From an uncultured Solirubrobacterales bacterium (GTDB taxonomy: Bacteria > Actinomycetota > Thermoleophilia > Solirubrobacterales > 70-9): a stretch of DNA of 64,000 bases. The translations under genes were made by a program, and so were the position numbers. Shown here in pieces: positions 1-64,000 of the stretch (the first letter of the stretch is position 1; every line of letters starts with the position of its first letter). The notes below the pieces were generated by a model. That model ran no database searches. It saw only the letters and a list, made by a program, of their open reading frames with translations, and was not told the DNA's origin. The stretch spans positions 2,210,021 through 2,274,020 of the forward strand of contig OY970321.1 of the NCBI GenBank assembly GCA_963716735.1, written 5' to 3'.

Positions 1-288
1 GGCAACCGCGTCCCCCTCGAATGCCTCCAGCCCGGCACGGACGGCGAAGCCGAAGCCGTTTTCGTAGGGCGAGGGCAGGCAGCGCACTTGCGGATGCTCG
101 GCGGCGAAGGCTTCGACGACCGCCGCCGTGTTGTCGGCGCTGGAGTCGTCGACGACGATCACCTCGTGCTCGATCTGCTCCGCGTCCAGGGTCGAGACGA
201 TCTCGCCGAGCGTCTCGACGACCGTGCCGTCCTCGTTGTAGGCGGGGATCACCACCGAGAGCTTCAGCGGCGTGGTCGCGGACTCCAT
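1..288 (-). CDS. Glycosyltransferase family 2, Dpm1-like polyprenol-phosphate sugar synthase type (first 96 codons only; rest lies left of window)
   Basis: Own translation of minus strand from ATG 288-286: [31 protein letters not shown]...HEVIVVDDSSADNT...SPYENGFGFAVRAGL. VVIPAYNE and VDDxSxD motifs are typical of GT2. The ATG shares one base with the TGA of the upstream SDR gene (TGATG). Absent from the ORF track because it is truncated. Confidence 0.8.
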   Translation of the reverse strand, partial: MESATTPLKLSVVIPAYNEDGTVVETLGEIVSTLDAEQIEHEVIVVDDSSADNTAAVVEAFAAEHPQVRCLPSPYENGFGFAVRAGLEAFEGDAVA

Positions 289-1370
289 CAGGCCGCCTTC
301 TCGAAGCCGAGAGCCTCGGCGACGGCGGGCTCGTGGGCGACGGTCCACGCGAGCAGGTCGGCGAGCACGTCGCGGGCGCTGCGACGTGGTCGCCACGAGG
401 TGCGGGCGAAGAGCCGCGAGCAGTCCGAGAGGTAGATCGGCACGTCGCCGGGGCGGGTCTCGGGGTCGGCGCCGATCTCGATCTCGTTACCGGTCAGCTC
501 GCGGCAGAGTGCGGTCGTCTCCAGCAGCGAGAGGCTGCACTCGCGCCCGCCGCCGACGTTGGCAACCGAGCCGCTCCAGCCCTCCGGATCGCCCAGCTGC
601 TCGTCGACCAGGTCGACCAGGTCGTCGATGTGGAGCAGGTCGCGGACCTGCTTGCCGGCGCCGCCGAAGCCGATGTAGGAAAGCGACTTGCCGAAGTGGT
701 GGCTGAGCAGCCACCAGGAGAAGACGCCCTGATCGACCTTGCCCATCTGCCAGGGCCCGGCGATCACCCCGCAGCGGTTGACGACGGCGCGCAGGCCGAA
801 GGCGTCGGCGTACTCCTCGATCAGCAGCTCGGCCGAGAGCTTGGTGGCGCCGTAGAGGGTGCGGGCGCCGGGCAGCGGGAACTCCTCCGAGATGCCCAGC
901 GGGCCGGCGCCTGGGACGGGCTGCTCGGCGGCTAGCTCGAAGCGGGTCTCGCCCTCCTCCAACGCCAGCTCGAGCTGGGGGGCGACCGGGTAGACGCGGC
1001 TGGTCGAGAGGAAGACGACGAAGGCGTCCTCTTCGCGGGCGCGCTCGAGGCAGTTGAAGGCGCCGACGAGATTCGTCTGCACCGAGTAGGAGGTGTCGGC
1101 GAAGCCGGCCAGGACCGAGGGCTCGGCCGAGCACTCGACCATCGCGTCGAAGGAGCCGGCGGCGGCAAGGTCGGTCTGCTCGCGGACATCGCCGTGGACG
1201 AACTCGATCCCGGCATCGCGCAGGCGGGCCAGGTTCAGCTCCGAGCCGCGGCGCATCAGGTTGTCGAGCGCGACGACTTCCCAGTCCGGGTGGCGCGCTG
1301 CCAACGAGACGCCGAGGTTGGCTCCCACGAATCCGGCCCCGCCGGTGATCAGCACCCTCATCTGGCGCAT
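288..1370 (-). CDS. NAD-dependent epimerase/dehydratase (extended SDR, CDP-paratose/tyvelose 2-epimerase-like)
   Basis: ORF 288-1370. Rossmann motif [16 protein letters not shown], catalytic YGATK (YxxxK), [13 protein letters not shown]. The true start is probably ATG 1361 (MRVLITGG) rather than 1370. Confidence 0.85.
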
Positions 1371-1404
1371 TCATAGCAGGGGTGGCTTCGCTAGGCTGCG
1401 GCCG

Positions 1405-2478
1405 ATGCCGACCGCGATAGTCACTGGCTCGGGGGGCCTGATCGGCTCAGAGTCCGTCCGCCGTTTCATCGAGGCCGGTTGGGACATCGTCGGGATCGAG
1501 AACGACATGCGTGCTCGCTTCTTCGGCGAGGAGGCCTCGACCGCGCACGTGACCGAGGGACTGCGCGAGGGCTATGCCGAGTTCCGCTCGCTCGACCTCG
1601 ACATCCGCGACGCCGAGGGCATCAATCGCGCCTTCGCCGATCTGGGGGGCAAGCTCGATGCCGTCATCCACACCGCCGCCCAGCCTTCGCACGACTGGGC
1701 GGCCCGGGAGCCGCAGACCGACTTCGGCGTCAACGCGCTCGGCACGCTCAACCTGCTCGAGGCGGCGCGCGAGCACGCCCCGGACGTGCCCTTCATCTTC
1801 TGCTCGACCAACAAGGTCTACGGCGACACGCCCAACCGCCTGCCGCTGGAAGAGCTCGAGAAGCGGCTCGAACTGCCCGAGTCCCACCCCTTCCACAAGG
1901 GCATCGACACCTCGATGTCGATCGACCGTTCGACCCACTCGCTCTTCGGCGTCTCCAAGGCGGCGGCCGACCTGCTCGTGCAGGAGTACGGCCGCTACTT
2001 CGACATGCCGACCGTCTGCTTCCGCGGCGGCTGCCTGACCGGCCCCCAGCACGCCGGCGCCCAGCTGCACGGCTTCCTCGCCTACCTGATGAAGTGCACG
2101 GTCACCGGCACCCCCTACACCGTCTTCGGCTACGGCGGCAAGCAGGTCCGCGACAACATCCACAGCGCCGACCTGGTCGCCTGCTTCCAGTCCTTCCAGC
2201 GCGCCCCCCGCGCCGGCGCCGTCTACAACATGGGTGGCGGGCGCCGCAGCAACTGCTCGATGCTCGAGGCGATCGACGTCTGCGAGCGGATCAGCGACCG
2301 CAAGCTGCAGTGGGAGCTGAGCGACGAGAATCGCATCGGCGACCACCGCTGGTGGATCTCCGACGTTTCAGACTTCGCCGCCGACTACCCCGACTGGCAG
2401 CCGCGCTACGGCATCGACGAGATCCTCCAGGAGATGTACGAGCAGAACGTCGAGCGCTGGATGGCGACCGCGGGCTGA
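1405..2478 (+). CDS. NAD-dependent epimerase/dehydratase-like SDR (second, divergent paralog; catalytic Tyr position is Phe)
   Basis: In-frame ATG at 1405 ([16 protein letters not shown]). The upstream part of ORF 1093-2478 is antisense to the neighbouring gene. TGSGGLIG Rossmann motif and [13 protein letters not shown] are present. The YxxxK position reads FGVSK (codons 1945-1959). Confidence 0.85.
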
Positions 2479-2480
2479 AG

Positions 2481-4148
2481 CTAGCCGGCTTCGCGACCGA
2501 GGCCGCAGACCGTCGCCGGGCCGCCTTCGAGCTGCATCTTCCAGGGGACGGTGGAGAGGTCGCGGGGGATCGGCAGCGCCAGTGCTTCGCCGGCGCCGAC
2601 GCCCGTCTGGAAGTCGACCGGGAACTGCCTCCCCGTCGCGAACCGCCTCATCCTGATGTCGGTCACCGGTTTCGCGCCGGCGGCGATCGCGACACCGCCG
2701 GGCGGGACCTCGAACACGCGGGAGCCGGCGACGGCGAAGCACCCGTCGCTCGGTACCGCCGAGCGGGGGATCGGTTCGACCGCGATCCGCAGGGCGTTGA
2801 GCAGCACCTTGTCGGCGGCGAAGCGTGCGGGCTCCGGACTGCTCTGCAGCTCTGGGACGGTGAAGGCAGGAGAACCAAATGCGTCCACCGCGGAGAAATA
2901 GGAGCCGGCGTCGATGTGGTCGAAATTCGTATCGGCGAATTCCTCGTCGAGGTAGAAGCCCGGTTCGACCGTGTTCCTGGCGATCTCCAGTGCAGTCAGG
3001 TTCGCTTCGATGATCTGGCTGGTCCTCCGGTAGAAGTCATAGGACTGCTGGATGAGGAGTCCATTGCCGGCGAGCGAGACGGCGACGGCGATCAGCGCTG
3101 GAGGCAATAGGCGCCGGTCGAGCTTCAGGCCACTCAGCATTCCGGCGGCGACGAGCAAGACCATCGCCGCGCCGGGGTACTGGTAGCGGCTCGCCCACGG
3201 CACCCGGCCCGGCTTGACCGCGATCCCGCCGAAGACCCAGAACGCGATCGCGATCGCGATGACGACCCAGAGTGAGCGCGGGATGCGTTCGAGTTTGTAG
3301 AGGCGCCATGCCGCGAGCGCCCCGAGGCCGACGGCAAGCGGGCGCCCCCAGTCGAGGCCCGGCGGCGAGGGCAGGCCTTCGCCCATGGTCGCCAGGCCGG
3401 CCAGCGCTCCGCTCGCGGTGGCGAATGAGTCGAGCGCGAATATGGGCGCGGTAGCGATGTTGTGCAGTGTCACCGAGCTTTGGCCGCTGTTCCCCCAGCC
3501 GAGCCACCAGATCCCGTAGAGGACGACCGGCACCGCGACGACGAAGGCGCGCCGCCGCCAATCGCGGTCGGTCCGGCGCAGGACCACGTCCACGATGGCG
3601 CCGACGGCGAAGGCGAGCCAGAGGCTGGAGAAGAGCATCGCGCCGACCAGCCAGGCGCAGGCGAGGCGGTCGCCGACGCTGTCTCGCCGGTCGAGGGCCA
3701 CGAGCATGCCGAGGCCACAGGCCATCGAGCCGAGAAAGGTGATCGAGGCGAACCAGAAGAGGTCTTCGAAGGCTGCGCCGAGGAAGAGGATGGGCAGCGT
3801 CATCAGCAGGGCGCCCCAGCCGCCGATCCGGCGCCTGATCCAGACGAAGAGGAACCAGGCGCCGAGCAGGAGCATGGCGGTCGAGGCGATGCGGAAGGGC
3901 ACCAACGATCCCATGCCGAAGCCGGACAGCAAGAGCTTCCAGATCACGACCGCGCCGCCGACAAGGTGCTCGTTGGCCGGCGTCAGGAAGGCGTCGGCGT
4001 TGAAGTCGCGCCGGTAGAGGATGTAGGTCCAGTCGTCGAGGATGAAGGTCAGCCTCGAGCCGAGGACGACGATCACGACCCCGGCCACGAGCATCGCCGC
4101 CGCGAGCAGCAGCGACGCTGGGTTCTTCAGTCGGATTGCCCCGCCCAC
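2481..4148 (-). CDS. Polytopic membrane protein, possible GT-C-type (lipid-linked-sugar-dependent) glycosyltransferase
   Basis: 555-aa ORF with many hydrophobic segments in the N-terminal ~370 aa and a soluble C-terminal domain. An FILDDWTY motif follows the first TM, and an ALDRR motif comes later; both recur in the 26973-28727 protein. The start is GTG 4148; an alternative is ATG 4094 (MLVAGVV). Confidence 0.7.
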   Translation of the reverse strand: MGGAIRLKNPASLLLAAAMLVAGVVIVVLGSRLTFILDDWTYILYRRDFNADAFLTPANEHLVGGAVVIWKLLLSGFGMGSLVPFRIASTAMLLLGAWFLFVWIRRRIGGWGALLMTLPILFLGAAFEDLFWFASITFLGSMACGLGMLVALDRRDSVGDRLACAWLVGAMLFSSLWLAFAVGAIVDVVLRRTDRDWRRRAFVVAVPVVLYGIWWLGWGNSGQSSVTLHNIATAPIFALDSFATASGALAGLATMGEGLPSPPGLDWGRPLAVGLGALAAWRLYKLERIPRSLWVVIAIAIAFWVFGGIAVKPGRVPWASRYQYPGAAMVLLVAAGMLSGLKLDRRLLPPALIAVAVSLAGNGLLIQQSYDFYRRTSQIIEANLTALEIARNTVEPGFYLDEEFADTNFDHIDAGSYFSAVDAFGSPAFTVPELQSSPEPARFAADKVLLNALRIAVEPIPRSAVPSDGCFAVAGSRVFEVPPGGVAIAAGAKPVTDIRMRRFATGRQFPVDFQTGVGAGEALALPIPRDLSTVPWKMQLEGGPATVCGLGREAG

Positions 4149-4170
4149 GCCGGTAACCTATCTGCCCCTC

Positions 4171-5400
4171 TTGACGCTCCCCGCCCCATCCCCAGTCGCG
4201 ATCGAGGCCAGCGGCGTCGAGAAGACCTTTCGCATCCCCACCCAGCGGGTCGACTCGTTGAAGGAGCGGTTGACCACCTTCTCCGGCGGGGACTACCGTG
4301 AGCTGCGCGCCCTGCGAGACGTTTCCTTCGAGGTCGAGCGGGGGGAGTTCTTCGGCATCGTCGGCCGCAACGGCTCGGGCAAGAGCACCCTGCTGAAGAT
4401 CCTCGCCAGCATCTACGCGGCGGACGCCGGACGGGTGCGGATGGCCGGCCGCCTCGCCCCCTTTATCGAGCTTGGCGTCGGCTTCAACAACGAGCTGACC
4501 GCGCGCGAGAACGTCGAGCTGAACGGGGTGATGATGGGCCTCACGCGGCGCGACGCGCGCAGCCGCCTCGGCGCGGTGCTGGAGTTCGCCGAGCTGGAGG
4601 AGTTCGTCGACCTCAAACTGAAGAACTACTCCTCGGGGATGCTGGTCCGCCTCGCCTTCTCGGTGATGATCCAGTCCGACGCCGAGATCCTCCTGATCGA
4701 CGAGGTGCTGGCGGTCGGCGATGCCTCCTTCCAGCAGAAGTGCGCCGACGTCTTCTATGAGATCCGCGACTCCGATCGGACCGTCGTCTTCGTCACCCAT
4801 GACATGAGCGCGGTCGAGCAGTACTGCCACCGGGCGATGCTGCTTCACGATGGCGCTGTGCGGGCTATCGGCGCGGCCGACGAGGTGGCGCGCAGCTACC
4901 TTCGCCTCAACTTCGAGCAGGCTCCGAGCGACGGCGATGCAGATATGGGCGGGGTCGCCGACATCACGCTCAGCGACGTCTGGCTCGAGGACGGTGAGGG
5001 CCAGCGCATCACCAATGTCGAAAAGGGCTCTGAGCTGCGCTTCGGCGCGACGTTCGAAGCCCATCGCAAGGTCGAGGGCCCGAGCTTCGGGTTTGCTTTC
5101 ACCAACGCCGACGGGGTCGAGGTGACTGGGTTTGGCCTCGGCCTCTCCGGCGACGTACCCGACCTGCTCGAGCCGGGACAGCGGGTGAGCCTGAGCGGTG
5201 AGATCGAGAACCGGCTGGCACCCGGCCGTTACGTGACCAAGTGCTGGGTCCACCGGAACCACAACTTTGCCGACCTCGTCCTGCACTCGCCCCACGTGCT
5301 CGACTTCGTCGTCTACGGCAAAGACGGCGCGGGTGTGGTTGCTCTCAACCACGAGATCGTGGCGACGGTTGAGACCAAGGCGCCAGTGGAGGGATCGTGA
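4171..5400 (+). CDS. wzt: Polysaccharide/O-antigen ABC exporter ATP-binding protein with Wzt-type C-terminal extension
   Basis: Walker A GRNGSGKST, signature YSSGM, Walker B LLIDEVLAVGD, H-loop THD. About 150 extra C-terminal residues follow (ADITLSDVWLEDGEGQRI...FGFAFTNADGVEVTG...VLDFVVYG), beta-rich like the Wzt carbohydrate-binding domain. The start is uncertain. TTG 4171 is the first in-frame start not overlapping the divergent gene, and ATG 4042 would overlap it by 107 nt. Confidence 0.85.
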   Translation: MTLPAPSPVAIEASGVEKTFRIPTQRVDSLKERLTTFSGGDYRELRALRDVSFEVERGEFFGIVGRNGSGKSTLLKILASIYAADAGRVRMAGRLAPFIELGVGFNNELTARENVELNGVMMGLTRRDARSRLGAVLEFAELEEFVDLKLKNYSSGMLVRLAFSVMIQSDAEILLIDEVLAVGDASFQQKCADVFYEIRDSDRTVVFVTHDMSAVEQYCHRAMLLHDGAVRAIGAADEVARSYLRLNFEQAPSDGDADMGGVADITLSDVWLEDGEGQRITNVEKGSELRFGATFEAHRKVEGPSFGFAFTNADGVEVTGFGLGLSGDVPDLLEPGQRVSLSGEIENRLAPGRYVTKCWVHRNHNFADLVLHSPHVLDFVVYGKDGAGVVALNHEIVATVETKAPVEGS

Positions 5401-6248
5401 ACGCCGAGCCCTCGACCATGGAGTTGCGCGAGGTCACCGGCCCGTCCGCAATCGGCGGCGGTCGCCACCGCTTCTTCGAGTTGCTCTGGCTGATGTCGGT
5501 GACCGAGTTCAAGAAAACCTTCTTCGGCACCGTGCTCGGCTACGTCTGGTCGCTGATGCGGCCGCTGCTGCTCTTCGCCGTGCTGCTCCTCGTCTTCACC
5601 CAGGTCTTCAAACTCGGCAGTGAAGTGCCGCATTACGAAGTCCTGCTGCTCTTCAACATCGTCCTCTTCGGCGTCTTCCTGGAGGGGACCAGCGGTGCCG
5701 TTGGAGCGGTACTGGGGCAGGAGGGGATCGTTCGCAAGACCCAGTTCCCGCGCCTCGTCATCCCCCTCGCGGTCGTCCTGACGGCGGTCTTCACCCTCGG
5801 GCTCAACATGATCGTCGTCTTCGTCTTCATGCTCGCCTTTGGCATCGCGCCGATGTGGACCTGGCTTTTGTTCCTCCCGCTCATTCTCGTGCCGCTCCTG
5901 GTCTTCATCTGCGCCCTTGCGATGCTGCTCTCTGCGCTAAACGTCCGCTTCCGCGACGTGGCGATCATCTGGACGGTGGTGGCGACGGCGCTCAACTATG
6001 CGACCCCGATCCTCTATCCGCTGGAAATAATCCCCGAATCGCTGCGGCATGCCCTCATGGCAAATCCGCTTGCCCCCCTCTTCCAGCAGGCGCACATCTG
6101 GATGATCAATCCGCATGCGGAAGGTGTGCGGGCCGCCGCCGGTGGCCCCCTGCCGCTGATCGCCGCGGCCGTCATCTACGTCGTCGTTTGCGTTGCCGGC
6201 GTCTGGGTCTTCAACCGCGAGGCGCCGCGCATCGCCGAGCAGCTCTGA
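5397..6248 (+). CDS. wzm: ABC-2 type polysaccharide exporter permease
   Basis: 283 aa with six hydrophobic segments and an ABC-2 permease-like sequence (FRDVAIIWTVVATALNYATPILYP). The GTG start overlaps the wzt stop (GTGA at 5397-5400). Confidence 0.85.
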   Translation: MNAEPSTMELREVTGPSAIGGGRHRFFELLWLMSVTEFKKTFFGTVLGYVWSLMRPLLLFAVLLLVFTQVFKLGSEVPHYEVLLLFNIVLFGVFLEGTSGAVGAVLGQEGIVRKTQFPRLVIPLAVVLTAVFTLGLNMIVVFVFMLAFGIAPMWTWLLFLPLILVPLLVFICALAMLLSALNVRFRDVAIIWTVVATALNYATPILYPLEIIPESLRHALMANPLAPLFQQAHIWMINPHAEGVRAAAGGPLPLIAAAVIYVVVCVAGVWVFNREAPRIAEQL

Positions 6249-6297
6249 GCAGTGGGCGCTACTTTCCCTCTCGGGGCCGTTTCAGGGTGATGCGTTG

Positions 6298-7425
6298 ATG
6301 AGAAAACTGACAGGGGCGTTTGTCGTGGTCGTGGCGCTGCTCGGGCTGCCGGCGGCCGCCGCCGCGGTTGGCCCGGCGCCGTCCGGTTTTGCCGTCGGAA
6401 TCTCGCCCCAGACGCCAGCCGGCAAAGAGGACTACGCGCTGATGGCGGAGGCGGGTCTGACGAGCCTGCGGCTGCCGCTTGGCTGGGGCAGCGTCGAGCC
6501 CCAGAGCCCTTACTTCGCCGCACCCGACTGGTCTGACTTCGACCGCTCCGTCGCGCTTGCCGCCGAATCCGGAATGCGCGTCTTCCCGTTCGTCTGGGGG
6601 AGCCCGTCGTGGGTCGCCGGCCAGGGGCTGGTGGAACCCGTTCGCAATGCCTGGGAGGGCCGCGCCTGGGCCTCCTTCCTGCGCCAGGCAGTACGGCGCT
6701 ACGGCCCCTATGGGTCCTTCTGGGGGGAAAACCCGGAGCTGCCATTCCTGCCGATCCGTGACTGGGAGATCTGGAACGAGGAGAACATCGTCACCTTCTC
6801 CGCGCGTCCCGACCCGTCGCGCTACGCGCGTCTGTTGCGGATCGCCGGCCGCGCCATCCACCGCGCCGATCCTGGCGCGAAAGCGATCCTCGGCGGCCTT
6901 TTCGGCCGCCCTCTGCAGGTGCCGCCAAACATTCCCTCCGGCGCCTTCCTCAACGGCGTCTACCGGGCCGGCCACATAAGGCCCTTCTTCGACGGCGTGG
7001 CGCTGCACCCCTACGTCGCCGATGCGAGCGCGATGGAACCTCAGATTCGCAACCTGCGCCGCATCATGCGGCGCCATCGCGACGGTGCCACGCCGATCTA
7101 CGTCACCGAGCTGGGCTGGGGCTCGGACAGCTTCCAGACCCGTTGGGAGCGCGGCATGTGGGGCCAGGCTCGCGAGCTCGACCAGGCCTTCTCGATGCTC
7201 ACCGACCACAGCCGCTCCTGGCGCATCGCCGGTGTCTGGTGGTTCTCCTGGGCCGACGCGGGCCGTCTTTGCCAGTTCTGCGATTCGGCCGGCCTGCTCA
7301 CCGGCGACCGCGAAGCCAAGCCCGCCTGGTACCGCTTCACCGAATGGACCGGCGGCGACCCCGAAATCGTCCCGCGCGTCAGCTTCGGCGAGGAACCGGT
7401 GGACGTCGTCGACTCAGCCGGCTGA
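6298..7425 (+). CDS. Secreted clan GH-A glycoside hydrolase-like protein
   Basis: ATG 6298 gives the signal peptide MRKLTGAFVVVVALLGLPAAAAAV. WEIWNEEN (acid/base Glu) and YVTELGWGS (nucleophile Glu) motifs are present. It is a paralog of 37669-38799. Confidence 0.75.
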   Translation: MRKLTGAFVVVVALLGLPAAAAAVGPAPSGFAVGISPQTPAGKEDYALMAEAGLTSLRLPLGWGSVEPQSPYFAAPDWSDFDRSVALAAESGMRVFPFVWGSPSWVAGQGLVEPVRNAWEGRAWASFLRQAVRRYGPYGSFWGENPELPFLPIRDWEIWNEENIVTFSARPDPSRYARLLRIAGRAIHRADPGAKAILGGLFGRPLQVPPNIPSGAFLNGVYRAGHIRPFFDGVALHPYVADASAMEPQIRNLRRIMRRHRDGATPIYVTELGWGSDSFQTRWERGMWGQARELDQAFSMLTDHSRSWRIAGVWWFSWADAGRLCQFCDSAGLLTGDREAKPAWYRFTEWTGGDPEIVPRVSFGEEPVDVVDSAG

Positions 7426-8301
7426 GCGGAAGAGATTGACCGAGCCGATGCGGCGCATCGCGTACTGGTCGTAGGGCAGGTCGCCGCGCCAGCGGTTGTG
7501 CGCCTCGGCGGAGACGAAGTAAGTCTCGGGGTCGCTTTCCATCGCCTCGATCTGGCCCGCCAGGTCCCGCTCGGAGAGGCCGAGGGCGGCGACGATCGCG
7601 TCGAGTTTCTCGCGGTGCTCCTCGGCGCCCCAGCCGGCGAGGACGTGATCGACGGCGTGGATCGAGCAGCCGTTGCGCTTCTGTACCAGCTCGTGGCCGG
7701 CTTCGACCACCCTGGCGACGTGCTCGAGTGGCACATGCTCGAGCACCGAGATCGAGAAGACCGCGCCGAAGTCGTCGCCGACGTCCTCGTTCGGTGGGAA
7801 GAGCTCGCGGACGAAATGCACATCGGGGTAGGCGCTCTGGAAGCGCTTGAACTCGCGCGGGCCGTTGCCGCCGCCCATGTAGTCGTCGACCACGGTCACG
7901 TCGTAACCGAGGCGCGAGAGCATCCCCGCTACCAGCGGCTCGCCGGCACCGATCTCGAGGATGCGGTCGCCGCGCTCGACGTTGCCGAGGATCGCCTTGA
8001 TCGCCCAGCAGCGCTGCAGGTCCTTCATGTCGAAGCTCGCTCCGGCGAGGCCGGTGAGGTGGTCGGCGCTGTCGGCGAAATCGCGCACGGTGCCATAGGA
8101 GATCGCTGCTAGCGGGAAGTCGCCGACGTAGCGCTCGGCGATCGGCCACAGCGCGCTGTCGGCGATCGTCCAGGCCGAGGCGTTGGCGCCGGGCGTCGCC
8201 CCCGAGGGGGCGTAGAGCGCGGCCTTGCCCGCCAGTTTGCGCAGCAGCGGCGAACGCGCCGCGGCGGCGCGCAGGCGTTGGGCCTGTGCCGTCGCGCTCA
8301 C
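7414..8301 (-). CDS. Class I SAM-dependent methyltransferase
   Basis: RILEIGAGEPLVAGMLSRLGYDVTVVDD ... FGAVFSISVLEHV (motifs I-III). I prefer GTG 8301, which forms a GTGA overlap with the upstream GT4 stop. The ORF track start is 8337. Confidence 0.75.
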   Translation of the reverse strand: MSATAQAQRLRAAAARSPLLRKLAGKAALYAPSGATPGANASAWTIADSALWPIAERYVGDFPLAAISYGTVRDFADSADHLTGLAGASFDMKDLQRCWAIKAILGNVERGDRILEIGAGEPLVAGMLSRLGYDVTVVDDYMGGGNGPREFKRFQSAYPDVHFVRELFPPNEDVGDDFGAVFSISVLEHVPLEHVARVVEAGHELVQKRNGCSIHAVDHVLAGWGAEEHREKLDAIVAALGLSERDLAGQIEAMESDPETYFVSAEAHNRWRGDLPYDQYAMRRIGSVNLFRSAG

Positions 8302-9482
8302 GCTGAGGAACCCACTGGCCGGCCGCTGGCCGAGCACTCGCGCAGGAACGCACCCAGCCCTTCGGCGTTCGCCCGCCAGCTCAGCTGCTCGGCGGCGAAG
8401 CGGCGCGCGCCGGCGCCGAGGCGCCCGGCCAGCTCGCGGTCGGCAAGCAGCTGTTCGATGTTGACGACGATCTCCATTGCGTTTCCCTGCTCCAGTAGGA
8501 GGGCACTCTCTCCGTGCGTGAGGTCATTGCCGATGTTGCAGTGCGGCAAGATAACCGGCCGCCCCATCGCCAGGAACTCCGGCAGCTTGGAGGGCAGGCG
8601 GTAGCGGTTGAAGTCATCGGGTGGCCCGGGCTGGACGTAGGCGTCGGCCATCGCCAGATAGGCGGGGATCTCCCGCCAGGCGATCGGGCCGAGCTCGATC
8701 ACGCCGTCGCCGAGGGCGCGGAAGGCGCGCGGGTCGGGCCCGCCGAATTCGGAATGGCCGAGGCGGACGAGGCGCACCCTGTGCCCGCGCCGCTGCAGCA
8801 GCTTGACGGCGAGGTAGAGGCTCAGCATCTCGTGCTGGTTGGCGTAGTGGATCGTGCCGTGGTAGACGAGGACGAAGTCCTCGGGCCCGAGGCCGAGTCG
8901 CTCACGCGGGTGTGGCTCGAGGTCGGGGTGGAAGCGCTCGAGGTCGATGCCGGGGCGAGCCAGCGCGTGCGGTCGGCCGGCACGGTTGAACTCGTTGAGC
9001 GCCTCCGTGATCACCGTGATCCCGGCAGCGCCGTCGAGGAACTCGCGGTGGTGGGTGGGGTGGATCAGGTCGGGTGGCGCGAGGCTGTCCTGCTGGCGTA
9101 GCGGCAGTCGCTGCAGTTCGGCCAGCGAGCGCCCCGTCGCCGATTCGATCAGCAGCTCCTCGTTGTCCTCGAGGTGGATGGCGTAAGGGGCGCCGAGTTG
9201 CCGCACCGCCTCCATCGTCATCCGTCGCACCGGCTCGCGCGGCGTCCAGCCGAGGACGATCGTCTCCCGCGGGTCGCGGCGCATCTCGCCGAGCTTGCGC
9301 TCGAGGTCGTCGTGGGAGATGCACTCGAAGCGTGGCTCGCCGACCGCCGCCGCTCGCGCCGGGTCGCCGCGCCCGGCCACGGTCACCTCCCAGCCGAGGT
9401 CGGTCAGCTCGTTGCCGAAGTGGTAGGCCTGGATCCCGCTGTTGACGTCGAACGGGCCGAAGTAGACGACGAGGAGCCTCAT
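8298..9482 (-). CDS. Glycosyltransferase family 4 (GT-B fold)
   Basis: 394 aa, MRLLVVYFGPF... The C-terminal half carries RLPSKLPEFLAMGRPVILP (an EX7E-like region). ATGA overlap with the upstream gene at 9479-9482. Confidence 0.8.
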   Translation of the reverse strand: MRLLVVYFGPFDVNSGIQAYHFGNELTDLGWEVTVAGRGDPARAAAVGEPRFECISHDDLERKLGEMRRDPRETIVLGWTPREPVRRMTMEAVRQLGAPYAIHLEDNEELLIESATGRSLAELQRLPLRQQDSLAPPDLIHPTHHREFLDGAAGITVITEALNEFNRAGRPHALARPGIDLERFHPDLEPHPRERLGLGPEDFVLVYHGTIHYANQHEMLSLYLAVKLLQRRGHRVRLVRLGHSEFGGPDPRAFRALGDGVIELGPIAWREIPAYLAMADAYVQPGPPDDFNRYRLPSKLPEFLAMGRPVILPHCNIGNDLTHGESALLLEQGNAMEIVVNIEQLLADRELAGRLGAGARRFAAEQLSWRANAEGLGAFLRECSASGRPVGSSA

Positions 9483-11254
9483 CGTCTCCCCAGCGGCGCG
9501 GTCGCCCGGTAGACCCGTTCGCGCCAGGCGGCCGGCACGTAGTCGGCCAGCTGTTGGGCGAAACCCGGGTTGAAGTAGGGGTCGCCGCGCATCAGCTCGT
9601 CATACCAGCAGTCGACGAAGAGAGCGCGGTCGACGGCGTCGGTGGCGGCGCGGCGGCCGGCGGGGGTGCGGTGGTTGACGAGACGCGGCCGCGGGGCGTA
9701 GACGGACTTGAGGCCGCGCTTGGCGAACCGCTGGCATAGGTCGTAGTCCTCGTACTCGCGGCCGTAGAACTCGTTGAAGCCGTTCTCGGCCTCGAAGTCG
9801 ACCCTGCGCACCAGCAGGCACTCGGCGCCGAGTGCCGAGACCTCGCGGGCGCAGGGGAGGGAGCCGTAGTAGCCGTCGCCATCGGCAGGGAAGCCGGCCA
9901 GCATCGCGCTCGCCGGGTCGCGGAGGCCGATGGCCACACCCGCCTGGTCGACCAGGCCGTCGGGCTTGGCCAGCAGCGGGCCGACGGCGCCCACGCCCGG
10001 CAGGCCGGCGTGGAGGACGAGCTGCTCGATCCAGTCGGGCTCGGCCACCTCGACCTCTTCGTCGAGGAAGAGCAGATAGTCGCCTCCGGCCGCGGCGGCG
10101 CCGACGTTGTTGGCGCGGCCGCGGCGGAAGGCACCGGGCTCGCCGGCGATCCAGGTCACCGCCTCGGGGAGCCAGGCCGGCGCCTCCTCGCCACGCCCGA
10201 TGACGATCGTCTCGAAGCTCGGATACGAGGTCAGCTCGAGCAGCGAGGTGAGGCAGCGCCGCAGGCCTCCCTCGCCGCCCCCTGTGGCGAGGACGACGCT
10301 GGCCTTGGCCTGGGGCACGGCGCCGTTGCGCGGCGCCAGGATCGCTCGGTGGGGGATCGCCGGGTGGGGGACGGCCTTGGCCTCGACGCCGAGCCGCTCG
10401 AGGTGATCGCTCACCGCCCTTGCCTGCAGCTCCTCAACCCCCGACTTCTGGTCGGTGCCGGCGGCGATGCTGCCGGGTATCGCCCGCCAGTGGTAGAGCG
10501 TCTGCGGGATGTGGTGGATGCGCTCGGTGCGCTCGGAGACGCGCAGGAAGAACTCGAAGTCCTGGATCGTGTCGAAGGCGGGGTCGAAACCGCCGGCCGC
10601 CTCGGCGAGCGAGCGCCGGACCACCAGCAGGTGGCCGATGTACATCGCGCCGAGAGCGTAGACCGGCGACCAGTCGGGCTTGAGGAAGGGGTCGGCGCGG
10701 ACGCCGTGCGCAGTCAGCTTGTCGGAATCGGAGTAGACGACGTCGAGCTCGGGATCGGCGGTGAGCGCTTGGGCGACACGCAGCAGCGCGTCGGGCGTGA
10801 GCGTGTCGTCATGGTCGAGGAAGCCGACGAACTCGCCGTCGCACATCTCCATGGCGGCGTTGGTCGCCGCCGAGATGCCGCGGTTCTCGGCGGCCGGCTC
10901 GAACTTGATCCGCGGGTCGGCGTCGGCGTAGCGCTGGACCGCCGCGTTCAGCCCAGGCTGGCCGGAGCCGTCGTCGACGATGCACAGCTGCCACGCCGGG
11001 TAGTGCTGGGCTCGCACCGACTCGATCGCCTTGGCCAGATAGCCCAGGTCGGACTTGTAGGTCGGCATCGCCAGTGAGATCGTCGGTTGCGACTCGAGCG
11101 CCGCGACTTCCTGCAGGGCGGCTTCGCGCTTGGCCCGGGGTCGGCTGAGGTGAAGTTCCTGTCGCAGGCGGCGGGTCAGGTCCCTGAGGCGGCGCAGGAA
11201 GGCGAAGGCGCGCGGGGGGAGAAGCGATTTGAGCGAGCGGATATCGCGTGGCAT
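9479..11254 (-). CDS. Two-domain glycosyltransferase family 2 (tandem GT2 modules, rhamnosyltransferase-like)
   Basis: Module 1: ISLAMPTYKSDLGYLAKAIESVRAQHYPAWQLCIVDDGS...FLDHDD. Module 2: ASVVLATGGGEGGLRRCLTSLL...YLLFLDEEV. It lies in the same reading frame as the upstream 76-aa ORF, separated by a TGA and one codon. Confidence 0.85.
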   Translation of the reverse strand: MPRDIRSLKSLLPPRAFAFLRRLRDLTRRLRQELHLSRPRAKREAALQEVAALESQPTISLAMPTYKSDLGYLAKAIESVRAQHYPAWQLCIVDDGSGQPGLNAAVQRYADADPRIKFEPAAENRGISAATNAAMEMCDGEFVGFLDHDDTLTPDALLRVAQALTADPELDVVYSDSDKLTAHGVRADPFLKPDWSPVYALGAMYIGHLLVVRRSLAEAAGGFDPAFDTIQDFEFFLRVSERTERIHHIPQTLYHWRAIPGSIAAGTDQKSGVEELQARAVSDHLERLGVEAKAVPHPAIPHRAILAPRNGAVPQAKASVVLATGGGEGGLRRCLTSLLELTSYPSFETIVIGRGEEAPAWLPEAVTWIAGEPGAFRRGRANNVGAAAAGGDYLLFLDEEVEVAEPDWIEQLVLHAGLPGVGAVGPLLAKPDGLVDQAGVAIGLRDPASAMLAGFPADGDGYYGSLPCAREVSALGAECLLVRRVDFEAENGFNEFYGREYEDYDLCQRFAKRGLKSVYAPRPRLVNHRTPAGRRAATDAVDRALFVDCWYDELMRGDPYFNPGFAQQLADYVPAAWRERVYRATAPLGRR

Positions 11255-11257
11255 CGC

Positions 11258-11488
11258 TCAGCCTCGGCGCAGCTTCGACAGCGCGGACCGCAGCGGCCTG
11301 GTCAGCCGCCAGCTCAGCGAGGTCTCGTAGGTCTGGGCAACCTCGATGACCTGCTCTTCGAGTTCGCCGATGCGGAAGTTGCGGCGGCTGAGCTCGCGAT
11401 GGAACTCCTCCCTCTGCGCGTCCAGCTCCGCCCGGTGCCGCGCCTCGGCCGCGCTCAGCTGGTCGCTCGTCTGGGTCCCGGCGCTCAT
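11258..11488 (-). CDS. Small coiled-coil protein ending in an SWRLTRPLR motif
   Basis: 76 aa. Heptad-like charged helix (AEARHRAELDAQREEFHRELSRRNFRIGELEEQVIEV) followed by SLSWRLTRPLRSALSKLRRG. It is first in its operon, 39 bp from divergent rmlA. Confidence 0.55.
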   Translation of the reverse strand: MSAGTQTSDQLSAAEARHRAELDAQREEFHRELSRRNFRIGELEEQVIEVAQTYETSLSWRLTRPLRSALSKLRRG

Positions 11489-11527
11489 CGCGGCCTATCG
11501 TAGCCACGGTAGGGTTGCAGCCTCGCA

Positions 11528-12604
11528 ATGGAGCCCCTGAAGGGACTTATTCTCTCCGGTGGGGCCGGCACTCGCCTGCGGCCCATCACCCACACTTCGG
11601 CGAAGCAGCTCGTGCCCGTCGCCAATAAACCCGTGCTCTTCTACGGGATCGAGGCGCTGGTCGACGCCGGTGTTACCGAGATCGGGATCGTCATCGCGCC
11701 GGAGACCGGCGATGAGATCCGCGAGGCGGCGGGCGACGGCTCCCGGTTCGGCGCAAAGATCACCTACATCGTTCAGGACGAGCCGGCCGGGCTCGCCCAC
11801 GCCGTACTCACCGCCGAGGAGTTCATCGGCGGCTCGCCCTTCGTCATGTACCTCGGCGACAACCTGCTCGCCGATGGTCTGCGTGGCTTGGTCGCTACCT
11901 TCCGCGAGGCCGGGCCCGACGCGCTGATCCTGCTGACGCCGGTCGCCGACCCCAGCTCCTACGGCGTCGCCGAGCTCGACGGCGACCACGTCGTCCGCCT
12001 GGTCGAGAAGCCGAAAGACCCGCCCTCAAACCTCGCCCTGGTCGGCGTCTACCTCTTCGGCCCGCCGATCTTCGAGGCGGCCCGTGCGCTGAAGCCCTCC
12101 TGGCGGGGCGAGCTGGAGATCACCGAGGCGATCCAGAGCCTGATCGAGGACGGCCACAAGGTGCAGTCGGAGGTGGTCAGCGGCTGGTGGAAGGACACCG
12201 GCCAGCTCGCCGACATGCTCGAGGCCAACAGGCTCGTCCTCGAGGAGATCGAGACACGCCTCGACGGCGAGATCGACGAGGACTCGAAGGTCGAGGGCAG
12301 GGTCGTGGTCGAGGCGGGGGCGACGCTGAGCGGATCGGTTGTGCGCGGCCCGGCCGTGATCGGCGCCGGCGCCAAGATTGAGGGCGCCTACGTCGGCCCC
12401 TACACCTCGATCGGCGAGAACGTGAAGATCTGCCGCTCCGAAATCGAGCACTCGATCGTCCTTGCCGGCTCCGTCGTCGAAGACCTCGGCACCCGCATGG
12501 AGGCCAGCCTGCTTGGCCGCGAAGTCAAGCTGACCCGCAGCGACGGCATGCCGAAGACGCTGCGGATGCTGGTCGGCGACAAATCCGAGATCAAGATCAT
12601 CTGA
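11528..12604 (+). CDS. rmlA: Glucose-1-phosphate thymidylyltransferase (long, ~355-aa form with C-terminal LbH domain)
   Basis: MEPLKGLILSGGAGTRLRPITHTSAKQLVPVANKPVLFYGIE. Hexapeptide-like repeats at the C-terminus. It heads the rml operon. Confidence 0.9.
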   Translation: MEPLKGLILSGGAGTRLRPITHTSAKQLVPVANKPVLFYGIEALVDAGVTEIGIVIAPETGDEIREAAGDGSRFGAKITYIVQDEPAGLAHAVLTAEEFIGGSPFVMYLGDNLLADGLRGLVATFREAGPDALILLTPVADPSSYGVAELDGDHVVRLVEKPKDPPSNLALVGVYLFGPPIFEAARALKPSWRGELEITEAIQSLIEDGHKVQSEVVSGWWKDTGQLADMLEANRLVLEEIETRLDGEIDEDSKVEGRVVVEAGATLSGSVVRGPAVIGAGAKIEGAYVGPYTSIGENVKICRSEIEHSIVLAGSVVEDLGTRMEASLLGREVKLTRSDGMPKTLRMLVGDKSEIKII

Positions 12605-12617
12605 TGGGCGCTGGGCG

Positions 12618-13472
12618 ATGAAGCTGCTGGTCACCGGTGCGGCCGGGATGCTGGGCCGCGACGTGATGCTCGCCGCGGGTAACGCCGGCCACCAGGTGGT
12701 CGGCTATGGCCACGCCGAGCTCGACGTCGCCGACGGGCCGGCGGTCGGCGCCAAGATCGAGGGCGAGCGTCCCGACGTCGTCATCAATTGCGCCGCCTGG
12801 ACCGACGTCGACGGCGCCGAGGGGGCCGAGCGGGAGGCAACGCGGATCAACGGGGAGGGGGCCGGCAACGTCGCCGCGGCCGCCGCCGCGGTCGGCGCCT
12901 CGGTCGTCTACGTCGGCAGCGACTACGTCTTCGACGGCAGCAAGGGCGCGCCCTACGTCGAAACCGACCAGACCGCGCCGCTCTCCGCCTACGGGCGCAG
13001 CAAGCTGGCCGGCGAGGAGGCGACCCGCGTCGCCAACAAGCGCCACTTCATCGTCCGCTCCGCCTGGCTCTTCGGCACCGGCGGCACCAACTTCGTCGAG
13101 ACGATGCTTCGCCTCGCCGCCGACCACGGTGAGGTCCTCGTCGTCCGCGACCAGGTCGGCTCGCCGACCTACACCTGGCACCTCGCCTACGGCATCGTCC
13201 GCCTGATCGAGGGGGTCGAGTTCGGCATCCACCACATGGCAGCCGCGGGCAGTTGCTCCTGGTATGAGTTCGCCCGCGAGATCTTCGAGCAGGCGCACGT
13301 CGAGTGCAAAGTGATGTCGGCGACCACCGAGATGCTCGGCCGCCCGGCCCCCCGCCCCGCCTACTCGGCGCTGACGAGCCAGCGCCGGCACGCGATCGAG
13401 CTGCCCTCCTGGCAGGACGGCCTCGCCGCCTACCTCTCCCAGCGCAGCGCCGAGGCGGAGGCCGCGGCATGA
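12618..13472 (+). CDS. rmlD: dTDP-4-dehydrorhamnose reductase
   Basis: MKLLVTGAAGMLGRDV...INCAAWTDVDGAE...YGRSKLAGE. Size and position within the rml operon fit. Confidence 0.9.
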   Translation: MKLLVTGAAGMLGRDVMLAAGNAGHQVVGYGHAELDVADGPAVGAKIEGERPDVVINCAAWTDVDGAEGAEREATRINGEGAGNVAAAAAAVGASVVYVGSDYVFDGSKGAPYVETDQTAPLSAYGRSKLAGEEATRVANKRHFIVRSAWLFGTGGTNFVETMLRLAADHGEVLVVRDQVGSPTYTWHLAYGIVRLIEGVEFGIHHMAAAGSCSWYEFAREIFEQAHVECKVMSATTEMLGRPAPRPAYSALTSQRRHAIELPSWQDGLAAYLSQRSAEAEAAA

Positions 13473-14452
13473 AGATCCTCGTCACCGGCGCCGCCGGCTT
13501 CATCGGCTCGACCTACGTGCGCCTCGTCGGCGGCGACCACGAGGTGCGGGTGCTCGACAAGCTGACCTACGCCGGTCGCCGCGAGAACCTGCCGGAGGGA
13601 ACCGACCTGGTCGTCGGCGGGATCGAGGACCCGGCGGTCGTGCGCGAGGCGATGGAGGGCTGCGACGCGGTCGTCAACTTCGCCGCCGAGTCGCACGTCG
13701 ACCGCTCGATCGACGACCAGGACGCCTTCGCCCGCACCCACGTGATCGGCACCGGCACGCTGCTCGATGCCGCCCGTGAGCTGGGGGTCGACCGCTACCT
13801 GCAGGTCTCCACCGACGAGGTCTACGGCTCGATCGATTCGGGCTCCTTCACCGAGACCTCGCCGCTCGACCCCTCCTCGCCCTACTCGGCGACCAAGGCG
13901 GCCGGGGACCTGCTCGTCTCCGCCCATTTCCACACCTACGGGACCGAGGCCTCGATCGTGCGCGGCTCGAACAACTACGGGCCGCGCCAGTACCCCGAGA
14001 AGCTGATCCCGCTGATGGTGTTGAACGCAATCCACGGCGACTCGCTGCCGGTCTATGGAGACGGGCGGCAGGTACGCAACTGGCTCTACGTCGAGGACTT
14101 CTGCCGTGGCATCCACGCCGTGTTGATGAAGGGTCGCCCCGGCGAGGCCTACAACGTCGGCGGCCCCGACGAGTGCGAGAACATCGAGGTGGTGAAGCGG
14201 GTGATCGAGCTGAGCGGTGCCGCGGAGTCGCAGATCGAGTACGTCACCGACCGCCCCGGCCACGACCGTCGCTACTCGCTCTCCTCCGAGAAGCTGCGCG
14301 CCGAGCTCGGCTGGGAGGCGCAGGTGCACTTCGCCGAGGGCCTCGAGCGGACCGTGAGCTGGTACCGCGACAACAAGGAATGGTGGGGCCCAATCCGCTC
14401 CGGCGAGTACCGGGCCTACTACGAGAAGCAGTACGGCAAAGCGCTCGGCTGA
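13469..14452 (+). CDS. rmlB: dTDP-glucose 4,6-dehydratase
   Basis: ATG 13469 (MKILVTGAAGFIGSTYV) overlaps the rmlD stop (ATGA). FAAESHVDRS, YSATKAAGDLL and GDGRQVRNWLYVEDF are present. Confidence 0.92.
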   Translation: MKILVTGAAGFIGSTYVRLVGGDHEVRVLDKLTYAGRRENLPEGTDLVVGGIEDPAVVREAMEGCDAVVNFAAESHVDRSIDDQDAFARTHVIGTGTLLDAARELGVDRYLQVSTDEVYGSIDSGSFTETSPLDPSSPYSATKAAGDLLVSAHFHTYGTEASIVRGSNNYGPRQYPEKLIPLMVLNAIHGDSLPVYGDGRQVRNWLYVEDFCRGIHAVLMKGRPGEAYNVGGPDECENIEVVKRVIELSGAAESQIEYVTDRPGHDRRYSLSSEKLRAELGWEAQVHFAEGLERTVSWYRDNKEWWGPIRSGEYRAYYEKQYGKALG

Positions 14453-15000
14453 TGCCGCGGCGGTTGGAGACCAAGCTCGACGGCGTCGTCCTGCTCGAGC
14501 CCGAGGTCCACGGCGACGATCGCGGCTTCATGGTCGAGACCTATAGGCGCGACACCTGGGCAGAGCTCGGTATCGACGTCGAGTTCGTCCAGCACAACCA
14601 TTCGCGCTCCTCAAGAGGAACGTTGCGTGGCCTTCATTTCCAGACCGAGCCGGGCCAGGCGAAGCTGGTCCGCTGCCCGCGCGGCAAGATCTTCGACGTC
14701 GCCGTCGACCTGCGCCGTGCCTCGCCCACCTACGGTCAGTGGGAAGGACACGAGCTCGACGACGAGACCCACCGCCAGCTCTTCGTCCCCGTCGGCTTCG
14801 GCCACGGCTTCGCCGTCCTCAGCGACGTCGCCGACGTCACCTACCTCTGCTCGAGCACCTACGACCCGGCGACCGAGTCCGGCATCGCCTGGGACGACCC
14901 CGACGTCGGAGTCGAGTGGCCGGTCGACGACCCCCTGCTGAGCGAGCGCGACAAGCAGGCCCCGGCGCTTAGCGAAGTAGCCGAGTCACTGCTGTTCTAG
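14452..15000 (+). CDS. rmlC: dTDP-4-dehydrorhamnose 3,5-epimerase
   Basis: ATG 14452 (TGATG junction with rmlB). DDRGFMVETYR, RGLHFQ, QAKLVRCPRGKIFDVAVDLR and VPVGFGHGF are present. Confidence 0.92.
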   Translation: MPRRLETKLDGVVLLEPEVHGDDRGFMVETYRRDTWAELGIDVEFVQHNHSRSSRGTLRGLHFQTEPGQAKLVRCPRGKIFDVAVDLRRASPTYGQWEGHELDDETHRQLFVPVGFGHGFAVLSDVADVTYLCSSTYDPATESGIAWDDPDVGVEWPVDDPLLSERDKQAPALSEVAESLLF

Positions 15001-17303
15001 CTCTGGGGGTATCCAGCCAAGATTCTGCGGCGAAGGCCGCGCAGGCTCCGCCTCGCGGCTTCCGACCAAAGATGTTTCACACGCACCGTCCCAAGGGCGA
15101 CCTGCGGATCGCTTGTCGCCAGCACCTGCTCGTGCCAGGCAACGGTATCCGCGTAGTGTTGTTCATGCCAGGCATTGGCGTCGGCCAGCGTCTTCTCTGC
15201 CCACTCGGCGACCTCGTCGTGCGCGCGCTGCAGGAACTCCAAATCTTCGTTCGGTGCGGCAAATGCGACGAGGCACTCCCAGAGCGCTATTCGCTCGCTG
15301 CGGTCCAGTTCGACGTCGACGAGAATCTCGTCGACGATCCGGCGACGCAGCCGGAACTTTTGGGCGGGGTCTTTCGTAAGCGTGGCGAGTCGACCTCCGA
15401 CTTCGGTCCGGTACCAGAACAGCGGCCGTGGAACGACATCTATGTCGAAGCCGGCGAAGGCGATCTTGGCCAGCGTCTCCCAGTCCTCGTGTGGGGAGTT
15501 GGGGTCGGTCTCAAAGCCACCCACGGCGCGGAGGGCGTCCGTTCGGTAGAGGGCGCAGGTGTCACCGAAGACATTCTCAAGGGGCGCCACGATGCGGGGA
15601 CCTCCGGTGGGGGCATAGCGGAAGGCGTAGGACTCGGTCTCGATGTCGGCCTCGTTCACGAAAGCGAGGGTCTGACACGTCGCCACATCACGCGAAGGAT
15701 CGGTCTGGACTGCCCCCAGTAACGTTTCTACCAACTCTGGATGTGCGACATTGTCGGAGTCGAATGGAAGGAAGTGCGAGCCATTGGCGAGCTCGAGACA
15801 GCGGTTTCGGGCCGCGCCCGGTCCGGCGTTTTCTTGGCGCAGGAAGGTCCACTCTGGATAGCGTGCCTCCAAGGCATCGAAGACCTCGGCGGCGCTCGGA
15901 TCGGTAGAGCCGTCATCGATCACAAAGACCTCATCGGGTTGATGCGTTTGACCGGCAATCGAATCCAACGCCGATGGAAGGAACGCCGCGTGGTTGTAGT
16001 GGGTGACCGCCACGGAGACAGTCGCTCCCTCAGGTGGTTTCGGGGTGTAGCTCAGTCGTTCTTGGTGAAAGCGCGCTACGGCCTCTCGATAGCTCGCCTC
16101 CACCCCGTCGTTCCAGCGCTCGTGGTCGCACACCTCGGAGACCTCCCGTCGAAGCCGACGCTCGTTGTCGGGGTCGGCAGCAAGCCGCTCCGATATTGAG
16201 GTGGACAAGTCCGCAGCCGTGGGATCGAAAAGCCAGTTTTGCCTGGCTTCGCAATGCCGTACGACCTCGGGTATGCCCCCGGCATGCGCCGCGATGAACG
16301 GGATCCGATTGGCGATGCACTCCGCAACCGTGAAGCCGAAAGTCTCGCTCTGGGAGGCGATGATGGCCAGCGTGTCGCCGCTTGCCAACTTTGCCAAGGC
16401 TGCCTCCCGGTCCAGCTCATCCTCGATCTCAAAAGGCCGGTCTCCTAGGCGCTCGCGGATGATCTCGCTCGCGCTCCGCCCGTCCATCCTCGTATCGCGG
16501 CCGAGGAAGACGACCGGAAGCTTCTCTGGCACCGAATCCAGCGCGTCGAGGAAGATGTCCAGGCCCTTGCGCCGCTCCAGCCGCCCGAAGAAGGCGAGCT
16601 TGCATAGTTCGGCCGTTTGTATGGTCGGCTCTGGCTCTGGATCTGGGAAGGGGTAGGTGACGAGAACATCGTCCCGAACTTCCCATCCGATGGAGCGGGT
16701 GTCCTCGACCATGTAGTGGGAAGGGCTGAGCTGCAGGTCGGCTCGCTCGAAGGCGTAGCGCTCGCACCACTCGAGCTTCAGGTCCCACGGCGACTTACGG
16801 TCGGCGAGGTTGCCCCGGCGCTGCCAATCGGTCGTGCTGTGGAGCTTCACCGCGAGCGCCACATCGTCGAAGGCCAGGCCGGATCGTTTGGCCTGGGCGC
16901 TTCGAAGCCCGAGAGCACGCCAATCGTGGAACTCGATGATGTCGAAGGAATGCTCAGCATTGAGCCCTTCCAGTGCTTCCATCGCCAGCTGGCTGAGGTG
17001 GAGGTCGTGCATGCCGTCGCCGTAGCTGTGGATGTCCGCCCAGGCCGGTGCTGGAAGTTCTTCCAGCCAGGTGAATGTCACTCCCTCGGAGGCCATCCTC
17101 GCGGGCATCTCCGCCATCGCCTGCTCGTCGTCCGCCGCGCCGCAGAACAGCACGTGCACCTCCCAACCTCGCTTCGCGAGGAGTCGGCTCATCAGCCAGA
17201 AGTGAGTGCCGATCCCGCCGTTGCGGATGACGCTCACGAAGTCGGTGGTCACAAAGCAGATGCTGGGTGCACCCTCTTTTTGCCGGACCTCGGTCGGAGC
17301 CAT
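14997..17303 (-). CDS. Bifunctional glycosyltransferase (N-terminal GT4 + C-terminal GT2) with helical tail
   Basis: GT4 part: ICFVTTDFVSVIRNGGIGTHFW...SQSETFGFTVAECIANRIPFIAAHAGGIPEVV. GT2 part: VSVAVTHYNHAAFLPSALDSIAGQTHQPDEVFVIDDGSTD...FDSDN. The start is taken at ATG 17303 (MAPTEV), 2 nt after the upstream stop; ATG 17315 is an alternative. The ORF track extension to 17549 overlaps the upstream gene. Confidence 0.8.
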   Translation of the reverse strand: MAPTEVRQKEGAPSICFVTTDFVSVIRNGGIGTHFWLMSRLLAKRGWEVHVLFCGAADDEQAMAEMPARMASEGVTFTWLEELPAPAWADIHSYGDGMHDLHLSQLAMEALEGLNAEHSFDIIEFHDWRALGLRSAQAKRSGLAFDDVALAVKLHSTTDWQRRGNLADRKSPWDLKLEWCERYAFERADLQLSPSHYMVEDTRSIGWEVRDDVLVTYPFPDPEPEPTIQTAELCKLAFFGRLERRKGLDIFLDALDSVPEKLPVVFLGRDTRMDGRSASEIIRERLGDRPFEIEDELDREAALAKLASGDTLAIIASQSETFGFTVAECIANRIPFIAAHAGGIPEVVRHCEARQNWLFDPTAADLSTSISERLAADPDNERRLRREVSEVCDHERWNDGVEASYREAVARFHQERLSYTPKPPEGATVSVAVTHYNHAAFLPSALDSIAGQTHQPDEVFVIDDGSTDPSAAEVFDALEARYPEWTFLRQENAGPGAARNRCLELANGSHFLPFDSDNVAHPELVETLLGAVQTDPSRDVATCQTLAFVNEADIETESYAFRYAPTGGPRIVAPLENVFGDTCALYRTDALRAVGGFETDPNSPHEDWETLAKIAFAGFDIDVVPRPLFWYRTEVGGRLATLTKDPAQKFRLRRRIVDEILVDVELDRSERIALWECLVAFAAPNEDLEFLQRAHDEVAEWAEKTLADANAWHEQHYADTVAWHEQVLATSDPQVALGTVRVKHLWSEAARRSLRGLRRRILAGYPQS

Positions 17304-17305
17304 CG

Positions 17306-18040
17306 TCAGGCGCATCCGTCGCGGACTCTCTTCGGCGATGCCATATAGAGAGTCGCCCGGCCGTTCCAGTAGCTGGCGACATTGCGCACATCGAACCCGG
17401 CGGCCTCCAAAAGCGCGCTGACATAGTCGCGGGTGAAAAACCACCACCAGGCCTCGTAGGGGTTCCAACCCTCGCGCTGCAGATCCCACTCCTCGCCGAC
17501 CGCGTGGTTCACGCCGTACGCAAACGGCGCCCCGTTTTCGCGCAGCCACTCACCGAGAATGACACGCTGACTGTCGGTCATCGCCGGAACGAGCAGCGCC
17601 GTGCCCGGTTCGACGCTGATGGCTCCGGCGGAGGTGGCGACGGTCTCGGGCATCGTCGCCGTGCCCAGTATCAGGGTCCCCCGAACTAGTGCGCACAGGT
17701 TGCGCAGCGTGCGCAACGGTTCGGGACAGTGGTAGAGGACACCGCTGCAATGGACGGCGTCGAAGGAGCCGACTTTGTCTACGAGCGCGTGATCGTCGAC
17801 GCTGCCGTGAATGCAGCGTACGCCCGCCACACCGTGTTCCTCCAGCCGAGACTCGAAGGCTCCCCAGAGATCTTCGGGGCCGCCCTCGGGCGCGATGTCG
17901 ATCATCGTCAGGTCGGTGGCACCGGCAGCAGCAGCAACGGTGACTTGCTCATTCACCACCCCCCAAAGACCGCCCACCTCGGCAAAGGAGCTACCAGAAG
18001 CAACCGCCGCGATCCAGCTCTCCCTGAGGCCGTCTCCCAC
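17306..18040 (-). CDS. Putative class I methyltransferase-fold protein
   Basis: 244 aa. SFAEVGGLWGVVNE...DLTMIDI...FDAVHCSGVLYHCPEPLRTL resembles MTase motifs I, II and post-III. It is the first gene after an AT-rich spacer. Confidence 0.55.
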   Translation of the reverse strand: MGDGLRESWIAAVASGSSFAEVGGLWGVVNEQVTVAAAAGATDLTMIDIAPEGGPEDLWGAFESRLEEHGVAGVRCIHGSVDDHALVDKVGSFDAVHCSGVLYHCPEPLRTLRNLCALVRGTLILGTATMPETVATSAGAISVEPGTALLVPAMTDSQRVILGEWLRENGAPFAYGVNHAVGEEWDLQREGWNPYEAWWWFFTRDYVSALLEAAGFDVRNVASYWNGRATLYMASPKRVRDGCA

Positions 18041-18186
18041 GCTGAGAACCTAGCGCATCCGCAAGGGAAATCAGTACAACTAAAAAAACAAGTTAGTACG
18101 CCAAAGACGTTTCGATCATGTTGCCGTGCTCTACTTTTGCGCCGCGCCAGAGCACTGCTCGACCCGCTTCGGCGGTCTTGTCGTTT

Positions 18187-19287
18187 CTAGGCGCCTGCAA
18201 ATGCCTCGCTGAGCGCTCGTGACGCCACTTCGAGACTGTTGTGGGTCTCGACCCGATGCCGTAGGTCCCGGAGAGCCACCTCGTCGATACCAAGGACCTC
18301 TCTCCATAGCTGGGTCGTGTCTTCCGTTGTCCGTGGATCGCCAAAGGGATCGCGAGCCGCCTCGTCATAGCGATCGGGGGTGAGCACAGCGCCGGAGGCG
18401 CTGTTGGCGCCGAACGGGCGAGCGATGACGACTCGCCGTCCCAGCGCCGCGGCCTCTAGCGTCGTCGTTCCTTGGGCGACGACGAGATCGGAGTCGGCGA
18501 GCCTGGCGATCTGGTCCCTGGGAGCTCCCTCAACTCGCCAGGAGCCGGAGGGGAGGCGGCGCTCGCACAGGGTGATCGCATCCTCCCTCAAGGGGCCTTC
18601 GCCGGCAATCGTCAGCCGGCACGGATGGCCGGCGCTGAGTCGCTCGCGCACGAGCTCCACCGCCAGCCGGAAGATTGCCGTCTTGTCTGGAGCCAGCCGG
18701 GTCATCGCCAGCACCTCTTTCCCTTCTCCCGAGTTTGGGCGGAAGGGCAGCGAAGGCAGAGGGACCGATGGAGGCAGAATCCGCAGCGCTTCCGGGGGCA
18801 GGCCGTACGCGGTAGCCACCTTCCGCCGGTGCGCTTCACCGCGCACGAGCGCGACGGCATGCGGCTCGGCGACGACACGTTCGACCGTCCGCCTCGCTTT
18901 CATCGGCGTCGGCGGTGCGAGCCAGCGAGTCATCGTCTGCGGGGCCTGGTGCATGGCGAGCGCTGCGCGCCCGCATGCGTCCAGGACCCACGGGAAGTTG
19001 TCCATCGCTCCCTGTTCCCATTCGACGATTGCCACGTCGTGTTCCGCGATGGCGGCTTTGACGCCACCGCGAACGCCGTTCTCATCCCATGACGTCGGGA
19101 CCACCTCGATACCGGCCGCGCGCGCGGGCTCGGCAAGGGGGCCTTGCGGGGCAAATATCGTTGTCCGTCCCCCCTGTGCCGCGTGGCGCTCGAGCAGGCG
19201 GATCCACTGCCAGGTGGAACCGCCTGCAGCGAGGCTGTGCAGCAGGCAGCAGATCGCGGTTTCCCCCAGCTCCCCGCGATCCTCCAT
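18187..19287 (-). CDS. Glycosyltransferase, GT-B fold (GT4/GT1-like)
   Basis: Start taken at ATG 19287 (MEDRGELGETAICCLLHSLAAGGSTWQW). C-terminal half: VLAMTRLAPDKT...LTIAGEGPL...ADSDLVVAQGTTTLEAAALGRRVV. The ORF track N-terminal extension to 19713 is antisense to the acetyltransferase gene. Confidence 0.7.
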   Translation of the reverse strand: MEDRGELGETAICCLLHSLAAGGSTWQWIRLLERHAAQGGRTTIFAPQGPLAEPARAAGIEVVPTSWDENGVRGGVKAAIAEHDVAIVEWEQGAMDNFPWVLDACGRAALAMHQAPQTMTRWLAPPTPMKARRTVERVVAEPHAVALVRGEAHRRKVATAYGLPPEALRILPPSVPLPSLPFRPNSGEGKEVLAMTRLAPDKTAIFRLAVELVRERLSAGHPCRLTIAGEGPLREDAITLCERRLPSGSWRVEGAPRDQIARLADSDLVVAQGTTTLEAAALGRRVVIARPFGANSASGAVLTPDRYDEAARDPFGDPRTTEDTTQLWREVLGIDEVALRDLRHRVETHNSLEVASRALSEAFAGA

Positions 19288-19305
19288 GCCGGGATAATCG
19301 CAAGC

Positions 19306-19968
19306 TTGAACTCCCTGAGTCGATCCGATCTGGCCCCCAACCTCCTGCTCGGTGTCGGGGTGGAGATCGGCAGCGGGGTCGAGATCGGCGCGAACGTCAT
19401 CGTCCATGACGACGTGAGCATCGGAGAGGGTGTGCGGATCGATCACGGTGCGGTGCTCGGCCGGCCGGGCCGGGTGAGCCGCGGTTCCCGCCGCACCCCG
19501 CCCATGGGTGGGCAGACGGCGATCGGCGAGGAATCGACCGTCTGCGCCTACGCGATCGTCGAGGCCGGGGCCCGGCTGGGCGCTCACTCCCTGATCGGCG
19601 ATCACGCCGCCATCCGGGAAGGGACGACGATCGGCGTCGACGTCGCGGTGGGCTATGGCAGCGTCGTGAGGCACGACGTCGAGCTCCATGACGGAGTGCG
19701 CATGCAGGCGCACTGCACCGTCGGCACCGGGGTCGTGATCGAGCGGGACTCCTTCCTCGGACCGGGGGTTCAGATCCTCACCGGAAGAATCATGACCACC
19801 GACGCCCGTCGCCCCGCCCCGCGCCTTTGTCGTGGCTGTCAGATCGGTGCCGGAGCGCAGGTCCTTCCGGGCGTTGAGATCGGCGAGGGAGCGGTTGTGG
19901 GCGCGGCGGCCGTGGTGACGACAGATGTTCCGCCGGGCGCGGTCGTAAAGGGTATGCCGGCCCGGTAG
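19306..19968 (+). CDS. Left-handed beta-helix (hexapeptide-repeat) acyl/acetyltransferase
   Basis: Repeated [LIV]-G-x-x-x-x units: VEIGSGVEIGANVIVHDDVSIGEGVRIDHGAVLG...IGAGAQVLPGVEIGEGAVVGAAAVV. The start is uncertain. TTG 19306 is the first in-frame start beyond the divergent GT gene. Confidence 0.7.
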   Translation: MNSLSRSDLAPNLLLGVGVEIGSGVEIGANVIVHDDVSIGEGVRIDHGAVLGRPGRVSRGSRRTPPMGGQTAIGEESTVCAYAIVEAGARLGAHSLIGDHAAIREGTTIGVDVAVGYGSVVRHDVELHDGVRMQAHCTVGTGVVIERDSFLGPGVQILTGRIMTTDARRPAPRLCRGCQIGAGAQVLPGVEIGEGAVVGAAAVVTTDVPPGAVVKGMPAR

Positions 19969-19975
19969 TGGCGGA

Positions 19976-20797
19976 CTAGCGCTCCGGAGAGCAAGGGGCC
20001 GAGATGTGGCCTTTGAGCGCCGTCGTTGACGCCACCCCTGGCGCCCGGGCTTCGTTGCGGAAGAGGACCTTCGACGCGGTCGCCTGAAGCTCTCCGCTGG
20101 GGCATTTGGCGGCGAGATAGCTGCGTTTGGTCCCCTTGCTCATGAAGCGCCGCTCGACCCTGAACCTGAAGTCGAGCAGCGAGCCGTCTCCTTCGAGGAT
20201 GGACGGCAGTTTCCAGACCGTGTGCAGCCCAGAGTGCCTCCGCTGGATCTTTACGGTGCCGACCAGCGGCATCAGGCCGGGCACGGAAATCGCGCCGTGG
20301 ACGAAGAGCCTCGTCTCGCCGCCTGAGCTGCCGCCGCTGAAGAGCGTCAGGGGAGATTCGATGACGGCGTCCGAGGATGCGAACCCGATGTGGGCCACAC
20401 CGCTGCCGACGATCGCCTTGCGGCAAAGGCGCCGCGCCGCCGCAACCCTCTTGCCCTCGAGCTTTTGCCGCGCGCAGGCTGGCAACCCGGCAGTATCGAT
20501 TCCCACATCCTTGGGAATGTCGACGATCGCTTCGCGCAGGGCAGATGGGTGGCCCCCTTCCTCCACGGCGATCTTGCCGTGGACCTCGAACCCGACGGGT
20601 GCCAACTCACCCTTTGGCAGGACCTTCGGCGTGACGGCGCCTCCGAAGTCGACTTCAATACGCCCGCCAGCGCAGCCGTCCCTTAGGGAGTTCGATCGAA
20701 GGCAAGTGCTGACATAGCGCTGTGCTGTAGCGCCCGCAGCAACGCTGACCGCTATCAGTGCGATCACCGATACAAGGCTCACCACAATGCGCTTCAT
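19976..20797 (-). CDS. Secreted hypothetical protein (signal peptide, Cys-containing)
   Basis: ATG 20797 gives MKRIVVSLVSVIALIAVSVAAGATA and forms an ATGA overlap with the upstream GT2 stop. I recognise no family motif. Confidence 0.6.
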   Translation of the reverse strand: MKRIVVSLVSVIALIAVSVAAGATAQRYVSTCLRSNSLRDGCAGGRIEVDFGGAVTPKVLPKGELAPVGFEVHGKIAVEEGGHPSALREAIVDIPKDVGIDTAGLPACARQKLEGKRVAAARRLCRKAIVGSGVAHIGFASSDAVIESPLTLFSGGSSGGETRLFVHGAISVPGLMPLVGTVKIQRRHSGLHTVWKLPSILEGDGSLLDFRFRVERRFMSKGTKRSYLAAKCPSGELQATASKVLFRNEARAPGVASTTALKGHISAPCSPER

Positions 20798-21678
20798 ACC
20801 TGGTGGCGATCCTTGATAGCGGTGATCGCCAGGCTCGTCGCCAGTTTGGCACCGATGCCTGCATAGACAGCGGCGTTGAGCAGGGGGTTGTGCGAGGGGG
20901 CGTCGAAGCGGCGGTAGAAGCGGCCCATGCCCTGGTGGAAGGCGATTTCCTGGCGGGGAGCTCGTCGGCCGGAGCTCGAGCCGCCCTTGACGTGCAGGGC
21001 CGTGCCGGCTGGCTCGTAGAAGACCTTCCAGCCGGCGTCCCAGAAGCGGTGGCACCAGTCGAGGTCCTCCATGTAGAGCCAGTAGCCCTCGTCGAGCAGG
21101 CCGACCTCGCGCACCGCCTCGGCTCGGCAGAGCATGAAGGCGCCGTTGACCGCGTCGACCTCGCCCGGCTCGTCGTCGCCCAGTTGCGTCGCCCGGTACT
21201 GGCTGAGCGCCCCGGAGGCGCCGTCGGTGCGACCGATGCCGGTGAAATGGGCGAGGGCACTGAGGGGGGTGGGAAACGAGCGCTTGCAGGCATGGTCGAG
21301 CTCACCCGACTCGGTAACCAGCTTGGCGCCGACGATCCCGATCCGCTCCTCGCTCCAGAGCCTCCTCAGCACCGCTTCGAGCGTTCCGGCATACACCTCG
21401 GTATCGGGGTTGAGTAGCAGCACCGCCTCCGCCTCGCTGTCGCGCAGCGCAAGGTTGTTCGCCGCGGAGAAGCCGATGTTGGCCTCACGGATCAGGCGCA
21501 CCGCCGGGAACTCCCGCTCGACCATGTCCGGGGTCGAGTCGGGGCTGCCGCTGTCGACCACGGTGACCGACATCCCACCCGCCGGCGGGTGAAGCTCCAG
21601 TGAGCGCAGGCAGCGTCGCAACATCTCTTCGGCGCTGTGACTGACGACGATCGTCTCGAGTGCGATGGAATCGGACAT
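20794..21678 (-). CDS. Glycosyltransferase family 2 (rhamnosyltransferase-like)
   Basis: IVVSHSAEEMLRRCLRSL...VTVVDSGSPDST...GFSAANNLAL...LLLNPDT...EDLDWCHR. Confidence 0.85.
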   Translation of the reverse strand: MSDSIALETIVVSHSAEEMLRRCLRSLELHPPAGGMSVTVVDSGSPDSTPDMVEREFPAVRLIREANIGFSAANNLALRDSEAEAVLLLNPDTEVYAGTLEAVLRRLWSEERIGIVGAKLVTESGELDHACKRSFPTPLSALAHFTGIGRTDGASGALSQYRATQLGDDEPGEVDAVNGAFMLCRAEAVREVGLLDEGYWLYMEDLDWCHRFWDAGWKVFYEPAGTALHVKGGSSSGRRAPRQEIAFHQGMGRFYRRFDAPSHNPLLNAAVYAGIGAKLATSLAITAIKDRHQV

Positions 21679-21685
21679 GTGCAGC

Positions 21686-22612
21686 TCAGGTCCCCTCGTA
21701 GCGGCGGCGGATCTTCTCCAGGGCGGGACGATGGGCGGGATCGCGCGACATGCGATTGGGCGCGTCCATTACGTAGGCGTGGGAGAGCGCGGGTATCGCC
21801 AGCGCCTCCCGGTCGGTGGTGAGGCGGAGCAGCATCTCCCAATCCTCTGCGGTCGAGGCATCTTCGGCGAAGCGCGCCTCCTCGAGAACGCGACGATGGG
21901 CGAGCGCTCCGATGTCGGTGACGTTCTCCCTGAGCAACGTCTCGCGCGACCAGGGAAGTTGCCAGAACGACGGCCACCAGCCGTGCTCGCCGAGATCGTC
22001 CGGGATCCTGTGTTCGGCGATCGAGACGCCGTAGGCGATGTCAACGTCCTCGCGCTTCGAGAAGACGTGGGCGACCGCTTGAAGCCAGCCGGGATGCATC
22101 ACGTTATCGTCGTCGAGGTAACAGACGATCTCCCCGCTTGCGTGGTCCAGGCCGGTATTGCGGGCACCGCTCACGCCACGACCTGGACCCACGACGAAGG
22201 TCAGGCGGTCGTCGTCGATCGCCTCGACTACTTTGGGCGTCTCGGGGTTTTTGCCATCGTCCACGACCAGCAGCTGCCAGCGTTCGTAGCGCTGGGCAAG
22301 CACGGATCGAATTGCACGAGCGAGCAGTTGGGGCCTGTCGTGGGTCGTGAGGATGACCGACAACTGCGGGCCCGTCGTCGGTGGCAGCAGCTCCAGCCAC
22401 GACATGAAGGCGAGCATCCTGGTCGGCAGCGACATGTCTTGTGCCACTTCGAGCGCGTAATCGCCGCGGCCTTTGGCTTCCTTTGCGAGGGTGTCGATAC
22501 GGTCGATCTCGTTACGTAGCTCGGCGAGGATCTGCGCGGGTGCAGGCGGCGGCTCGGCCTGTGGTTCAGCTGCCCTTCTCCGTCTCGGCAGCCAGCTCAG
22601 CAGGCGATTCAT
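21686..22612 (-). CDS. Glycosyltransferase family 2 with N-terminal helical segment
   Basis: LSVILTTHDRPQLLARAIRSVLAQRYERWQLLVVDDGKN...GARNTGLDHASGEIVCYLDDDN. N-terminus: LLSWLPRRRR followed by ILAELRNEIDRIDTLAKEAK. Confidence 0.85.
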   Translation of the reverse strand: MNRLLSWLPRRRRAAEPQAEPPPAPAQILAELRNEIDRIDTLAKEAKGRGDYALEVAQDMSLPTRMLAFMSWLELLPPTTGPQLSVILTTHDRPQLLARAIRSVLAQRYERWQLLVVDDGKNPETPKVVEAIDDDRLTFVVGPGRGVSGARNTGLDHASGEIVCYLDDDNVMHPGWLQAVAHVFSKREDVDIAYGVSIAEHRIPDDLGEHGWWPSFWQLPWSRETLLRENVTDIGALAHRRVLEEARFAEDASTAEDWEMLLRLTTDREALAIPALSHAYVMDAPNRMSRDPAHRPALEKIRRRYEGT

Positions 22613-22636
22613 GAGCGACCCGGTTGCTCCATGGCC

Positions 22637-24022
22637 CTATCTCATCATGTCGCGGGCTGCACGGAGGACGTTCAGAACTCTCCATCCCCGGGTCGCATGG
22701 ACCGCGGCGAGCTCGCGCTCGGCGTCCTCGGCGCGCTGCTGTGCCGTCGCCAGCTCAGCCTCGAGCCCGGAGATCTCCAGGCTCTCGGCAAGCGCCACCG
22801 ACAGTGCGGCGCGTCCTCGCTCGAAGCGCTCGGCGACCTGCCGCGACTGTGTCCGCAGATGCGAGACGAGCTCAGTACGAGTTGGCCCGTCGACAAGGGC
22901 CTCGACCGCGGCCGGGGCGTCCTCCGCGGTGCCTGGAATGCCCACTCTGCCCGGTTCAAGCTGGAAAAGATCGCGCAGGCCGGCCGCCTTCTGCGCGTAG
23001 TAGTCGTTCTGAGCCAGCATCACCGCGGGGATGCCGGCAAGCAGCGAGGTGAGGGTCACGTGGTAGGAGCAGCTCACGGTGAGCCGCGCGCGCCGGAACT
23101 GCGACAGGCTATGGCCGATCGCGTCATCCAGGATGTCGAGCGGCTCTATCGGCCTCAGGCCCACCTCTTCCAGTTGGTCGCCCTCCCTCTCGAGGAGGTC
23201 CGCGACGACCGAGCGCTCGGACACCCGCGGGTCCTCGTAGGCGATCACCGGCTGGAGCTGGAGCGGCTCGCTGCTCGCAGCCGCCAGCTCCTTCACGAGG
23301 GCGACGATCCTGTTCTGGATTCCCTCGGCATCGTCACTCACCCACTCGCCGTCGTTCACGTGGAGGTTGACCATGGCGCCGCTCTCCACGGTTTGCTTCT
23401 CCAGGAAGGGAAGCGCGTCGTCCCCGGCCAGCTCGACGCGATCAGCGACGGCAGGTACCTGCCGTCGCAGGTAGCGCAGCGAGTCGATGTCGCGCACCCC
23501 AATCCAGGAGGCGCGGGAGAGAAGGTCATGCGCGGGTCCATCTGGAGCGATCGCGGCCTCGTCTACCTGGAGGCCAGAGGCGACCACGGGTAGGGGGCGT
23601 CCGCCGAGAAGGTGCTGGGCAGCATTCGCGTGCGCGGTCTTGCGGACTCCCCACCATCGGTTCAGGTGGCCGCCCCCGTAGATGTAGAGGGCGGCCTTTA
23701 CGGAATCGTCTCGAAGCGTCTCCAGCTCGACCAAGCCAGCTTCGGGAGCGCCGGAGTGGTCCTGAAAGAACGCGAACGCGGCCCCCTCAAAACGCTCGGC
23801 GTAGCGTCCCATTAACTCGCTGTGATGCTCTCGCGTCTCCCACTCGACGATGGCGACTGGGAGGGGCGACCTCGGCAGTCGCTTCACCGTCTCGATCGCA
23901 GTCGCCAGCTGCAATACGTCGCCGTAGTTCCCCGAGCCGTCGTAGCCGCCGACGAGAAACAGCACGGATTCCGCATCCATCACCTGTTTGTTGTCGGCGG
24001 GAGATGCCCAGAGAGACGGCAT
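22637..24022 (-). CDS. Polysaccharide pyruvyl transferase family protein with C-terminal coiled coil
   Basis: VLFLVGGYDGSGNYGDVLQL (GxxNxGD), IGVRDIDSLRYL (RDxxS), SCSYHVTLTSLLAGIPAV. Last ~45 aa: ISGLEAELATAQQRAEDAERELAAVHATRGWRVLNVLRAARDMMR. Confidence 0.8.
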   Translation of the reverse strand: MPSLWASPADNKQVMDAESVLFLVGGYDGSGNYGDVLQLATAIETVKRLPRSPLPVAIVEWETREHHSELMGRYAERFEGAAFAFFQDHSGAPEAGLVELETLRDDSVKAALYIYGGGHLNRWWGVRKTAHANAAQHLLGGRPLPVVASGLQVDEAAIAPDGPAHDLLSRASWIGVRDIDSLRYLRRQVPAVADRVELAGDDALPFLEKQTVESGAMVNLHVNDGEWVSDDAEGIQNRIVALVKELAAASSEPLQLQPVIAYEDPRVSERSVVADLLEREGDQLEEVGLRPIEPLDILDDAIGHSLSQFRRARLTVSCSYHVTLTSLLAGIPAVMLAQNDYYAQKAAGLRDLFQLEPGRVGIPGTAEDAPAAVEALVDGPTRTELVSHLRTQSRQVAERFERGRAALSVALAESLEISGLEAELATAQQRAEDAERELAAVHATRGWRVLNVLRAARDMMR

Positions 24023-24055
24023 TACACCCCGACCCTACGCGTTCGGACTCTGTCC

Positions 24056-25228
24056 CTATGGGGCGGCGGTGACCGCGGCGGCCTCATGGGCGTGCCTCGA
24101 AACCGACTCGATCACCCGATCGATGCGCTCTTCGCCCATGCCCGACCACAGTGGCAATCTCAGCAGGCGAGCACTCGCCGAGGGCGCGACCTCGATCGGC
24201 CCGGCGGCGCGCCCGAATCGACGACCGGCCGGTGACTCATGCAGAGGGCTGTAATGAAACACGCTCTTGATGCCGTCCCTGTCCAGGCGCTCGATCAGCT
24301 CGTCCCGAGCGGAAGCGCTTGGCATCAGCAGGTGATAGAGATGACCACTGTGCTCACATCCATCGGGAACGAAAGGACGCCGCAGAGCACCCTCCTCCTC
24401 CAGATCCGCGAAGGCATCGTGGTAGCGGTCCCAGGTCCCCCGTCGCTCCGCGGTTATCTCATCTAGTCGCTCGAGTTGTGCCCATAGAAACGCCGCACCG
24501 ACCTCGCTCATGAGGTATGAGGACCCCAGGTCCTGCCAGGTGTACTTGTCTACCTCTCCTCGGAAGAACCGGGATCTGTCGGTGCCCTTCTCCTGAACGA
24601 CCTCCGCCCGGTCGATCAAGGTCGGATCGTTTATCGCCAGCGCTCCACCCTCACCGCAGTGAACGTTCTTGGTCTCATGAAAACTGAACGTCGACAGGTG
24701 CCCGATCGATCCGAGCGGGCGCTCGCGCCAAGTTGCCGGAAGCGAATGAGCCGCATCCTCGATCAGGACGAGATCGTGCTGGTCGACGAGAGACGTGATG
24801 CGGCCCATGTCGCAGGCGATCCCGCCGTAGTGGACGACCACGATGGCCCGGGTGCGTGGGGTGATGGCGGCCGCTGCTGCGTCGGGATCGATGTTGAGGG
24901 TCTCTGGCTCGGAATCGACGAAGACGGGTACCGCTCCCCTAAGCGCAAAAGCGTTGGCGGTGGAGACGAAAGTGAAGGACGGCATGACGACCTCGTCCCC
25001 GGGTCCGAGTCCGGCGAGGATGCCCGTCATCTCCAGGGCTGCGGTGCACGAGGGAGTGATCAGGGCACGATCCGCACCCAGGCGGCGCTCGAGCGAAGCG
25101 CAGCAGCGCACGGCGAACTCTCCGTTCCCAGAGAGCTTTCCGCTCAATAGAGCCTCGTCGATGTAGGCGTGCTCATTGCCGGCGAGGCGAGGCCGGTTGA
25201 ATGGAATCGCCTCGTTCATCGGAGGCAT
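24056..25228 (-). CDS. wecE: dTDP-4-amino-4,6-dideoxyhexose (Fuc4N/Qui4N) aminotransferase, DegT/WecE family
   Basis: Collinear with my recollection of E. coli WecE: IPFNRP...TPSCTAALEM...MPSFTFVSTANAF...FSFHETKN (PLP Lys)...EKGTDRSRFFRGEVDKYTWQDLGSSYLMSE...LLRLPLW. The start is taken at ATG 25228 (MPPMNEAIPFN); ATG 25252 is an alternative. Confidence 0.88.
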   Translation of the reverse strand: MPPMNEAIPFNRPRLAGNEHAYIDEALLSGKLSGNGEFAVRCCASLERRLGADRALITPSCTAALEMTGILAGLGPGDEVVMPSFTFVSTANAFALRGAVPVFVDSEPETLNIDPDAAAAAITPRTRAIVVVHYGGIACDMGRITSLVDQHDLVLIEDAAHSLPATWRERPLGSIGHLSTFSFHETKNVHCGEGGALAINDPTLIDRAEVVQEKGTDRSRFFRGEVDKYTWQDLGSSYLMSEVGAAFLWAQLERLDEITAERRGTWDRYHDAFADLEEEGALRRPFVPDGCEHSGHLYHLLMPSASARDELIERLDRDGIKSVFHYSPLHESPAGRRFGRAAGPIEVAPSASARLLRLPLWSGMGEERIDRVIESVSRHAHEAAAVTAAP

Positions 25229-25250
25229 CGTATTGCCGCTGCGCTCTAGC

Positions 25251-26255
25251 ATGTCGCCGATGGGTCCCTACGACGCACGCCGGGCGGCATCCGGCGCCGA
25301 AGCAGACCCTGCACTGAGCATCGTGATTCCTCTTTACCGGGACGAGGCAGCCGTTGCGGAGATCTTTCGTCGCTGTCAGCCGGTGCTCGATCAGGTCGGC
25401 GGCGAGCTGATTCTTGTCGACGACGGCGGTCTCGATGAGACGTCCCCCCGCGCTCGGGCGTTGGCGGAGACGTATCCGCACCCAGTGGTCGTCGTGCGGC
25501 TTGCGCGGAACTTCGGTCAGCACCCCGCGGTCTTCGCCGGACTCGCACACGCCTCCGGCAGGTGCGTCGTAACTCTGGACAGCGACCTGCAGTACCCGCC
25601 CGAGGAGATCATGACTTTGCTTGCCGAGTTGTCGGATGCGTACCCGGTGGTTTCGGGATACAGACAGGATCGACAGGATCCGTTGCCGCGACGGCTGGTG
25701 ACGCGCCTGCTGACGGGTTGGCTGAACAGGCGCACCGGGACCGATCTCAACGACTTCGGATCGATGTTCAGGGTCTACGACCGGGCGACCGTCGACCTGA
25801 TGCTCGAATTCACCGAGAGGCATCGGTACGTCCCGGCGATAGTCGCCTGGCTCGGTGTTCCCATAAAAGAGGTGCCGATCGAGCACCATGCGCGAGGAGA
25901 CCAGGGCTCTCGCTATCGGCTCTCGACTCTGCTCGATCTGCTCCTCGATCTGATCACCGGATACTCGGTGTTCCCCCTCCGCCTACTCACCGGCGTCGGC
26001 CTTGTCGCGTCTCTTGCCGGGTTTCTCGGTACCGTCTTCTTCCTCGTCTACCGCTTGTTTGAGGGCAGCGGCGTGTCCGGAACCGTCTCGGCTTTTGCCC
26101 TCGTCTTTGCGTTGCTCGGCGTTCAGTTGTTGATTACGGCCCTGATAGGGGAGTACGTCGGCCGGGTTTACACCGAGGCGAAGGGGCGCCCCTACTATCT
26201 GGTCCGCGATGTGACTCGGAGTGACAGTCACGTCACTGCGCCAACCCCCTCGTGA
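25251..26255 (+). CDS. GT2 polyprenol-phosphate glycosyltransferase (ArnC/GtrB/CsbB-like, two C-terminal TM helices)
   Basis: LSIVIPLYRDEAAV...LILVDDGGLDET...LARNFGQHPAVFAGL...VTLDSDLQYPPE. C-terminus: FPLRLLTGVGLVASLAGFLGTVFFLVY and AFALVFALLGVQLLITALIGEY. Start ATG 25251, or 25260. Confidence 0.82.
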   Translation: MSPMGPYDARRAASGAEADPALSIVIPLYRDEAAVAEIFRRCQPVLDQVGGELILVDDGGLDETSPRARALAETYPHPVVVVRLARNFGQHPAVFAGLAHASGRCVVTLDSDLQYPPEEIMTLLAELSDAYPVVSGYRQDRQDPLPRRLVTRLLTGWLNRRTGTDLNDFGSMFRVYDRATVDLMLEFTERHRYVPAIVAWLGVPIKEVPIEHHARGDQGSRYRLSTLLDLLLDLITGYSVFPLRLLTGVGLVASLAGFLGTVFFLVYRLFEGSGVSGTVSAFALVFALLGVQLLITALIGEYVGRVYTEAKGRPYYLVRDVTRSDSHVTAPTPS

Positions 26256-26983
26256 CCGAGAGCGCTCTCGACGAAGAGATTGAGCTGCTTCGCTGGGACA
26301 GCGAGCATTTCAGGTTTCCCATTGCACGGGTATGTGACCCCACGGGCCCTGCGCGGATGAGTACAGCGGTTGACGTCGCCGAAAGCCGGGGCGTTCGTTG
26401 TCTCACTGCGCTGGTGAAAGCGGATCGAGTTGATGTCATTACCACCGCTGAGGATCTCGGGTTCCGCTGCTATGACGTCCGGACTGACCTCGACCGGCAA
26501 ATCGATGGTTCGCATGACATGTCGGCTGACCAGGGCCTTCGGCTTGCCACCGAATCTGATCTTCCTCACCTAGAGCCCATCGCGCGGGAGCGGTTCTCCG
26601 CTACTCGATTTGTCAGTGATTCGCACTTCCCGAGTGAGCTTGCAAGGAACCTCTATGTGGAGTGGCTTAGGCGAGGACATCGGGATGCGGGCCGCCGGTT
26701 GATCACGGCGAGCGGGCTGGACGGATTCGTCGTCTGCCGCCTCGATGGCGAAAGTGGGGTCGGTACCATTGAGTTGATCGCCGTGTCAGCGGAAGCAGAG
26801 GGTACGGGGCTCGCCGCGCGACTACTGCATGGAGCCGAGTCGCTCTTTATGGATGCGGGACTCGCGCGCGCTCATGTGGTGACCCAGGGACGTAATCTGT
26901 CGGCACAGAGGCTGTACCAGCGCCACGGCTATCGCACTGGAGACGTAAGCCTGTGGCTTCACCGGTGGGCGCCTAGCCGCTGA
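26252..26983 (+). CDS. wecD: dTDP-4-amino-4,6-dideoxyhexose N-acetyltransferase (WecD-like two-domain GNAT)
   Basis: Architecture and motifs parallel my recollection of E. coli WecD. LRWDSEHFRFPIARV matches LTWENAFFG. RFVSDSHFPSELARNLYVEWLRRG matches RFRAPWY...YAQWIENA. VVTQGRNLSAQRLYQRHGYRTGDVSLWLHRW matches VATQMGNTAALKRYIQSGA...YWLYR. The GTG start overlaps the upstream stop (GTGA). Confidence 0.7.
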   Translation: MTESALDEEIELLRWDSEHFRFPIARVCDPTGPARMSTAVDVAESRGVRCLTALVKADRVDVITTAEDLGFRCYDVRTDLDRQIDGSHDMSADQGLRLATESDLPHLEPIARERFSATRFVSDSHFPSELARNLYVEWLRRGHRDAGRRLITASGLDGFVVCRLDGESGVGTIELIAVSAEAEGTGLAARLLHGAESLFMDAGLARAHVVTQGRNLSAQRLYQRHGYRTGDVSLWLHRWAPSR

Positions 26984-28727
26984 TCGGTTCGGCCCAGTAG
27001 GGGACGGGTCCCCATCGGCTGAGCCGGGTTTCGCACTGCCGCTTCGAGGTGACATGCAAAGCGACCCCCCGAGCGGGGCTGACGAAGTAGACGGGGTGTC
27101 GTCCTTCTCCATACGGAGCGACGAGTTCTCCCAGCTGCGTGATTCCACGGGTGCCGCAGGCGACGTCTTCGTCGAACGGCGACGCGAAGTCAGGCCTTAT
27201 CGGGCTTTCGTATTCGATCACTCCGCGAAAGTCCCAGGTTTGGGCGAAGACCGGAATCCAGCCTTGCTCCCATCTAGGAGTATCGAAGCCCATGACCCGG
27301 GCGGTCGTGGGTACGTTGCGTAGGCCCTTGCGAAGTCCAGGAAGAGTCCTCTTCTGGATGCTCCATGAAGCAAGCCAGGCGTCCTGGTGTTCGGTGCTTA
27401 CGGCGAGCTGATGCTTTGCCGCGGCAGCGAATACGAGGAGCACGGCGAGGGGTGCAGCCGGAGCCCAGGGAGACCACCGTCGAACCAGCTCATACAGAAG
27501 GCCCAAGACCGCGACGAACGCGAGTACATAGGGAATCGTGCCCGGCAGATTGAGGCGGTTATTGGTGCTGAAGTACTGCAGCAGGTAGGTGTCATTGGCC
27601 GTGAGGAAGATCAGGGAGCATGCGATCGCGGCGACGGCTGCCGCCAGGAGCACAACCCACCACCGGATCAGCCGATGTCTCATGCTTGGAACGGCGAGGG
27701 TCACCGTCGCCGCTGCGAGGACGATGCATCCCAGGGCGATCAGCCCAAAGCGCGGCGCATATAAGTAGCGCCAGCTATCCCATGCACCTTCGACCAGGAC
27801 ACCGGCTCGCGTCACGAGCTGGCCAGTCGTACGTTCGGTCATGAAGGCCGGATCGTTGGTTGGTGCGACCACCAAACGGTAGAAGACGAACGCCATGACC
27901 AAGCCCAGGTCGGCGAGCCAGCGAATGAATGCTTTTCTGCTGCGGAAGATGGCGAGGTACACGGCCCCCTGGACTGCGATGAGCGGGACCGCAATCTCAT
28001 AGGTGGCCATGGCGATCAGGGCGAGCGCGGCCGAAAGACCGTGCAGGGCCCAACTCCGCCGGCCCTCCGGTCGATCCAGGGCCCGGATGGCGATCATCAG
28101 GCTCGCCATCTGAAGCAGGATCACGTACAGGCCGATGGTTGCGATCGGCCACAGTCGACTCGAGTCCGCGCCCGGAAAGAGGATGATCGCGCCGCCGATT
28201 GCCAGGCACCAAAGTCTGGCCAAGCCGGCCCGGCGAGCAACCGCATATGCGATGGCGACGATCGCGAAGAGCAGCACGATCGGAAGAACGTGATACGCCC
28301 ATTTGTGTCCTCCGAAAGCAGACCACTGCCCCGCCTGGTAGAGGCAGGCAAGCTTACGGCCGCCCGGGATCGTTTCCATGCACGTGTTCATCCCCGCCCA
28401 TAGCGACCCCTGTGACTTCTGTTCCGCATACACGGTCCAGTCATCGAGGAACCAGCCTGCCTCGGTCGCATAAGGCAAGTACAGTGCCAGCGTCAGCAAG
28501 AGCAAGCCGAGTAAGCAGGCAAAGTCGGCCAACGAGTACCGTGGCCACCCGCCGTTGCTGGACTCCGTATCCGGGGCCAATGACCTGGTCGTATCGATTT
28601 TTCGAGGAGGCGCTTTGGGGCTGGCTGCCATTGGCCGCATTACGCTACTTGTTGGCTCGGGTCGAGCGATCGCAAGCAGCGCCGGGGCTAGGACTCTGCA
28701 CCAGGCGGCTGCAAGTCGCCGATTCAT
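26973..28727 (-). CDS. Polytopic membrane protein, possible GT-C-type glycosyltransferase (paralog of 2481-4148)
   Basis: 584-aa ORF with more than 10 hydrophobic segments. WFLDDWTVY follows the first TM and IRALDRPEGRR comes later. The C-terminal ~130 aa are soluble. Start uncertain (ATG 28727, 28640 or 28631). Confidence 0.7.
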   Translation of the reverse strand: MNRRLAAAWCRVLAPALLAIARPEPTSSVMRPMAASPKAPPRKIDTTRSLAPDTESSNGGWPRYSLADFACLLGLLLLTLALYLPYATEAGWFLDDWTVYAEQKSQGSLWAGMNTCMETIPGGRKLACLYQAGQWSAFGGHKWAYHVLPIVLLFAIVAIAYAVARRAGLARLWCLAIGGAIILFPGADSSRLWPIATIGLYVILLQMASLMIAIRALDRPEGRRSWALHGLSAALALIAMATYEIAVPLIAVQGAVYLAIFRSRKAFIRWLADLGLVMAFVFYRLVVAPTNDPAFMTERTTGQLVTRAGVLVEGAWDSWRYLYAPRFGLIALGCIVLAAATVTLAVPSMRHRLIRWWVVLLAAAVAAIACSLIFLTANDTYLLQYFSTNNRLNLPGTIPYVLAFVAVLGLLYELVRRWSPWAPAAPLAVLLVFAAAAKHQLAVSTEHQDAWLASWSIQKRTLPGLRKGLRNVPTTARVMGFDTPRWEQGWIPVFAQTWDFRGVIEYESPIRPDFASPFDEDVACGTRGITQLGELVAPYGEGRHPVYFVSPARGVALHVTSKRQCETRLSRWGPVPYWAEPISG

Positions 28728-28740
28728 ATGATGGCTCGCA

Positions 28741-31700
28741 GTGAGTGACGAGCGGACGCCAATCCTCTATCTCGCCCCTTGGGTTGACCTCGGTGGCTCC
28801 GACAGGGGGACGATCGATTGGTTCAAGAACATCGATCTGAGCCGCTGGGCGCCTTCGCTGATTACCACTACTCCCTCGCCCAATCGATGGCTGCACCACG
28901 TCGAACCGTACGCCGAGGAGATCTGGAACCTTCCCGACTTGATGCCGGGTGCCGCCTTTCCCGAGTTCATCCTCGGCTTCATCGAGAGTCGTCAGGTCGG
29001 GGTCGTCCACATCATGAACTCGCGGCTCGGCTACGACCTGCTGCCGGACATGACCTGCCTGCCCGAACCTCCGGCGATCGTCGTCCAGCTGCATGCCGAG
29101 GAACCGAACCAGACCGGCTACGTCCGCTACGTGACGCGCCGCTACGGCAACCTGATCGATTCCTTCTCCGTCGTCAGCGAGAACCTCAAGCAGACGATCG
29201 TCGACTATGAGATCCCGCCCAGCCGGATCGAGGTGATCTATCTGGGCGTCGACAGCCGGGAGGAGTTCGACCCCGAGCGGGTCGAGCCCCTGGAGCTGCC
29301 GGGCAACGGCGCCAGCAGGATCCTCTGGCCCGGTCGCCTGGTCGAGCAGAAGGACCCGATGTTGACCCTCGAGGTCCTCGCTCGGGTTCGGGAGCGGGAC
29401 GAGGATTTCGTTCTCGACGTCGTCGGCGACGGCCACCTGAAGGAGCCTGCTCGTGCCCGGGCCGAGGAGCTCGGCGTCGCTGACGTCATCCAGTGGCACG
29501 CGCCTTCCCAGGACATGGCTCGCTGGTATCGCAGCAGCGACCTGCTGCTGATGACGAGCGTCTACGAGGGTATTCCGCTGGTGATCTACGAGGCCCTGGC
29601 GATGGGCGTCCCGGTTGTCGCGCCGGCCCTGCCGGGCAACGTCGAGTTCATGGATGCCGACAGCGGTGTGCTGGTCGATCCACGCGACGACGTCGATCGC
29701 TACGCCGAGGCGATCGTCTCTCTGCTCGGCGACGATGAGCGGCGGCGGGAGATGGGCGAGCGCTCACGCAAGCGCATGCTCGAGCAGTTCTCCCTGGCGG
29801 AGATGGGGCGCCGCCACGACGCTCTGTACGAGCGCTTGCTGTCGGAACAGACGGCGAGCAGCCGCTGGCGCAACGAGGAGCTGTTCGGCGAAGAGGACCC
29901 CGGGCATCGCGAGCCGAGTAGCGCCCCGCCGGCTCCGCTGAGACTTTCGCGCGACCCGCTGCCGGAGCCCACCGTCGGTGTGATCGTTCCCTGCTACCGG
30001 CACGGAATCTTCCTCGACGCCTGCATCGCCTCGATCAAGGCTCAGACGCTGACTCCGTCGCAGATCGTCGTCGTCGACGACGGCTCTAAGGATGCTGAGA
30101 CCGTTGCGGCGCTCGCTCGCCTCGACGACGACCCCCAGGTGACGGTCCTGCGCCAGCCGCGGAACTCAGGGCCGAGCGCCGCGCGCAACCGGGCGCTCGC
30201 GCAGCTCAAGACCAGCTACTTCCTGCCGATCGACGCCGACGATGAGCTGTTGCCCGATGCGCTGGAGCGCATGCTGGCGCAGTTGGAGGGAGCACCCGAA
30301 GAGGTCGGCTTTGTCTACCCGAATGCGCAGCACGTCGGCAACCAGATGAACTACGTTCAATCGCCGGCCTACAACGTCTGGCTGCTGATGGAGCAGAACT
30401 ACTGCCCGGCGCCGGCGCTGTTCGATCGCCGCCTGTTCGAGGGCACCGGTGTTTCCTATCCGGAGGAGATAGTGGTTGGCCACGAGGACTGGGATCTGAT
30501 CCTCCAGCTGGCGGAAAGGGACGTGCGCGGGATCCCCGCCAACGGGCCCACCTTTCTCTACCGCAAGCAGGGCTTCAGTCGTGTCCACGCCGTCGACTAC
30601 GGACCCGAATCCTTCGAGAAGACGATCGAGCGGCGTCACCCACATCTGTATCTGGACCGCGACGATCTCAAGGCCAAATGGGCGCCGGCGCTGAGCCTCG
30701 TGCTGCTCGACGAGGAGGGGGACACCTGGAAAGCAGACGACCTCTCGGGGTTGACGCGGCAGACCTGCCGGGATTTCGAGCTGCTGGCGGGAACCGATCT
30801 GGGCGGCCGGGTCCGCCTCGTCGAGGGCCCCGGCAAGCTCTCGATCGCTTGGCTGCAAGCGGCGATCGACCGCGCCCGCGGGCGCTGGATCCTGCTTCTG
30901 CCTCACTCCGCTTTCCCGATACTCGAATCGTCCTCCTTCGTCGAGCAGCTCATCCACGCTTTCTCCGCGAACGAGGGTGCCACCGCCATCGTGCTGGCCG
31001 ATTCAACGGAGATCGCCCGCCCGCTCTTCTCGCAGCTCGACAACGCCGAGCGCTTGCGGGCACAGCCGGCGGCGATCGCCTTCGAACGTCCGTTGTGGGG
31101 TCGGGTGCCCGAGATCACCCTCGGCGTCGAGGCATCGTTGTTGGCGGACCTCGTCGTCGGTTTGAGGGTTATCGGCCCGGCACAGTGGCGGGTCGCTCCA
31201 GGCGTTGACGGTGGTGGCCCTTGGAGGCAGCGCGTCGAGCCCGAGGACCACCCCGCGATGATCGACGTCAACGTGCCCGTTCCTGCGGACAAGGCGGATG
31301 CGGCGATGCGGCACATGGTCGCCCACCAGCCGCCGCGGCTGCCCGAGCTGACTCCTGGCACCGTGCGGCGGTGGAAGCAATCGGAGCCCTGGACTCCCCC
31401 TCAGACGCGGTTGCTTTGCCGCCATCTAGACCTGAAGACCGGTTTCCGGATGATCACGCCAGAGCGCAAGCCCCCGTCTGGGTACCGCTTCGAGCGCGTA
31501 CTCGGCTGCACCCAGATCTTTGCTGCCCCAGGCATGAGCCGCTTGGTTCACGCCAACCACAGCTTCGAGCTGACAGATGAGCAGGGCGCGCTACCCGACG
31601 GACAATTCGACATGGGGTACGTGGAGCAGCAGCCGCTGCCGCAGCTCGAGGGGCTGGAGCTGCGGCGAGTGCCGGAGACCGGCCAGGAGATCCTCGTGGC

Positions 31701-32340
31701 CGGTCCCGACGATCCGCTCATCTACAACTCGGAGCAAATTGCGTTCCTGGGCTGGATCGAGGCATGTCCGATCCTCCCGCGTGCGAGCGAGATCATCCAT
31801 ACAGGCCCCTGGGCGGTGGTCGCGCTCCATCGCCGGGTCAACCGCGCGGTGTGGAAGCACAGCTATCGTGCCGACTCGCCGCTGCGGGCGGAGGGGGAGG
31901 GAATCGCGCTGGGCTTGCTTCAGCGCCACGCCGGTCCCGGGGCGGTTGCGCTCCGACTTCGGTCCGACGGCCGCCTCGCCAGCGAGCTCGTCAACCCGGG
32001 ACGCGCCAGCCGTGACCCGCGCAAGATCGGGCGTTGGGTCGCAGAGCCGCTGCACGCAGAGGATGCTGGACATCGAGCTGTCGGCGCCGGATCACGTCTG
32101 CGCCACCTCGCGAGCAACTTTCGAGGGCGTCGCCTCGCGACGGAGGAGGGCGAGGTTCTCGGCTATCTACGGCGCCAGACCATGTCCGGCTGCAGCACCC
32201 TCTACAGCACGATCCACCCTGTCACCGGCGATCAGCTCGTCACCCGCTTCCCGTCCGAGGCGATAGACGCCGGCTATGTGATGGACGGCATCCTGGGGGC
32301 GATCTTCGATCCGCCCGGCGATTCGACTCGAACTTTCTAG
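28741..32340 (+). CDS. Giant multidomain glycosyltransferase (GT4 + GT2 + ~550-aa C-terminal region of unknown function)
   Basis: GTG 28741. GT4: ILYLAPWVDLGGSDRG...SVYEGIPLVIYEALAMGVPVVAPALPGNVE. GT2: VGVIVPCYRHGIFLDACIASIKAQTL...VVVDDGSKD...PIDADDEL...EDWDL. From about residue 650 I recognise no catalytic motif. Confidence 0.8.
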   Translation: MSDERTPILYLAPWVDLGGSDRGTIDWFKNIDLSRWAPSLITTTPSPNRWLHHVEPYAEEIWNLPDLMPGAAFPEFILGFIESRQVGVVHIMNSRLGYDLLPDMTCLPEPPAIVVQLHAEEPNQTGYVRYVTRRYGNLIDSFSVVSENLKQTIVDYEIPPSRIEVIYLGVDSREEFDPERVEPLELPGNGASRILWPGRLVEQKDPMLTLEVLARVRERDEDFVLDVVGDGHLKEPARARAEELGVADVIQWHAPSQDMARWYRSSDLLLMTSVYEGIPLVIYEALAMGVPVVAPALPGNVEFMDADSGVLVDPRDDVDRYAEAIVSLLGDDERRREMGERSRKRMLEQFSLAEMGRRHDALYERLLSEQTASSRWRNEELFGEEDPGHREPSSAPPAPLRLSRDPLPEPTVGVIVPCYRHGIFLDACIASIKAQTLTPSQIVVVDDGSKDAETVAALARLDDDPQVTVLRQPRNSGPSAARNRALAQLKTSYFLPIDADDELLPDALERMLAQLEGAPEEVGFVYPNAQHVGNQMNYVQSPAYNVWLLMEQNYCPAPALFDRRLFEGTGVSYPEEIVVGHEDWDLILQLAERDVRGIPANGPTFLYRKQGFSRVHAVDYGPESFEKTIERRHPHLYLDRDDLKAKWAPALSLVLLDEEGDTWKADDLSGLTRQTCRDFELLAGTDLGGRVRLVEGPGKLSIAWLQAAIDRARGRWILLLPHSAFPILESSSFVEQLIHAFSANEGATAIVLADSTEIARPLFSQLDNAERLRAQPAAIAFERPLWGRVPEITLGVEASLLADLVVGLRVIGPAQWRVAPGVDGGGPWRQRVEPEDHPAMIDVNVPVPADKADAAMRHMVAHQPPRLPELTPGTVRRWKQSEPWTPPQTRLLCRHLDLKTGFRMITPERKPPSGYRFERVLGCTQIFAAPGMSRLVHANHSFELTDEQGALPDGQFDMGYVEQQPLPQLEGLELRRVPETGQEILVAGPDDPLIYNSEQIAFLGWIEACPILPRASEIIHTGPWAVVALHRRVNRAVWKHSYRADSPLRAEGEGIALGLLQRHAGPGAVALRLRSDGRLASELVNPGRASRDPRKIGRWVAEPLHAEDAGHRAVGAGSRLRHLASNFRGRRLATEEGEVLGYLRRQTMSGCSTLYSTIHPVTGDQLVTRFPSEAIDAGYVMDGILGAIFDPPGDSTRTF

Positions 32341-33632
32341 CTCGAACTCCTCCGCCGACGGAGTGCAGCGCCGGCCTTGCGCATCGGAGCCGTCATTCGC
32401 CAGGAGCGCGATTCGAGTATCTCGGCGAGCGCGGCCGCGGAGTGCTCGTCGGCCGGCGGGTCAGGCGCGCTGCCGCCGCTCAGCGGTGGCGGGCCCGGCA
32501 GGTGACGTCGCCGGTAGCTCGGGGGCAGGCCGAAGCCTCGTTTGCTCCTTTCCACGACCCCTTCGACGGCGGGCTCCAGGTCGGCGCGGCCCGCGGCCCG
32601 GACGGCGTCGAGCACGTCTTCCCAGAGGGTGAGGACGAGGATCTGTTTGGTCTTGAACGTGGCGAGATTCTGCAGGTCGAGGTCAGGCGGGAAGGTTTGA
32701 ATTCCGGAGCGAACGCCGAACGCCTCCAGGGTGATCATGGTCATCAGGCACTTCCGGCAGCGGCCGCAGTTGTAGGCGCTCCCACGGTTCTCCCAGCAGA
32801 CGCGAAGCGTTCGCTGCACCAGCGGGTGGCCGGCGATCCTTTTCGTTCGCTCGGCTCGTGAGTAGCGCCCGCCATCGTCGACGATTTCGAGCTGCTCGCT
32901 GTTCCAGAGGTGGTCGACGAGCCGGGCCGAGCCGATCGGAGGACCGTCGACCTCATGGTCCATGCCGCTGGCGAGCAGCACCCTTTCGAACCTGGGTGCC
33001 AGGAAGTGGGCCACCGCCATGCAGGCGCTGGCGTAGTAGGCATCCCAGAGCACCAACGGGTCGGAGAGCTCCCTCAGGTCGGTTTCGACCACGTGCAGAG
33101 TGAGGCCCAATTCTTCGGCCACCTCACGCACACGTGCTTCGACCTCGGGAGCGACCTCCGCGTGGTGCGTTGCCCCCGGGATCAGATCGAACCCACGGGC
33201 AAAGATGAGGTCGGTGATCTCGGGATGGTCGAGCAGCGTCGACCAGGAGTCGACCCCGCCGCTGAAGAAAGCCGCGACACGACCGGGTTCCCGCGGGGCC
33301 TCAGGCGCACGCGTGGGCGCGATCACCTCCACCTCCTCGAACGGGGGTTCGCCGAACTCCCAATCGAGCGACCAGGCGCGCTGGACCGCCTGGTACTCCC
33401 GCTGAGATCGCAGAACTCTTGGGCTGACCGGCCCAGGCAGCGTGAGGGTGCCACCGAAGCGCATCGCCGGCATCAGGCACGCGGCGAGCGCCGGGTCGGC
33501 GCCGGTGGCGGTCTCGCCACCCTCCGCCCGCATCCGCACGCGCCGGTCGTGTCCGCCCAGCCGCGCGCGGAAGCTGAGCTCGCCCGGCGAGCAGTTCAGC
33601 TCGGTGACCTCGTGATGGTCCGTCGCGGCCAC
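32337..33632 (-). CDS. PP-loop (SGGxDS) ATP-pyrophosphatase-like protein, QueC-like Cys cluster, SWRMTAPMR tail
   Basis: AAFFSGGVDSWSTLL (PP-loop) and VCWENRGSAYNCGRCRKCLMTMITLEAFG (CxxCxxC as in QueC-type enzymes). An N-terminal ~125 aa and a C-terminal Pro-rich linker plus LESRSWRMTAPMRKAGAALRRRR are unassigned. Confidence 0.65.
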   Translation of the reverse strand: MAATDHHEVTELNCSPGELSFRARLGGHDRRVRMRAEGGETATGADPALAACLMPAMRFGGTLTLPGPVSPRVLRSQREYQAVQRAWSLDWEFGEPPFEEVEVIAPTRAPEAPREPGRVAAFFSGGVDSWSTLLDHPEITDLIFARGFDLIPGATHHAEVAPEVEARVREVAEELGLTLHVVETDLRELSDPLVLWDAYYASACMAVAHFLAPRFERVLLASGMDHEVDGPPIGSARLVDHLWNSEQLEIVDDGGRYSRAERTKRIAGHPLVQRTLRVCWENRGSAYNCGRCRKCLMTMITLEAFGVRSGIQTFPPDLDLQNLATFKTKQILVLTLWEDVLDAVRAAGRADLEPAVEGVVERSKRGFGLPPSYRRRHLPGPPPLSGGSAPDPPADEHSAAALAEILESRSWRMTAPMRKAGAALRRRRSSS

Positions 33633-33638
33633 GCTCGT

Positions 33639-35144
33639 TCAGTGCGAGCCCTCGCCGCGCACGATCGCGGCGGGGGTGCGCAGCAGGATCGCCAGGTCGC
33701 CGGCGACGGAGATGTTGTCGAGGTAGTCGCGCTCCATCGCCAGCCGCTCCTCGAAGGTCAGGTCGGCGCGGCCGTATACCTGCATCGGGCCCGTCATCCC
33801 CGGCTTGACCGCGAGCCGGATCCGCTGGCGCTCGTCGTAGAGGGCGACGACCGCTTCCTCCTCCGGCCGCGGGCCGACCAGCGACATGTCGCCGCGCAGG
33901 ACGTTGACGAACTGCGGCAGCTCGTCGAAGCTGAAGCGGCGCAGCATGCGGCCCACACGGGTGACGCGGGGATCGTCGGCGATCTTGAAGGCGGGCTCTT
34001 TGAGCTTCTCGAGGTCGACCAGTTCGCCCAGCTGCTCCTCGGCTCCCTGGACCATCGTGCGGAACTTGAGGACGGTGAAGGGCTTGCCGTCCTTGCCGGC
34101 CCGCCTCTGCCGGAAGAGCACCGGCCGGCCCGAGTCGAGCAGGATCAGCACCGAGCTGACGAGCAGCACGGGGGAGAAGAGCACGAGCAAAAACGCGCTG
34201 ATCGTCACGTCCATGAATCGCTTCAGCGCTTCGGTCGAGCGTGGCGGATCGGAGAAGCGGAAGTCGAGGACTGGTAGCTCGGCGAGCCGGTTCAGCTCGA
34301 TGCCGGGCCCGAGCAGGCCGAAGTGCTGGGGCAGGAAGGTGAGCGCCAGGCCGGCGGCCTTGCACTGCTCGATCAAGCGCTCCGCCGCCGCCTCGCTCAT
34401 CTCCTGCTCGGTCACGATCACTCGCTCGACGTCGTGTTCGCGGGCGACGCGGGAGATGTCGCCGATCGATCCGAGGCGCGGCAGTCCGCCCATCCGGGGT
34501 GCGGCGTCCTCTCCGCGCGGCGTCAGGTAGCCGACCAGGTGCAGCCGGGTCTCCGGGTGGGTGGCGACCCGGCGGGCGACCACGGTGATCGCCGCCGCCG
34601 GCCCGACCACGATCCCGGTCGCGGCCCCGGCCAGGCGGTGCCAGAAGAAGCGCAGGACGGCGCGTGAGGCAAAGGCACCGATCAGCGCGCCCAGGCCGAC
34701 GGCGATCGCGCTGGCCGCCGCCAGTGGCCCTACCGGGCTCAGCGCCAGCAGCCCGTCCAGTGCCAGCGTCCCCAGAGCCGCCGCCGAGATCAGGCTGGAG
34801 AGCTCGTCGAGGGTGCTGTGGCGGATGCGGCGGTGGTCGTTGTCGTAGAGGCCGTGCAGCTTCAGCACGAGGATCCAGACCGGGCTGAACATCGTCGCCC
34901 AGAAGAGCGTGCCGACATCGGTCTCCGGGCTCGCCGCAGTGACGATGCAGAGCGTCGCCACCATGGTCAGCCAGTCGCCGGTTGCCAGCATCCGCCGCAG
35001 CAGCGAGCCACGCCGCCGCGCTCCGCCGGCGCCGGTCAGTCCCAGCCGGGTTGCCGCCTCGGTTCTGCCACCACGCGGGTCCGGCCCTGGCTGTTGTGCC
35101 GGCGAGGTCATACGGGTTGGGGTCTCCTGCGCCTTGCTCGTCAT
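33639..35144 (-). CDS. Polyprenyl-phosphate sugar phosphotransferase (WbaP/WsaP/CpsE-type initiating enzyme)
   Basis: N-terminal TM block, central Rossmann-like region, and a C-terminal bacterial sugar transferase domain. Motifs: LKRFMDVTISAFLLVLFSPVLLV...RRAGKDGKPFTVLKFRTM...DELPQFVNVLRGDMSLVGPRP. The start is taken at ATG 35144 (MTSKAQ); the track start 35189 is TTG. Confidence 0.88.
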   Translation of the reverse strand: MTSKAQETPTRMTSPAQQPGPDPRGGRTEAATRLGLTGAGGARRRGSLLRRMLATGDWLTMVATLCIVTAASPETDVGTLFWATMFSPVWILVLKLHGLYDNDHRRIRHSTLDELSSLISAAALGTLALDGLLALSPVGPLAAASAIAVGLGALIGAFASRAVLRFFWHRLAGAATGIVVGPAAAITVVARRVATHPETRLHLVGYLTPRGEDAAPRMGGLPRLGSIGDISRVAREHDVERVIVTEQEMSEAAAERLIEQCKAAGLALTFLPQHFGLLGPGIELNRLAELPVLDFRFSDPPRSTEALKRFMDVTISAFLLVLFSPVLLVSSVLILLDSGRPVLFRQRRAGKDGKPFTVLKFRTMVQGAEEQLGELVDLEKLKEPAFKIADDPRVTRVGRMLRRFSFDELPQFVNVLRGDMSLVGPRPEEEAVVALYDERQRIRLAVKPGMTGPMQVYGRADLTFEERLAMERDYLDNISVAGDLAILLRTPAAIVRGEGSH

Positions 35145-35151
35145 CGTCGGC

Positions 35152-37167
35152 TCACCCGCAGCTCGGTTTCCCGCGGAGACACTTCTCAAGCGGGTTCAGG
35201 TGTCGTGCCTGTTCCAGATCCGCTTCGGCCGCGGCCTGGTCGCCCGCCTCTTCCTCGACTTTAGAGCGTAGGTAGTAGTACTGCCAGTTGCGGTCCTCGC
35301 GGTCGATGGCTTGCGTTAGGCGTTCGACGGCCACCGGATAATTCCCTTCGCTCTCGGCGATCAGGCCGAGCTGCACGTAGGGAGAGGCGGCGAAGGGCTC
35401 GATCGAGCGCGCCGTCTTGGCGTGGCTGGTGGCGCTGGTGAGGTCGCCGTTTGCGGCGGCGCTCTGACTGGCGTCGAGCTCGCGATCGACGAGCAACGGA
35501 CCGATCAGCGCGATCGCCGCCATCCAGGCGACCGCGAGGCCGGCGACCGCGAGGCCGAAGCGCCGCTCTTCGCCCGCGGCTACGAGGCGGGGGTCGGGAG
35601 GAGCCGCCAGTTGGGCGCACCTGGCCGCCACCAACACCCCCGAGGCGAGGAAGAAGACCACCCCCAGGCCGGCGATCTCCCAGAACCAGTCGAGCCCGGC
35701 GACCACGGCGAAGGCGAGCGTCGCCGCGAGGAGCGCGGCGTAGCGCTCGCGTTGCGGGTGGGGCGCGGCGCGCCAGGCGCTGAACCCGGTCCAGAGCAGA
35801 GTGGCGACCAGCACCAGCACGAGCAGCCCGCCGACGATGCCGAGCTCGGCGAAGGCCTCCAGGTAGAGGGAGTGGGCATCGTGGACCGGCATGTCGATCG
35901 AGCGATGTCGATCCCAGGCGAACACGTAGGTGCCGGCGCCGACCCCGAGCAGCGGCTTTTCGTCGAAGGCATCGATCGCGACGCGGTAGAAGTCGTGACG
36001 GCCGGCCCCGTTGAACTGCGAGAAGTGCTGCTCGGGCTGGTTCGGGAACTGGACGTCGGAGCTGGAGAACTGATCCCAGGCACGACCGCCGATCGCGATC
36101 GCCACCCCGATCGCAATGACCGCCGCCACCGCGGCGACGCCTTTCAGCAGCGACCGGTTGCGCGAGAGATCGACGGCGCGGCCGGTCAACCGCCCTTCTC
36201 GCCGCTCGGCCCAGCGCTGCGCGGCGAAGAGCAGCAGGGTGAGGGCGACCCCCGCGGCGAGGATCAAGAGCACGGTCACGCCCTGGTCCACGGCGGCCTG
36301 GTTGTCGACGTGGTCCGCCAGGCTGTGCCGCGCCTGCACCGCAAGCACCGCCGGTAGTGCGCCCAGGGCCCCGCAGGCCAGGGTCGCAAGCAGCCAGAGG
36401 CGGTCTCGGGAGAGGACGATGAGACAGCCGGCGGCGATCAGCAGGGCCAGCAGCCCACCGCGCGAGTAGGTGAAGTAGAGGGCGAGCATGACCACCGGCA
36501 ACATCCCGGCAGCGAGCCAGCGCAGTCCGCTCCAGGCCGCTCTGCGGCTGCTCCAGAGCAGCAGGGCGATGGCGATCCCGAACATCGCGCCGTTGGCGTT
36601 CCAGTAGCCGAGCGGGTAGCCCAGGCGCGGGCCGGTACCGAATGCGTCGCCGGCCTGCAATACGTGCGGTAGAAGGCGGCTCGCGAGGGCCAGCAGGGCG
36701 ACGAGCGCCAGAGAAATTGCCAAGCCTTCAGCGAAACGTTGGCGCCTTTGGTCGGTTTGGGCGATCAGGAATGCGACTAGGAAGACCCCCAGGTAGACCA
36801 GACCCCGGTCCGCCTCGATCACGCTCAGCTCGGCTGAGCCCGACCAGAGGGATGAAATTGCAGCCAGCAGGGAAAAACCGAGAGTCAGTCCCGTCGCCCA
36901 GTAGAACGGTCGTGCCAGCGTTGCCCGGGAGGCGACGCCGAGCAGGATCAGCGCGACCACGACAAGCCATACGGCAAGGCCCGCAATGTGGCGATCGCTC
37001 ACCTCGAAACCGCCGCCAGCCAGCGCCAGAGCGACGATCAGGACGACTGGCGCAAGTAACGCCGAGCTTTCCTCTAACCTACCGCGCCATGTTTGGGACG
37101 CGCCAAAATCTCGCCCCTCGCCGGGGCGGCCACGTCTTCGCTCTGTCAGTGCTGGCTCTGCTGGCAA
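35152..37167 (-). CDS. O-antigen ligase/polymerase-like (Wzy_C domain) membrane protein with C-terminal TPR repeats
   Basis: More than 10 TM segments. LALYFTYSRGGLLALLIAAGCLIVL (Wzy_C-type SRGG motif) and a large loop with HDAHSLYLEAFAELG. C-terminus: PYVQLGLIAESEGNYPVAVERLTQAIDREDRNWQYYYLRSKVEEEAGDQAAAEADLEQA (TPR-like). The TTG start 37167 is uncertain; it overlaps the divergent gene by 79 nt. Confidence 0.8.
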   Translation of the reverse strand: MPAEPALTERRRGRPGEGRDFGASQTWRGRLEESSALLAPVVLIVALALAGGGFEVSDRHIAGLAVWLVVVALILLGVASRATLARPFYWATGLTLGFSLLAAISSLWSGSAELSVIEADRGLVYLGVFLVAFLIAQTDQRRQRFAEGLAISLALVALLALASRLLPHVLQAGDAFGTGPRLGYPLGYWNANGAMFGIAIALLLWSSRRAAWSGLRWLAAGMLPVVMLALYFTYSRGGLLALLIAAGCLIVLSRDRLWLLATLACGALGALPAVLAVQARHSLADHVDNQAAVDQGVTVLLILAAGVALTLLLFAAQRWAERREGRLTGRAVDLSRNRSLLKGVAAVAAVIAIGVAIAIGGRAWDQFSSSDVQFPNQPEQHFSQFNGAGRHDFYRVAIDAFDEKPLLGVGAGTYVFAWDRHRSIDMPVHDAHSLYLEAFAELGIVGGLLVLVLVATLLWTGFSAWRAAPHPQRERYAALLAATLAFAVVAGLDWFWEIAGLGVVFFLASGVLVAARCAQLAAPPDPRLVAAGEERRFGLAVAGLAVAWMAAIALIGPLLVDRELDASQSAAANGDLTSATSHAKTARSIEPFAASPYVQLGLIAESEGNYPVAVERLTQAIDREDRNWQYYYLRSKVEEEAGDQAAAEADLEQARHLNPLEKCLRGKPSCG

Positions 37168-37664
37168 TGTGCTGTGTTCCGGTGCTCGCTCAGGCTTCGT
37201 CCGCCGGCTACCAGTATTCCGATGCGCCGCCCACGGTAACCGGGGGCAAGCCGCCGAGTGAATCGAATCTCTCGGGTGGCTCCAAGTCGACTAGCGGCAT
37301 CGGCTCGCACGCGGGCAGTGGCAAGTCGGGTGGGAAGTCTTCTGGTGGGAATGGCTCACTCTCAAAGTCCAATGGCTCCGGTGGCGGCGGAAACGGAGCA
37401 GGCCAGCAGGGTAGCCAAGGCGGCGGCAACCAAAACTCGGGTGTCGGGGCCGGAGGAGAAGCAAACGGCACCAGCGCCGAACCGGGATCGAGCGACGGCG
37501 GCTCTTCGCCGCTGGTGCCGATCCTGATCGCGATCGTGCTGCTCGCCGGTGGCTCCATCGCCTATGTGGTGATCAAGCGTCGCCGCGCCGGCGACCCTGG
37601 CTCGGCCGACTCGACCGATTCGCCGGGGTCCGCCGACTCCTCCGTCTCGCCCGAGGCGAGTTAG
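37089..37664 (+). CDS. Gly/Ser-rich secreted protein with C-terminal membrane anchor
   Basis: ATG 37089. Signal peptide MFGTRQNLAPRRGGHVFALSVLALLAMCCVPVLAQA. About 110 aa of G/S/N/K low complexity follow, then TM PLVPILIAIVLLAGGSIAYVVI and KRRRAGD plus an acidic Ser-rich tail. Confidence 0.6.
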   Translation: MFGTRQNLAPRRGGHVFALSVLALLAMCCVPVLAQASSAGYQYSDAPPTVTGGKPPSESNLSGGSKSTSGIGSHAGSGKSGGKSSGGNGSLSKSNGSGGGGNGAGQQGSQGGGNQNSGVGAGGEANGTSAEPGSSDGGSSPLVPILIAIVLLAGGSIAYVVIKRRRAGDPGSADSTDSPGSADSSVSPEAS

Positions 37665-37668
37665 CCCG

Positions 37669-38799
37669 ATGCGCCACCAGGTAATCGGCCCGCCGCGGCG
37701 GGCTCGCCTTTGGCTAGCGGCTTTTGCGATCGCCTCCCTTGGGGTGCTTGCCCTCGCGTCTTCGGCCCTCGCTGTTCCCGCCAACTTCTGGGGTGTGGTG
37801 CCGCAGGTGGCGCCGAGCGCGGAAGAACTGCAGCGGCTCAAACGCGGCGGTGTCGACAGCATCCGCGTTCCCGTCTCCTGGGGTTCGATCCAGCCCACCA
37901 GGCACGGTGGCTATGACTGGTCGAGCACCGATTCCTACATCGCCGCGGCGATTACCGCGCGTATCGAGGTCTTTCCCTTCCTCTCCACGGCGCCGTCCTG
38001 GGTGGTGGCCGTCGACCGGCGTTTCGGCAGCCCGGTCACCCTGCCGGTGCGGACGGGCGTGCAGCGATCCGGTTGGACGCAGTTCGTCAAACAGGCGGTG
38101 TTGCGCTACGGGCCGAACGGCACCTTCTGGACCGAAAATCCGAGCCTGCCGCGGAGGCCGCTCCGCACCTGGCAGATCTGGAACGAGCCGAACTTCAAGT
38201 ACTTCGTCGCGCGGCCCGACCCAGCCGATTACGGCAAGCTGGTGAAGCTCTCCGGCGCCGCGATCAAAGCGATGGATCCGGGTGCCCAGGTCATCCTGGG
38301 CGGCCTCTTCGCGCGTCCGATCGAGGCGACCTTCCACAAGAACCCACCGCAGGCCTACTTCGCCTCCGACTTCCTCGCGCAGATGTACGAGAGCACGCCG
38401 GGGGTCAAGTCCAAGTTCCAGGGCTACGCGCTGCACCCGTACACCGGCAGCTGGAAGAACCTCACCTCGCGGATCGAAGAAGTCCGTCGAGTATTGAAGG
38501 CCAACCGCGATATCGGCAAGGGCCTCTTCCTCACCGAGGTGGGTTGGAGCTCCGAACCGCCCAGGCCGGGCAACAGCTTTGCCAAAGGCGTCGCCGGTCA
38601 GGCGAGGGAACTGAAGGGCGCCTTCCGTCTCTTCAGCGCCAATCAACGAAAGTGGAATCTGCAGCGGGTCTACTGGTTCTCGATCGGCGATTACGCCGGT
38701 CTTTGCAACTTCTGTGGCGGCTCCGGCCTCTTCCGGAGCGGCTTCAAACCGAAGCCCGCCTGGAATGCCTACGTGCAGTTCGCCGGCGGCCGTCCGTAG
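37669..38799 (+). CDS. Secreted clan GH-A glycoside hydrolase-like protein (paralog of 6298-7425)
   Basis: Signal peptide MRHQVIGPPRRARLWLAAFAIASLGVLALASSALA. WQIWNEPN and FLTEVGWSS catalytic-type motifs are present. Confidence 0.75.
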   Translation: MRHQVIGPPRRARLWLAAFAIASLGVLALASSALAVPANFWGVVPQVAPSAEELQRLKRGGVDSIRVPVSWGSIQPTRHGGYDWSSTDSYIAAAITARIEVFPFLSTAPSWVVAVDRRFGSPVTLPVRTGVQRSGWTQFVKQAVLRYGPNGTFWTENPSLPRRPLRTWQIWNEPNFKYFVARPDPADYGKLVKLSGAAIKAMDPGAQVILGGLFARPIEATFHKNPPQAYFASDFLAQMYESTPGVKSKFQGYALHPYTGSWKNLTSRIEEVRRVLKANRDIGKGLFLTEVGWSSEPPRPGNSFAKGVAGQARELKGAFRLFSANQRKWNLQRVYWFSIGDYAGLCNFCGGSGLFRSGFKPKPAWNAYVQFAGGRP

Positions 38800-38850
38800 G
38801 CTTGCGGCTCTTCGGTTCGCCGACCGCGCGCCGGGCGTAAGATCGGTGGG

Positions 38851-41800
38851 TTGAGCACTCGCCCGAAAGCACGCGTGAAATCTGACCCGCTGGCGCCGTT
38901 CAGCGCTCCGGTCAGGCGCTGGTTCGAGTCGTCCTTCGAGGGGCCGACGCCTGCCCAGGCGGGCGGTTGGGAGGCGATCGCCGGTGGCGCCAACTCGCTG
39001 ATCTGCGCCCCGACCGGCTCCGGCAAGACCTTGGCCGCCTTCCTCTGGGGCATCGACAAGCTCTCCCGGTCACCGGCGCTGGGGCAGGGCGTCAAGGTCG
39101 TCTACGTCTCGCCGCTGAAGGCGCTCTCCTACGACATCGAGCGCAACCTGCGCGCGCCGCTGCGGGGGATCGGGGCCGACATCTCCGTCGGCCTGCGCAC
39201 GGGTGACACCAGCCAGAAAGACCGCCGGGCGATGCGCAAAACGCCGCCCGACATCCTCATCACCACCCCCGAGTCGCTCTACCTGATGCTCTCCTCGGGC
39301 GCCCGCGAGATCCTCACCGGGGTCGAGGCGGTGATCGTCGACGAGATTCATGCGGTGGCCCAGTCCAAGCGGGGGTCGCACCTGGCGTTGACTTTGGAGC
39401 GGTTGGACCATCTGGTGAAGGACCATGCGGGTTCGGCCGCGGGTCCTGTCACGGGGGAGGGGGTGTCCGGGTCTGGGCTGGGTTTTTCGCCTGCTGAGGA
39501 TGCTCCCCTCGCTGAGTCGGATGGGCGAAAAAGAGGACGCCGCCCTGCCCCGGACACCCCCTCCCCCGTGACACCCGCGGGAGGGGCGCAGGGGGTTCAG
39601 CGGATCGGGCTGAGCGCCACCCAGCGGCCGCTTGAGCGGATCGCGAAGTTCCTGGTCGGTCCTAAGAGAGCTTGCGAGATTGTGGATGCGGGGGTGGCTA
39701 AGGAGCTGGACCTCGAGATCGTCGTTCCGGTTGAGGACATGTCGGAACCGGGGGCTCCTAATTTCCCCAACAGCGAGGGCGTTCCCAATGAGGGCGAGCC
39801 CCTGGCCCACGTCCGTTCGATCTGGCCCGCGATCTACCCCGAGCTCCTCAAGCTGGTCAAAGAACACAACTCGACGATCATCTTCGTCAACGCCCGTCGA
39901 GCAGCTGAGCGCCTGGCAAAGCGCCTCAATGAGCTTGCGGCCGAAGAACCGGAGCGTGAGCTACCAGCCACCGAGCAGGTGGGGCACTCCCCTTCCGCGG
40001 GTGGCGTGGGGGATGGGGGGGTCGAGGACGCCCCCGCCCGCAGCGCCCCCCCATCCCCCGCGACAGGACCCGCGGTTGACGGAAATGAGCCCTTGGTGGA
40101 GATCGCCAGGGCGCACCACGGGTCCCTGTCGCACGAAGAGCGCCTTGTGGTCGAGGAGATGCTCAAGTCGGGCCAGCTTCCCTGCCTGGTCGCGACCTCG
40201 TCGCTGGAGTTGGGCATCGACATGGGCGCCGTCGACCTCGTGATCCAGGTCGAGTCGCCGAAGTCGGTCAGCCGCGGGCTGCAACGGGTCGGCCGCGCCG
40301 GTCACTCGCTGGGCGAGGTCTCGCGCGGCCGCATCTTCCCCAAGTTCCGCGCCGACCTGCTCGAGTGCGCCGTCGTCGCGCGGCGGATGCGCGAAGGCGC
40401 GATCGAGGAGACGGTGATCCCGCAGAACCCGCTCGACGTGCTCGCCCAGCACCTGGTCTCGATGGCCGCGTTGGACGAGTGGGAGATCGACGAGGTCGAG
40501 CGCCTCGTCACCGCCACCCAGCCCTTCGGCGAGCTCTCGCGCGAACAGCTGGAGAACGTGCTCGACATGCTCGACGGTCGTTACCCGTCCGACCGCTTCG
40601 CCGAGCTGCGACCGCGGATCGTCTGGGACCGCACCCGCGGCACGATGCACGGCCGCAAAGGTTCCCGCCAGCTCGTCGTCACCAACGCCGGCACGATCCC
40701 CGACCGCGGCCTCTACGGCGTCCACCTGCCCGACGGCCGCCGCGTCGGCGAGCTCGACGAGGAGATGGTCTACGAGGCTCGGGCCGGGCAGACCTTCCTG
40801 CTGGGCGCGACGACCTGGCGGATCGAGGAGATCACCCGCGACCGGGTCATCGTCACGCCCGCGCCCGGCCTGCCGGGGGCGGTGCCGTTCTGGAAGGGCG
40901 ATGGGATCGGCCGCCCGGCCGAGCTGGGGCGGGCGATCGGCGCCTTCTCTCGCGAGGCGGTCTCGCGCGAGCCAAAGGAATTGGCCGCCGAGTACGACCT
41001 CGACCGCCGCGCCGCCGAGAACCTCGTCGCCTATCTGCGCGAGCAGCAGGCGGCCACCCGGGTCGTCCCTTCCGATGAGACGATCGTAGTCGAGCGCTTC
41101 CGCGACGAGATCGGCGACTGGCGCCTCTGCATCCTCTCCCCCTTCGGCGGCCGCGTCCACTCCGCCTGGGGCCTCGCTCTGGGCCAGAAGATCCGCGAGG
41201 AGCACGAGCTGGAGGCGGACGCGATCTGGTCCGACGACGGCATCGTCATCCACCTGCCCGACGCCGACGAGCCGCCGTCCGCCGACCTGGTCATGGTCGA
41301 TCCCGACGAGCTCGAGGACCTGGTCGTGCGCGAGCTCTCCGGCTCGGCCCTGTTCGGCGCCCGCTTCCGCGAGAACGCCTCGCGGTCGCTGCTGATCCCG
41401 CGCGCCTACCCCGGCAAGCGCACGCCGCTCTGGCAGCAGCGCCTCAAGTCACAGAGCCTGCTCGAAGTCGCCCGCGACTTCCCCCGCTTCCCGGTCATCC
41501 TCGAGACCTACCGCGAGTGCCTGCGCGACGTCCTCGACCTGCCCTCGCTGCGCCAGATCCTCACCGACCTGCACTCGCGCAAGCTCGGTCTGGTCGAGGT
41601 CGAGACGCCGACCGCGTCGCCCTTCGCCTCCTCGCTGCTCTTCGACTTCGTCGCCACCTACATGTACGAGGGGGACACGCCGAACGCCGAGCGCCGCGCC
41701 GCCGCGCTCTCCCTCGACCGCGACCTGCTGCGCGAGCTGCTCGGCCAGGAGGAGCTGCGTGAGCTGATCGACCCCGAGGCGCTGGTCGAGGTCGAGGCAC

Positions 41801-43560
41801 AGCTTCAGCATCGGACCGAGGCCGGCCGCGCCAGCGACCGCGACGCGCTGCAGCAGCTGCTCCGCAACCTCGGCGACCTCAGCGCCGAGGAGTGCGCGGA
41901 GCGCGTCACCGAGGGTTACTCGGCGGCGTCGATGCTGGAAAAGCTGGTCGCCGAGCGCCGCGTCGCGCCGATCCGCGTCGCCGGCAAGGAGCGTTACATC
42001 GCCGGTGAGGACGCCGGCCTCTACCGCGACGCGCTCGGCGTGCCGCCCCCGCCGGGGCTGCCCGAGACTTTCCTCGAGGACCACCCAGACGCGATGCGCG
42101 CCCTGGTCCGCCGCTACGCCCGCACCCACGGCCCCTTTCCGACCGTGCAGCTGGCCGAGCGCTACGGCGTCGATCCAACCCCGGCCCTGCGCGAGCTGGA
42201 GCGCGAAGGGGCGATGGTCCGTGGCGAGCTGCTGCCCGGTGGCAGCGAGCGCGAGTGGTGCGACGCCGACGTCCTGCGCCGGGTCCGTCGTGCCAGCCTC
42301 GCCCACCTGCGCCGCGAGGTCGAGCCCGCGGGCCGCGATCGCTTCGCTCGCTTCCTGCCCAGTTGGCAGAACGTCGACTCCCACCGTCCGGCAGGTGCCG
42401 GTCCGGACCGCCTGCGCGACGCACTCGTGCCGCTGCAGGGCGTCGCCCTCACGCCCAAGATCTGGGAGGAGGACGTGCTGCCGCGCCGCCTCGGCGCCTA
42501 CTCGCCGGCCTGGCTCGACGAGCTCTGCACCAGCGGCGAAGTGGTCTGGATCGGCGCCGGCTCGCGCGGGCGCAGCGACGGCCGCGTCGCCCTCTACTTC
42601 CGCGAGGACGTCCGTCTCGCCGGCCCGCCGCCCGCCAACGCGAAGCTCGAGCGCCGCGAGGGCGAGCCCCAGGAGGCGATTCGCGAGCGGCTTCTCTCCG
42701 GCCCCTCCTTCTGGCTCGATCTGCTCGCCGACCTCGACTTCCCCGGCGAGGAGCTGCACAACGCTCTGTGGGACCTGGCCTGGTCTGGAGAGGTGACCAA
42801 CGACGCGTTCGCTCCCCTGCGTGCGCCGCGCCTGCGCTCGGTGCCCGCGCACGAGCGCCAGGGCCGCCGCTTCGCCCGCCGCCGCTCGGGCGCCGGCGCC
42901 GCCGTGCAGGGGCGTTGGTCGTTGACCGCGCCGCTCTTCGCGGAGGCGCCGGGGCCGGGGGCGAAGCTGCGGGCGCAGGCCGAGCTGATGCTGGAGCGCT
43001 ACGGCATCGTCACCCGCGAGACGGTGCTCGCCGAGGGCGTGCCGGGCGGCTTCTCGACCCTCTACGCCGAGCTCGGCAACCTCGAGCTGCTCGGCACCGC
43101 CCGCCGCGGCTACTTCGTCGAGGGGTTGGGCGGCGCCCAGTTCGCCCTGGCCGGTGCGGTCGAGCGGCTGCGCTCGCTGCCGGAAACGAATGGCTCCCTG
43201 CAGGTTCTGGCCGCCACCGACCCCGCCAACCCCTACGGCGCCGCCCTGCCCTGGCCGAAACCGCCCTCAGGCAGGCGGCCCGCCCGCGCCCCCGGCGCCC
43301 ACGTGCTGCTGCGCGACGGCGAGCCACTCGTCTACGTCGAGCGCGGCGGCCGCAGCATCCTCCGGCTCCGCGAGCTCGCCGACGGCGAGCTCGCCACCGC
43401 GATGCAGGCGCTCGCCGACGCCGTCTCGGCCGGCCGCCTGCCGAAGCTCGGGATCGAGAAGCTCGACGGCGAGGCGGTGATCGGCTCCGGCCACGAGGAG
43501 GCGCTGCTCAGCGCCGGCTTCAGCCGCGGACCGCGCAAACTCACCGCCTCTGCCAGGTAG
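38851..43560 (+). CDS. lhr: ATP-dependent helicase Lhr (large helicase-related, DEAD/DEAH superfamily 2)
   Basis: 1569 aa. APTGSGKTLAAFL (motif I), VIVDEIHAV (DExH), GLSATQRP (SAT), HHGSLSHEER, TSSLELGIDMG, QRVGRAGH, and a long Lhr-type C-terminal region. Start TTG 38851, or GTG 38875. Confidence 0.9.
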   Translation: MSTRPKARVKSDPLAPFSAPVRRWFESSFEGPTPAQAGGWEAIAGGANSLICAPTGSGKTLAAFLWGIDKLSRSPALGQGVKVVYVSPLKALSYDIERNLRAPLRGIGADISVGLRTGDTSQKDRRAMRKTPPDILITTPESLYLMLSSGAREILTGVEAVIVDEIHAVAQSKRGSHLALTLERLDHLVKDHAGSAAGPVTGEGVSGSGLGFSPAEDAPLAESDGRKRGRRPAPDTPSPVTPAGGAQGVQRIGLSATQRPLERIAKFLVGPKRACEIVDAGVAKELDLEIVVPVEDMSEPGAPNFPNSEGVPNEGEPLAHVRSIWPAIYPELLKLVKEHNSTIIFVNARRAAERLAKRLNELAAEEPERELPATEQVGHSPSAGGVGDGGVEDAPARSAPPSPATGPAVDGNEPLVEIARAHHGSLSHEERLVVEEMLKSGQLPCLVATSSLELGIDMGAVDLVIQVESPKSVSRGLQRVGRAGHSLGEVSRGRIFPKFRADLLECAVVARRMREGAIEETVIPQNPLDVLAQHLVSMAALDEWEIDEVERLVTATQPFGELSREQLENVLDMLDGRYPSDRFAELRPRIVWDRTRGTMHGRKGSRQLVVTNAGTIPDRGLYGVHLPDGRRVGELDEEMVYEARAGQTFLLGATTWRIEEITRDRVIVTPAPGLPGAVPFWKGDGIGRPAELGRAIGAFSREAVSREPKELAAEYDLDRRAAENLVAYLREQQAATRVVPSDETIVVERFRDEIGDWRLCILSPFGGRVHSAWGLALGQKIREEHELEADAIWSDDGIVIHLPDADEPPSADLVMVDPDELEDLVVRELSGSALFGARFRENASRSLLIPRAYPGKRTPLWQQRLKSQSLLEVARDFPRFPVILETYRECLRDVLDLPSLRQILTDLHSRKLGLVEVETPTASPFASSLLFDFVATYMYEGDTPNAERRAAALSLDRDLLRELLGQEELRELIDPEALVEVEAQLQHRTEAGRASDRDALQQLLRNLGDLSAEECAERVTEGYSAASMLEKLVAERRVAPIRVAGKERYIAGEDAGLYRDALGVPPPPGLPETFLEDHPDAMRALVRRYARTHGPFPTVQLAERYGVDPTPALRELEREGAMVRGELLPGGSEREWCDADVLRRVRRASLAHLRREVEPAGRDRFARFLPSWQNVDSHRPAGAGPDRLRDALVPLQGVALTPKIWEEDVLPRRLGAYSPAWLDELCTSGEVVWIGAGSRGRSDGRVALYFREDVRLAGPPPANAKLERREGEPQEAIRERLLSGPSFWLDLLADLDFPGEELHNALWDLAWSGEVTNDAFAPLRAPRLRSVPAHERQGRRFARRRSGAGAAVQGRWSLTAPLFAEAPGPGAKLRAQAELMLERYGIVTRETVLAEGVPGGFSTLYAELGNLELLGTARRGYFVEGLGGAQFALAGAVERLRSLPETNGSLQVLAATDPANPYGAALPWPKPPSGRRPARAPGAHVLLRDGEPLVYVERGGRSILRLRELADGELATAMQALADAVSAGRLPKLGIEKLDGEAVIGSGHEEALLSAGFSRGPRKLTASAR
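39447..39573. repeat. Perfect 25-bp inverted repeat (39447-39471 / 39549-39573) with a 77-nt spacer, inside the lhr reading frame
   Basis: Left arm tgtcacgggggagggggtgtccggg equals the reverse complement of right arm cccggacaccccctcccccgtgaca (checked base by base). The spacer looks less GC-rich by eye. It encodes a low-complexity stretch between the DExH and SAT motifs. Confidence 0.85.
39995..40075. repeat. Second, composite inverted repeat inside lhr (ccgcgggt...gggggatggggggg / cccccccatccccc...acccgcgg)
   Basis: 14-bp perfect arms at 40008-40021 and 40046-40059, plus 8-bp outer arms at 39995-40002 and 40068-40075. It encodes SPSAGGVGDGGVEDAPARSAPPSPATGPAV between helicase domains 1 and 2. 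Confidence 0.75.
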
Positions 43561-43571
43561 TCCGCCGCTGG

Positions 43572-43616
43572 CGCGGTCGAGGTTTGGGTCGGATAGCGAC
43601 TCAAACCTCTACCGCG
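43572..43616 (+). terminator. Candidate stem-loop terminator after lhr (no clear U-tract)
   Basis: cgcggtcgaggtttg (43572-43586) pairs with caaacctctaccgcg (43602-43616), 14 of 15 positions, with a 15-nt loop. It begins 12 nt after the lhr stop. Confidence 0.35.
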
Positions 43617-43661
43617 GTTGTGGCCGTTGGATGAAAGTTCTCAGCCGGTCCTCACCGGCAG

Positions 43662-44606
43662 GTGGATCGGGTCGATCAACCGTCCATGCACTCGCTAAAA
43701 CAGAAGTCCAAGCCCGCAAGAACCGCTCATATCGCTCTCGGCTGTCTCGTCGCGCTCATTGCCGTGCTGGCCGTGCGCCCTGCCGCCGGCCTCGCCGCGC
43801 CGATCGAACCCGAAGCGCCCCAGCTGGCGATCGAACCGGGCAGCTACGACTTCGGCCTCCAGCCGCTCAACTGGGGGAGCCGCGAAACGAACTTCCAGCT
43901 GCGCAACGTGGGCAGCGAAGCCCTCCAGGTCGGATCGCCGGAAATCGTCGGCCCCGGCCACGAAGCCTTCTGGGCCGACTACAGCCCCTGCTACGGCTCG
44001 TTCCTGCTGCCGGGCGAAGCTTGCTCGGTGCGCGTGTACTTCGGTCCCCGCGACGCGGTCGAATACGCCGCCCAGTTCAGGGTCAGCGTCGGCTCCTACT
44101 CGTTCAGCGCCGATCTGACCGGCACCGGCGGACGGGCCAGCTTCTCCCCGGCCTCCAACCCGACCGATTTCGGCGCCGTCAAAGTGGGATCGGCCACGAC
44201 CCGTGAGGTCCAGGTCACCAACACCGGCAACATGCCGGGTGGCATGTTCATCGCCGTGATCGCCGGCGGCGCCATCGGCAGCTTCCAGATCCTCGACGAG
44301 AACTGCACCGGCGTCGAGCTCGCACCGGCCGCGACCTGCATGGTGCAGGTCCGCTTCCAGCCGCTCAGCGAAGGCGTGAAGAAAGCGACGCTGGGTCTCT
44401 TCGGCGAAAGCGAAGGGCCCACCCCGATCGTCCTCACCGGCGTCGGCACTGCTCCCGATCCAGCCCCCGGTCCGGCTGCGGCCGGCCCCGCGAGTGCGGC
44501 AGCGCCAGGGCCCGCCCACAAGCGCAAGGGACCCAAGGGGAAGCATCGCCGCTTCAAGCGCCACCACAAGCGAGCGTCCGTTCACGCGGCCGCTCGCGTC
44601 TCCTGA
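43662..44606 (+). CDS. Secreted protein with two choice-of-anchor-D-like (Ig-like beta-sandwich) modules and a highly basic tail
   Basis: Signal/TM IALGCLVALIAVLAVRPAAGLA. Two repeats follow the pattern FG...G......V.N.G...L........G..F.......C.G..L.PG..C.V.V.F.P. Tail: AHKRKGPKGKHRRFKRHHKR. Start GTG 43662, or ATG 43686. Confidence 0.6.
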   Translation: MDRVDQPSMHSLKQKSKPARTAHIALGCLVALIAVLAVRPAAGLAAPIEPEAPQLAIEPGSYDFGLQPLNWGSRETNFQLRNVGSEALQVGSPEIVGPGHEAFWADYSPCYGSFLLPGEACSVRVYFGPRDAVEYAAQFRVSVGSYSFSADLTGTGGRASFSPASNPTDFGAVKVGSATTREVQVTNTGNMPGGMFIAVIAGGAIGSFQILDENCTGVELAPAATCMVQVRFQPLSEGVKKATLGLFGESEGPTPIVLTGVGTAPDPAPGPAAAGPASAAAPGPAHKRKGPKGKHRRFKRHHKRASVHAAARVS

Positions 44607-44633
44607 CGGGGGCGATAGGGCGATAATCCGGGT

Positions 44634-45335
44634 GTGACCGATTCGGATGAGAGTCAGAGCCCGATCGAGCTGCTGCGCAGCGTGCCGCTCTTCGCCGATC
44701 TCGAGCCCGGTGAGTTGGAGAGCTTTTCGCACGTAGCCGTTCCACGCGCCTTCCCGGCCGCAACGCGGGTCTTTCACGAGGGTGACCACTCAGACGCCTG
44801 CTACATCGTCCGCTCTGGCAGCTTCCGGGTCACCCGGGAGCACTCCGACGGGCGGGCGATCACCCTCGCCACGCTCGGCCCCGGTGACATCTTCGGCGAG
44901 CTGGCGATGCTCGACGGCGAGGTGCGCTCGGCCAGCGTCGAAGCGCTGGGCGACGGTGAGCTGCTGGCGTTGCCGGCGGGCGAAGTGCGGGGGCTGCTTG
45001 CCCGCCACCCGGAGATCACGGTAAAGCTGGTCGGGGCCCTCGTGCGGCGGCTGCGCGCCGCCAACGAGCGCATCTCGCGCCAGTCTTTCCAGACCGTGCC
45101 CAGTCGCGTCGCCGGCGTCCTCTCCCAGCTCGTCGCCGAAGAGGCGCCGCGCACAGCCGAGGGCGGCGAGATCACGATCCGCATGAACCAGTCCGACCTG
45201 GCACAGCTCGCCGGTACCTCGCGGGAGAGCGTCAGCCGCTTCCTCGCCGACCTCGAGCGCGCCGGCATCGTCCGCCCCGGCCGTGGCCGGGTCGCGGTCC
45301 TGGCTCCCGCCAAATTGCGTAACTACATCTTCTGA
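44634..45335 (+). CDS. Crp/Fnr family transcriptional regulator
   Basis: cNMP-binding domain (FHEGDHSDACYIVRSGSFRV...GPGDIFGELAMLDGEVRSASVEAL) and C-terminal HTH (QSDLAQLAGTSRESVSRFLADLERAGIV). GTG start. Confidence 0.88.
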   Translation: MTDSDESQSPIELLRSVPLFADLEPGELESFSHVAVPRAFPAATRVFHEGDHSDACYIVRSGSFRVTREHSDGRAITLATLGPGDIFGELAMLDGEVRSASVEALGDGELLALPAGEVRGLLARHPEITVKLVGALVRRLRAANERISRQSFQTVPSRVAGVLSQLVAEEAPRTAEGGEITIRMNQSDLAQLAGTSRESVSRFLADLERAGIVRPGRGRVAVLAPAKLRNYIF

Positions 45336-45360
45336 AAATGGCGGCGGGGTCGGGGCCGTC

Positions 45361-46008
45361 ATGACCGACTTCGGCACCCTTCGGGCGCAGATGGTCGAGC
45401 GGCAGCTACGGCATCGCGGCATCGGCGACGAGCGCGTGCTGGCTGCGATGGGGGAGGTGCCGCGGGAGCAGTTCGTGCCGGAGCGCTTTCGCAAGCGCGC
45501 TTACTCGGACTCGGCGCTGCCGATCGGCGCGGGCCAGACGATCTCCCAGCCCTGGATCGTCGCCGCGATCTGCCAGGCGCTGGAGTTGAGTGGGAACGAG
45601 CGGGTGCTGGAGATCGGCTCCGGGTCCGGCTACTCGGCCGCGGTCGCCGCCCGCCTTGCCGCGGGCATCGTCGGAGTGGAGCGGCACGAGTCGCTGGCGA
45701 CTGAAGCCCGCCGTGTCCTTGACGTGCTCGGCGTCGAGAACGTCGAGCTGCTCGTCGGCGACGGCAGTCGCGGCGTCCCGGCGCGGGCGCCGTTCGAGGC
45801 GATCGCGGTCCACGCCACCGCGCCGGCACCGCCGCGTACCCTGCTCGGACAGCTCGCCGACGGCGGCCGGCTCGTTGTCCCGATTGCCGGCGATGGTGCC
45901 GATCTGCTGACCGTGTTCCGCCGTCATGGCGGTGAGCTGCGCCGCGAGGAGATCAGCCCCTGCCGCTTCGTCCCGCTGATCGGCGAAGAGGGCTTCAGCC
46001 CGGATTAG
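45361..46008 (+). CDS. pcm: Protein-L-isoaspartate O-methyltransferase
   Basis: ATG 45361. GQTISQPWIVAAICQALEL...VLEIGSGSGYSAAVAARL...RLVVPIG..., 215 aa. Confidence 0.88.
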   Translation: MTDFGTLRAQMVERQLRHRGIGDERVLAAMGEVPREQFVPERFRKRAYSDSALPIGAGQTISQPWIVAAICQALELSGNERVLEIGSGSGYSAAVAARLAAGIVGVERHESLATEARRVLDVLGVENVELLVGDGSRGVPARAPFEAIAVHATAPAPPRTLLGQLADGGRLVVPIAGDGADLLTVFRRHGGELRREEISPCRFVPLIGEEGFSPD

Positions 46009-47804
46009 GCACGTCGGCTGCGGAGCTTGTTGCGGCCGCCATGGCCGATCAGGCTGTCGCGGTGGCTGCCGATCAGTACGTCGGGACCTGGAGATCCCTC
46101 GAGCTGCTCTACCGAGGAATCGACGCGGCCGGGGGTGCAGGGGCCGCCCGCACGCGTCGCCGGGCCGCCGATTTCGGCGTTGACGCCAGGCGTAAAGCGG
46201 AAGAAGTTGGCGTCATCCTCACCTGGGCCACCGTCGAAGACGTCGCCGTCGCAAGGATCGCCGCCGACCATCACGTCGCTTCCAGGGCCACCGATAAGCG
46301 TGCTTTTGCCGCTGTTGTAGGGGACCGGCAGGTCGGTGCGTGCGCCGACCAACGCGTCGTCGCCGGCGCCGCCTTCGAGCAGGTCGGGGTCGTTGTCGTC
46401 GCCGGCCTCGAGCACGTCGCCGCCTCGTCCGCCTTGCAGTTGATCGGCCCCGGGGCCGCCTTCGATCCGCACTTCGATCTCAGGGGGAATGCTGCCGTCG
46501 ACGCTCACGCTGTCGTTGCCGCCGCCGGCGTCGATCACGATCGTCTTCACGTCGGCCGCGCAGACGGCGTTGCCGCCGACCGCTTCGCAACCGTCGACGT
46601 CGGCCGTGGAGAACGCGATGCCCGCATCGGTCACGACGTAGGCCGAGCCCTGCCTGGCGATCGCGATCGCGTCATCGTCCGCGGTGCCGCGCACGCTGAG
46701 CGAGCCGCTGCCGTCGATGCTGTGCACGCGGGAGACACTCGGCCCGCCTCCGCTCGTCGCCGGCTTGTCGCAGCCTTCCTCTTGCGCTGAGCCCTCGCAG
46801 CTCGCCCCGTCGGGGCCGCCGAAGAGCGAGTCCCCGCCGCCGCCCCCGTCGAGCTCGTCATAACCGGCGCCTCCGTCGATCCGGTTCGCCCCGCCGTCCC
46901 CGATCAGGGTGTCGTTGTAGGCCGAGCCGATGATGTCCTCGGTCCCGGCTGCGATCTTGTCGCGGCCGTCGCCGTGGGCGCTGCCGGTCGCGAGATCCGC
47001 GGTCACTGCTTCGGAGGCGGTGGAGAAAGAGGCGATGTCGCGGGCGCCGGGACCGCCATCGAGCTTGTCGAAGCCGATGTCACCGCGCATCACGTCTTCG
47101 TCGCCGGCCCCGCCGAAGATGTCATCGCGGCCGTGGTTGCCCAGCAGGAGGTCGGTACCGCCTTCGCCGTTCAGGGTGTCGTCGCCGAGGCCGCCATCGA
47201 CCATGTCTTTGCCGGAACCCCCGTCGAGGCCGTCGTTGCCGCGGCCGCCGTAAACCCGATCCTCGCCGCCTTCGCCGTCGACGACCTTCTCGCTGGCTTT
47301 GCCGGCATACAGGACGTCGTCGCCCCCGCCCGCCTTCATCACATCCGGCCCTCGGCCGCCGAGAAGCTCATCGTCGCCGGCGCCGCCGAACTCGTCGTCC
47401 GGGCCTTTGGCGCCAAGGAGCTGATCGTCACCTTCGCCACCCGCCAGGCTGTCGGCGCCTTTTTCGCCGATCAGGCGGTCCTCGCCGCCTTCGCCGTCGA
47501 TCGTGTCGTTGCCCTTGCCGCCGTGAATGGTGTCGTCGCCGGGACCGCCGCAGATCGTGTTGTTGCCGTTGTGCCCGCCGGAGATCTTGTCGTCACCGCC
47601 GCCGCCGTAGATCACGTCGCTGGCCCTCTTGCCGACGATCGTGTCGTCGCCGGGCGTGCCGACGATCGTCGCGTGCTTGCCGGCGCAGGTCGCGGCCGAG
47701 GCCTGGCTCCAGGCGGGGAGCAGGAGCAGCAGCGTCGTGCCGAGCGCAGCGGCCAGAAGGCGCCAGGAAGTCGATTTGACCAGGGTGGACATTCCAGGCG
47801 CCAT
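46005..47804 (-). CDS. Secreted calcium-binding RTX-like (GGxGxD beta-roll repeat) protein
   Basis: N-terminal signal peptide (LLAAALGTTLLLLLPAWSQASA) followed by dozens of GGxGxD/GxGxDxL nonapeptide-type repeats. Possible start ATG 47792. Confidence 0.8.
   Translation of the reverse strand: MAPGMSTLVKSTSWRLLAAALGTTLLLLLPAWSQASAATCAGKHATIVGTPGDDTIVGKRASDVIYGGGGDDKISGGHNGNNTICGGPGDDTIHGGKGNDTIDGEGGEDRLIGEKGADSLAGGEGDDQLLGAKGPDDEFGGAGDDELLGGRGPDVMKAGGGDDVLYAGKASEKVVDGEGGEDRVYGGRGNDGLDGGSGKDMVDGGLGDDTLNGEGGTDLLLGNHGRDDIFGGAGDEDVMRGDIGFDKLDGGPGARDIASFSTASEAVTADLATGSAHGDGRDKIAAGTEDIIGSAYNDTLIGDGGANRIDGGAGYDELDGGGGGDSLFGGPDGASCEGSAQEEGCDKPATSGGGPSVSRVHSIDGSGSLSVRGTADDDAIAIARQGSAYVVTDAGIAFSTADVDGCEAVGGNAVCAADVKTIVIDAGGGNDSVSVDGSIPPEIEVRIEGGPGADQLQGGRGGDVLEAGDDNDPDLLEGGAGDDALVGARTDLPVPYNSGKSTLIGGPGSDVMVGGDPCDGDVFDGGPGEDDANFFRFTPGVNAEIGGPATRAGGPCTPGRVDSSVEQLEGSPGPDVLIGSHRDSLIGHGGRNKLRSRRA
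47518..47682. repeat. 165-bp segment near-identical to 49491-49655 (2 mismatches)
   Basis: Base-by-base comparison of the two stretches. It encodes GKHATIVGTPGDDTIVGKRASDVIYGGGGDDKISGG.NGN.TICGGPGDDTIHGG in both paralogs. Confidence 0.9.
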
Positions 47805-47878
47805 CGACCGGATCGGCGCTCTCTGCAGCTCTGCAAGACACCCGTCTAATCCCTAATGGGTACGGAGCGACGTACAGC

Positions 47879-49777
47879 TCAGCAGCCGACCGGGCCCGGA
47901 TCGACTTTGTCCTTGATCACTTCGCCGCCGCCACCGCCGCAGCTGATCGATTTGTCCTGTTTGCCGTCGATGGCGTCGATGAAGTCGTTGCCGCCTTTGC
48001 CGATGAAGGTGTCGGCGCCGAGGTGACCGAGGAAGCTGTTCTCGCCGTTGTCGCCGATCAACACGTCGGGACCGTCGGAGCCCTCGAGGCTCTCGTTGCT
48101 GGAGCCGACCTGATCGGGCGAGCCACAGCCGGACGGGCCCCCGGTGCCGCCGAGCGCGACGGTCAGGGCGGCGTCGGACCGACCGTAGGAGACCGTGTCG
48201 TCGCCCGGTCCGCCGTCGTAGTCGTGTCCCTGGCAGACGGCTACCGATGAGACGAGGAGGTCGTCGCCGGGGCCGCCGGAGAGCTGGTCGGCGCCTGGAT
48301 CCGCATAGAGCACGTCGCTGCCCGCGTTGCCGGTCAGAGTGTCGTTGCCGTCGTTCGGGCCGTTGTAGTTCTCGCCCGCCTCGAGCACGTCGTCACCCGG
48401 GCCGCCGCTGAGGGAATCCGAGCCGGCGTTGCCGTTGGCGCGGACGTGGACGCTGGCGGGAACGCTGTCGGCGACCGCGATGCCATCGTTGCCGTCTCCG
48501 CCGGTGATCACCAGCAACCCGGTGGCGACCGGGACCGCGCAGTTGACGGCGCTGCTGCTCGCCGCCGCGCACCCATCGCCGGCGAAGATGCCGGAGTCGT
48601 CGGAGACGGTCCAGCCGCCACCGCCGAAGGAGACCTGGATGTTGTTGGCGGCACCGGTTCCCTGCACGATCAGGCTTGAGCCGTCGAGGCCCTGGTTGAG
48701 GATTACGAAGGTGTCGTCGGGAGGCGGATTTGGTTCGACTCCGCAGGAGTGCTCGGCGGCGAAGCCGTCGCATTCGTCGTTGCCGGCACCGCCGAACGCT
48801 TCATCGGGGCCACCGTCACCATCGAGGTCGTCGTCGCCGACGCCGCCGTCGAGCCGGTTGATGTCGCCGTCGCCGACGATGTCATCTCCCTGCGGTGAGC
48901 CGACCACGTCCTCGAAGCCGCTCAGCGCGTCGTGGCCGTCGCCTTTTGACTTGCCCGTTCCAAGGTCGACGATTACCCCGCTTCGCGTCGCGCTCGCGTA
49001 GGAGATGATGTCCTGCGTTCCTTCGCCGCCTTCAAGTTGGTCTTCGCCGCTGTCGCCACGGACGACGTCGCCGTCTCCGCTGCCCCCGTCGGCCGTGTCG
49101 CTGCCCGCGCCGCCGAGCACGATGTCGGCACCTCCGCTGCCTTCGAGGTCGGGATCGTCACCGGGGCCACCTTCGAGCTGATCGTCGCCGCTGCCGCCAT
49201 CGAGCTGATCGTTGCCCTTTTCTCCGTAGAGCGAGTCGTTTCCACCGTCGCCGATCTCCTCGTCGCTCCCTTTGCCACCGATCAGCACGTCTTCCTCGCT
49301 GCCGCCGACCATGTGGTCTGGGCCTTTTGCCCCGCGGATTTCGTCGCTCCCGGCGCCGCCGATGAGGCTGTCACTGCCATCGGCGCCGACGAGGCCGTCG
49401 TTGCCGTCGTCGCCCTCGACGTGGTCGGAACCGCTGTCGCCGGCAAGACGGTCGTCGCCACCGTCGCCGTAGAGCGCGTCGAAGCCACGCCCGCCGTGAA
49501 TGGTGTCGTCGCCGGGACCGCCGCAGATCGTGTCGTTGCCGTTGGGCCCGCCGGAGATCTTGTCGTCACCGCCGCCGCCGTAGATCACGTCGCTGGCCCT
49601 CTTGCCGACGATCGTGTCGTCGCCGGGCGTGCCGACGATCGTCGCGTGCTTGCCGTGGCAGCTCGCGGCGGAGGCCTGGCCCGCCAGGGGGATCAGCAGG
49701 AACGAGGCAACGCAGGCGACAATGGCGCCGGTAGATCTGAACATTCGGGTGGAGGCGAGGGGCATCGTCCTATGCAT
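47879..49777 (-). CDS. Secreted calcium-binding RTX-like beta-roll repeat protein (tandem paralog)
   Basis: Signal peptide (AIVACVASFLLIPLAGQASA) and a GGxGxD repeat array. The N-terminal module is identical to the neighbour. Possible start ATG 49744. Confidence 0.8.
   Translation of the reverse strand: MHRTMPLASTRMFRSTGAIVACVASFLLIPLAGQASAASCHGKHATIVGTPGDDTIVGKRASDVIYGGGGDDKISGGPNGNDTICGGPGDDTIHGGRGFDALYGDGGDDRLAGDSGSDHVEGDDGNDGLVGADGSDSLIGGAGSDEIRGAKGPDHMVGGSEEDVLIGGKGSDEEIGDGGNDSLYGEKGNDQLDGGSGDDQLEGGPGDDPDLEGSGGADIVLGGAGSDTADGGSGDGDVVRGDSGEDQLEGGEGTQDIISYASATRSGVIVDLGTGKSKGDGHDALSGFEDVVGSPQGDDIVGDGDINRLDGGVGDDDLDGDGGPDEAFGGAGNDECDGFAAEHSCGVEPNPPPDDTFVILNQGLDGSSLIVQGTGAANNIQVSFGGGGWTVSDDSGIFAGDGCAAASSSAVNCAVPVATGLLVITGGDGNDGIAVADSVPASVHVRANGNAGSDSLSGGPGDDVLEAGENYNGPNDGNDTLTGNAGSDVLYADPGADQLSGGPGDDLLVSSVAVCQGHDYDGGPGDDTVSYGRSDAALTVALGGTGGPSGCGSPDQVGSSNESLEGSDGPDVLIGDNGENSFLGHLGADTFIGKGGNDFIDAIDGKQDKSISCGGGGGEVIKDKVDPGPVGC
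49491..49655. repeat. Second copy of the 165-bp near-identical segment
   Basis: See 47518-47682. Confidence 0.9.
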
Positions 49778-49861
49778 CGACCCGTTTTCGGCTTCCCTAC
49801 ACCCGAGTCCATACGAACGTCCAGGTGTGGGCCTCGCTCCGTCAGATACGCTCGCAGCCCT

Positions 49862-50266
49862 ATGCGCGGCGGGATCTACGTGCTCAACTTCTACTCAACG
49901 GTTTTCGTCGACCAGCTGAAGCGCGGTCGCAAGACCGCGACGATCCGGCTCGGTGACAAGACGAGCAAGTACGAGCGCGGCCAGGTGGTCTGGATAACCG
50001 TTGGCTTCCGTCACAGTCCACGCGAGAAAATCTTCGCGGCGTGCATCGACGACGTCGAGGTGAAGAAGGTCGGTGACCTCTCACCGCGTGACATCGAGCA
50101 CGACAACCCCGAGTTCCGCCGGCTCGAGGACGAGATCAAGTTCCTCGAACAGATCTACGGCCGCACCGTCGGCCCGGACGACATCGTCACCGTGATTCGC
50201 TTCTCGCAGATAGTCGAGCCGCCGGGAGCGCACTTCGGTAACGGGGAGACGCCGCACCACAATTAG
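49862..50266 (+). CDS. ASCH domain protein
   Basis: ATG 49862. FVDQLKRGRKTATIRLGDKTSKYERGQVVWI is an ASCH-type N-terminal motif. The upstream part of ORF 49037-50266 is antisense to the RTX gene. Confidence 0.6.
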   Translation: MRGGIYVLNFYSTVFVDQLKRGRKTATIRLGDKTSKYERGQVVWITVGFRHSPREKIFAACIDDVEVKKVGDLSPRDIEHDNPEFRRLEDEIKFLEQIYGRTVGPDDIVTVIRFSQIVEPPGAHFGNGETPHHN

Positions 50267-50295
50267 ATGGCGGACCGCCATCTAGCGGCTGTCCG

Positions 50296-50769
50296 ATGGC
50301 CGACTACGCCTTTCTGACCACCTGGCTGCTCGACTCGCCACGCGAGCCGGTCTGGGAGGCGATCTACGACCAGGAGCGCTGGCCCGAGTGGTGGCGCGGG
50401 GTCGAGGAGGTCGAAGAACGCAATGGTGGAGACGGTGGCGGTATCGGCGCCGTCTCGCGCATGGTCTGGAAGAGCCTTCTGCCCTACCGGGTCGAGTTCG
50501 AGGTGACGACGACGCACATCGAGCGGCCGTACCTGTTGCAGGCCGACGCGGTCGGCGAGCTGGCCGGCATCGGCCGCTGGCGCCTCTACGAGCAGGACGG
50601 CGCCACCGCCGTCCTCTACGAGTGGAACGTCTCGACGACCAAGCCGTGGATGAACCTGCTCGCCCCGATCGCCCGCCCGGCCTTCGAGTGGAACCACGAC
50701 TGGGTGATGTCCCACGGCGCCACCGGCATCGCCCGGCTGCTCGGCTGCAAGCTGCTTGCCAGCGGCTAG
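50296..50769 (+). CDS. SRPBCC (polyketide cyclase/dehydrase-like) family protein
   Basis: 157 aa. PREPVWEAIYDQERWPEWW...YRVEFEVTT...GRWRLYEQDG is the typical SRPBCC/START-like pattern. Confidence 0.65.
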   Translation: MADYAFLTTWLLDSPREPVWEAIYDQERWPEWWRGVEEVEERNGGDGGGIGAVSRMVWKSLLPYRVEFEVTTTHIERPYLLQADAVGELAGIGRWRLYEQDGATAVLYEWNVSTTKPWMNLLAPIARPAFEWNHDWVMSHGATGIARLLGCKLLASG

Positions 50770-50823
50770 CGAGCTTGCCCCGCGACGCTCGCGCCCCGCG
50801 CGGTCTCGCTATCTTTACAGCGG

Positions 50824-50850
50824 CTGGCACTCACCTGTGTAGAGTGCCAA
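50824..50850 (+). promoter_or_regulatory. CIRCE-like HrcA operator upstream of groES
   Basis: ctggcactc-acctgtgta-gagtgccaa compared with consensus TTAGCACTC-N9-GAGTGCTAA (15/18 match). It lies 82 nt upstream of the groES ATG. Confidence 0.7.
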
Positions 50851-50931
50851 CGTCCGGAGACCGCAGAAACGGCTCTGAGGCGCGAATTCCACGACTTTGA
50901 CCAGTAAATCACCCATAACGGAGGTTCACGG

Positions 50932-51219
50932 ATGAAGCTGAAGCCCCTCGGGGACCGGCTGATCGTCAAGCCGATCGAGGAGGAGGAGACGACCGCTAGC
51001 GGCATCGTCCTCCCCGATACGGCCAAAGAGAAGCCGCAGAAGGGCAAGGTCATCGCCGTCGGCGATGGCGCAATTCAGGAGGATGGCTCTCGCCGCCCGC
51101 TCGACCTGAGCGATGGCGACGAAGTCCTCTACTCCAAATACGGCGGCACCGAGGTCACCGTCGAGGGCGACGACCTGCTCGTGCTGCGCGAGTCGGACGT
51201 CCTCGCCAAGCTCGGCTAG
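50932..51219 (+). CDS. groES: Co-chaperonin GroES
   Basis: [49 protein letters not shown] lies 8 nt upstream. Confidence 0.97.
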
Positions 51220-51264
51220 ACCCCGCCAACAGGACTTAGAGACACCAAGGAGGAAGGAAAACCA

Positions 51265-52905
51265 ATGGCTCACAAGGAGCTGAAGTACAAGGAGGAGGCA
51301 CGCGGGGCCCTGCAGGCCGGCGTCGATGCAGTCGCCGACGCCGTCAAGGTCACCCTCGGCCCGAAAGGCCGCTACGTCGTGCTCGACAAAAAGTTCGGCG
51401 CGCCGACGATCACCAATGACGGCGTCACCATCGCCCGCGAGGTCGAGGTCGAGGACGTCTTCGAGAACCAGGGTGCCCAGCTGGTCCGCGAGGTCGCCAC
51501 GGCGACCAACGACGTTGCCGGTGACGGCACCACGACGGCGACCCTGCTGGCCCAGACGATCGTTCGTCACGGCCTCAAGAACGTCGCTGCCGGCGCCAAC
51601 CCGCTGGCCCTGCGCCGTGGGATCGAGAAGGCCGTCGACGACGTGGTCGACAACCTGCGCGACAAGCAGTCCAAGGAGGTCGCCGGCAAGGAGCAGATCG
51701 CCCGCGTCGCCGCCATCTCCGCCGCCGACGATGAGATCGGCAACGTGATCGCCGACGCGATCGAGAAGGTCGGCAAAGACGGCGTCGTCAACGTCGAGGA
51801 GGGCCAGACCTTCGGCATGGAGCTGGAGTTCACCGAGGGGATGCAGTTCGACAAGGGCTACATCTCCCCGTACATGGTCACCGACCAGGACCGCATGGAG
51901 GCGGTGCTGGAGGATCCGTACATTCTCATCGCCAACCAGAAAATCGGCTCCGTGCGGGACATCCTGCCGGTGCTCGAGCAGGTGATGCAGGGTGGCAAGC
52001 CGTTGCTGATCGTCGCCGAGGACGTCGAGGGCGAGTGCCTCGCGACCCTGGTCGTCAACAAGCTGCGCGGCACCTTCACCGGCGTCTCGGTCAAGGCTCC
52101 GGGCTTCGGCGACCGCCGCAAGCGGATGCTCGAGGACATCGGCATCCTCACCGGCGGCGAAGTGATTACCGAGGAGATGGGCCTCAAACTGGAGAACACC
52201 CAGCTCGCTCAGCTCGGCAAGGCGCGTCGCGTCGTCGTCTCCAAGGACACGACGACGATTATCGACGGCGCCGGTGACGCCGAGGACATCAAAGGCCGGA
52301 TCAACCAGATCAAGCAGGAGATCGAGAACACCGACTCCGACTTTGATCGCGAGAAGCTCCAGGAGCGTCTCGCCAAGCTGGCCGGTGGTGTCGCGGTCGT
52401 CAAGGTCGGCGCCGCCACCGAGACCGAGATGAAGGAGAAAAAGCACCGCGTCGAGGACGCCCTGCAGGCGACCCGGGCGGCGCTCGAGGAGGGAGTCGTG
52501 CCGGGCGGTGGCGTCGCGCTGCTGAACGCGCAGAGCGAGCTCGATCCCGACAAGCTCGACGATCCCGATGAGGTGACCGGTGCCCGCATCGTGCACCGCT
52601 CGCTCGAGGAGCCGGTCCGCCAGATCGCCGAGAACTCCGGCCTGGAGGGCTCGGTCGTCGTCAATAAGGTCCGCGACCTGAAGCCGGGCGAAGGCCTCAA
52701 CGCGGCCAACGGCGAGTACGGCGACCTGATCAAGGCCGGCGTGATCGACCCGACGATGGTGACCCGGTCGGCGTTGCAGAACGCCGCCTCGATCGCCAAG
52801 AACATCCTCGTCACCGAGGCGATCATCGCCGAACCGCCCGAGAAGGACGGCGCCGGTGGCGGTATGCCCGGCGGTGGCATGCCGGACATGGGCGGCATGA
52901 TGTAG
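51265..52905 (+). CDS. groEL: Chaperonin GroEL
   Basis: 546 aa. [20 protein letters not shown], and a C-terminal [15 protein letters not shown] tail. AAGGAGG upstream. Confidence 0.98.
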
Positions 52906-52954
52906 CCACGCCCGCCCAGGCGTATCCTCGCCCCAACAGGCGAGTGGCTTTTAC

Positions 52955-52987
52955 GAGGGGCCCGGGAAACCGGGCCCCTCTTCTTCT
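52955..52987 (+). terminator. Rho-independent terminator after groEL
   Basis: gaggggcccgg-gaaa-ccgggcccctc (11-bp perfect stem) followed by ttcttct. Confidence 0.7.
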
Positions 52988-54122
52988 ACTGGGCGGGCGG
53001 GACCGGTGCCGGCTCCGGCTTCGGCGGTTTCTTCTTTTCCTTCGGTGGGAGCGGAGGTAGGAGCCCCGCGTTGTATTCCGCTTCGGTGAGGAAGGTCGCG
53101 CGGCGGACCTTGAGCCTCAGCGTGTTCGCCGTACGTGGGTAGAGCTTCAGGTCATAGGGGTTGTAGCCAGGCCCGAAGCCCTGGTAGTAGACGAACATCC
53201 GCACCCGCGGGCGTTTCGTCAGCCAGGAGACGAGCTGTTTGGCGAAGCGCGGTTCGTCTTCGTCGTAGACCGCCCACTCGGCGATCGCGATCGGCTTGCC
53301 CCGCCACTGCTTGCCTTCGTAGAAGCGGTTGAGGTCTTTCCAGACGGGATACTGGGAGTAGAAGTCGGTCCCGGCCCAGTCGACCCAGCGGGCGCCCGGC
53401 CAGTAGTTGCCGGGGAAGTTCCCTTTCACCCTGGGGGAGCCCCCCGGCAGCGGGCTCCAGATGATGCTCACCGGAGCTCCCGGAAGTTCGGTCGGCGGCG
53501 GTCCTTTGGTGCGGTTCACCGGCGGCAGGCCGATTTCCGCCAGGGTCGCGTTGATCCCTTCCAGGCTGTTGCCGCCGCGCACGATCAGGGCGATGCGGCG
53601 GAAGGCCTGCTTGTACCAGCCGGTCGTGTGTTCGCCGCCTTTCTGACTGCCGTCGCAGTTGACCGCCGACCAGGCGTTGAGGCAGCGGTTGGGCTCACCG
53701 AGCGGGCGGATGTAGGCGGGCAGCCCGCGTTTGAAGAAGAAGTCGTTGAGCTGGAGCAGGTAGTCGTCGCCGGCTCCGAGCGCGATCTGCGCGGGCGTGA
53801 TCAGCTCGGTCAGCTTCTGGTCGTCGATGGTTGAGATGTGCAGGATCGGCCGGGTGCCGGTTTCCCGCCATCTTTCGTAGGACTTGTTGAGGCTGTTGCC
53901 CCATGGATGGAAGGTCTCGAGCAGCGCCGGATGCTTGCCGCCGAGAAATTCGGTGAATTCGTTGAACTCCTGTGTCGTGCCGCGGTCGCTGACGCCGAAG
54001 AAGACGTTTGGCTTGGGCGGGACGAGGGAGAGGGCGGCTGCTGGGGCGGCCCAGACGGCAGTGGCCGTGGCGCCCAGAACCGCAACCGCGCTCACTGCAG
54101 CCCTAAGCCTCCGCCAGTACAT
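52986..54122 (-). CDS. Secreted clan GH-A-like hydrolase (GH26-like) with Pro/Lys-rich C-terminal tail
   Basis: Signal peptide MYWRRLRAAVSAVAVLGATATAVWAAPAAA. YIRPLGEPN and PIAIAEWAV are candidate acid/base and nucleophile Glu motifs. Tail: PPLPPKEKKKPPKPEPAPVPPAQ. Confidence 0.55.
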   Translation of the reverse strand: MYWRRLRAAVSAVAVLGATATAVWAAPAAALSLVPPKPNVFFGVSDRGTTQEFNEFTEFLGGKHPALLETFHPWGNSLNKSYERWRETGTRPILHISTIDDQKLTELITPAQIALGAGDDYLLQLNDFFFKRGLPAYIRPLGEPNRCLNAWSAVNCDGSQKGGEHTTGWYKQAFRRIALIVRGGNSLEGINATLAEIGLPPVNRTKGPPPTELPGAPVSIIWSPLPGGSPRVKGNFPGNYWPGARWVDWAGTDFYSQYPVWKDLNRFYEGKQWRGKPIAIAEWAVYDEDEPRFAKQLVSWLTKRPRVRMFVYYQGFGPGYNPYDLKLYPRTANTLRLKVRRATFLTEAEYNAGLLPPLPPKEKKKPPKPEPAPVPPAQ

Positions 54123-54984
54123 CGCCCATCCTTCTCGGCTCTATTCCCAGTTCCTCCGCGTCTGCGGTGCCGCGCTCGGTGGTCATCGATACCTCCATCA
54201 GCTCTGCCTCCTCCCAGGTTGCGAACACGGCCTCGCCGAAGACGTTGCGGAGTCCGATCAAACCGGCGCGGATGGCGGGCAGGGGAACGTGGACGAGCGC
54301 CCGCGGCCGGCCCGCGACGCGGCTGACCAGATCCGACATCTCGTCGTAGCTGAGCGTCTCGGGGCCGGCCAGCTCGTAGCGGTCGCGGCCGTCCCGATCG
54401 AGTGCGGCCACCACGCAGCGAGCGGCATCGTCCGCCCAGATCGGCTGGAAGCGAGCCCGGCCGTCGCCTGAGACGGGCAGGACAGGCAGGAAGGAGAAGC
54501 GGCGCAGCAGCGTCACCCAGGGGTCGCTGCGGTCGTAGACGATCGAGGGGGCGAAGACGGTCGTCTCCAGCGGCGAGGAAGCGATCGCCTGCTCCGCCAG
54601 CCACTTGGCGCGGAAGAAGCGGGTGCGCTGGGCCGCCGCGGCGTCGAGCGCGCTGAAGAAGTCGAAGCGCCGTACGCCGCTGCGCTCGGCTGCTCGCAGC
54701 AGCCGCACGCTCGCCAGCCCGTTCAGCTCCTCGATCCGGTGCGGCGGCTGGTCGCGGATCGTCGCCGCCAGGTGGATCACCGTGTCGACCCCGCGCAGCG
54801 CCTGGCGCAGGAGGTAGGGATCGGACATCTCGCCGAGGTCGCCGAGCGCGATCTGCACGTCGACCCGGTGCCCTCCGAGCCGCCGCGGCTCGCGCACGAG
54901 GCAGCGCACGTCCTCGCCCCGCTCCAGCAACAGCGGCAGGAGCCGTGAACCGATGCTTCCAGTGGCCCCCGTCAGCAACAGCAT
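54103..54984 (-). CDS. NAD(P)H-binding NmrA/NDUFA9-like atypical SDR
   Basis: ATG 54984: MLLLTGATGSIGSRLLPLLLERGEDVRCLVR. The upstream 330 codons of ORF 54103-55983 are antisense to the fdx and acyl-CoA dehydrogenase genes. Confidence 0.75.
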   Translation of the reverse strand: MLLLTGATGSIGSRLLPLLLERGEDVRCLVREPRRLGGHRVDVQIALGDLGEMSDPYLLRQALRGVDTVIHLAATIRDQPPHRIEELNGLASVRLLRAAERSGVRRFDFFSALDAAAAQRTRFFRAKWLAEQAIASSPLETTVFAPSIVYDRSDPWVTLLRRFSFLPVLPVSGDGRARFQPIWADDAARCVVAALDRDGRDRYELAGPETLSYDEMSDLVSRVAGRPRALVHVPLPAIRAGLIGLRNVFGEAVFATWEEAELMEVSMTTERGTADAEELGIEPRRMGDVLAEA

Positions 54985-55074
54985 CGGGACATCATCCCTA
55001 AAATGTCTGTTCGCGCCTGGCAGGCCCCGAATACCCGCCCGGCACCGCAAAGTCGAACCAGGAGAAAGCATCGA

Positions 55075-55347
55075 ATGACCTACGTCATCGCCGAGCCGTG
55101 CATAGGCCAGAAGGACAACTCGTGCGTCGAGGTATGTCCGGTGGACTGCATCCACCCAACCCCGGACGAGCCCGACTACGACTCGGTAGAGATGCTCTAC
55201 ATCGACCCCGACGAGTGCATCGACTGCGATGCCTGCGTCGAGGCCTGCCCGGTCGACGCCTGCTTCGCCGAGGACCAGCTCCCGGCCGAGTGGGCCAAAT
55301 ACGCCGAGATCAACGCCGAGTACTACAAGAGCAAGAGCGCCGCGTAG
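55075..55347 (+). CDS. fdxA: Ferredoxin (7Fe, [3Fe-4S][4Fe-4S] FdxA type)
   Basis: MTYVIAEPCIGQKDNSCVEVCPVDCIH...CIDCDACVEACPVDAC. ATG 55075. Confidence 0.9.
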   Translation: MTYVIAEPCIGQKDNSCVEVCPVDCIHPTPDEPDYDSVEMLYIDPDECIDCDACVEACPVDACFAEDQLPAEWAKYAEINAEYYKSKSAA

Positions 55348-55371
55348 CGCGGCTGCTCTTCGACACCCGCG

Positions 55372-56532
55372 GTGACTACCGCCACTGATTCCGGGGTCTA
55401 CGAGATCCCGCAGGAGTCGCGCGACCTGCGCGACATGGTGCGCCAGTTGGCGCAGGAGAAGATCGCGCCGCGCGCCGGTGAGATCGATCGCGAGGGCAAG
55501 TACCCGTGGGACGTGAGGCAGCGGCTCGCCGAACACGACATCCTCGGCCTGCCCTTCGAGGAGAAGTACGGGGGTACCGGCACCGGCACGCTGGTCCTGC
55601 AGATGGCGGTCGAGGAGATCGCCAAGGCCTGCGCCTCCTCCGCGCTGATCCTGATGATCCAGGAGCTGGGCACGCTGCCGATCCAGCTCTTCGGCTCCGA
55701 TGAGCTGAAACAGCGCTTCCTGCCAAAGTGCGCCAGCGGCGAGTGGTCGCCCGCCTTTGCGCTGTCGGAGCCGGAGGCCGGCAGCGACCCGGCCTCGATG
55801 CGGACCACCGCCGTCCGCGATGGCGACGAGTGGGTGATCAACGGCCAGAAGAACTGGATAACCAACGCCTCGATCGCCGACTTCTACATCGTCTTCGCCG
55901 TCACCGACCGCGAGAACAGGCGGATGAGCGCCTTCGTGGTCGAGAAAGAGCGCGAGGGCTTCGACCCGGGCCAGCTCGAGCACAAGCTCGGGATCAAGGG
56001 CTCGCCGACCGGCTCACCCTCGTTCACCGACGTCCGCGTCCCCAACGAGAACATGGTCGGGGCCGAGGGCAAGGGGCTGAGCGTCGCGCTCGGCACCCTC
56101 GAGCGCACCCGCCTCGGTGCCGCCGCGCAGGCGGTGGGGATCGCCCAGGGGGCCACCGACTACGCCAACCAGTACTCCAAGGAACGCATCGCCTTCGGCA
56201 AGCCGATCAACAACCTGCAGGGGATCCAGTTCAAGCTCGCCGACATGGAGACCGGGACCGCCGCCGCGCGCGAGCTCCTCTACAAAGCCTGCTCGATGGC
56301 CGACAAGCCCGAGCGCCCTGCCGACCTCGGCAAGTGGACCTCGATGGCCAAGCTCTTCGCCTCCGACAACGCGATGAAGGTCACGGTCGAGGCGATCCAG
56401 GTGCTCGGCGGCTACGGCTACGTCAACGAGTACCCGGTCGAGCGCATGCTGCGCGACGCCAAGATCACCCAGATCTACGAGGGCACCAACGAGATCCAGC
56501 GGGTCGTGATCGCCCGCGCGATGGGCGCTTAG
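55372..56532 (+). CDS. Acyl-CoA dehydrogenase (short/branched-chain type)
   Basis: 386 aa. FALSEPEAGSDPASMRTTA, QKNWITNA, and the C-terminal YEGTNEIQRVVIAR motif. Confidence 0.9.
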   Translation: MTTATDSGVYEIPQESRDLRDMVRQLAQEKIAPRAGEIDREGKYPWDVRQRLAEHDILGLPFEEKYGGTGTGTLVLQMAVEEIAKACASSALILMIQELGTLPIQLFGSDELKQRFLPKCASGEWSPAFALSEPEAGSDPASMRTTAVRDGDEWVINGQKNWITNASIADFYIVFAVTDRENRRMSAFVVEKEREGFDPGQLEHKLGIKGSPTGSPSFTDVRVPNENMVGAEGKGLSVALGTLERTRLGAAAQAVGIAQGATDYANQYSKERIAFGKPINNLQGIQFKLADMETGTAAARELLYKACSMADKPERPADLGKWTSMAKLFASDNAMKVTVEAIQVLGGYGYVNEYPVERMLRDAKITQIYEGTNEIQRVVIARAMGA

Positions 56533-56696
56533 GAGGGTCTAGCGAAACCCCCGCACGCGTCTGGCGGCGGCGGACACGGCGCGGTGCGGCGTCCTCGGTC
56601 GGCCAAATAGCGCTGCTATTCGGCCTCCCTGCGTCCTTGCCCCGCTTGGTCCGGCGCTCGCCAGGCCGCATACGCGAGTTTCGCTAGACCCTCCTA
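56530..56696. repeat. 167-bp palindromic intergenic element with perfect 19-bp termini
   Basis: taggagggtctagcgaaac (56530-56548) equals the reverse complement of gtttcgctagaccctccta (56678-56696). The interior is also an imperfect palindrome with a central hairpin ggccaaatagc/gctattcggcc. The TAG stops of both convergent genes lie in the arms. Confidence 0.85.
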
Positions 56697-57839
56697 GGCC
56701 ATCGGCAGCGGGGTGCCGCTGACCGGGGGCGCTTCGGCCGGGGCCGGGGTCGCCTGTAGGACCGGCAGCTCCTGAGGCGTGGCGGCGATGATGCCGCGGG
56801 CGGCCTGGCGGATCGCCTGCGAGGCCGGTGAGTCGGGTTCCTCGATGGAGAGCGGGGAGCCGTTGTCGGCGTGCTCGCGCAGCGGCTCGGAGAGGGGAAC
56901 CTTGCCGAGCAGCGGGATGTCGAGCTCGTCGGCGAGGAGCTGACCGCCACCCTCGCCGAAGATCGTGAAGCGCTCGCCGTCGGGCGTGGTGAAGCCGGAC
57001 ATGTTCTCGATCACGCCGAGCAGCTCGAGGTCGAACTTGACCGCCATGTCGGCGGCCCGTTTCGCCACGGTCTGCGCCGCCGGTTGCGGCGTGGTGACGA
57101 TCGCGAACTTGGCCTGTGGCAGGAGCTGGGAAAGCGTCATCGAGACGTCGCCGGTTCCGGGCGGCAAGTCCAGCAGCAGGTACTCCAGCTCACCCCAGGC
57201 GACGTCCTCGAGGAACTGCTGGATCGCCTTGTGCAGCATCGGGCCGCGCCAGACCACCGCCGAGTTCTCCTCGACGAAGAAGCCGATCGACATCACCTTG
57301 ACCCCGCCCGCCCCCACCAGCGGCAGGATCTTGCGCTCGCCGTTGACCTCGGGTTTGTGGTTGACGCCGAGCATGCGCGGCATCGAGTAGCCGTAGACGT
57401 CGCAGTCGAGGGCGCCGGCCGAGTGGCCTTCGGCGGTCAGCGCCGCGGCCAGGTTGGCCGTCATCGTCGACTTGCCGACGCCGCCCTTGCCGGAGGCGAC
57501 GCAGATCACGTTCTTCACCTGGGCCAGTGCGCCCTCCGGCAGCTTGCTGCGGCCGAGGGTCTGCTGCAGGTTGCCTTTCTCGTCCTCGGAGAGGACGTCG
57601 AAGCCGACCGCGACCGCGGTCACCCCGTCCAGCTGGGATACCTGCTGGGCGACCGCCTGTTCGAAATGGGAGCGGATCGGGCAGCCGGCGGTGGTCAGTG
57701 AGACGACGACCTCGACTCGACCGTCGTCCTTGATCTCGATCGAGCGGACCATGCCCAGCTCGACGATCGAGCGACGCAGCTCGGGATCGATGACGGCGCG
57801 CAGCTTCTCGGTGACCTGATCTTCGCTCGGAAGGGGCAT
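56694..57839 (-). CDS. apbC: Fe-S cluster carrier ATPase Mrp/ApbC/NBP35 family (N-terminal DUF59-like domain)
   Basis: ATG 57839. VTEKLRAVIDPELRRSIVELGMV, VASGKGGVGKST, LLLDLPPGTGD. The upstream 377 codons of ORF 56694-58970 are antisense to the next gene. Confidence 0.88.
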   Translation of the reverse strand: MPLPSEDQVTEKLRAVIDPELRRSIVELGMVRSIEIKDDGRVEVVVSLTTAGCPIRSHFEQAVAQQVSQLDGVTAVAVGFDVLSEDEKGNLQQTLGRSKLPEGALAQVKNVICVASGKGGVGKSTMTANLAAALTAEGHSAGALDCDVYGYSMPRMLGVNHKPEVNGERKILPLVGAGGVKVMSIGFFVEENSAVVWRGPMLHKAIQQFLEDVAWGELEYLLLDLPPGTGDVSMTLSQLLPQAKFAIVTTPQPAAQTVAKRAADMAVKFDLELLGVIENMSGFTTPDGERFTIFGEGGGQLLADELDIPLLGKVPLSEPLREHADNGSPLSIEEPDSPASQAIRQAARGIIAATPQELPVLQATPAPAEAPPVSGTPLPMA

Positions 57840-57980
57840 CGGGTCATTCTCGCAAAGCGCGAGTCCGAGCACGCAGCGACCGGGGCGGCGGTCACGTGCC
57901 CCGACATCCGTCCGCAGGGGGGAGAGGCCGTGTTGCTGAGCCCTTGGGCCTCCATCTGCAATTCGATCGATGGAGGGCCG

Positions 57981-60266
57981 ATGTCGGGAACGCGCGGGGG
58001 TTTGGGACGGATCATCGCGATGGGGATCGCGCTGGCACTGGCACTGCTGCTGCTGGCGGCGCGCGAGGCGACGGCCGGGGACTACACGGTCGCGCAGTGC
58101 GGCTGGTACGTGGACAAGGATGCGGACTGGGCCGATACGACCGGTGGCGCCAAGTTCCGCTCCGACGCCTGGTGTGTCCCATCCGGCGGCGATCCCTTCG
58201 ACGGCGTCCACACGAAGAGCTTCACCAAGGGTGGCTCGACCGTCTCCGGCACGCGTTACGCGCGCTGGCGCTGGGTGGCGCCGGCCGGCACCGGCATCAG
58301 CCGGGTGACGGGTACCTGGTGGCACACGCTGCACGACGGGATGGAGCAGCGGATCGGCGCCGGTAACTGGAACGGCGGCTTCGATCCGATGGTCAGCGCG
58401 AGCGGGACCGATACGACCCCGCGTAACTTCGCCTTCTCCCTTTCGATCCCCCAGCCCGCGCTCGAGGACCGGCTGCTCTGCGCCCGGGGGGAGGACAAGT
58501 GGTGCTCGATTGAACCGGACTCCTGGTCGGCGCTGCGGGCCCTGATGCTCACCGTCTTCGATGGCTATACGCCGGTGCCGGGGGATGCGGGTGCGGATCT
58601 GGCGGCCGGTGGTTGGCGCCGTGGGGCGCAGCGGGTCAACTACTGGGACACTGATGTCGGCGGCGGGGTTCGCTTCAGCGAAACACTCCTCGACGGCGCC
58701 CGCGTGGGGCTGACCGAGTACCCGTGCGCCAAGGCGATGATCGACGGCCAGTGGCGGGCGACGCGGATGCAGCCGTGTCCGACCGGCGCCGCGGACGAGG
58801 TCACGGTCCAGACGACGAACTTCAACGACGGTCCGCATGCACTCCAGCGCTGCGCGACCGATTTCGCGGGGAACAGCGCCTGCCTGTTCCCGACCACCGT
58901 CCTGATCGACAACCACCCCCCGGCGGCGCCTCGCAATCTCACCCTGGCAGGCGGTGTGGATTGGCGCCATGTCGACAATTTCGATTTCTCATGGCAGAAC
59001 CCCGACCAGGGACCCGCCAGCCCGATTGGCGGCGCTTACTGGCGCATCACCGGCCCGGCCGGCTACGACACCGGGGTCAACCTTGCCTCCGCGCATGACA
59101 TCTCCTCGCTCGCCGACCGTACCTTGCCCCGGCCGGGCATCTTCGCCTTCCACGTCTGGCTGCGCGACGAGGCCGGCAATGCCGACTCGGGGTCGGCGAT
59201 AGAGATCCCGATGCGGCTCGACGACGTGCCGCCCGGCGTGACCTTCGAGACCGTGGCCGACCCAACCGGGCCGGAGCTGCCCCAGACGGTGAGCGCGGTG
59301 GTGAGCGACGAGCACTCGGGGCCGGCCGGCGGCGAGATCGAGTATCGGCGGCTCAACGCCGAGCACTGGATCGGGCTGCCGACCAAACTGCAGCGCGGGG
59401 GCGGATTGGGCAAAGCCAGCCTCATCGCCGCGCCCCCGAGTGGCCTCGAAGCCGGTACCTATGTCTTCCGCGCCAGTGCCGTCGACGGGGCCGGAAATGT
59501 CGCATCGACCACGCGGCGCGCGGACGGCACCGAGATGGCGCTGCGCAAGACCCCGCCCCCGGTGGGCCCAAGTCGGCCGGCGACGGGGCAGAAGGAGTCA
59601 CCCCGCTTGGTGCCCGGAGCGAAGACCCGGATCTTCGCCGTGCTGCGCTGGCGACATCGCCACGGATCGAGCGTGACGGTGCCCTTCGGCGCCGGGGCGG
59701 CTCTATCGGGGCGGTTGCTGAACGCCGACGGGGCGGGGCTGGCCGGACGGGGGCTGCGTGTCGTCTCCCGTCCCTCGCACGGCGCTCTCATGCCCCGCCG
59801 GGTCGAGACGATCGAGACCGGTGAGCACGGCGGCTTCAAGCTCACGCTGCAGGCCGGTCCCTCTCGTCGGCTCACCGTCGTCTTTCCGGGCGGTACGGGA
59901 TTAGACGCGGCACGCCGTCCGGCCCTGGCCCTGCGCGTGCGCGGCGCGGCCAGTCTCAGTGCCACCCCGCGTAGCCTCCGAACCGGCCAGTCGGTGCGGC
60001 TCCGGGGGCGTGTTCGTAGCCGTGGAGCGCCGCTGCCGCGACGCGGCAAGCTGGTCGCGATCCAGTACTTCGAGAACGAGGGCCGGATCTGGCGGCCGGT
60101 CCTCGTCACTCGCAGCGATCACAGCGGTCGCTTCCACGCCAGCTACCGGTTCCGTTACATCACCGGAACGGCCCGGATCCGCCTGCGCGCCGTCGTCCTT
60201 GCGGAGGAGCGCTGGCCTTACGCTCCGGGAGCGTCCCGCCCGGTCACGGTGCGGGTTTCGGGTTGA
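57981..60266 (+). CDS. Large secreted hypothetical protein
   Basis: ATG 57981. Signal peptide [33 protein letters not shown]. The ~760 aa are beta-rich with several Cys pairs, and I recognise no family motif. Confidence 0.6.
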
Positions 60267-60283
60267 TCGATAGGGTGCGCGCC

Positions 60284-60742
60284 ATGTCACAGGCGACGTT
60301 TCACACCAATGCCGGGGAGATCGTGCTCGAACTGCACGACTCCGACGCCCCCAAGACGGTGGAGAACTTCCGCAAGCTCGCGGGAGACGGCTTCTACGAC
60401 GGGCTGATCTTCCACCGGGTCATCAAGGACTTCATGGTCCAGGGTGGCTGTCCGGAGGGAACCGGCCGCGGTGGTCCCGGCTACACCTTCGAGGACGAGA
60501 TCAACGAGCACAAGATCGTCCGCGGAGCGCTGGCAATGGCCAATGCAGGGCCCAACACCAACGGCTCGCAGTTCTTCATCGTCACCACGGAGGCGGCACC
60601 CTGGCTGGACGGTAAGCACACCGTCTTCGGCACGGTCACCGCCGGCATGGAGACCGTCGATGCGATCGAGGCGACTGCTACCGACGGCTCCGACCGTCCC
60701 CTCGACGAGCAGAAGATCGAGCGCGTCGAGCTCTCCGAGTAG
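60284..60742 (+). CDS. ppiB: Peptidyl-prolyl cis-trans isomerase, cyclophilin type
   Basis: ATG 60284. [41 protein letters not shown]. Confidence 0.92.
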
Positions 60743-60748
60743 CGCCCC

Positions 60749-61474
60749 TCAGCGGGGCGCCGGCGCTTCGGCGGGAGGCTCGCCGCCGCCGCGCCGCTCG
60801 CGCCGCCGCAGCAGTCCCTCGCCGGGTCGCCAAAGGCTGACCAGCCCCGCCACCAGGGTCACCAGGAAGATCTGGCCGAGCATCATCTCCAGCCCGGAGA
60901 CCATGCGGCCCATCTGCCCGGTCGGAACCAGATCGCCGTATCCGGTCGTGGTCAGCGTGGTGTAGCTGAAGAAGAGGAAGTCGCTTCCCTTGGTGGCGAC
61001 GCCGGGTCCGAAGAAACCGCCGCCTTCGATCCGGTCGATCAGGCCATAGGCCCAGGTAAAGAGGATGCCGAGGGAGGTGTAGACGCTGATTGCGCCCAGG
61101 ATCGTGCGGGAGGAGACGTTGTCGCCGGCGACAACGCGCCGCAGGACCGCGGCCATCGCCACCGCCAGGAGCCCGATCTCGATGAAGTTGGCGGCGTTGA
61201 GGCAAAGCCGGCCTCCAAATGCCGCCGATACGATGGCCAGCAGCGTCGCGATCGCCGCCAGGATCAACGCCCGCCGAACAAAGACAGGCCGAGCATGGGA
61301 GCTGGTCAGGGCGACCACCGAGGTGGCGCCGACCACGATCGTCAGCAGGACCGCTGACCAGCCATGGTTGGGAAGAACCGAGGCGAGCACATAGGTGGTC
61401 AAGATCAGCAGCAGGACCAACCCGAAGGCATCCCTGGCGCGCTCCGCCCGTCGCCTCCACCGCTCGCGGCTCAT
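60749..61474 (-). CDS. Potassium channel family protein (pore loop TTGYGD)
   Basis: FFSYTTLTTTGYGDLVP selectivity-filter motif flanked by TM helices, with additional N-terminal TM segments. Confidence 0.8.
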   Translation of the reverse strand: MSRERWRRRAERARDAFGLVLLLILTTYVLASVLPNHGWSAVLLTIVVGATSVVALTSSHARPVFVRRALILAAIATLLAIVSAAFGGRLCLNAANFIEIGLLAVAMAAVLRRVVAGDNVSSRTILGAISVYTSLGILFTWAYGLIDRIEGGGFFGPGVATKGSDFLFFSYTTLTTTGYGDLVPTGQMGRMVSGLEMMLGQIFLVTLVAGLVSLWRPGEGLLRRRERRGGGEPPAEAPAPR

Positions 61475-61577
61475 CTCACCTAGTTCGGTTGCCAGAGCGG
61501 CGATCCTGCGTGGACCCGGTTAGCGTGGGTGACCATTCGCACACCGAGAAGCGAGAACGTAACCTAGTCTCCAGTAG

Positions 61578-62231
61578 GTGTCGCGCGATGACTTCTACGC
61601 CTCGCCGTTCGGCGCTATCTACAGCGCTTATATGGAGCGCCCGCGCCTGAGCCGTCGGATCAGCCGGTTCGTCTGGGGTGGCGACACCATGCCGTACTAC
61701 GAAAGCATGGCGGCGGCGACCGCGGTGCCGGCCGGAAGCACGATCGTCGACTGCCCGTGCGGGGCGGGGCCGGCGCTGCGCGCGATTCCCTCGAACGGCG
61801 CCGCCCGCTACGTAGGGGTCGACCTCTCGCCCGCGATGCTAGGTCGCGCTCGTGCGCGTGCCGCCGCCCGCGGTCTCGCGAGCGCCGACTTCGTGGAAGC
61901 CGACGCGACGGAGATCCCACTGCCTGCAGCCACCGCTGATCTGTTTCTTTCCTTTTGGGGCCTGCACTGCTTCGGCGATCCCCGGGCTGCCGTCGCCGAG
62001 GCGGCTCGAATCCTCAAGCCGGGAGGCCGGCTCGTCGGCTCCTCCTTTGTGCGCGGCCGTGGCAGCCTGCGCCAGCGCCTCCTGATCCGTCCGCACGTGG
62101 GCGATTTCGGTCCGCTGGGCACTCAGCCCGAAATCGAGTTTTGGCTCGCCGATGCGGGCCTCGAGCTCAGCAATACCGAGCGCTCCGGTCCATTCCTCTT
62201 CTTCGAGGCACGTAAGGAAAACAACCTTTGA
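61578..62231 (+). CDS. Class I SAM-dependent methyltransferase
   Basis: IVDCPCGAGPAL (motif I), VGVDLSPAML, LKPGGRLVGSSF. GTG start. Confidence 0.75.
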   Translation: MSRDDFYASPFGAIYSAYMERPRLSRRISRFVWGGDTMPYYESMAAATAVPAGSTIVDCPCGAGPALRAIPSNGAARYVGVDLSPAMLGRARARAAARGLASADFVEADATEIPLPAATADLFLSFWGLHCFGDPRAAVAEAARILKPGGRLVGSSFVRGRGSLRQRLLIRPHVGDFGPLGTQPEIEFWLADAGLELSNTERSGPFLFFEARKENNL

Positions 62232-62297
62232 CCAGATGTCTCCATCCCTCATGCGGCTGGACGTTGCCTGGGAGAACGTTGGCTACACTGCCCCGCC

Positions 62298-63311
62298 GTG
62301 AAATACCGGACTCGCATGTTTATTTCCTTGGCAGCGATCTTTATTGCCGGGCTTTTCACATTCGGCTGTGGCGATGATCCGGACACGCCGGAGTGGGCGC
62401 TACGACTCCCCGACGGGGCGCAATACGGAGCGTGGTCGCCCGATGGGAAGCTGTTCGCGATCCCGGCCTCACGACAGGGTCGAACTGATTAAGGCTGACG
62501 GCGGCCTGGAGCGCAGGATCAACGTGCCGGGAATCGACAATTCAGCCCTGTCCTGCGAATGCCGCCTTGGCTGGTCGAAGGATGGCTCGGCGATCCACAT
62601 CGTTACCCGACCCAGGCCAAAAGCGCGAGGGGGCGTCGCGGTTGTCAATGCAGACGGTGAGAATCTGCGCACGCGCAATCTCGATCTGCACGTTTCTGGC
62701 GCGACTTGGGGGCCCCAGGGTTGGCCCTTGATCTTGGAGCCTCAGCCGACTGATGACGGCAGGCCGGGGTCTGAGCGTTCCCAATTGCTTCGACTGAATC
62801 GCCTCAACGCCCGTCCCGACATATTCCTGAGAATGGATGGCTATATCTCCGAACCGGCTTTCTCTCCGGATGGCAGGAGGATCGCGTTCACAATCGTTCC
62901 GGAAAGCCCAAATGCAAGCCTCTGGATTGCCTCTCGCAACGACGGAAAGCCACGGCGTCTGCTCACGCATCTCCTCAGCCCCTACTTCTCCTGGTCCCCG
63001 GATGGTCGTGAGCTGGCCCTGAATGCTGCTGTGCAGGGTCGTCGCGGCCTTTTCCTGGTCTCTGCAACGAGTGGCGAGGTGAGGCTCCTCACCAGCGATC
63101 TACTTGCGGAAGGCCAGCCGCCGGCTTGGACTCCCGACGGTCGCTGGATCAGCTATGCAGGCGAAGACAGCAGCGTCAGCAAAATCCGACGCGACGGCAC
63201 GAAAACGCAGGGCCTCTTTGAACTTCCGGCGAAGAAATCTTTGGGCTCAGCTGGTCTCCTGACGGACGCCGCCTTGTGTACAGCGCCCGCGCGATAGTCC
63301 CAAGCGGCTAG
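62298..63311 (+). pseudogene. Frameshifted lipoprotein-like gene with TolB-type PD40 beta-propeller repeats
   Basis: Frame 1 (62298-62492): MKYRTRMFISLAAIFIAGLFTFGC...YGAWSPDGKLFAIPAS then a stop. Frame 2 continues (HDRVELIKADGG...PAFSPDGRRIAFT...FSWSPDGRELAL...PAWTPDGRWISYA). Frame 3 gives the natural end EEIFGLSWSPDGRRLVYSARAIVPSG, with a stop at 63309-63311. At least two frameshifts are needed. Confidence 0.75.
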
Positions 63312-63329
63312 CAGCGAGCCTCTCGCCGC

Positions 63330-63878
63330 TCAGCGAGGCGGGCACTGGGGTGCTGGTGGGGGGAGAGAAGACGGGGGGTGTTTTTCACGAACGTTCCTCA
63401 GGGCTTGCACGGCAGAGTTGAGGACGCTTTGGTTTTCGGCGCCGATCGTCACGGTTGTTCGGCCGGTGAAGATTTCCAAGCCAGCTCCGCTTCCCCGCAT
63501 CGTCTTGGTCGCCTTGGCCCCGCGTAAATCGAATAGCCGGCTCTCACGCAGGCCTGCCCCGCGAGCGCAAATGCTGTAGCTGTGTATCTGGAGTGGGGGA
63601 AAACAACCGCCTTCATCCGCATTGCAATCGCCGTAGATGAGAATCCAGGCCGTGTCTCGTTTGTCTTTGTACTGAGTGGGGTCTCCGAAAACCTCTATTA
63701 GAGAGTTCCCAGCTACGGAGTTACCGGAGTAGTAGACCGGGTAGGCCCGGAATTCTTTGATCTCGCTCAAACTCGGCGCGTCCTTCGGCGCGTCCTCCGT
63801 TGCACACGCGCAGAGGCAAAGCGCAGAAGCGAATGCCGCGAAGAGCGTCCTGAGAGCTTGCCTGAGTTTCAAACCCAT
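63330..63878 (-). CDS. Hypothetical lipoprotein
   Basis: MGLKLRQALRTLFAAFASALCLCAC (lipobox-like LCAC). 182 aa in a lower-GC region. Confidence 0.55.
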   Translation of the reverse strand: MGLKLRQALRTLFAAFASALCLCACATEDAPKDAPSLSEIKEFRAYPVYYSGNSVAGNSLIEVFGDPTQYKDKRDTAWILIYGDCNADEGGCFPPLQIHSYSICARGAGLRESRLFDLRGAKATKTMRGSGAGLEIFTGRTTVTIGAENQSVLNSAVQALRNVREKHPPSSLPPPAPQCPPR

Positions 63879-63933
63879 CCCTTGCCTTCTGGGTTGCTTG
63901 CAGCCGACCTAGAGCCAGATTCGGCTCTATAAG

Positions 63934-64000
63934 CGGAGGGGGTGGGATTCGAACCCACGAGACACCCGAAGGCATCTAACGGCTTTCAAGGCCGCCGCAT
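63934..64000 (-). tRNA. tRNA-Ser (anticodon UGA), 3' two-thirds; 5' part lies beyond the window
   Basis: Reverse complement reads ...GCGGC-CUUGAAA-GCCGU (anticodon loop, UGA). A long variable arm follows (GAUGCC-UUCG-GGUGUC), then T arm GUGGG-UUCGAAU-CCCAC, acceptor CCCCUCC and discriminator G. No encoded CCA. Confidence 0.85.

Follow-up and report, generated by a model that had tools for sequence, protein, structure and literature searches.

In-frame copies of a dispersed hairpin repeat within lhr, a helicase gene of a Solirubrobacterales bacterium

The lhr gene analyzed here carries two hairpin repeats in frame, E1 and E2, which have asymmetric ends in common with copies found in many unrelated genes and in intergenic DNA, in both orientations. 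E1 and E2 are probably fixed copies of a dispersed hairpin family that has spread or been re-templated and has been kept in permissive protein segments. E1 is thus likely to be a selfish hairpin repeat resembling Rickettsia palindromic elements (RPEs), REPs and MITEs and tolerated in frame, a new family member of a kind already known. The family belongs to soil Solirubrobacterales and has apparently not been described before; our literature search found no paper linking Solirubrobacter, Conexibacter or Thermoleophilia with palindromic repeats, and Rfam returned only sub-threshold matches to generic miRNA hairpins.

Results

Two inserts in the Lhr helicase

The product of the host gene matched the Lhr structures 5V9X/7LHL at E = 1e-131 in a PDB search, and Pfam matched DEAD, Helicase_C, WH_Lhr, DEAD_assoc and WH2/3/4_Lhr at E = 1e-14 to 1e-59; the DExH helicase core and the Lhr winged-helix and DEAD_assoc domains are all present. 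E1 lies in frame between motif II (DEIH) and motif III (SAT), where an earlier note on this DNA had placed it. The same note had stated that other Lhr proteins have only a short linker at this position (site 1), and the comparison bears this out: the linker is 3 residues long in the solved M. smegmatis Lhr (5V9X), where the protein studied here has 59. In the comparison of Lhr orthologs it spans 8-65 aa with a median of 17, being 64 aa here and 16 aa or shorter in 55 of 118. The closest relative among the contigs compared is the metagenome contig L228, whose lhr is ~88% identical in DNA. A third element was considered as the cause of contig ends within lhr and rejected, as the contigs concerned (L002 and L003) break off within conserved DEAD_assoc coding sequence that has no repeat.

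The earlier note saw the palindrome of E1 and missed E2, a related copy 420 bp downstream in the same gene. Relative to E1, E2 is inverted, with beta on the left and alpha on the right; the peptide encoded by E2, SAGGVGDGGVEDAPARSAPPSPATGPA (about aa 382-409), falls in the RecA2 loop that follows ELPATEQ. E1 and E2 are the only family copies within the window, by which we mean the whole 64-kb stretch of DNA that was analyzed, and the lengths of both keep the reading frame. AlphaFold2 assigned pLDDT values below 50 and no secondary structure to residues 203-245 and 376-410, with flanks above 90. Both inserts are therefore predicted to be disordered surface loops, and their positions are expected to be compatible with the Lhr fold.

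Table 1. Positions of the host gene, the two hairpin repeats and the parts of E1 within the window.
Feature	Position	Strand	Basis
Host gene lhr (large helicase-related protein, 1569 aa; start codon TTG provisional)	38851..43560	+	ORF list, Pfam, PDB matches
E1, complete hairpin repeat, subfamily "type A with alpha/beta ends"; 144 nt (exactly 48 codons)	39437..39580	+	Sequence, fold, copy alignment, GC3
E1 alpha terminus, CCGCGGGTCCTGTCACGG, conserved family-wide	39437..39454	+	Exact match to pattern CSGCGGGTCCTGTCRYGG
E1 left perfect 25-nt arm, TGTCACGGGGGAGGGGGTGTCCGGG	39447..39471	+	Reported in the earlier note, confirmed
E1 type-A core, left half, GCTGGGTTTTTCGCC	39477..39491	+	Sole match in the window
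E1 type-A core, right half, GGGCGAAAAAGAGGACGCCGC	39523..39543	+	Alignment A1
E1 right perfect 25-nt arm	39549..39573	+	Exact reverse complement of 39447-39471
E1 beta-type terminus, CCCCGTGACACCCGCGG	39563..39580	+	Comparison with 105 alpha/beta elements and orthologous copies
E2, short alpha/beta hairpin; 81 nt (27 codons)	39995..40075	+	Inverted repeat (arms 40002-40021/40046-40065), sequence, alpha motif on minus strand (40058-40073)

Anatomy of E1

The perfect arms reported for E1 were confirmed as exact reverse complements, and the full hairpin proved to be larger than the 127 bp first noticed. The arms lengthen to 37 nt at 89% complementarity, and an outer stem, CCGCGGGT/ACCCGCGG, completes the hairpin. 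In the palindrome control, two or more matches occurred in 0 of 100 dinucleotide shuffles of the window, and the best hairpin in 10 block shuffles had at most 19 matches, versus 34 in E1. Folding energy, which had been proposed as a check, gave -97.7 kcal/mol for the RNA versus a shuffle mean of -65.8 (z = -7.8); a further fold value for E1 was -107.8 kcal/mol.

E1 was aligned with copies in five contigs (L001, L094, L228, L173 and L142). In its beta end, GAC stands where the family consensus CCRYGCCACCCGCGG has GCC, and because of this change the mismatch usual in the family is gone and the stem is perfect. Within the right half of the core, GGACGCCGC is invariant in 60 of 60 aligned copies (alignment A1), and it lies outside the search pattern by which those copies were collected. 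E1 encodes the peptide AAGPVTGEGVSGSGLGFSPAEDAPLAESDGRKRGRRPAPDTPSPVTPAG (about aa 196-244), which is rich in Gly, Pro, Ser and Arg, as are many linkers.

The spacer between the arms had been thought less GC-rich than its flanks. This is weakly true overall (0.68 versus 0.66-0.75); the real difference is in GC by codon position, which is 0.78/0.74/0.63 in E1 versus 0.75/0.49/0.91 in the rest of lhr. E1 is constrained at the level of its DNA rather than of its protein.

A family with asymmetric ends and exchangeable interiors

The ends common to E1 and E2 are an alpha end, CCGCGGGTCCTGTCRYGG, and the beta end already given, whose pairing leaves a conserved CC bulge and a single mismatch. Across 1.02 Mb of scanned DNA we counted 106 strict elements, 105 of them alpha/beta, versus 0 in reversed-sequence controls; the terminal inverted repeats, consisting of the outer stem noted above plus TGTCRYGG/CCRYGCCA, were paired in 105 of the 106. 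Family elements measure 60-150 nt, those tested against the known repeat classes being 64-144 nt long, and have no transposase ORF. Measured from GGGT to ACCC, their length is 3n+1 in 65/106. Between the ends runs a long stem whose sequence varies by subfamily while its pairing is kept. The subfamily of E1 is the longest, and its interior core (GCTGGGTTTTTCGCC ... GGGCGAAAAACAGGACGCCGC) is strongly conserved.

The earlier note had named a palindrome unique in its genome as an observation that would speak against a mobile repeat; related copies exist in related genomes as well as in E2. The alpha motif was found in at least 119 genome stretches, ~70% of those listed being Solirubrobacterales MAGs, and the type-A core in at least 120 metagenome stretches. 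Carriers belong to the Solirubrobacterales (Thermoleophilia, Actinomycetota), with some relatives in Acidimicrobiia. One chromosome may hold several copies; OY969802.1, for example, has L032, L057 and two in L118. Identity between interiors of one subfamily is 81-100% across genes and genomes. The interior of E2 is 94% identical to that of L111 and 87% identical to that of L122, a copy in a membrane protein, and the lhr interior of L002 is 100% identical to a membrane-protein interior of L104.

Copies in other proteins and between genes

Proteins that carry copies in frame include Lhr, the E2/Kgd linker, DnaX, NusA, NuoC, ribosomal proteins S1 and S5, ParA and membrane proteins, and the copies lie in linkers, tails or loops of these housekeeping proteins. 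Pfam confirmed the layout lipoyl-insert-E3_binding in E2/Kgd, and placed the DnaX insert between domain III and DnaX_C, inserts in the tails of NusA and S1 and a type-A copy in the tail of S5; the NuoC domain is split in two by its insert. Recurrent sites were seen in ParA, Kgd, Mfd and two membrane proteins.

Of the alpha/beta copies, about half lie inside long ORFs, where they are read in one of two frames that give small residues (AGPV...TPPA or AGGV...TGPA). When a frame had to stay open over 60 or more codons to either side of the element, these two frames accounted for 26% and 21% of elements versus 6-9% for the other frames. Type-A copies that lack alpha/beta ends are mostly non-coding in appearance (75/119 not in frame, by approximate gene calls). 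Many copies follow a stop codon by 2-40 nt or closely precede a gene. For many copies, coding and intergenic calls were made from ORF openness and GC3, without curated annotation. A strict GC3 cut-off gave at least 7 intragenic copies; this count is a floor because the known lhr copy in L015 fails the cut-off at GC3 0.75.

Orthologous sites and stem covariation

We compared Lhr orthologs to assess the history of the insert. The same lhr site has orthologous type-A copies in lineages with 73-89% identity between their Lhr proteins, so E1 is not a recent insertion, and the insert is kept in a clade of orthologs comprising our sequence, P0001, P0060, L228, L173 and L142. Since E1 is older than the split of these lineages, its perfect stem needs continuing maintenance, by selection or by conversion. 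The earlier note had regarded an insert conserved as protein in distant Lhr orthologs as contrary to its reading; distant orthologs and many close ones lack the insert. Orthologous sites are occupied in some lineages and empty in others, mixed among close relatives, and at site 1 the orthologs have either nothing or unrelated peptides of types A, B and C. Interiors of different subfamilies at this same site are 33-38% identical, and the sequence comparisons suggest replacement or transposition at the lhr site rather than divergence in place, which would favor the spread of a dispersed family.

Lhr orthologs often carry hairpins at the two sites of E1 and E2, and their stem sequence is not conserved from one ortholog to another. 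L142 has the same element at lhr sites 1 and 2, where the two copies differ by 4 in 138 nt and are read in opposite orientations. In both L142 and L236 the site-2 copy of the element DNA, read the other way, yields an unrelated peptide. Pairing of the stems was found in 96.6% of cells versus 88.2% in shuffles, and 113 double changes were counted versus 38.7 in shuffles (0/500 shuffles); slid controls gave 0.05-0.13 versus 0.244. Compensatory changes were also seen between orthologous lhr copies.

Discussion

The observations fit elements that would spread, or be re-templated, as nucleic-acid hairpins, whether by transposition in trans or by gene conversion between copies through their conserved ends. 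Selection would spare only those insertions that fall in a benign frame and in a protein segment that is disordered and permissive. Lhr would offer two such places, the motif II-III linker of RecA1 and the RecA2 loop; the encoded peptide would be a passenger, and the helicase core would be unaffected. The reading of E1 offered in the earlier note, a MITE- or REP-like element tolerated as a surface loop with RPEs as precedent, agrees with related copies by the hundreds, with in-frame hosts, with orthologs that lack the insert and with the predicted disorder of the loop. The continuing maintenance of the E1 stem, which a purely neutral passenger leaves unexplained, counts against our explanation. 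Template switching within the hairpin is a possible way of keeping the arms identical.

In ~1.9 Mb of flanking DNA we found no transposase or RAYT among the 25 most recurrent neighboring gene clusters or between 10 pairs of elements; the genes between paired elements are ordinary ones (DNA ligase, NuoD, LepA, UbiA, Rrf2 and others). The sole sequence shared recurrently by the two flanks of the elements is a GC dinucleotide (75/103), itself palindromic and continuous with the stem. Because no target-site duplication is distinguishable from these palindromic GC ends, mobility is something that we infer rather than demonstrate.

A structured module that benefits the host, rather than selfish DNA, is an unlikely alternative. 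Such a module would act as an RNA hairpin in mRNA stability, ribosome pausing or operon punctuation, or as DNA in the binding of nucleoid or topology factors, roles of the kind credited to REPs (PMC3733652), and its in-frame copies would be instances of it at positions that the protein can tolerate. The invariance of the type-A core in copies from many metagenomes, which includes the unselected stretch within its right half, could mean a host-useful function conserved over many species. Stems maintained by covariation, orthologous copies that persist with intact stems across lineages, the many copies just past stop codons or directly upstream of genes, and the failure to find a transposase among neighbors or between element pairs all agree with it. 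A conserved core and covarying stems are, however, predicted equally by a recognition site for a transposase or nuclease, and the interspersion of filled and empty orthologous sites among close relatives argues against a required function at any one site. Nor is the type-A core an intrinsic terminator, a reading that we rejected because a T-tract precedes the inner stem and an A-tract follows it on both strands.

Explanations confined to Lhr fare worse. Selection on the protein, with a functional disordered linker or interaction motif in Lhr and an incidental palindrome, would suit an in-frame insert of linker-like composition retained in a clade of orthologs. It is very improbable and largely refuted by the unrelated peptides or empty sites of other orthologs, by the oppositely read copies at site 2 and by the same DNA in unrelated proteins and between genes; moreover, a GC3 of 0.63 rather than 0.91 indicates no codon adaptation, and protein-level selection does not predict that both arms change together. 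The earlier note had also entertained a regulatory hairpin within lhr, an RNA or DNA structure that controls expression of the gene and is perhaps a substrate of the encoded helicase. We disfavor this reading and consider it more improbable still. The fold is very stable, its arms have G-runs, and two hairpins in one helicase gene, at sites where orthologs frequently have them, would be expected of it. Regulation specific to lhr is unsupported because the element occurs in unrelated genes and many Lhr orthologs, with their short linkers, lack the insert: lhr holds only 3 of the at least 119 alpha loci and 6 of 129 type-A matches, among those listed. The variable stem sequence of the orthologs and the pattern of recurrent sites in other housekeeping genes also speak against it. 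The least probable account derives the palindrome from a template-switch (quasi-palindrome) mutation on the spot, within a loop free of constraint and unconnected with any repeat family. Arms perfect over 25 nt in a hypervariable, indel-prone location would suit such an event, which is refuted as the origin of E1 by hundreds of copies elsewhere that match its ends and core and by the orthologous copies in related genomes.

Beyond the fixed copies of a dispersed family that we favor, we put forward tentatively, at somewhat less than even odds, a wider reading. The elements may form an undescribed superfamily of "protein-coding palindromes" in free-living Actinomycetota, with conserved asymmetric ends and exchangeable interiors, copied or converted by hairpin-specific machinery between fixed, permissive sites of essential genes (lhr, dnaX, nusA, rpsA, rpsE, kgd, nuoC and parA). 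Copying of this kind would give the same loop of the same protein different cassettes in each lineage. If so, the Rickettsia phenomenon would have had a second, independent origin, and the carriers, being abundant in soil, would open the mechanism and cost of translated selfish DNA to study.

Several consequences follow for annotation and for the study of protein evolution. Low-complexity inserts of the AGPV...TPPA type in Solirubrobacterales proteins would be repeat-derived rather than lineage-specific domains, and the insert in Lhr would be no new functional module. The elements amount to a natural insertion scan and show which loops of Lhr, DnaX, NuoC and other proteins are permissive. For mobile-DNA biology, they offer a hairpin element without a known transposase, whose many copies could reveal a mechanism when compared.

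Comparison with known systems

Like the MITEs Correia, ERIC and Nezha (PMC10969869), the Solirubrobacterales elements are small, well within the ~500 bp limit for MITEs, have no transposase gene, end in inverted repeats, fold into hairpins and occur in many copies; MITEs too are occasionally fused in frame with host ORFs (PMC10969869). Classical MITEs differ in having terminal inverted repeats around a non-palindromic interior, target-site duplications and a recognizable parent IS, whereas here the whole element is the hairpin and the flanking DNA searched held no parent IS.

GTAG and CGTC REPs, too, are GC-rich palindromic repeats. REPs lie mostly downstream of genes, and some copies occur in ORFs, notably those of helicases and of genes for DNA replication and repair; when arranged head to head they form larger hairpins, and CGTC REPs have no dedicated transposase (PMC3733652). 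The authors of that survey argued that intragenic REPs are neutral from their positions in flexible linkers or loops (Di Nocera, De Gregorio & Rocco 2013, PMC3733652). They noted such copies in a few Proteobacteria and in Opitutus terrae, and Actinobacteria are not mentioned. REPs are 20-40 bp long with stems of 5-13 bp, in contrast to the single hairpins of 64-144 nt here. Of 91 non-alpha type-A copies, only 3 have the GTAG tag at their left end, as judged by a noisy tracing of the outer stem, and the TGTC of the alpha end (CGTC in a few copies) is a resemblance only. The lack of a RAYT between our paired elements or among recurrent neighbors is a further difference.

In behavior the elements are much like RPEs (Ogata et al. 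2000 Science 290:347; Ogata et al. 2002 Genome Res 12:808, as cited in PMC10969869). RPEs are palindromic repeats of ~100-150 bp, a size into which E1 falls, and like the at least 119 alpha and 120 type-A stretches they are dispersed in coding and non-coding DNA. Some RPEs interrupt unrelated housekeeping genes in frame, so that the host ORF runs on through the element; like our elements they comprise several sequence families, their insertion is compatible with the protein fold, and neither they nor our elements have a known transposase or mobility mechanism. We class E1 as working like an RPE rather than as a member, because it is likened by behavior and its host is one of the Solirubrobacterales; no sequence relationship is expected. 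RPE hosts are AT-rich, obligate intracellular Alphaproteobacteria, in contrast to free-living soil Actinomycetota of ~70% GC, and the fraction within ORFs, 85/728 in R. felis (PMC1166351) versus roughly half of our alpha/beta copies, appears much higher here. A Rickettsia-like phenomenon would thus arise independently in a high-GC, free-living actinobacterial order dominant in soil, and in a sharper form: the ends are conserved and asymmetric (with bulge and mismatch), the interiors are interchangeable, the stems covary strongly, one core extends over many species, and a given loop of an essential protein is re-occupied repeatedly, by different subfamilies in different lineages.

The hairpin in lhr

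The inverted repeat described in the earlier note is exact: 39447-39471 (TGTCACGGGGGAGGGGGTGTCCGGG) is the perfect reverse complement of 39549-39573. This arm pair was absent from every dinucleotide shuffle of the window, and 10 block shuffles yielded no hairpin with more than 19 matched positions, compared with 34 for E1, the hairpin repeat that holds these arms; the repeat is not attributable to chance. The arms reach 37 nt at 89%, and the RNA folding energy, a check proposed in that note, was -97.7 kcal/mol against -65.8 +/- 4.1 in shuffles (z = -7.8), with nearly the whole interval forming one hairpin. GC content at codon positions 1, 2 and 3 was 0.78/0.74/0.63 in E1 and 0.75/0.49/0.91 in the rest of lhr, where just 0.07% of equal-sized windows had a GC3 as low.

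An inverted-repeat scan of the window revealed a second hairpin in the same gene, E2 (arms 40002-40021 and 40046-40065). Reverse-complemented E2 begins CCGCGGGTCCTGTCGCGGGGGATGGGG and E1 begins CCGCGGGTCCTGTCACGGGGGAGGGGG; the two therefore have a common end motif, in opposite orientations. No further copies, degenerate ones included, were found in the 64-kb window. The hexamer CCGCGG, a palindrome and the SacII recognition sequence, stands at both ends of each element. GC3 is also lowered beyond the elements, across 39391-40110 (0.67-0.77, versus 0.90-0.98 elsewhere in lhr), and E1 and E2 lie in inverted orientation around this segment.

Positions of the hairpin elements, their host genes and neighboring features (window coordinates unless a protein region or locus is named)
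Feature	Position	Strand	Size	Remarks
Host ORF	38851-43560	+	1569 aa	Lhr helicase by Pfam: DEAD, Helicase_C, WH_Lhr, DEAD_assoc, WH2/3/4_Lhr
E1, complete element	39437-39580		144 nt	Exactly 48 codons; outer stem CCGCGGGT/ACCCGCGG included
CCGCGG boundaries of E1	39437-39442, 39575-39580			
E2, full element	39995-40075		81 nt	27 codons
CCGCGG boundaries of E2	39995-40000, 40070-40075			
Inverted repeat	2582-2742			24-nt arms (88%), 113-nt loop
Unrelated palindromic repeat	56527-56699			Arms GCTTAGGAGGGTCTAGCGAAACCCCCGCA (29-33 nt), loop ~110 nt; begins at stop codon of upstream ORF
Partial tRNA	63934-64000	-		Cut by window end; Rfam RF00005, 29.5 bits
In-frame element, E2/Kgd protein	Lipoyl/E3-binding linker			
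In-frame element, DnaX	Between domain III and DnaX_C			
In-frame element, NusA	Tail			
In-frame element, NuoC				Complex1_30kDa match split in two by insert
In-frame element, ribosomal protein S1	Tail			
In-frame element, ribosomal protein S5	Tail		143 nt	Type-A copy like E1
Acidimicrobiia copies	L006, L021, L098 (CATQHS010000001.1); L034, L084, L090 (OZ241886.1); L043, L075			
Contigs ending inside lhr (by Lhr protein)	P0003, P0005, P0010, P0013, P0019, P0023, P0027, P0036, P0046, P0049 and others			

A dispersed family with paired ends

One scan of a genome collection with the shared end motif, alpha (CSGCGGGTCCTGTCRYGG), returned at least 119 stretches. About 70% of those listed were from Solirubrobacterales/Thermoleophilia MAGs and several from Acidimicrobiia; three among the matches listed lay in lhr. 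When both ends were required, 106 elements were found in the 1.02 Mb of DNA examined and 0 in reversed-sequence controls. All but one of these (105/106) had alpha at one end and a different motif, beta (CCRYGCCACCC), at the other, an asymmetric pairing that leaves a conserved CC bulge and one mismatch. The beta end of E1 carries GAC where the family has GCC, so that the usual mismatch is lost and the 25-nt arms are perfect.

The inner core of E1 (GCTGGGTTYYTCGCC N20-45 GGGCGARRAA), which marks the type A subfamily, matched at least 120 stretches in one metagenome scan. Among the matches listed, 6 of 129 were in lhr, and many copies had different outer stems and were apparently non-coding. Outside the search pattern, GGACGCCGC was invariant in a 60-copy type-A alignment. 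Several chromosomes (e.g., OY969802.1) held multiple copies, and 30 of ~240 loci had a second strict-motif element, which suggests, as a rough estimate, tens of copies per genome. Short alpha/beta elements (60-64 nt), whose outer flanks differ slightly (CCGGCCGGC...CCGGCC), are also present in several copies in Acidimicrobiia MAGs; thus, the family extends beyond Thermoleophilia. No Rfam family matched the repeat.

In the 60-copy alignment, 96.6% of cells were paired in the consensus structure versus 88.2% in shuffles, and there were 113 double (compensatory) changes versus 38.7; none of 500 shuffles reached the observed values. The covariation score was 0.244, and fell to 0.05-0.13 with the pairing partner slid sideways. 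One metagenome contig, L142, reads a 138-nt type-A element in opposite orientations at its two lhr sites, 2913-3050 (+) and 3477-3614 (-), with compensatory differences between the copies at just 4 of 138 positions. Together with the codon-position GC contrast between E1 and the rest of lhr, these comparisons indicate that constraint on the element acts on DNA and not on protein. The opposed L142 copies make a large inverted duplication within a single gene.

Insertions in Lhr and other proteins

The host ORF aligns with the M. smegmatis Lhr structure (5V9X, 7LHL; E = 1e-131), and its closest relatives are Lhr proteins of Solirubrobacterales MAGs. The linker between motifs II and III, described in the earlier note as short in Lhr proteins, is indeed normally so: query residues 190-248 lie opposite just 3 residues of 5V9X. 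Alignment of 120 Lhr orthologs, also proposed there, placed hypervariable insertion hotspots at both this linker (site 1, E1) and the RecA2 loop that holds E2 (site 2). The site-1 linker (LERL to QRIGLS) spans 8-65 residues (median 17; 64 in the window protein); it is no longer than 16 residues in 55/118 orthologs and reaches at least 30 in 36/118. Filled sites encode at least three unrelated peptide types, and the inserts at both sites in the DNA of three orthologs were all near-perfect hairpins with unlike stem sequences. AlphaFold2 modeling from 59 orthologs (mean pLDDT 70) left residues 203-245 (E1) and 376-410 (E2) without secondary structure at pLDDT < 50, versus > 90 in the flanking core, consistent with both elements being tolerated surface loops.

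Other features of these lhr loci were recorded. In L003 (~10500-10700, site 1), the peptide GASADKQRG is tandemly duplicated beside a type-C hairpin, suggesting slippage or duplication within these inserts. The lhr of L001 (10001-14638) is called as three successive ORFs (639 + 587 + 218 aa) in the ENA assembly, probably through frameshift errors or as a pseudogene, with no relation to the hairpins. Directly 5' of it (9750-9915) lies a relative of the window's GCTTAGGAGGGTCTAGCGAAACCCCCGCA-arm repeat; these two copies, alone in the ~1.9 Mb of DNA examined, appear to represent a further intergenic family, REP/MITE-like, in these genomes. Many MAGs have lhr broken by a contig end at about residue 860-900. 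Because the ends of L002 and L003 fall in the conserved DEAD_assoc coding region and not at a repeat, these breaks probably reflect assembly-graph collapse among co-occurring strains.

Translation and Pfam matches indicated in-frame read-through of elements in other proteins as well (Table). Clustering of flanking ORFs identified recurrent sites in Lhr, ParA, Kgd, Mfd and two membrane proteins, and some copies lie 2-40 nt past stop codons. A frame-bias test independent of gene calls (a frame uninterrupted for 60 codons or more to each side) found the frames GPVA... and AGGV...TGPA open in 26% and 21% of elements; the others were open in 6-9%, except one at 23% that may be partly an antisense shadow. 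A 730-aa ORF in L190 (1642-3834, +) runs across two type-A copies (1902-2041, 3224-3362) and may be a protein with two in-frame copies.

Age and turnover

At lhr site 1, type-A copies are shared by the window, L228, L001, L142 and L173, among which Lhr proteins show 73-89% identity, and both arms have changed together among these copies. This shared occupancy and the joint changes indicate that E1 is old, with a stem under active maintenance. Interiors within one subfamily are 81-100% identical between different genes and genomes, whereas at a given lhr site different subfamilies share just 33-38%. For example, the 82-nt elements L002 10594-10675 (lhr site 1, GCA_036376775.1) and L104 3456-3537 (a membrane protein, CAWGOE010000004.1) have 100% identical interiors in unrelated genes of different assemblies, and E2 shares 94% identity with L111. 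These identities favor copying or conversion from locus to locus, which would make use of the shared ends, over divergence in place. A search of ~1.9 Mb of flanking DNA revealed no transposase, either among the 25 most recurrent neighboring gene clusters or between 10 element pairs. No target-site duplication was distinguishable at element ends. We infer both the way the family spreads and the way its stems stay paired.

Comparison with known repeats

The main interpretation in the earlier note, a MITE/REP-like element tolerated in frame as a surface loop of Lhr, is supported: E1 is a long-resident copy of a dispersed hairpin repeat, in frame within a predicted disordered loop. No description of repeats of this type in the lineage was found in the literature searched. 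Their closest analogues are Rickettsia palindromic elements (reviewed in PMC10969869), of which R. felis has 728 copies, 85 in ORFs (PMC1166351), and intragenic REPs, which have been reported from helicase genes and from genes for replication and repair (PMC3733652). The likeness to the Rickettsia elements, as to intragenic REPs, is one of behavior; membership of the Rickettsia group would also call for sequence homology. The hairpins differ from REPs in size, no RAYT was found in the neighborhoods searched for transposases, and a GTAG tag does not appear to be consistent among them. On these grounds we describe these repeats as a putative new family that behaves like Rickettsia palindromic elements and intragenic REPs.

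Follow-up and report, generated by a model that had tools for sequence, protein, structure and literature searches.

The lhr gene of an uncultured Solirubrobacterales bacterium (70-9) carries an 81-nt palindrome (39995-40075) that is very probably a C-subfamily member of a family of dispersed, non-autonomous hairpin repeats, inserted into genes in the manner of the Rickettsia RPEs. This hairpin-repeat family of soil Solirubrobacterales is apparently undescribed. Coordinates are positions in the window, the whole stretch of 64,000 nt that was analysed (GCA_963716735.1, contig OY970321.1, 2,210,021-2,274,020, forward strand).

Structure of the lhr palindrome

The perfect pairing reported in an earlier, sequence-only reading was confirmed. 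The tract GGGGGATGGGGGGG (40008-40021) pairs without mismatch with CCCCCCCATCCCCC (40046-40059) across a spacer of 24 nt, and the outer arms CCGCGGGT (39995-40002) and ACCCGCGG (40068-40075) also pair. The predicted fold is a single continuous hairpin, with an inner stem of 18 bp (40005-40022/40045-40062) and an asymmetric internal loop, GG (40003-4) versus ACAGG (40063-7). The fold energy is -65.2 kcal/mol as RNA (z = -5.14; equalled by 0 of 200 shuffles) and -37.2 kcal/mol as DNA (z = -5.51). The palindrome is the sole perfect inverted repeat of at least 14 nt with a loop of at most 60 nt in the 64-kb window, for which 40 first-order Markov simulations of the window gave an expected mean of 0.05.

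On the + strand, the element follows a pyrimidine-rich 5' flank, CCTT (39991-39994), which corresponds to yCTy in the flank logo of 179 copies. The left terminus CCGCGGGTGGC (39995-40005) runs from the outer-stem strand through the loop's GG to the first base of the inner stem, and the right terminus GACAGGACCCGCGG (40062-40075) comprises the ACAGG side of the loop with the outer-stem strand 40068-75; both are backed by conservation over the 179 copies and by the fold. Between them lie the G-rich arm of the variable inner stem (40005-40022), which includes the 14-nt tract of the earlier reading, the apex (40023-40044) and the C-rich arm (40045-40062). The two arms pair in the fold and their columns covary in 29 C-type copies. 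The apex is that of the C subfamily (TCGAGGACG…CCCGCAGCG), the sequence of which is conserved in C-type copies, here as a short variant with 6-9 nt missing in two alignments. The termini and the internal loop agree with the family consensus at every position: 39991-40005 reads CCTT CCGCGGGTGGC, and 40062-40075 is an exact GACAGGACCCGCGG.

Position of the insert in Lhr

The host gene (38851-43560, + strand) is an ORF for an Lhr-type SF2 helicase of 1569 aa, with the Pfam domains DEAD, Helicase_C, WH_Lhr, DEAD_assoc and WH2-4_Lhr, and its product matches M. smegmatis Lhr (5V9X) with E = 1e-256. The palindrome lies in frame within this ORF, with the insert peptide SAGGVGDGGVEDAPARSAPPSPATGPA. The 27 codons across the element (39994-40074, + strand, frame nCC|GCG|GGT) read S AGGVGDGGVEDAPARSAPPSPATGP A and correspond to Lhr residues 382-408; the predicted tryptic peptide spanning the insert is SAPPSPATGPAVDGNEPLVEIAR.

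The placement of the insert between the two RecA-like domains proved to be wrong, as the alignment with M. smegmatis Lhr (PMC5758891) puts it inside RecA domain 2, at the segment ELPAGPNPEVGG…QANG. In the crystal structure of M. smegmatis Lhr, aa 301-326 of RecA domain 2 are a disordered loop (PMC5758891). The aligned segment is this loop, and the insert is predicted to add 27 residues to it at the surface of the domain; the disordered loop pre-dates the insert. The sequence-only reading had raised the possibility that orthologues lacking the palindrome carry the same peptide. The palindrome-free orthologues (M. smegmatis, locus L166) have a low-complexity loop of their own at this place, with a different peptide.

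A first element in lhr (39437-39580, - strand), recognized by its identical termini, is a 144-nt D-subfamily copy in the opposite orientation, located in RecA domain 1. Both lhr elements read in frame, and the frame and length statistics across copies suggest that the inserts are translated.

A family of hairpin repeats with a conserved base

The two lhr hairpins had been proposed to represent a repeat family rather than chance, and this holds. They have the ends CCGCGGGTG… / …CAGGACCCGCGG in common, in opposite orientations, and about 22 further copies are found in the genome. What the two elements share is the conserved base; the GGGGGANGGGGG tract, by which they had been likened to each other, is not what unites them, and their interiors, of C type here and of D type in the first element, do not align.

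In all, the same ends delimit about 24 copies in the 2.83-Mb genome, which are single and dispersed. Each copy is built as yCTy, CCGCGGGTGGC … GACAGGACCCGCGG, in which an 8-bp outer stem (CCGCGGGT/ACCCGCGG) and the GG/ACAGG internal loop enclose a G-rich/C-rich stem of 40-120 nt, varying in sequence from copy to copy with complementarity kept, for a total length of 70-150 nt. Conservation, flanks, frame and G-quadruplex patterns were counted over 179 unique copies. Positions 3 and 5-9 of the left terminus are invariant, positions 1, 2, 4, 10 and 11 being conserved at 92-98%; in the right terminus, no variation is seen at positions -12 to -9 and -7 to -3, and conservation elsewhere is 92% or more. 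The 5' flank has C at -3 in 92% and T at -2 in 69% of the copies, and this yCTy motif follows the orientation of the element; in reverse copies it reads GAGG and stands at the opposite end. In the genome, 15 exact matches to the 14-mer GACAGGACCCGCGG were counted, and none to its reversed control.

Apart from its apex deletion, the lhr palindrome is about 90% identical to three C-type copies of the genome (rpsB tail, E2 linker 1 and 1663802), and it aligns with 28 other C-type copies. Over these 29 copies, double changes are found in 9 of 28 stem pairs, and few pairs are broken.

At least 9 of the approximately 24 genome copies are inside ORFs, and most copies in the genus are intragenic. In-frame copies are present in Lhr (two), E2 (two), OdhA/Kgd, DnaX, a GT4 glycosyltransferase and the C-terminal tails of RpsB and RpsA, and encode Gly/Pro/Ala-rich peptides. 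The length is divisible by 3 in 129 of the 179 unique copies, and 75 of about 100 ORF-spanning copies are read in the frame nCC GCG GGT, in either orientation.

The Rfam search returned sub-threshold microRNA-hairpin noise alone, with no match reaching the gathering threshold, and thus points to no known RNA family. In the literature search, the 13-nt right-terminus string appeared in no paper and nothing was retrieved on Solirubrobacterales palindromes.

Turnover of sites and distribution among relatives

At the corresponding lhr, GT4 and OdhA sites, sister species have other interiors, the opposite orientation, a footprint or nothing. Across 28 relatives, lhr site 1 measures 21-186 nt and site 2 33-249 nt; interiors of types C, D and H, mini versions and elements in either orientation all occur there, and turnover is similar at the GT4 and OdhA sites. 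In relative L150, the two lhr sites are identical at 102 of 103 positions. The OdhA copy of G026 is identical to the lhr palindrome at 77 of 81 positions (alignment count), the whole 1079-nt query being 82% identical to G026. The GT4 allele of G017, CCTCGGGTCCACGCGG, consists of stems only, and has the mutation CCTCGGG in common with the filled GT4 allele of G008. In the host's own genome, stems-only footprints are not enriched. No sequencing run contained this organism (share at most 0.14); the contigs obtained were those of relatives and only repeated the variability at the two lhr sites.

The GACAGGACCCGCGG 14-mer is present in 35 of the 36 genomes of the genus, and more than 120 loci with the family ends were found in public genomes. 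Among 73 sampled genera of the class, the family is multi-copy in g1, g4 and g17 only, and most genera of the same taxonomic family are without the motif. A genome of a distant phylum, G062, holds 23 copies, mostly intergenic and in short gaps at gene 3' ends; its S1 protein is 47% identical to that of the host. No family match was obtained in viral contigs.

Search for a mobilising partner

The host genome has no Y1/RAYT (PF01797), TnpB (Zn-ribbon) or DDE_Tnp_1 genes, and no Y1_Tnp (PF01797) gene is present in G062 with its 23 copies. The IS110 (3 copies) and rve-type IS (14 copies) of the host genome were considered as parents and rejected, their ends being unrelated to the family. No target-site duplication was detected: in 131 of 179 copies the two flanks have no base in common, and no match is longer than 4 nt. 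If the palindromic CCGCGG itself had been duplicated, this count would not reveal it.

Taken over all copies, the + strand of the element has an excess of G·U pairs. The 72-, 78- and 90-nt types show it strongly, whereas the 87-nt class (largely C-type) and the 144-nt class (D-type) lack it or show the reverse. This strand bias is subfamily-specific and unrelated to the mRNA strand, and is therefore uninformative on mechanism as regards an RNA or single-stranded DNA intermediate.

Comparison with known systems

The Rickettsia RPEs appear, by their description, to be the closest known system. They are scattered, hairpin-capable repeats of about 100-150 bp, a large share of which lie in frame in housekeeping ORFs (Ogata et al. 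2000, 2002, via PMC10969869); the passages on RPEs in PMC10969869 describe insertions at fold-compatible positions and several subfamilies, with no transposase known. The Solirubrobacterales hairpins are likewise inserted in frame into unrelated ORFs at fold-compatible positions. Their host differs, being a high-G+C member of the Actinomycetota, an unrelated phylum, so that the likeness to the RPEs is one of behaviour only. The hairpins differ further in that their subfamilies share one invariant base with interchangeable interiors, that their sites swap interiors in sister species and that the same ends occur in another phylum. To our knowledge, neither a shared base nor interior swapping nor ends found in another phylum have been described for RPEs.

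Like MITEs (Correia, ERIC, Nezha and others), some of which make in-frame fusions (PMC10969869), the hairpins are short multi-copy elements that are non-autonomous and end in inverted repeats. Unlike MITEs, they have no detected target-site duplication or parent IS with the same ends, and the whole element, not the ends alone, is a compensated hairpin. Their likeness to REP/REPIN sequences resides in a hairpin with a short conserved single-stranded 5' motif by the stem (GTAG in REP, yCTy here), and in the copies of G062, which are extragenic and at gene 3' ends. The Solirubrobacterales copies differ from REP/REPINs in being mostly intragenic rather than extragenic, and longer, with variable stems, and from REPIN-RAYT systems in the lack of Y1_Tnp in both genomes. 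Yeast mitochondrial GC-cluster elements and byps are reportedly GC-rich palindromic mobile inserts in protein-coding genes, and the ribosome is said to skip byps. The Solirubrobacterales hairpins are also GC-rich palindromic inserts in coding genes, but their frame and length statistics indicate read-through translation.

Explanations for the palindrome

As an RPE-like repeat, the lhr palindrome would be selfish or neutral DNA with no dedicated role in Lhr. The family may spread and exchange interiors by recombination or transposition using the conserved base, and may lose interiors via slippage across the hairpin. Copies would persist because flexible loops and linkers in indispensable proteins can accommodate the insert and an imprecise deletion there would be lethal. 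The low copy number and the failure to find a transposase partner stand against mobility, and the termini are invariant even at old orthologous sites, which host-selected function fits as well as mobility.

RPE-like selfish DNA inside proteins has so far been treated as a peculiarity of Rickettsia, and similar behaviour is now seen in free-living, high-G+C soil bacteria. Judging from frame and length, well over half of the copies would be translated, forming linkers of E2, OdhA, DnaX, ribosomal proteins and Lhr. The modular build, with a conserved base and swappable interiors, together with the turnover at fixed sites, gives a handle on how such elements move, and bears on the origin and evolution of protein linkers. 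In the annotation and phylogenomics of soil MAGs, the inserts make sequences look more divergent than they are and can lead to frameshift or assembly errors.

A possible though unlikely alternative is that the invariant base (outer stem, GG/ACAGG loop and yCTy) is a structure-specific recombination site, read in folded form by a putative enzyme. The hairpins would then make up an attC-like cassette system, in which a fixed set of in-frame sites can gain, invert, exchange and lose interiors, and which has crossed phyla. Integron attC sites have conserved short ends, an imperfectly palindromic interior of variable length (about 57-141 nt) whose structure rather than sequence is conserved, and unpaired bases placed asymmetrically, from which polarity arises, an architecture that the Solirubrobacterales hairpins match. 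They flank gene cassettes in arrays beside the IntI integrase, whereas the hairpins are dispersed singly inside genes without cassette genes, and neither a cassette array nor a link to an IntI integrase was found for these copies.

We consider it rather improbable that the hairpins are host-selected cis structures of DNA or mRNA, acting in translational pausing at domain boundaries that aids co-translational folding, in mRNA stability or processing, or in protein binding to the invariant base. The invariance of the base across the genus and beyond agrees with such a role, as do the location of copies where domains meet in highly expressed housekeeping proteins and the continued occupation of the lhr, OdhA and GT4 sites across species despite the change of interiors. 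The same sites hold both orientations, however, and tolerate empty alleles and footprints; the motif is missing in most genera of the same family, and the copies in the distant phylum are intergenic. Moreover, the better-folding strand is set by the subfamily and not by the mRNA, with antisense-inserted copies favouring the non-mRNA strand. The stem covariation would also suit a selected structure, but arm-to-arm correction in palindromes can yield it as well.

Selection of a Gly/Pro/Ala-rich linker for itself, with the DNA palindrome as a by-product, is very improbable. It would account for the strong enrichment of lengths divisible by 3 and the single reading frame, and a low-complexity loop does exist at the same place in M. 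smegmatis Lhr. Nevertheless, the nucleotide ends and the pairing are conserved and the peptide is not: the peptides of forward and reverse copies differ (…AGG…TGPA versus AAGPV…PPAG), as do those of the subfamilies, and intergenic copies retain the same ends.

We give hardly any credence to a G-quadruplex or i-motif with a regulatory role, built from the G5-G7 and C5-C7 tracts. The potential suggested by the sequence-only reading exists in the lhr copy, where both strands fit the canonical G3+N1-7 ×4 pattern, but it is not a family trait, as the pattern occurs in 19 (+ strand) and 32 (- strand) of the 179 members (11-18%); the family varies in its G tracts, and a very stable hairpin competes with the quadruplex. 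A chance palindrome in GC-rich, low-complexity coding sequence, to which a genome of 68% G+C and an insert in a low-complexity loop might lend themselves, is refuted by the family evidence, namely identical ends in about 24 genome copies and over 120 loci of other genomes, besides an expectation of about 0.05 such repeats per window and a fold z of about -5.

A variable site upstream of a Xer-like gene

A copy of the family precedes a Xer-like recombinase gene by 35-60 nt. The recombinase was rejected as a partner of the family, the gene being a universal housekeeping orthologue in the order. Across 30 relatives, this upstream site is filled in 7, with differing interiors, holds partial remnants in 2 and is empty in 21, and it was taken as one more variable site.

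Sequence and fold of the lhr palindrome

The palindrome that the sequence-only reading had described at 39995-40075 (+ strand, within lhr) has the arms ascribed to it: GGGGGATGGGGGGG (40008-40021) pairs perfectly with CCCCCCCATCCCCC (40046-40059) across a spacing of 24 nt, and CCGCGGGT (39995-40002) with ACCCGCGG (40068-40075). The predicted fold of this 81-nt element is a single continuous hairpin, with an outer stem of 8 bp (39995-40002/40068-40075), an asymmetric internal loop of GG opposite ACAGG, an inner stem of 18 bp and an apex of 22 nt. The folding energy is −65.2 kcal/mol as RNA (z = −5.1) and −37.2 kcal/mol as DNA (z = −5.5), and that of the opposite strand is −64.1 kcal/mol. No other perfect inverted repeat of at least 14 nt with a loop of at most 60 nt exists in the 64-kb window, and simulated windows contain a mean of 0.05.

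The host ORF (38851-43560, + strand) encodes a full-length Lhr helicase of 1569 aa, and the 81 nt are in frame with it, being translated as SAGGVGDGGVEDAPARSAPPSPATGPA. The insert aligns with the segment ELPAGPNPEVGG…QANG of M. smegmatis Lhr, i.e. aa 301-326 after a 20-residue tag offset inferred from two PDB entries, and this segment, reported as disordered (PMC5758891), is a surface loop of RecA domain 2 (aa 231-435). The insert therefore lies inside RecA domain 2, past the motif-IV helix, and not between the two RecA-like domains as had been proposed. The loop was already of low complexity when the element arrived. The first lhr element (39437-39580, − strand) is located in RecA domain 1.

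A repeat family with an invariant base

Searching the chromosome (2.83 Mb, 67.8% G+C) first for G5-N-G5 tracts and then for paired termini, with a hairpin filter, recovered ~24 copies, 72-144 nt long, which all start with CCGCGGGTGGC and finish with GACAGGACCCGCGG. The exact 14-mer of the right terminus occurs 15 times, compared to 0 for the reversed control. Five subfamilies are defined by their interiors, A (79 nt), B (72 nt), C (81-90 nt), D (144 nt) and E (93-97 nt); the 39995-40075 element is of C type and the first lhr element, in the opposite orientation, of D type. Three more C-type copies exist in the genome, about 90% identical to the lhr element apart from a 6-9-nt apex deletion in the latter. 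The two lhr hairpins thus belong to one repeat family, as had been suspected, with copies elsewhere that have the same ends. The G tracts do not carry this kinship: the interiors cannot be aligned, and the relation runs through an invariant base formed by the outer stem and the GG/ACAGG loop.

Over 179 unique copies pooled from this genome and public loci, the termini are invariant at most positions and at least 92% conserved at the others. The pyrimidine motif yCTy of the left flank (C in 92% at −3, T in 69% at −2) changes side along with the orientation, and is therefore part of the element. The stem between the base and the subfamily-specific apex differs in sequence in nearly every copy and is still complementary; in an alignment of 29 C-type copies, both partners have changed in a compensatory manner in 9 of 28 pairs, and broken pairs are very rare.

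An extra 3′ tail, CCGnnnnCGCAyGGTCCCT, follows the right terminus in 18 of 177 copies, compared to 2 in the control flank. It is found at 39415-39436, in the antisense flank of the first lhr element, and at the genome copies 684136, 2135823 and 1704150. As the tail, encoding …VKDHA…, is confined at lhr site 1 to filled alleles, the mobile unit may be ~20 nt longer than the hairpin in some lineages.

Coding context of the copies

According to Pfam searches on the ORFs that span them, two in-frame copies are in Lhr, and others are in both linkers of an E2 acyltransferase, in the linker joining the lipoyl domain to the PSBD in an OdhA/Kgd-like protein, in the tau linker of DnaX, at the junction of the two GT4 glycosyltransferase halves and in the RpsB and RpsA C-terminal tails. 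Further copies are directly upstream of, or within an N-terminal extension of, permease, RpsI, ParA-like and FtsZ-like genes. The length is a multiple of 3 in 129 of the 179 unique copies (72%, 33% being expected), which implies that ~58% are in-frame coding if non-coding copies obey the 1-in-3 expectation. A single frame, nCC-GCG-GGT, is used in 75 of ~100 ORF-spanning copies whichever the orientation, giving …AGG…TGPA peptides in forward and AAGPV…PPAG in reverse copies.

Two B-type copies (L018:6513-6584 and 7582-7653; genome 2624512 and 2625581) flank the ParA-like gene, which has a divergent ArsA-like ATPase gene on one side and the FtsZ-like gene on the other, an unusual ftsZ neighbourhood for an actinobacterium.

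Turnover at fixed sites

When 28 lhr orthologues from the genus were compared, site 1 measured 21 nt when empty and 186 nt at its longest; for site 2 the two lengths are 33 nt and 249 nt. One and the same site may hold C-, D- or H-type interiors or a 48-nt mini version, in both orientations, as well as partial remnants or hairpins from other families, and the site 2 interior is distinct in each of the four nearest relatives. The two lhr sites match at 102/103 positions in direct orientation in L150 and at 115/123 in inverted orientation in L143; such near-identical pairs in several relatives indicate recent copying.

Hairpins without the CCGCGGGTGGC/GACAGGACCCGCGG ends, for example ggggcggatgggtcgggtccgtcggg…cccgacggacccgacccatccgcccc and ggggagg..ccggagcaacagcggggaggctcc..cctcccc, occupy lhr site 2 in L149, L159-L161 and L145 and site 1 in L157, L158, L161 and L167, so that more than one palindrome family colonises these loops. 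In two relatives the insert length breaks the lhr frame: site 1 of L167 has 74 nt and an in-frame stop, and site 2 of L155 has 194 nt. The cause is either assembly indels in G/C tracts or genuine pseudogenisation at the hairpins.

The GT4 site is A-type in this genome, C-type in the relative G026 and reversed D-type in G008; in G017 it consists only of CCTCGGGTCCACGCGG, the two outer-stem halves joined. The G017 allele and the filled G008 allele have a CCTCGGG mutation in common, and the former is read here as a footprint left by deletion of the interior. The OdhA linker site is A-type in this genome and G008, D-type in G017 and C-type in G026, whose copy has the GGGGGATGGGGGGG stem of the lhr element and matches it at 77/81 positions (own count from the alignment), the whole 1079-nt query matching G026 at 82%.

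At a site upstream of a Xer-like housekeeping tyrosine recombinase gene the pattern is the same: 7 of 30 relatives have a filled site, and their interiors belong to five types. In most relatives the site is only GCCGCGGGCGCC, a possible CCGCGG target. Here, an A-like copy (L204:2453-2530; genome 684136-684213) overlaps the stop codon of the upstream 308-aa gene, provides its final residues SAAGGAG* and ends 35-60 nt upstream of the recombinase gene.

Distribution across genomes

Among more than 120 pattern matches, nearly every record title names a Solirubrobacterales, Thermoleophilaceae or Conexibacter MAG. The 14-mer is present at 5-28 copies per genome in 35 of 36 genomes of the genus, and among 151 genomes sampled across the class a clear multi-copy status is restricted to three genera (g1, g4 and g17). 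Public taxonomy labels are unreliable for G064, G061 and G062. The 'Chloroflexota' genome G064 (L082) is a mislabelled close relative, its Lhr being 93% identical. G062 (L093), labelled Latescibacteria, is truly distant, with an S1 protein at 47% identity compared to 81-88% inside the order; of its 23 family copies, whose lengths are not multiples of 3, most lie between genes, in short gaps adjoining a gene 3′ end. A patchy occurrence within the class combined with copies in so distant a lineage speaks for horizontal spread of the family. The 'Vicinamibacterales' MAG (G061, L071) carries all six of its motif copies on one contig (C4), and has 14 Y1_Tnp genes.

Nature and proposed mobility of the repeat

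The behaviour of the family is that of the Rickettsia palindromic elements (PMC10969869). Unlike MITEs, it shows neither target-site duplication nor parent IS; unlike REP/RAYT, it lacks a Y1 gene in this genome and in G062 and is largely intragenic in this genus; unlike integron attC sites, it forms no arrays. An Rfam search with the hairpin gave no match, no Rfam family fitting it, and the right-terminus string was not found in the literature searched. As far as could be found, a common base with swappable interiors, turnover at fixed in-frame sites and cross-phylum occurrence are so far undescribed.

The search for a partner enzyme was negative: this genome has no Y1/RAYT, TnpB or DDE_Tnp_1 genes, and the ends of its IS110 and rve insertion sequences are unrelated to those of the hairpin; no target-site duplication was seen in the 179 copies and viral contigs gave no match. 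Considering these results, we commit to the reading of a selfish or neutral hairpin repeat. A host-selected role of the structure, e.g. in translational pausing or protein binding, is improbable in our judgement. The selfish or neutral repeat would be tolerated where the encoded peptide is a floppy Gly/Pro/Ala loop, and kept in indispensable genes because imprecise loss there would be lethal. It could be copied and exchanged via the conserved base, by short-homology recombination or a putative structure-specific enzyme, and eroded by slippage across the hairpin.

A strand bias of G·U pairs, considered as a mechanistic clue, was discarded, being subfamily-specific and independent of the mRNA strand. 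The chromosome also contains three IS110-family copies, 99% identical (14252-15642, 585669-587057 and 2322640-2324030), and 14 rve-type IS of ~1.05 kb in two related families (~79% identity) of 8 and 6 copies; the target of these IS looks like CTAG.

Follow-up and report, generated by a model that had tools for sequence, protein, structure and literature searches.

The 167-bp spacer between the convergent genes for an acyl-CoA dehydrogenase (ACAD) and an Mrp/NUBPL-type Fe-S cluster carrier ATPase (P-loop) is very probably a non-autonomous MITE of about 161 to 163 bp, whose termini, judging from sequence comparison, would have been copied from one end of an IS1182/IS5-like IS of related genomes. 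The TAG stop codons found at both of its edges appear to have been preserved and duplicated by the element, not created by it. The family is new, and our literature search found nothing on it; the type of element, an IS1182/IS5-type MITE, is already known. The window, by which we mean the whole stretch of 64,000 nucleotides that was analyzed, corresponds to positions 2210021 to 2274020 of the genome of an uncultured Solirubrobacterales bacterium (G000), assembled as a single contig of 2.83 Mb with 67.8% G+C. Positions given below are those of the window unless the genome is named.

ACAD is encoded on the forward strand at 55372-56532 (start approximate) and ends in ..AMGA followed by TAG, and mrp is encoded on the reverse strand at 56694-57836 (start approximate) and ends in ..LPMA followed by TAG; both genes were identified by Pfam and by their orthologs. 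As claimed in a preliminary description of this DNA, the 19-mers at 56530-56548 and 56678-56696 are exact reverse complements, and the two stops are the first triplets of these arms, at 56530-56532 (+) for ACAD and at 56694-56696 (-) for Mrp. With up to 3 mismatches allowed, the 19-mer occurs at only two places in the window, compared with 0.03 expected by chance, and two matches were seen in none of 100 shuffles. The complementarity of the arms reaches 33 nt at 85%. The same description had taken the entire spacer to be a single long palindrome, and folding agrees with this: the 187-nt stretch around the spacer forms one long hairpin on either strand (-115.8 kcal/mol, z of -6.3, on the forward strand and -126.3 kcal/mol, z of -8.2, on the reverse strand), with a stability that no shuffle equals. 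The central hairpin described at the time is present, but its loop is the 3-nt GCT instead of "gc," and it contains one mismatch.

The whole copy (56530-56696, 167 bp) includes the TA of each flanking CTAG-type repeat, and the extent of the element proper depends on the length assumed for the duplication: a 4-bp one, TTAG at the left and CTAG at the right, leaves 56533-56693, and a 2-bp TA leaves 56532-56694. The left terminal inverted repeat (56530-56548, forward strand) consists of TA, GGAGGG, a variable tetranucleotide that is TCTA in this copy (56538-56541), and GCGAAAC, and the right one (56678-56696, reverse strand) is its exact complement. Between them lies an interior (56549-56677) that is not derived from the IS and forms an imperfect palindrome, the middle layer of which is conserved among long-form copies according to their alignment and consensus fold. 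The conserved core (56589-56639, forward strand) comprises the motif GCGTCCTCGG at 56589-56598, the apical hairpin at 56601-56625, with 11-bp arms at 56601-56611 and 56615-56625 around the GCT loop, and the motif CTGCGTCCTTG at 56629-56639. The only open reading frames across the 167 bp are the spurious long frames of a high-GC genome, and none encodes a transposase.

The palindrome is a dispersed repeat and not a local structure. A full-length twin at positions 648047-648213 of the genome differs by one base (99.4% identity), a third copy is 94% identical with different outer arms, and further, more diverged copies exist, so that the single-copy status named beforehand as an argument against a mobile element was not what the genome search found. 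A profile of the conserved core detects about 25 copies in this genome, shorter hairpin repeats with the same core. Of 24 genomes of the same genus that were searched, 23 contain related sequence, as do some other families of the order, and several relatives carry many full-length copies (at least 8 in G024, for instance). A scan with the terminus, run as an exact pattern against one genome per species, matched at least 118 stretches, nearly all of them in soil MAGs of uncultured Solirubrobacterales or Conexibacteraceae. Complete copies of 159 to 172 bp make up 69 of the 118 among the matches listed, and the other listed matches are internal-deletion derivatives (40 to 105 bp) or solo ends. 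The flanks of the copies are mutually unrelated.

Two minor observations emerged from the same scan. Solo left termini of about 25 to 27 nt, followed by CTAG or TAG and then by unrelated DNA, occur in L174, L178, L213, L220, and L277, and these could be footprints of excision or deletion. In L216, which is from Amycolatopsis echigonensis and thus lies outside the Solirubrobacterales, and in L246, the terminus pattern is matched with no partner arm nearby; these are probably chance matches in GC-rich DNA.

The MITE-like reading, one of three that had been put forward for the spacer, is borne out by several properties that are counted among the general criteria for prokaryotic MITEs (PMC10969869): small size, terminal inverted repeats (perfect over 19 nt, 85% over 33 nt), a short target-site duplication of the CTAG type, many copies at unrelated sites whose presence or absence differs between genomes, and termini in common with an autonomous IS. 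To find this partner, we searched 100 genomes of the genus for DDE_Tnp_1 transposases and then compared short words with the ends of the MITE. In at least 12 IS copies, the terminus consists of (C)TAG, GAGGG, a variable tetranucleotide, and GCGAAAC, after which comes a second GCGAAAC motif, and this terminus matches that of the MITE over 20 to 24 nt at about 95% identity. When IS copies in different contexts are compared with each other, the IS boundary falls exactly at the shared terminus and the length comes to about 1.65 to 1.9 kb. The opposite IS end (GAGCGGTTTTCCG...) repeats the first one imperfectly in inverted orientation and is only weakly similar to the MITE terminus. One IS copy has TAG on both sides, and another has CTA on both sides.

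The transposase of this IS measures 377 to 396 aa and combines DUF772, DDE_Tnp_1, and DDE_Tnp_1_6, a Pfam architecture compatible with either IS1182 or IS5. Its best NCBIfam model is NF033551 (IS1182), but the score of 121 to 141 bits lies below the curated cut-off of 270, and the IS5 models, which come next, likewise score below their cut-offs, so that the assignment to a family is approximate. The sequence between the MITE termini shows no relation to the partner IS, which speaks against this account, as does the weak similarity of the other IS end. Furthermore, no homolog of the partner transposase was found in G000, which means that the MITE copies of this genome are stranded; that the genome lacks the transposase and yet holds two copies only one base apart counts against the partner account.

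Other candidates for an autonomous relative were examined and rejected. With an IS630 partner, the element would be an IS630/Tc1-type MITE with a TA duplication; 17 of 101 genus genomes contain IS630, and matching termini were found at none of 30 loci. A split copy in G019 is not the autonomous parent; it is a MITE in which an IS1595-family IS with termini of its own has inserted in the apical loop. The pair of termini 2.46 kb apart at L167:1018-3478 is a rearrangement with its parts in direct orientation, namely, a truncated left MITE half and a full copy with 2.2 kb of other DNA between them. A terminus-like site that L289 and L293 have about 2.56 kb away from the IS end was rejected as the other end because the comparison of IS copies with each other places the left boundary about 700 bp further in. 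The insertion seen in G019 has counterparts in several unrelated genomes: an IS1595-family IS sits in the apical loop (GCGCTGC) of MITE copies in L048:1001-2165 (G019), L229, L180, L192, L177, and L217. This IS is about 990 bp long and encodes a 308-aa transposase with a zinc ribbon and an ISXO2-like DDE domain, and the MITE apex appears to be a preferred target for it.

The flanks of the copies point to a defined target. Among the matches listed, the three bases that precede GGAGGG are CTA in 46 of the 69 complete copies, and the three that follow CCCTCC are TAG in 55 of the 69; hence, the element is bracketed by CTAG-type repeats. The twin is flanked by perfect CTAG on both sides, and the copy in the window by TTAG at its left edge and CTAG at its right. 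Since CTAG is palindromic, duplications of 2, 3, or 4 bp look the same. The site occupied by a copy in G007 is empty in G000, with a single CTAG kept. At the site orthologous to that of the twin, the element is absent in G008 and G075. In G008, two stops abut there (TAG, TCA) and no CTAG is present, so that the site does not differ from that in G000 by a simple duplication; the right-hand gene ends in the same residues, and its stop alone changes, from TGA in G008 to TAG.

The genome contains 1411 CTAG sites, 0.17 times the number expected. Judged by a crude and incomplete gene set of 1602 ORFs, these sites overlap with stop codons in at least 220 cases, in 9 of them on both strands. The rarity of CTAG and its concentration at stop codons explain why the element is placed on TAG. 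Among the matches listed, 55 other complete copies have enough flank; a terminal TAG ends a gene-like ORF in 26 of these 55, and both terminal TAGs are gene stops in 5. In other words, the arrangement between ACAD and mrp is a recurrent outcome of target preference and not a special design.

The earlier suggestion that the insertion had supplied new stop codons to both genes is not supported by comparison with orthologs. ACAD orthologs that are 86 to 94% identical occur in one subset of the genus, and several of them converge on mrp without the element. In G061 and G157, the junction reads TAG, 6 nt, CTA, and in G104, G056, G142, and G152, the element-free spacers are 12 to 39 bases long. The MITE insertion was present in none of 13 orthologous ACAD loci, including 8 in which mrp is still adjacent. 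The stops at the element-free junctions are usually TAG, and they follow the same residues as in the window: ACAD ends in ..AMG(A/S), and Mrp ends mostly in ..LPMA, with slightly longer versions in G056 (..PMAQ) and G142 (..LPVVQG). Mrp ending in ..LPMA and a stop is likewise found without the element in G066 and G020. The comparison of C termini that had been recommended therefore gave neither truncation nor extension, and since both proteins end at the same residues when the palindrome is missing, the element would have preserved the stops and created, truncated, or extended nothing. Among the sampled orthologs, the exact empty site predicted for ACAD-mrp is absent, the closest junction being that with 6 nt between the stops.

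The surroundings of mrp vary in other ways as well. In 29 relatives that were first sampled by Mrp similarity, ACAD does not adjoin mrp; what lies downstream of mrp therefore varies. In G018, ACAD and mrp are separated by a different spacer of 189 bp (L137) that is unrelated to the MITE. The C terminus of Mrp itself is polymorphic in the genus (window positions 56697-56710 versus L059-L087): ..LPVVQ is found in those relatives whose Mrp is most nearly identical overall, and ..LPMA is found in the window, G066, G020, G061, and G104, with ACAD adjoining mrp only in the ..LPMA group. The mosaic look of the mrp 3' end and of the region beyond suggests recombination.

Taken as a MITE, the spacer probably arose as follows. 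The transposase of the partner IS would insert the element at the rare palindromic CTAG (or YTAG) and duplicate this site. As either strand of CTAG contains TAG and the site occurs for the most part at stop codons in this genome of 68% G+C, the element would tend to land on stops, and each duplicated half would keep a TAG for the gene on its own side. Before the insertion, ACAD and mrp would have been convergent, with TAG stops that abutted or overlapped, and we infer that in the simplest case, a single YTAG served as the stop for both genes. The insertion would then have separated the stops by 161 bp and changed neither protein. The resulting hairpin of about 60 bp, in RNA or in single-stranded DNA, may incidentally block read-through or hinder ribosomes at the stops. 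In E. coli, REP elements close to stop codons are reported to impede terminating ribosomes.

The origin of the interior is a separate matter. Short hairpin repeats of about 100 nt, for instance at positions 1222376-1222478 (L020:1439-1541), 1306729-1306832 (L015:1438-1541), and 1954843-1954942 (L019:1488-1587) of the genome, share the core of the MITE and have closing stems that are locus specific and nearly perfect. These stems usually end in CTGAGG...CCTCAG and include the stop codon of the neighboring gene. All three repeats are absent at the orthologous sites in close relatives, and in two or three of the cases looked at, one arm is similar to the end of the native gene and the opposite arm looks like an inverted copy of that end. 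Possibly, then, the core is a hairpin that moves on its own and spreads or grows through fold-back or template switching, with the flanks being copied inverted, and the 167-bp form would be a chimera of this hairpin with IS1182 ends; we put this forward tentatively, as an idea that could well prove wrong. For the long form, we rejected the related notion that the outer arms were preexisting terminator hairpins, as the empty sites have no such hairpin. Separately, L145 (G017) and L143 (G008), which are orthologous to the region around 1306700 in G000, contain other nested palindromes (TGATGCC...GGCATCA) that are mutually related and that overlap or follow the TGA stop at the very gene end that bears a short hairpin repeat in G000. 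In this genus, several families of palindromes have their hot spots at the 3' ends of genes.

Conceivably, the hairpin was exapted after its arrival as a bidirectional terminator or insulator and has been retained to stop antisense transcription between the convergent genes. It is very stable on both strands and fills the whole convergent gap, relatives without the element have almost no spacer, and family members are represented at low depth in soil metatranscriptome contigs, one of which (203 nt) spans a whole element with 10 differences and comes from another locus. We nevertheless consider this role improbable. The element has no U-tract, and none of the sites between 56300 and 56950 on either strand was terminator-like by the criterion for intrinsic terminators. 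The insertion is specific to this lineage, as the 13 orthologous ACAD loci illustrate, and there is hence no conservation that would argue for selection; other copies, moreover, lie upstream of genes as often as downstream. The RNA signal is weak, stems from other loci, and may reflect carry-over of DNA. As an account of how the spacer originated, the "terminator of unusual length" of the preliminary description fails on the missing U-tract and on the relatives that have only 6 nt between the stops.

Across copies, the two arms of the palindrome tend to match. When 27 long-form copies are aligned, the consensus hairpin has 60 pairs, 35 of which show double compensatory changes. The variable tetranucleotide of the arms takes 11 forms and is perfectly complementary in 51 of the 69 complete copies among the matches listed, with a mean of 0.30 mismatches compared with 1.41 after the partners are shuffled. 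It varies among the IS copies as well, and the transposase thus seems to tolerate variation at this position. The core contains two conserved G-U pairs; elsewhere, G-U (32) and A-C (38) are balanced, which fits a constraint or process acting on a DNA palindrome and not on one RNA strand. In the covariation analysis that had been proposed as a check, the pairs do covary, and outside the two conserved positions, the balance of G-U and A-C is the one expected for a DNA palindrome. Between orthologous copies, we counted 14 compensated double differences, 17 single differences, and no uncompensated doubles, in pair comparisons that are not independent, since one locus enters several of them. Compensatory evolution in situ was set aside as the explanation; large switches such as TCTA to ATTG could equally mean that another copy replaced the original or that a new insertion hit the CTAG already used. 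Template switching within quasi-palindromes is a known mutational route, and together with master copies that have matched arms and with ectopic conversion, it is a candidate cause of the matching.

It is very unlikely that the copies belong to a structured non-coding RNA family in which the covarying core functions as RNA and each copy is a gene or a cis-regulatory element. Such a family would account for the compensatory changes, the two conserved G-U pairs, and the presence of the core in some 25 shorter repeats of the genome. However, searches of Rfam 15 with E values up to 10 gave no match at the gathering score, the best hits (E of 4 to 10) falling far below it; the copies have no fixed orientation relative to neighboring genes and lie beside gene ends and starts alike; the termini are derived from an IS; presence and absence vary between genomes; and a scan of the region found no promoter-like site. 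The "structured small RNA" of the preliminary description is unsupported for the same reasons, there being no Rfam match, no asymmetry of G-U and A-C between the strands, and no fixed orientation. Mobilization by a RAYT (Y1) transposase, with a REP/REPIN-type element spreading in the form of a single-stranded hairpin, would suit a long hairpin with covarying arms and complementary tetranucleotides but is scarcely credible, as Y1_Tnp (PF01797) was not found in this genome, the termini match a DDE-type IS, and the flanks carry CTAG direct repeats. Nothing that we tested supports a dedicated function for the element.

As a MITE whose termini match those of an IS1182-like IS, the element has a close parallel in MITEPye1 of Paracoccus yeei, which is small, non-coding, and intergenic, is predicted to form a stable hairpin, and has terminal inverted repeats of about 18 bp that match the ends of ISPye18 (IS1182 family) and 4-bp direct repeats (PMC11578231). 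The Solirubrobacterales element is likewise small, non-coding, and hairpin forming, with termini that match those of an IS and with direct repeats. It differs from MITEPye1, which is from another phylum and is likened to it by description, in that its interior is unrelated to its IS, its copy numbers are far higher and extend across a whole order of uncultured actinobacteria, and the score of its partner transposase lies below the curated cut-off for IS1182. For IS5 of Escherichia coli and the IS5-family MITEs, the target is YTAR and the duplication measures 4 bp. The partner IS resembles IS5 in its DUF772 and DDE_Tnp_1 domains, its CTAG/YTAG target, and a terminus that starts with GGA/GAGG...GCGAA, but at 1.65 to 1.9 kb, it is longer than IS5 (1.2 kb), and the NCBIfam IS5 scores are weaker than those for IS1182.

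Two other systems invite comparison. The Correia elements (NEMIS) of Neisseria are palindromic MITEs of 100 to 160 bp with TA ends that lie near gene ends and form a long RNA hairpin; we know of no transposase partner for them. They are AT-rich and from another phylum, and the likeness to the Solirubrobacterales element is one of description. REP/REPIN elements share with the latter the dispersed intergenic hairpins and the two arms that evolve together, but unlike it, they need RAYT and have neither DDE-type IS termini nor a CTAG duplication.

For annotation, this means that palindromes of 160 to 170 bp at gene ends in Solirubrobacterales MAGs are to be read as transposon copies and not as terminators, riboswitches, or small-RNA genes and that TAG stops inside such palindromes are genuine. 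A preference for CTAG as the target, combined with base composition, would steer the transposon onto stop codons and leave the genes unharmed, permitting insertion even between convergent genes that abut. The case opens no new biological question; what it contributes, for an order that is poorly studied and mostly uncultured, is a MITE family of very high abundance together with a partner IS. The window also contains a second palindrome, of 127 bp (39447-39573), which is carried in-frame within the Lhr helicase gene and belongs to a different family with no sequence relation to the MITE.
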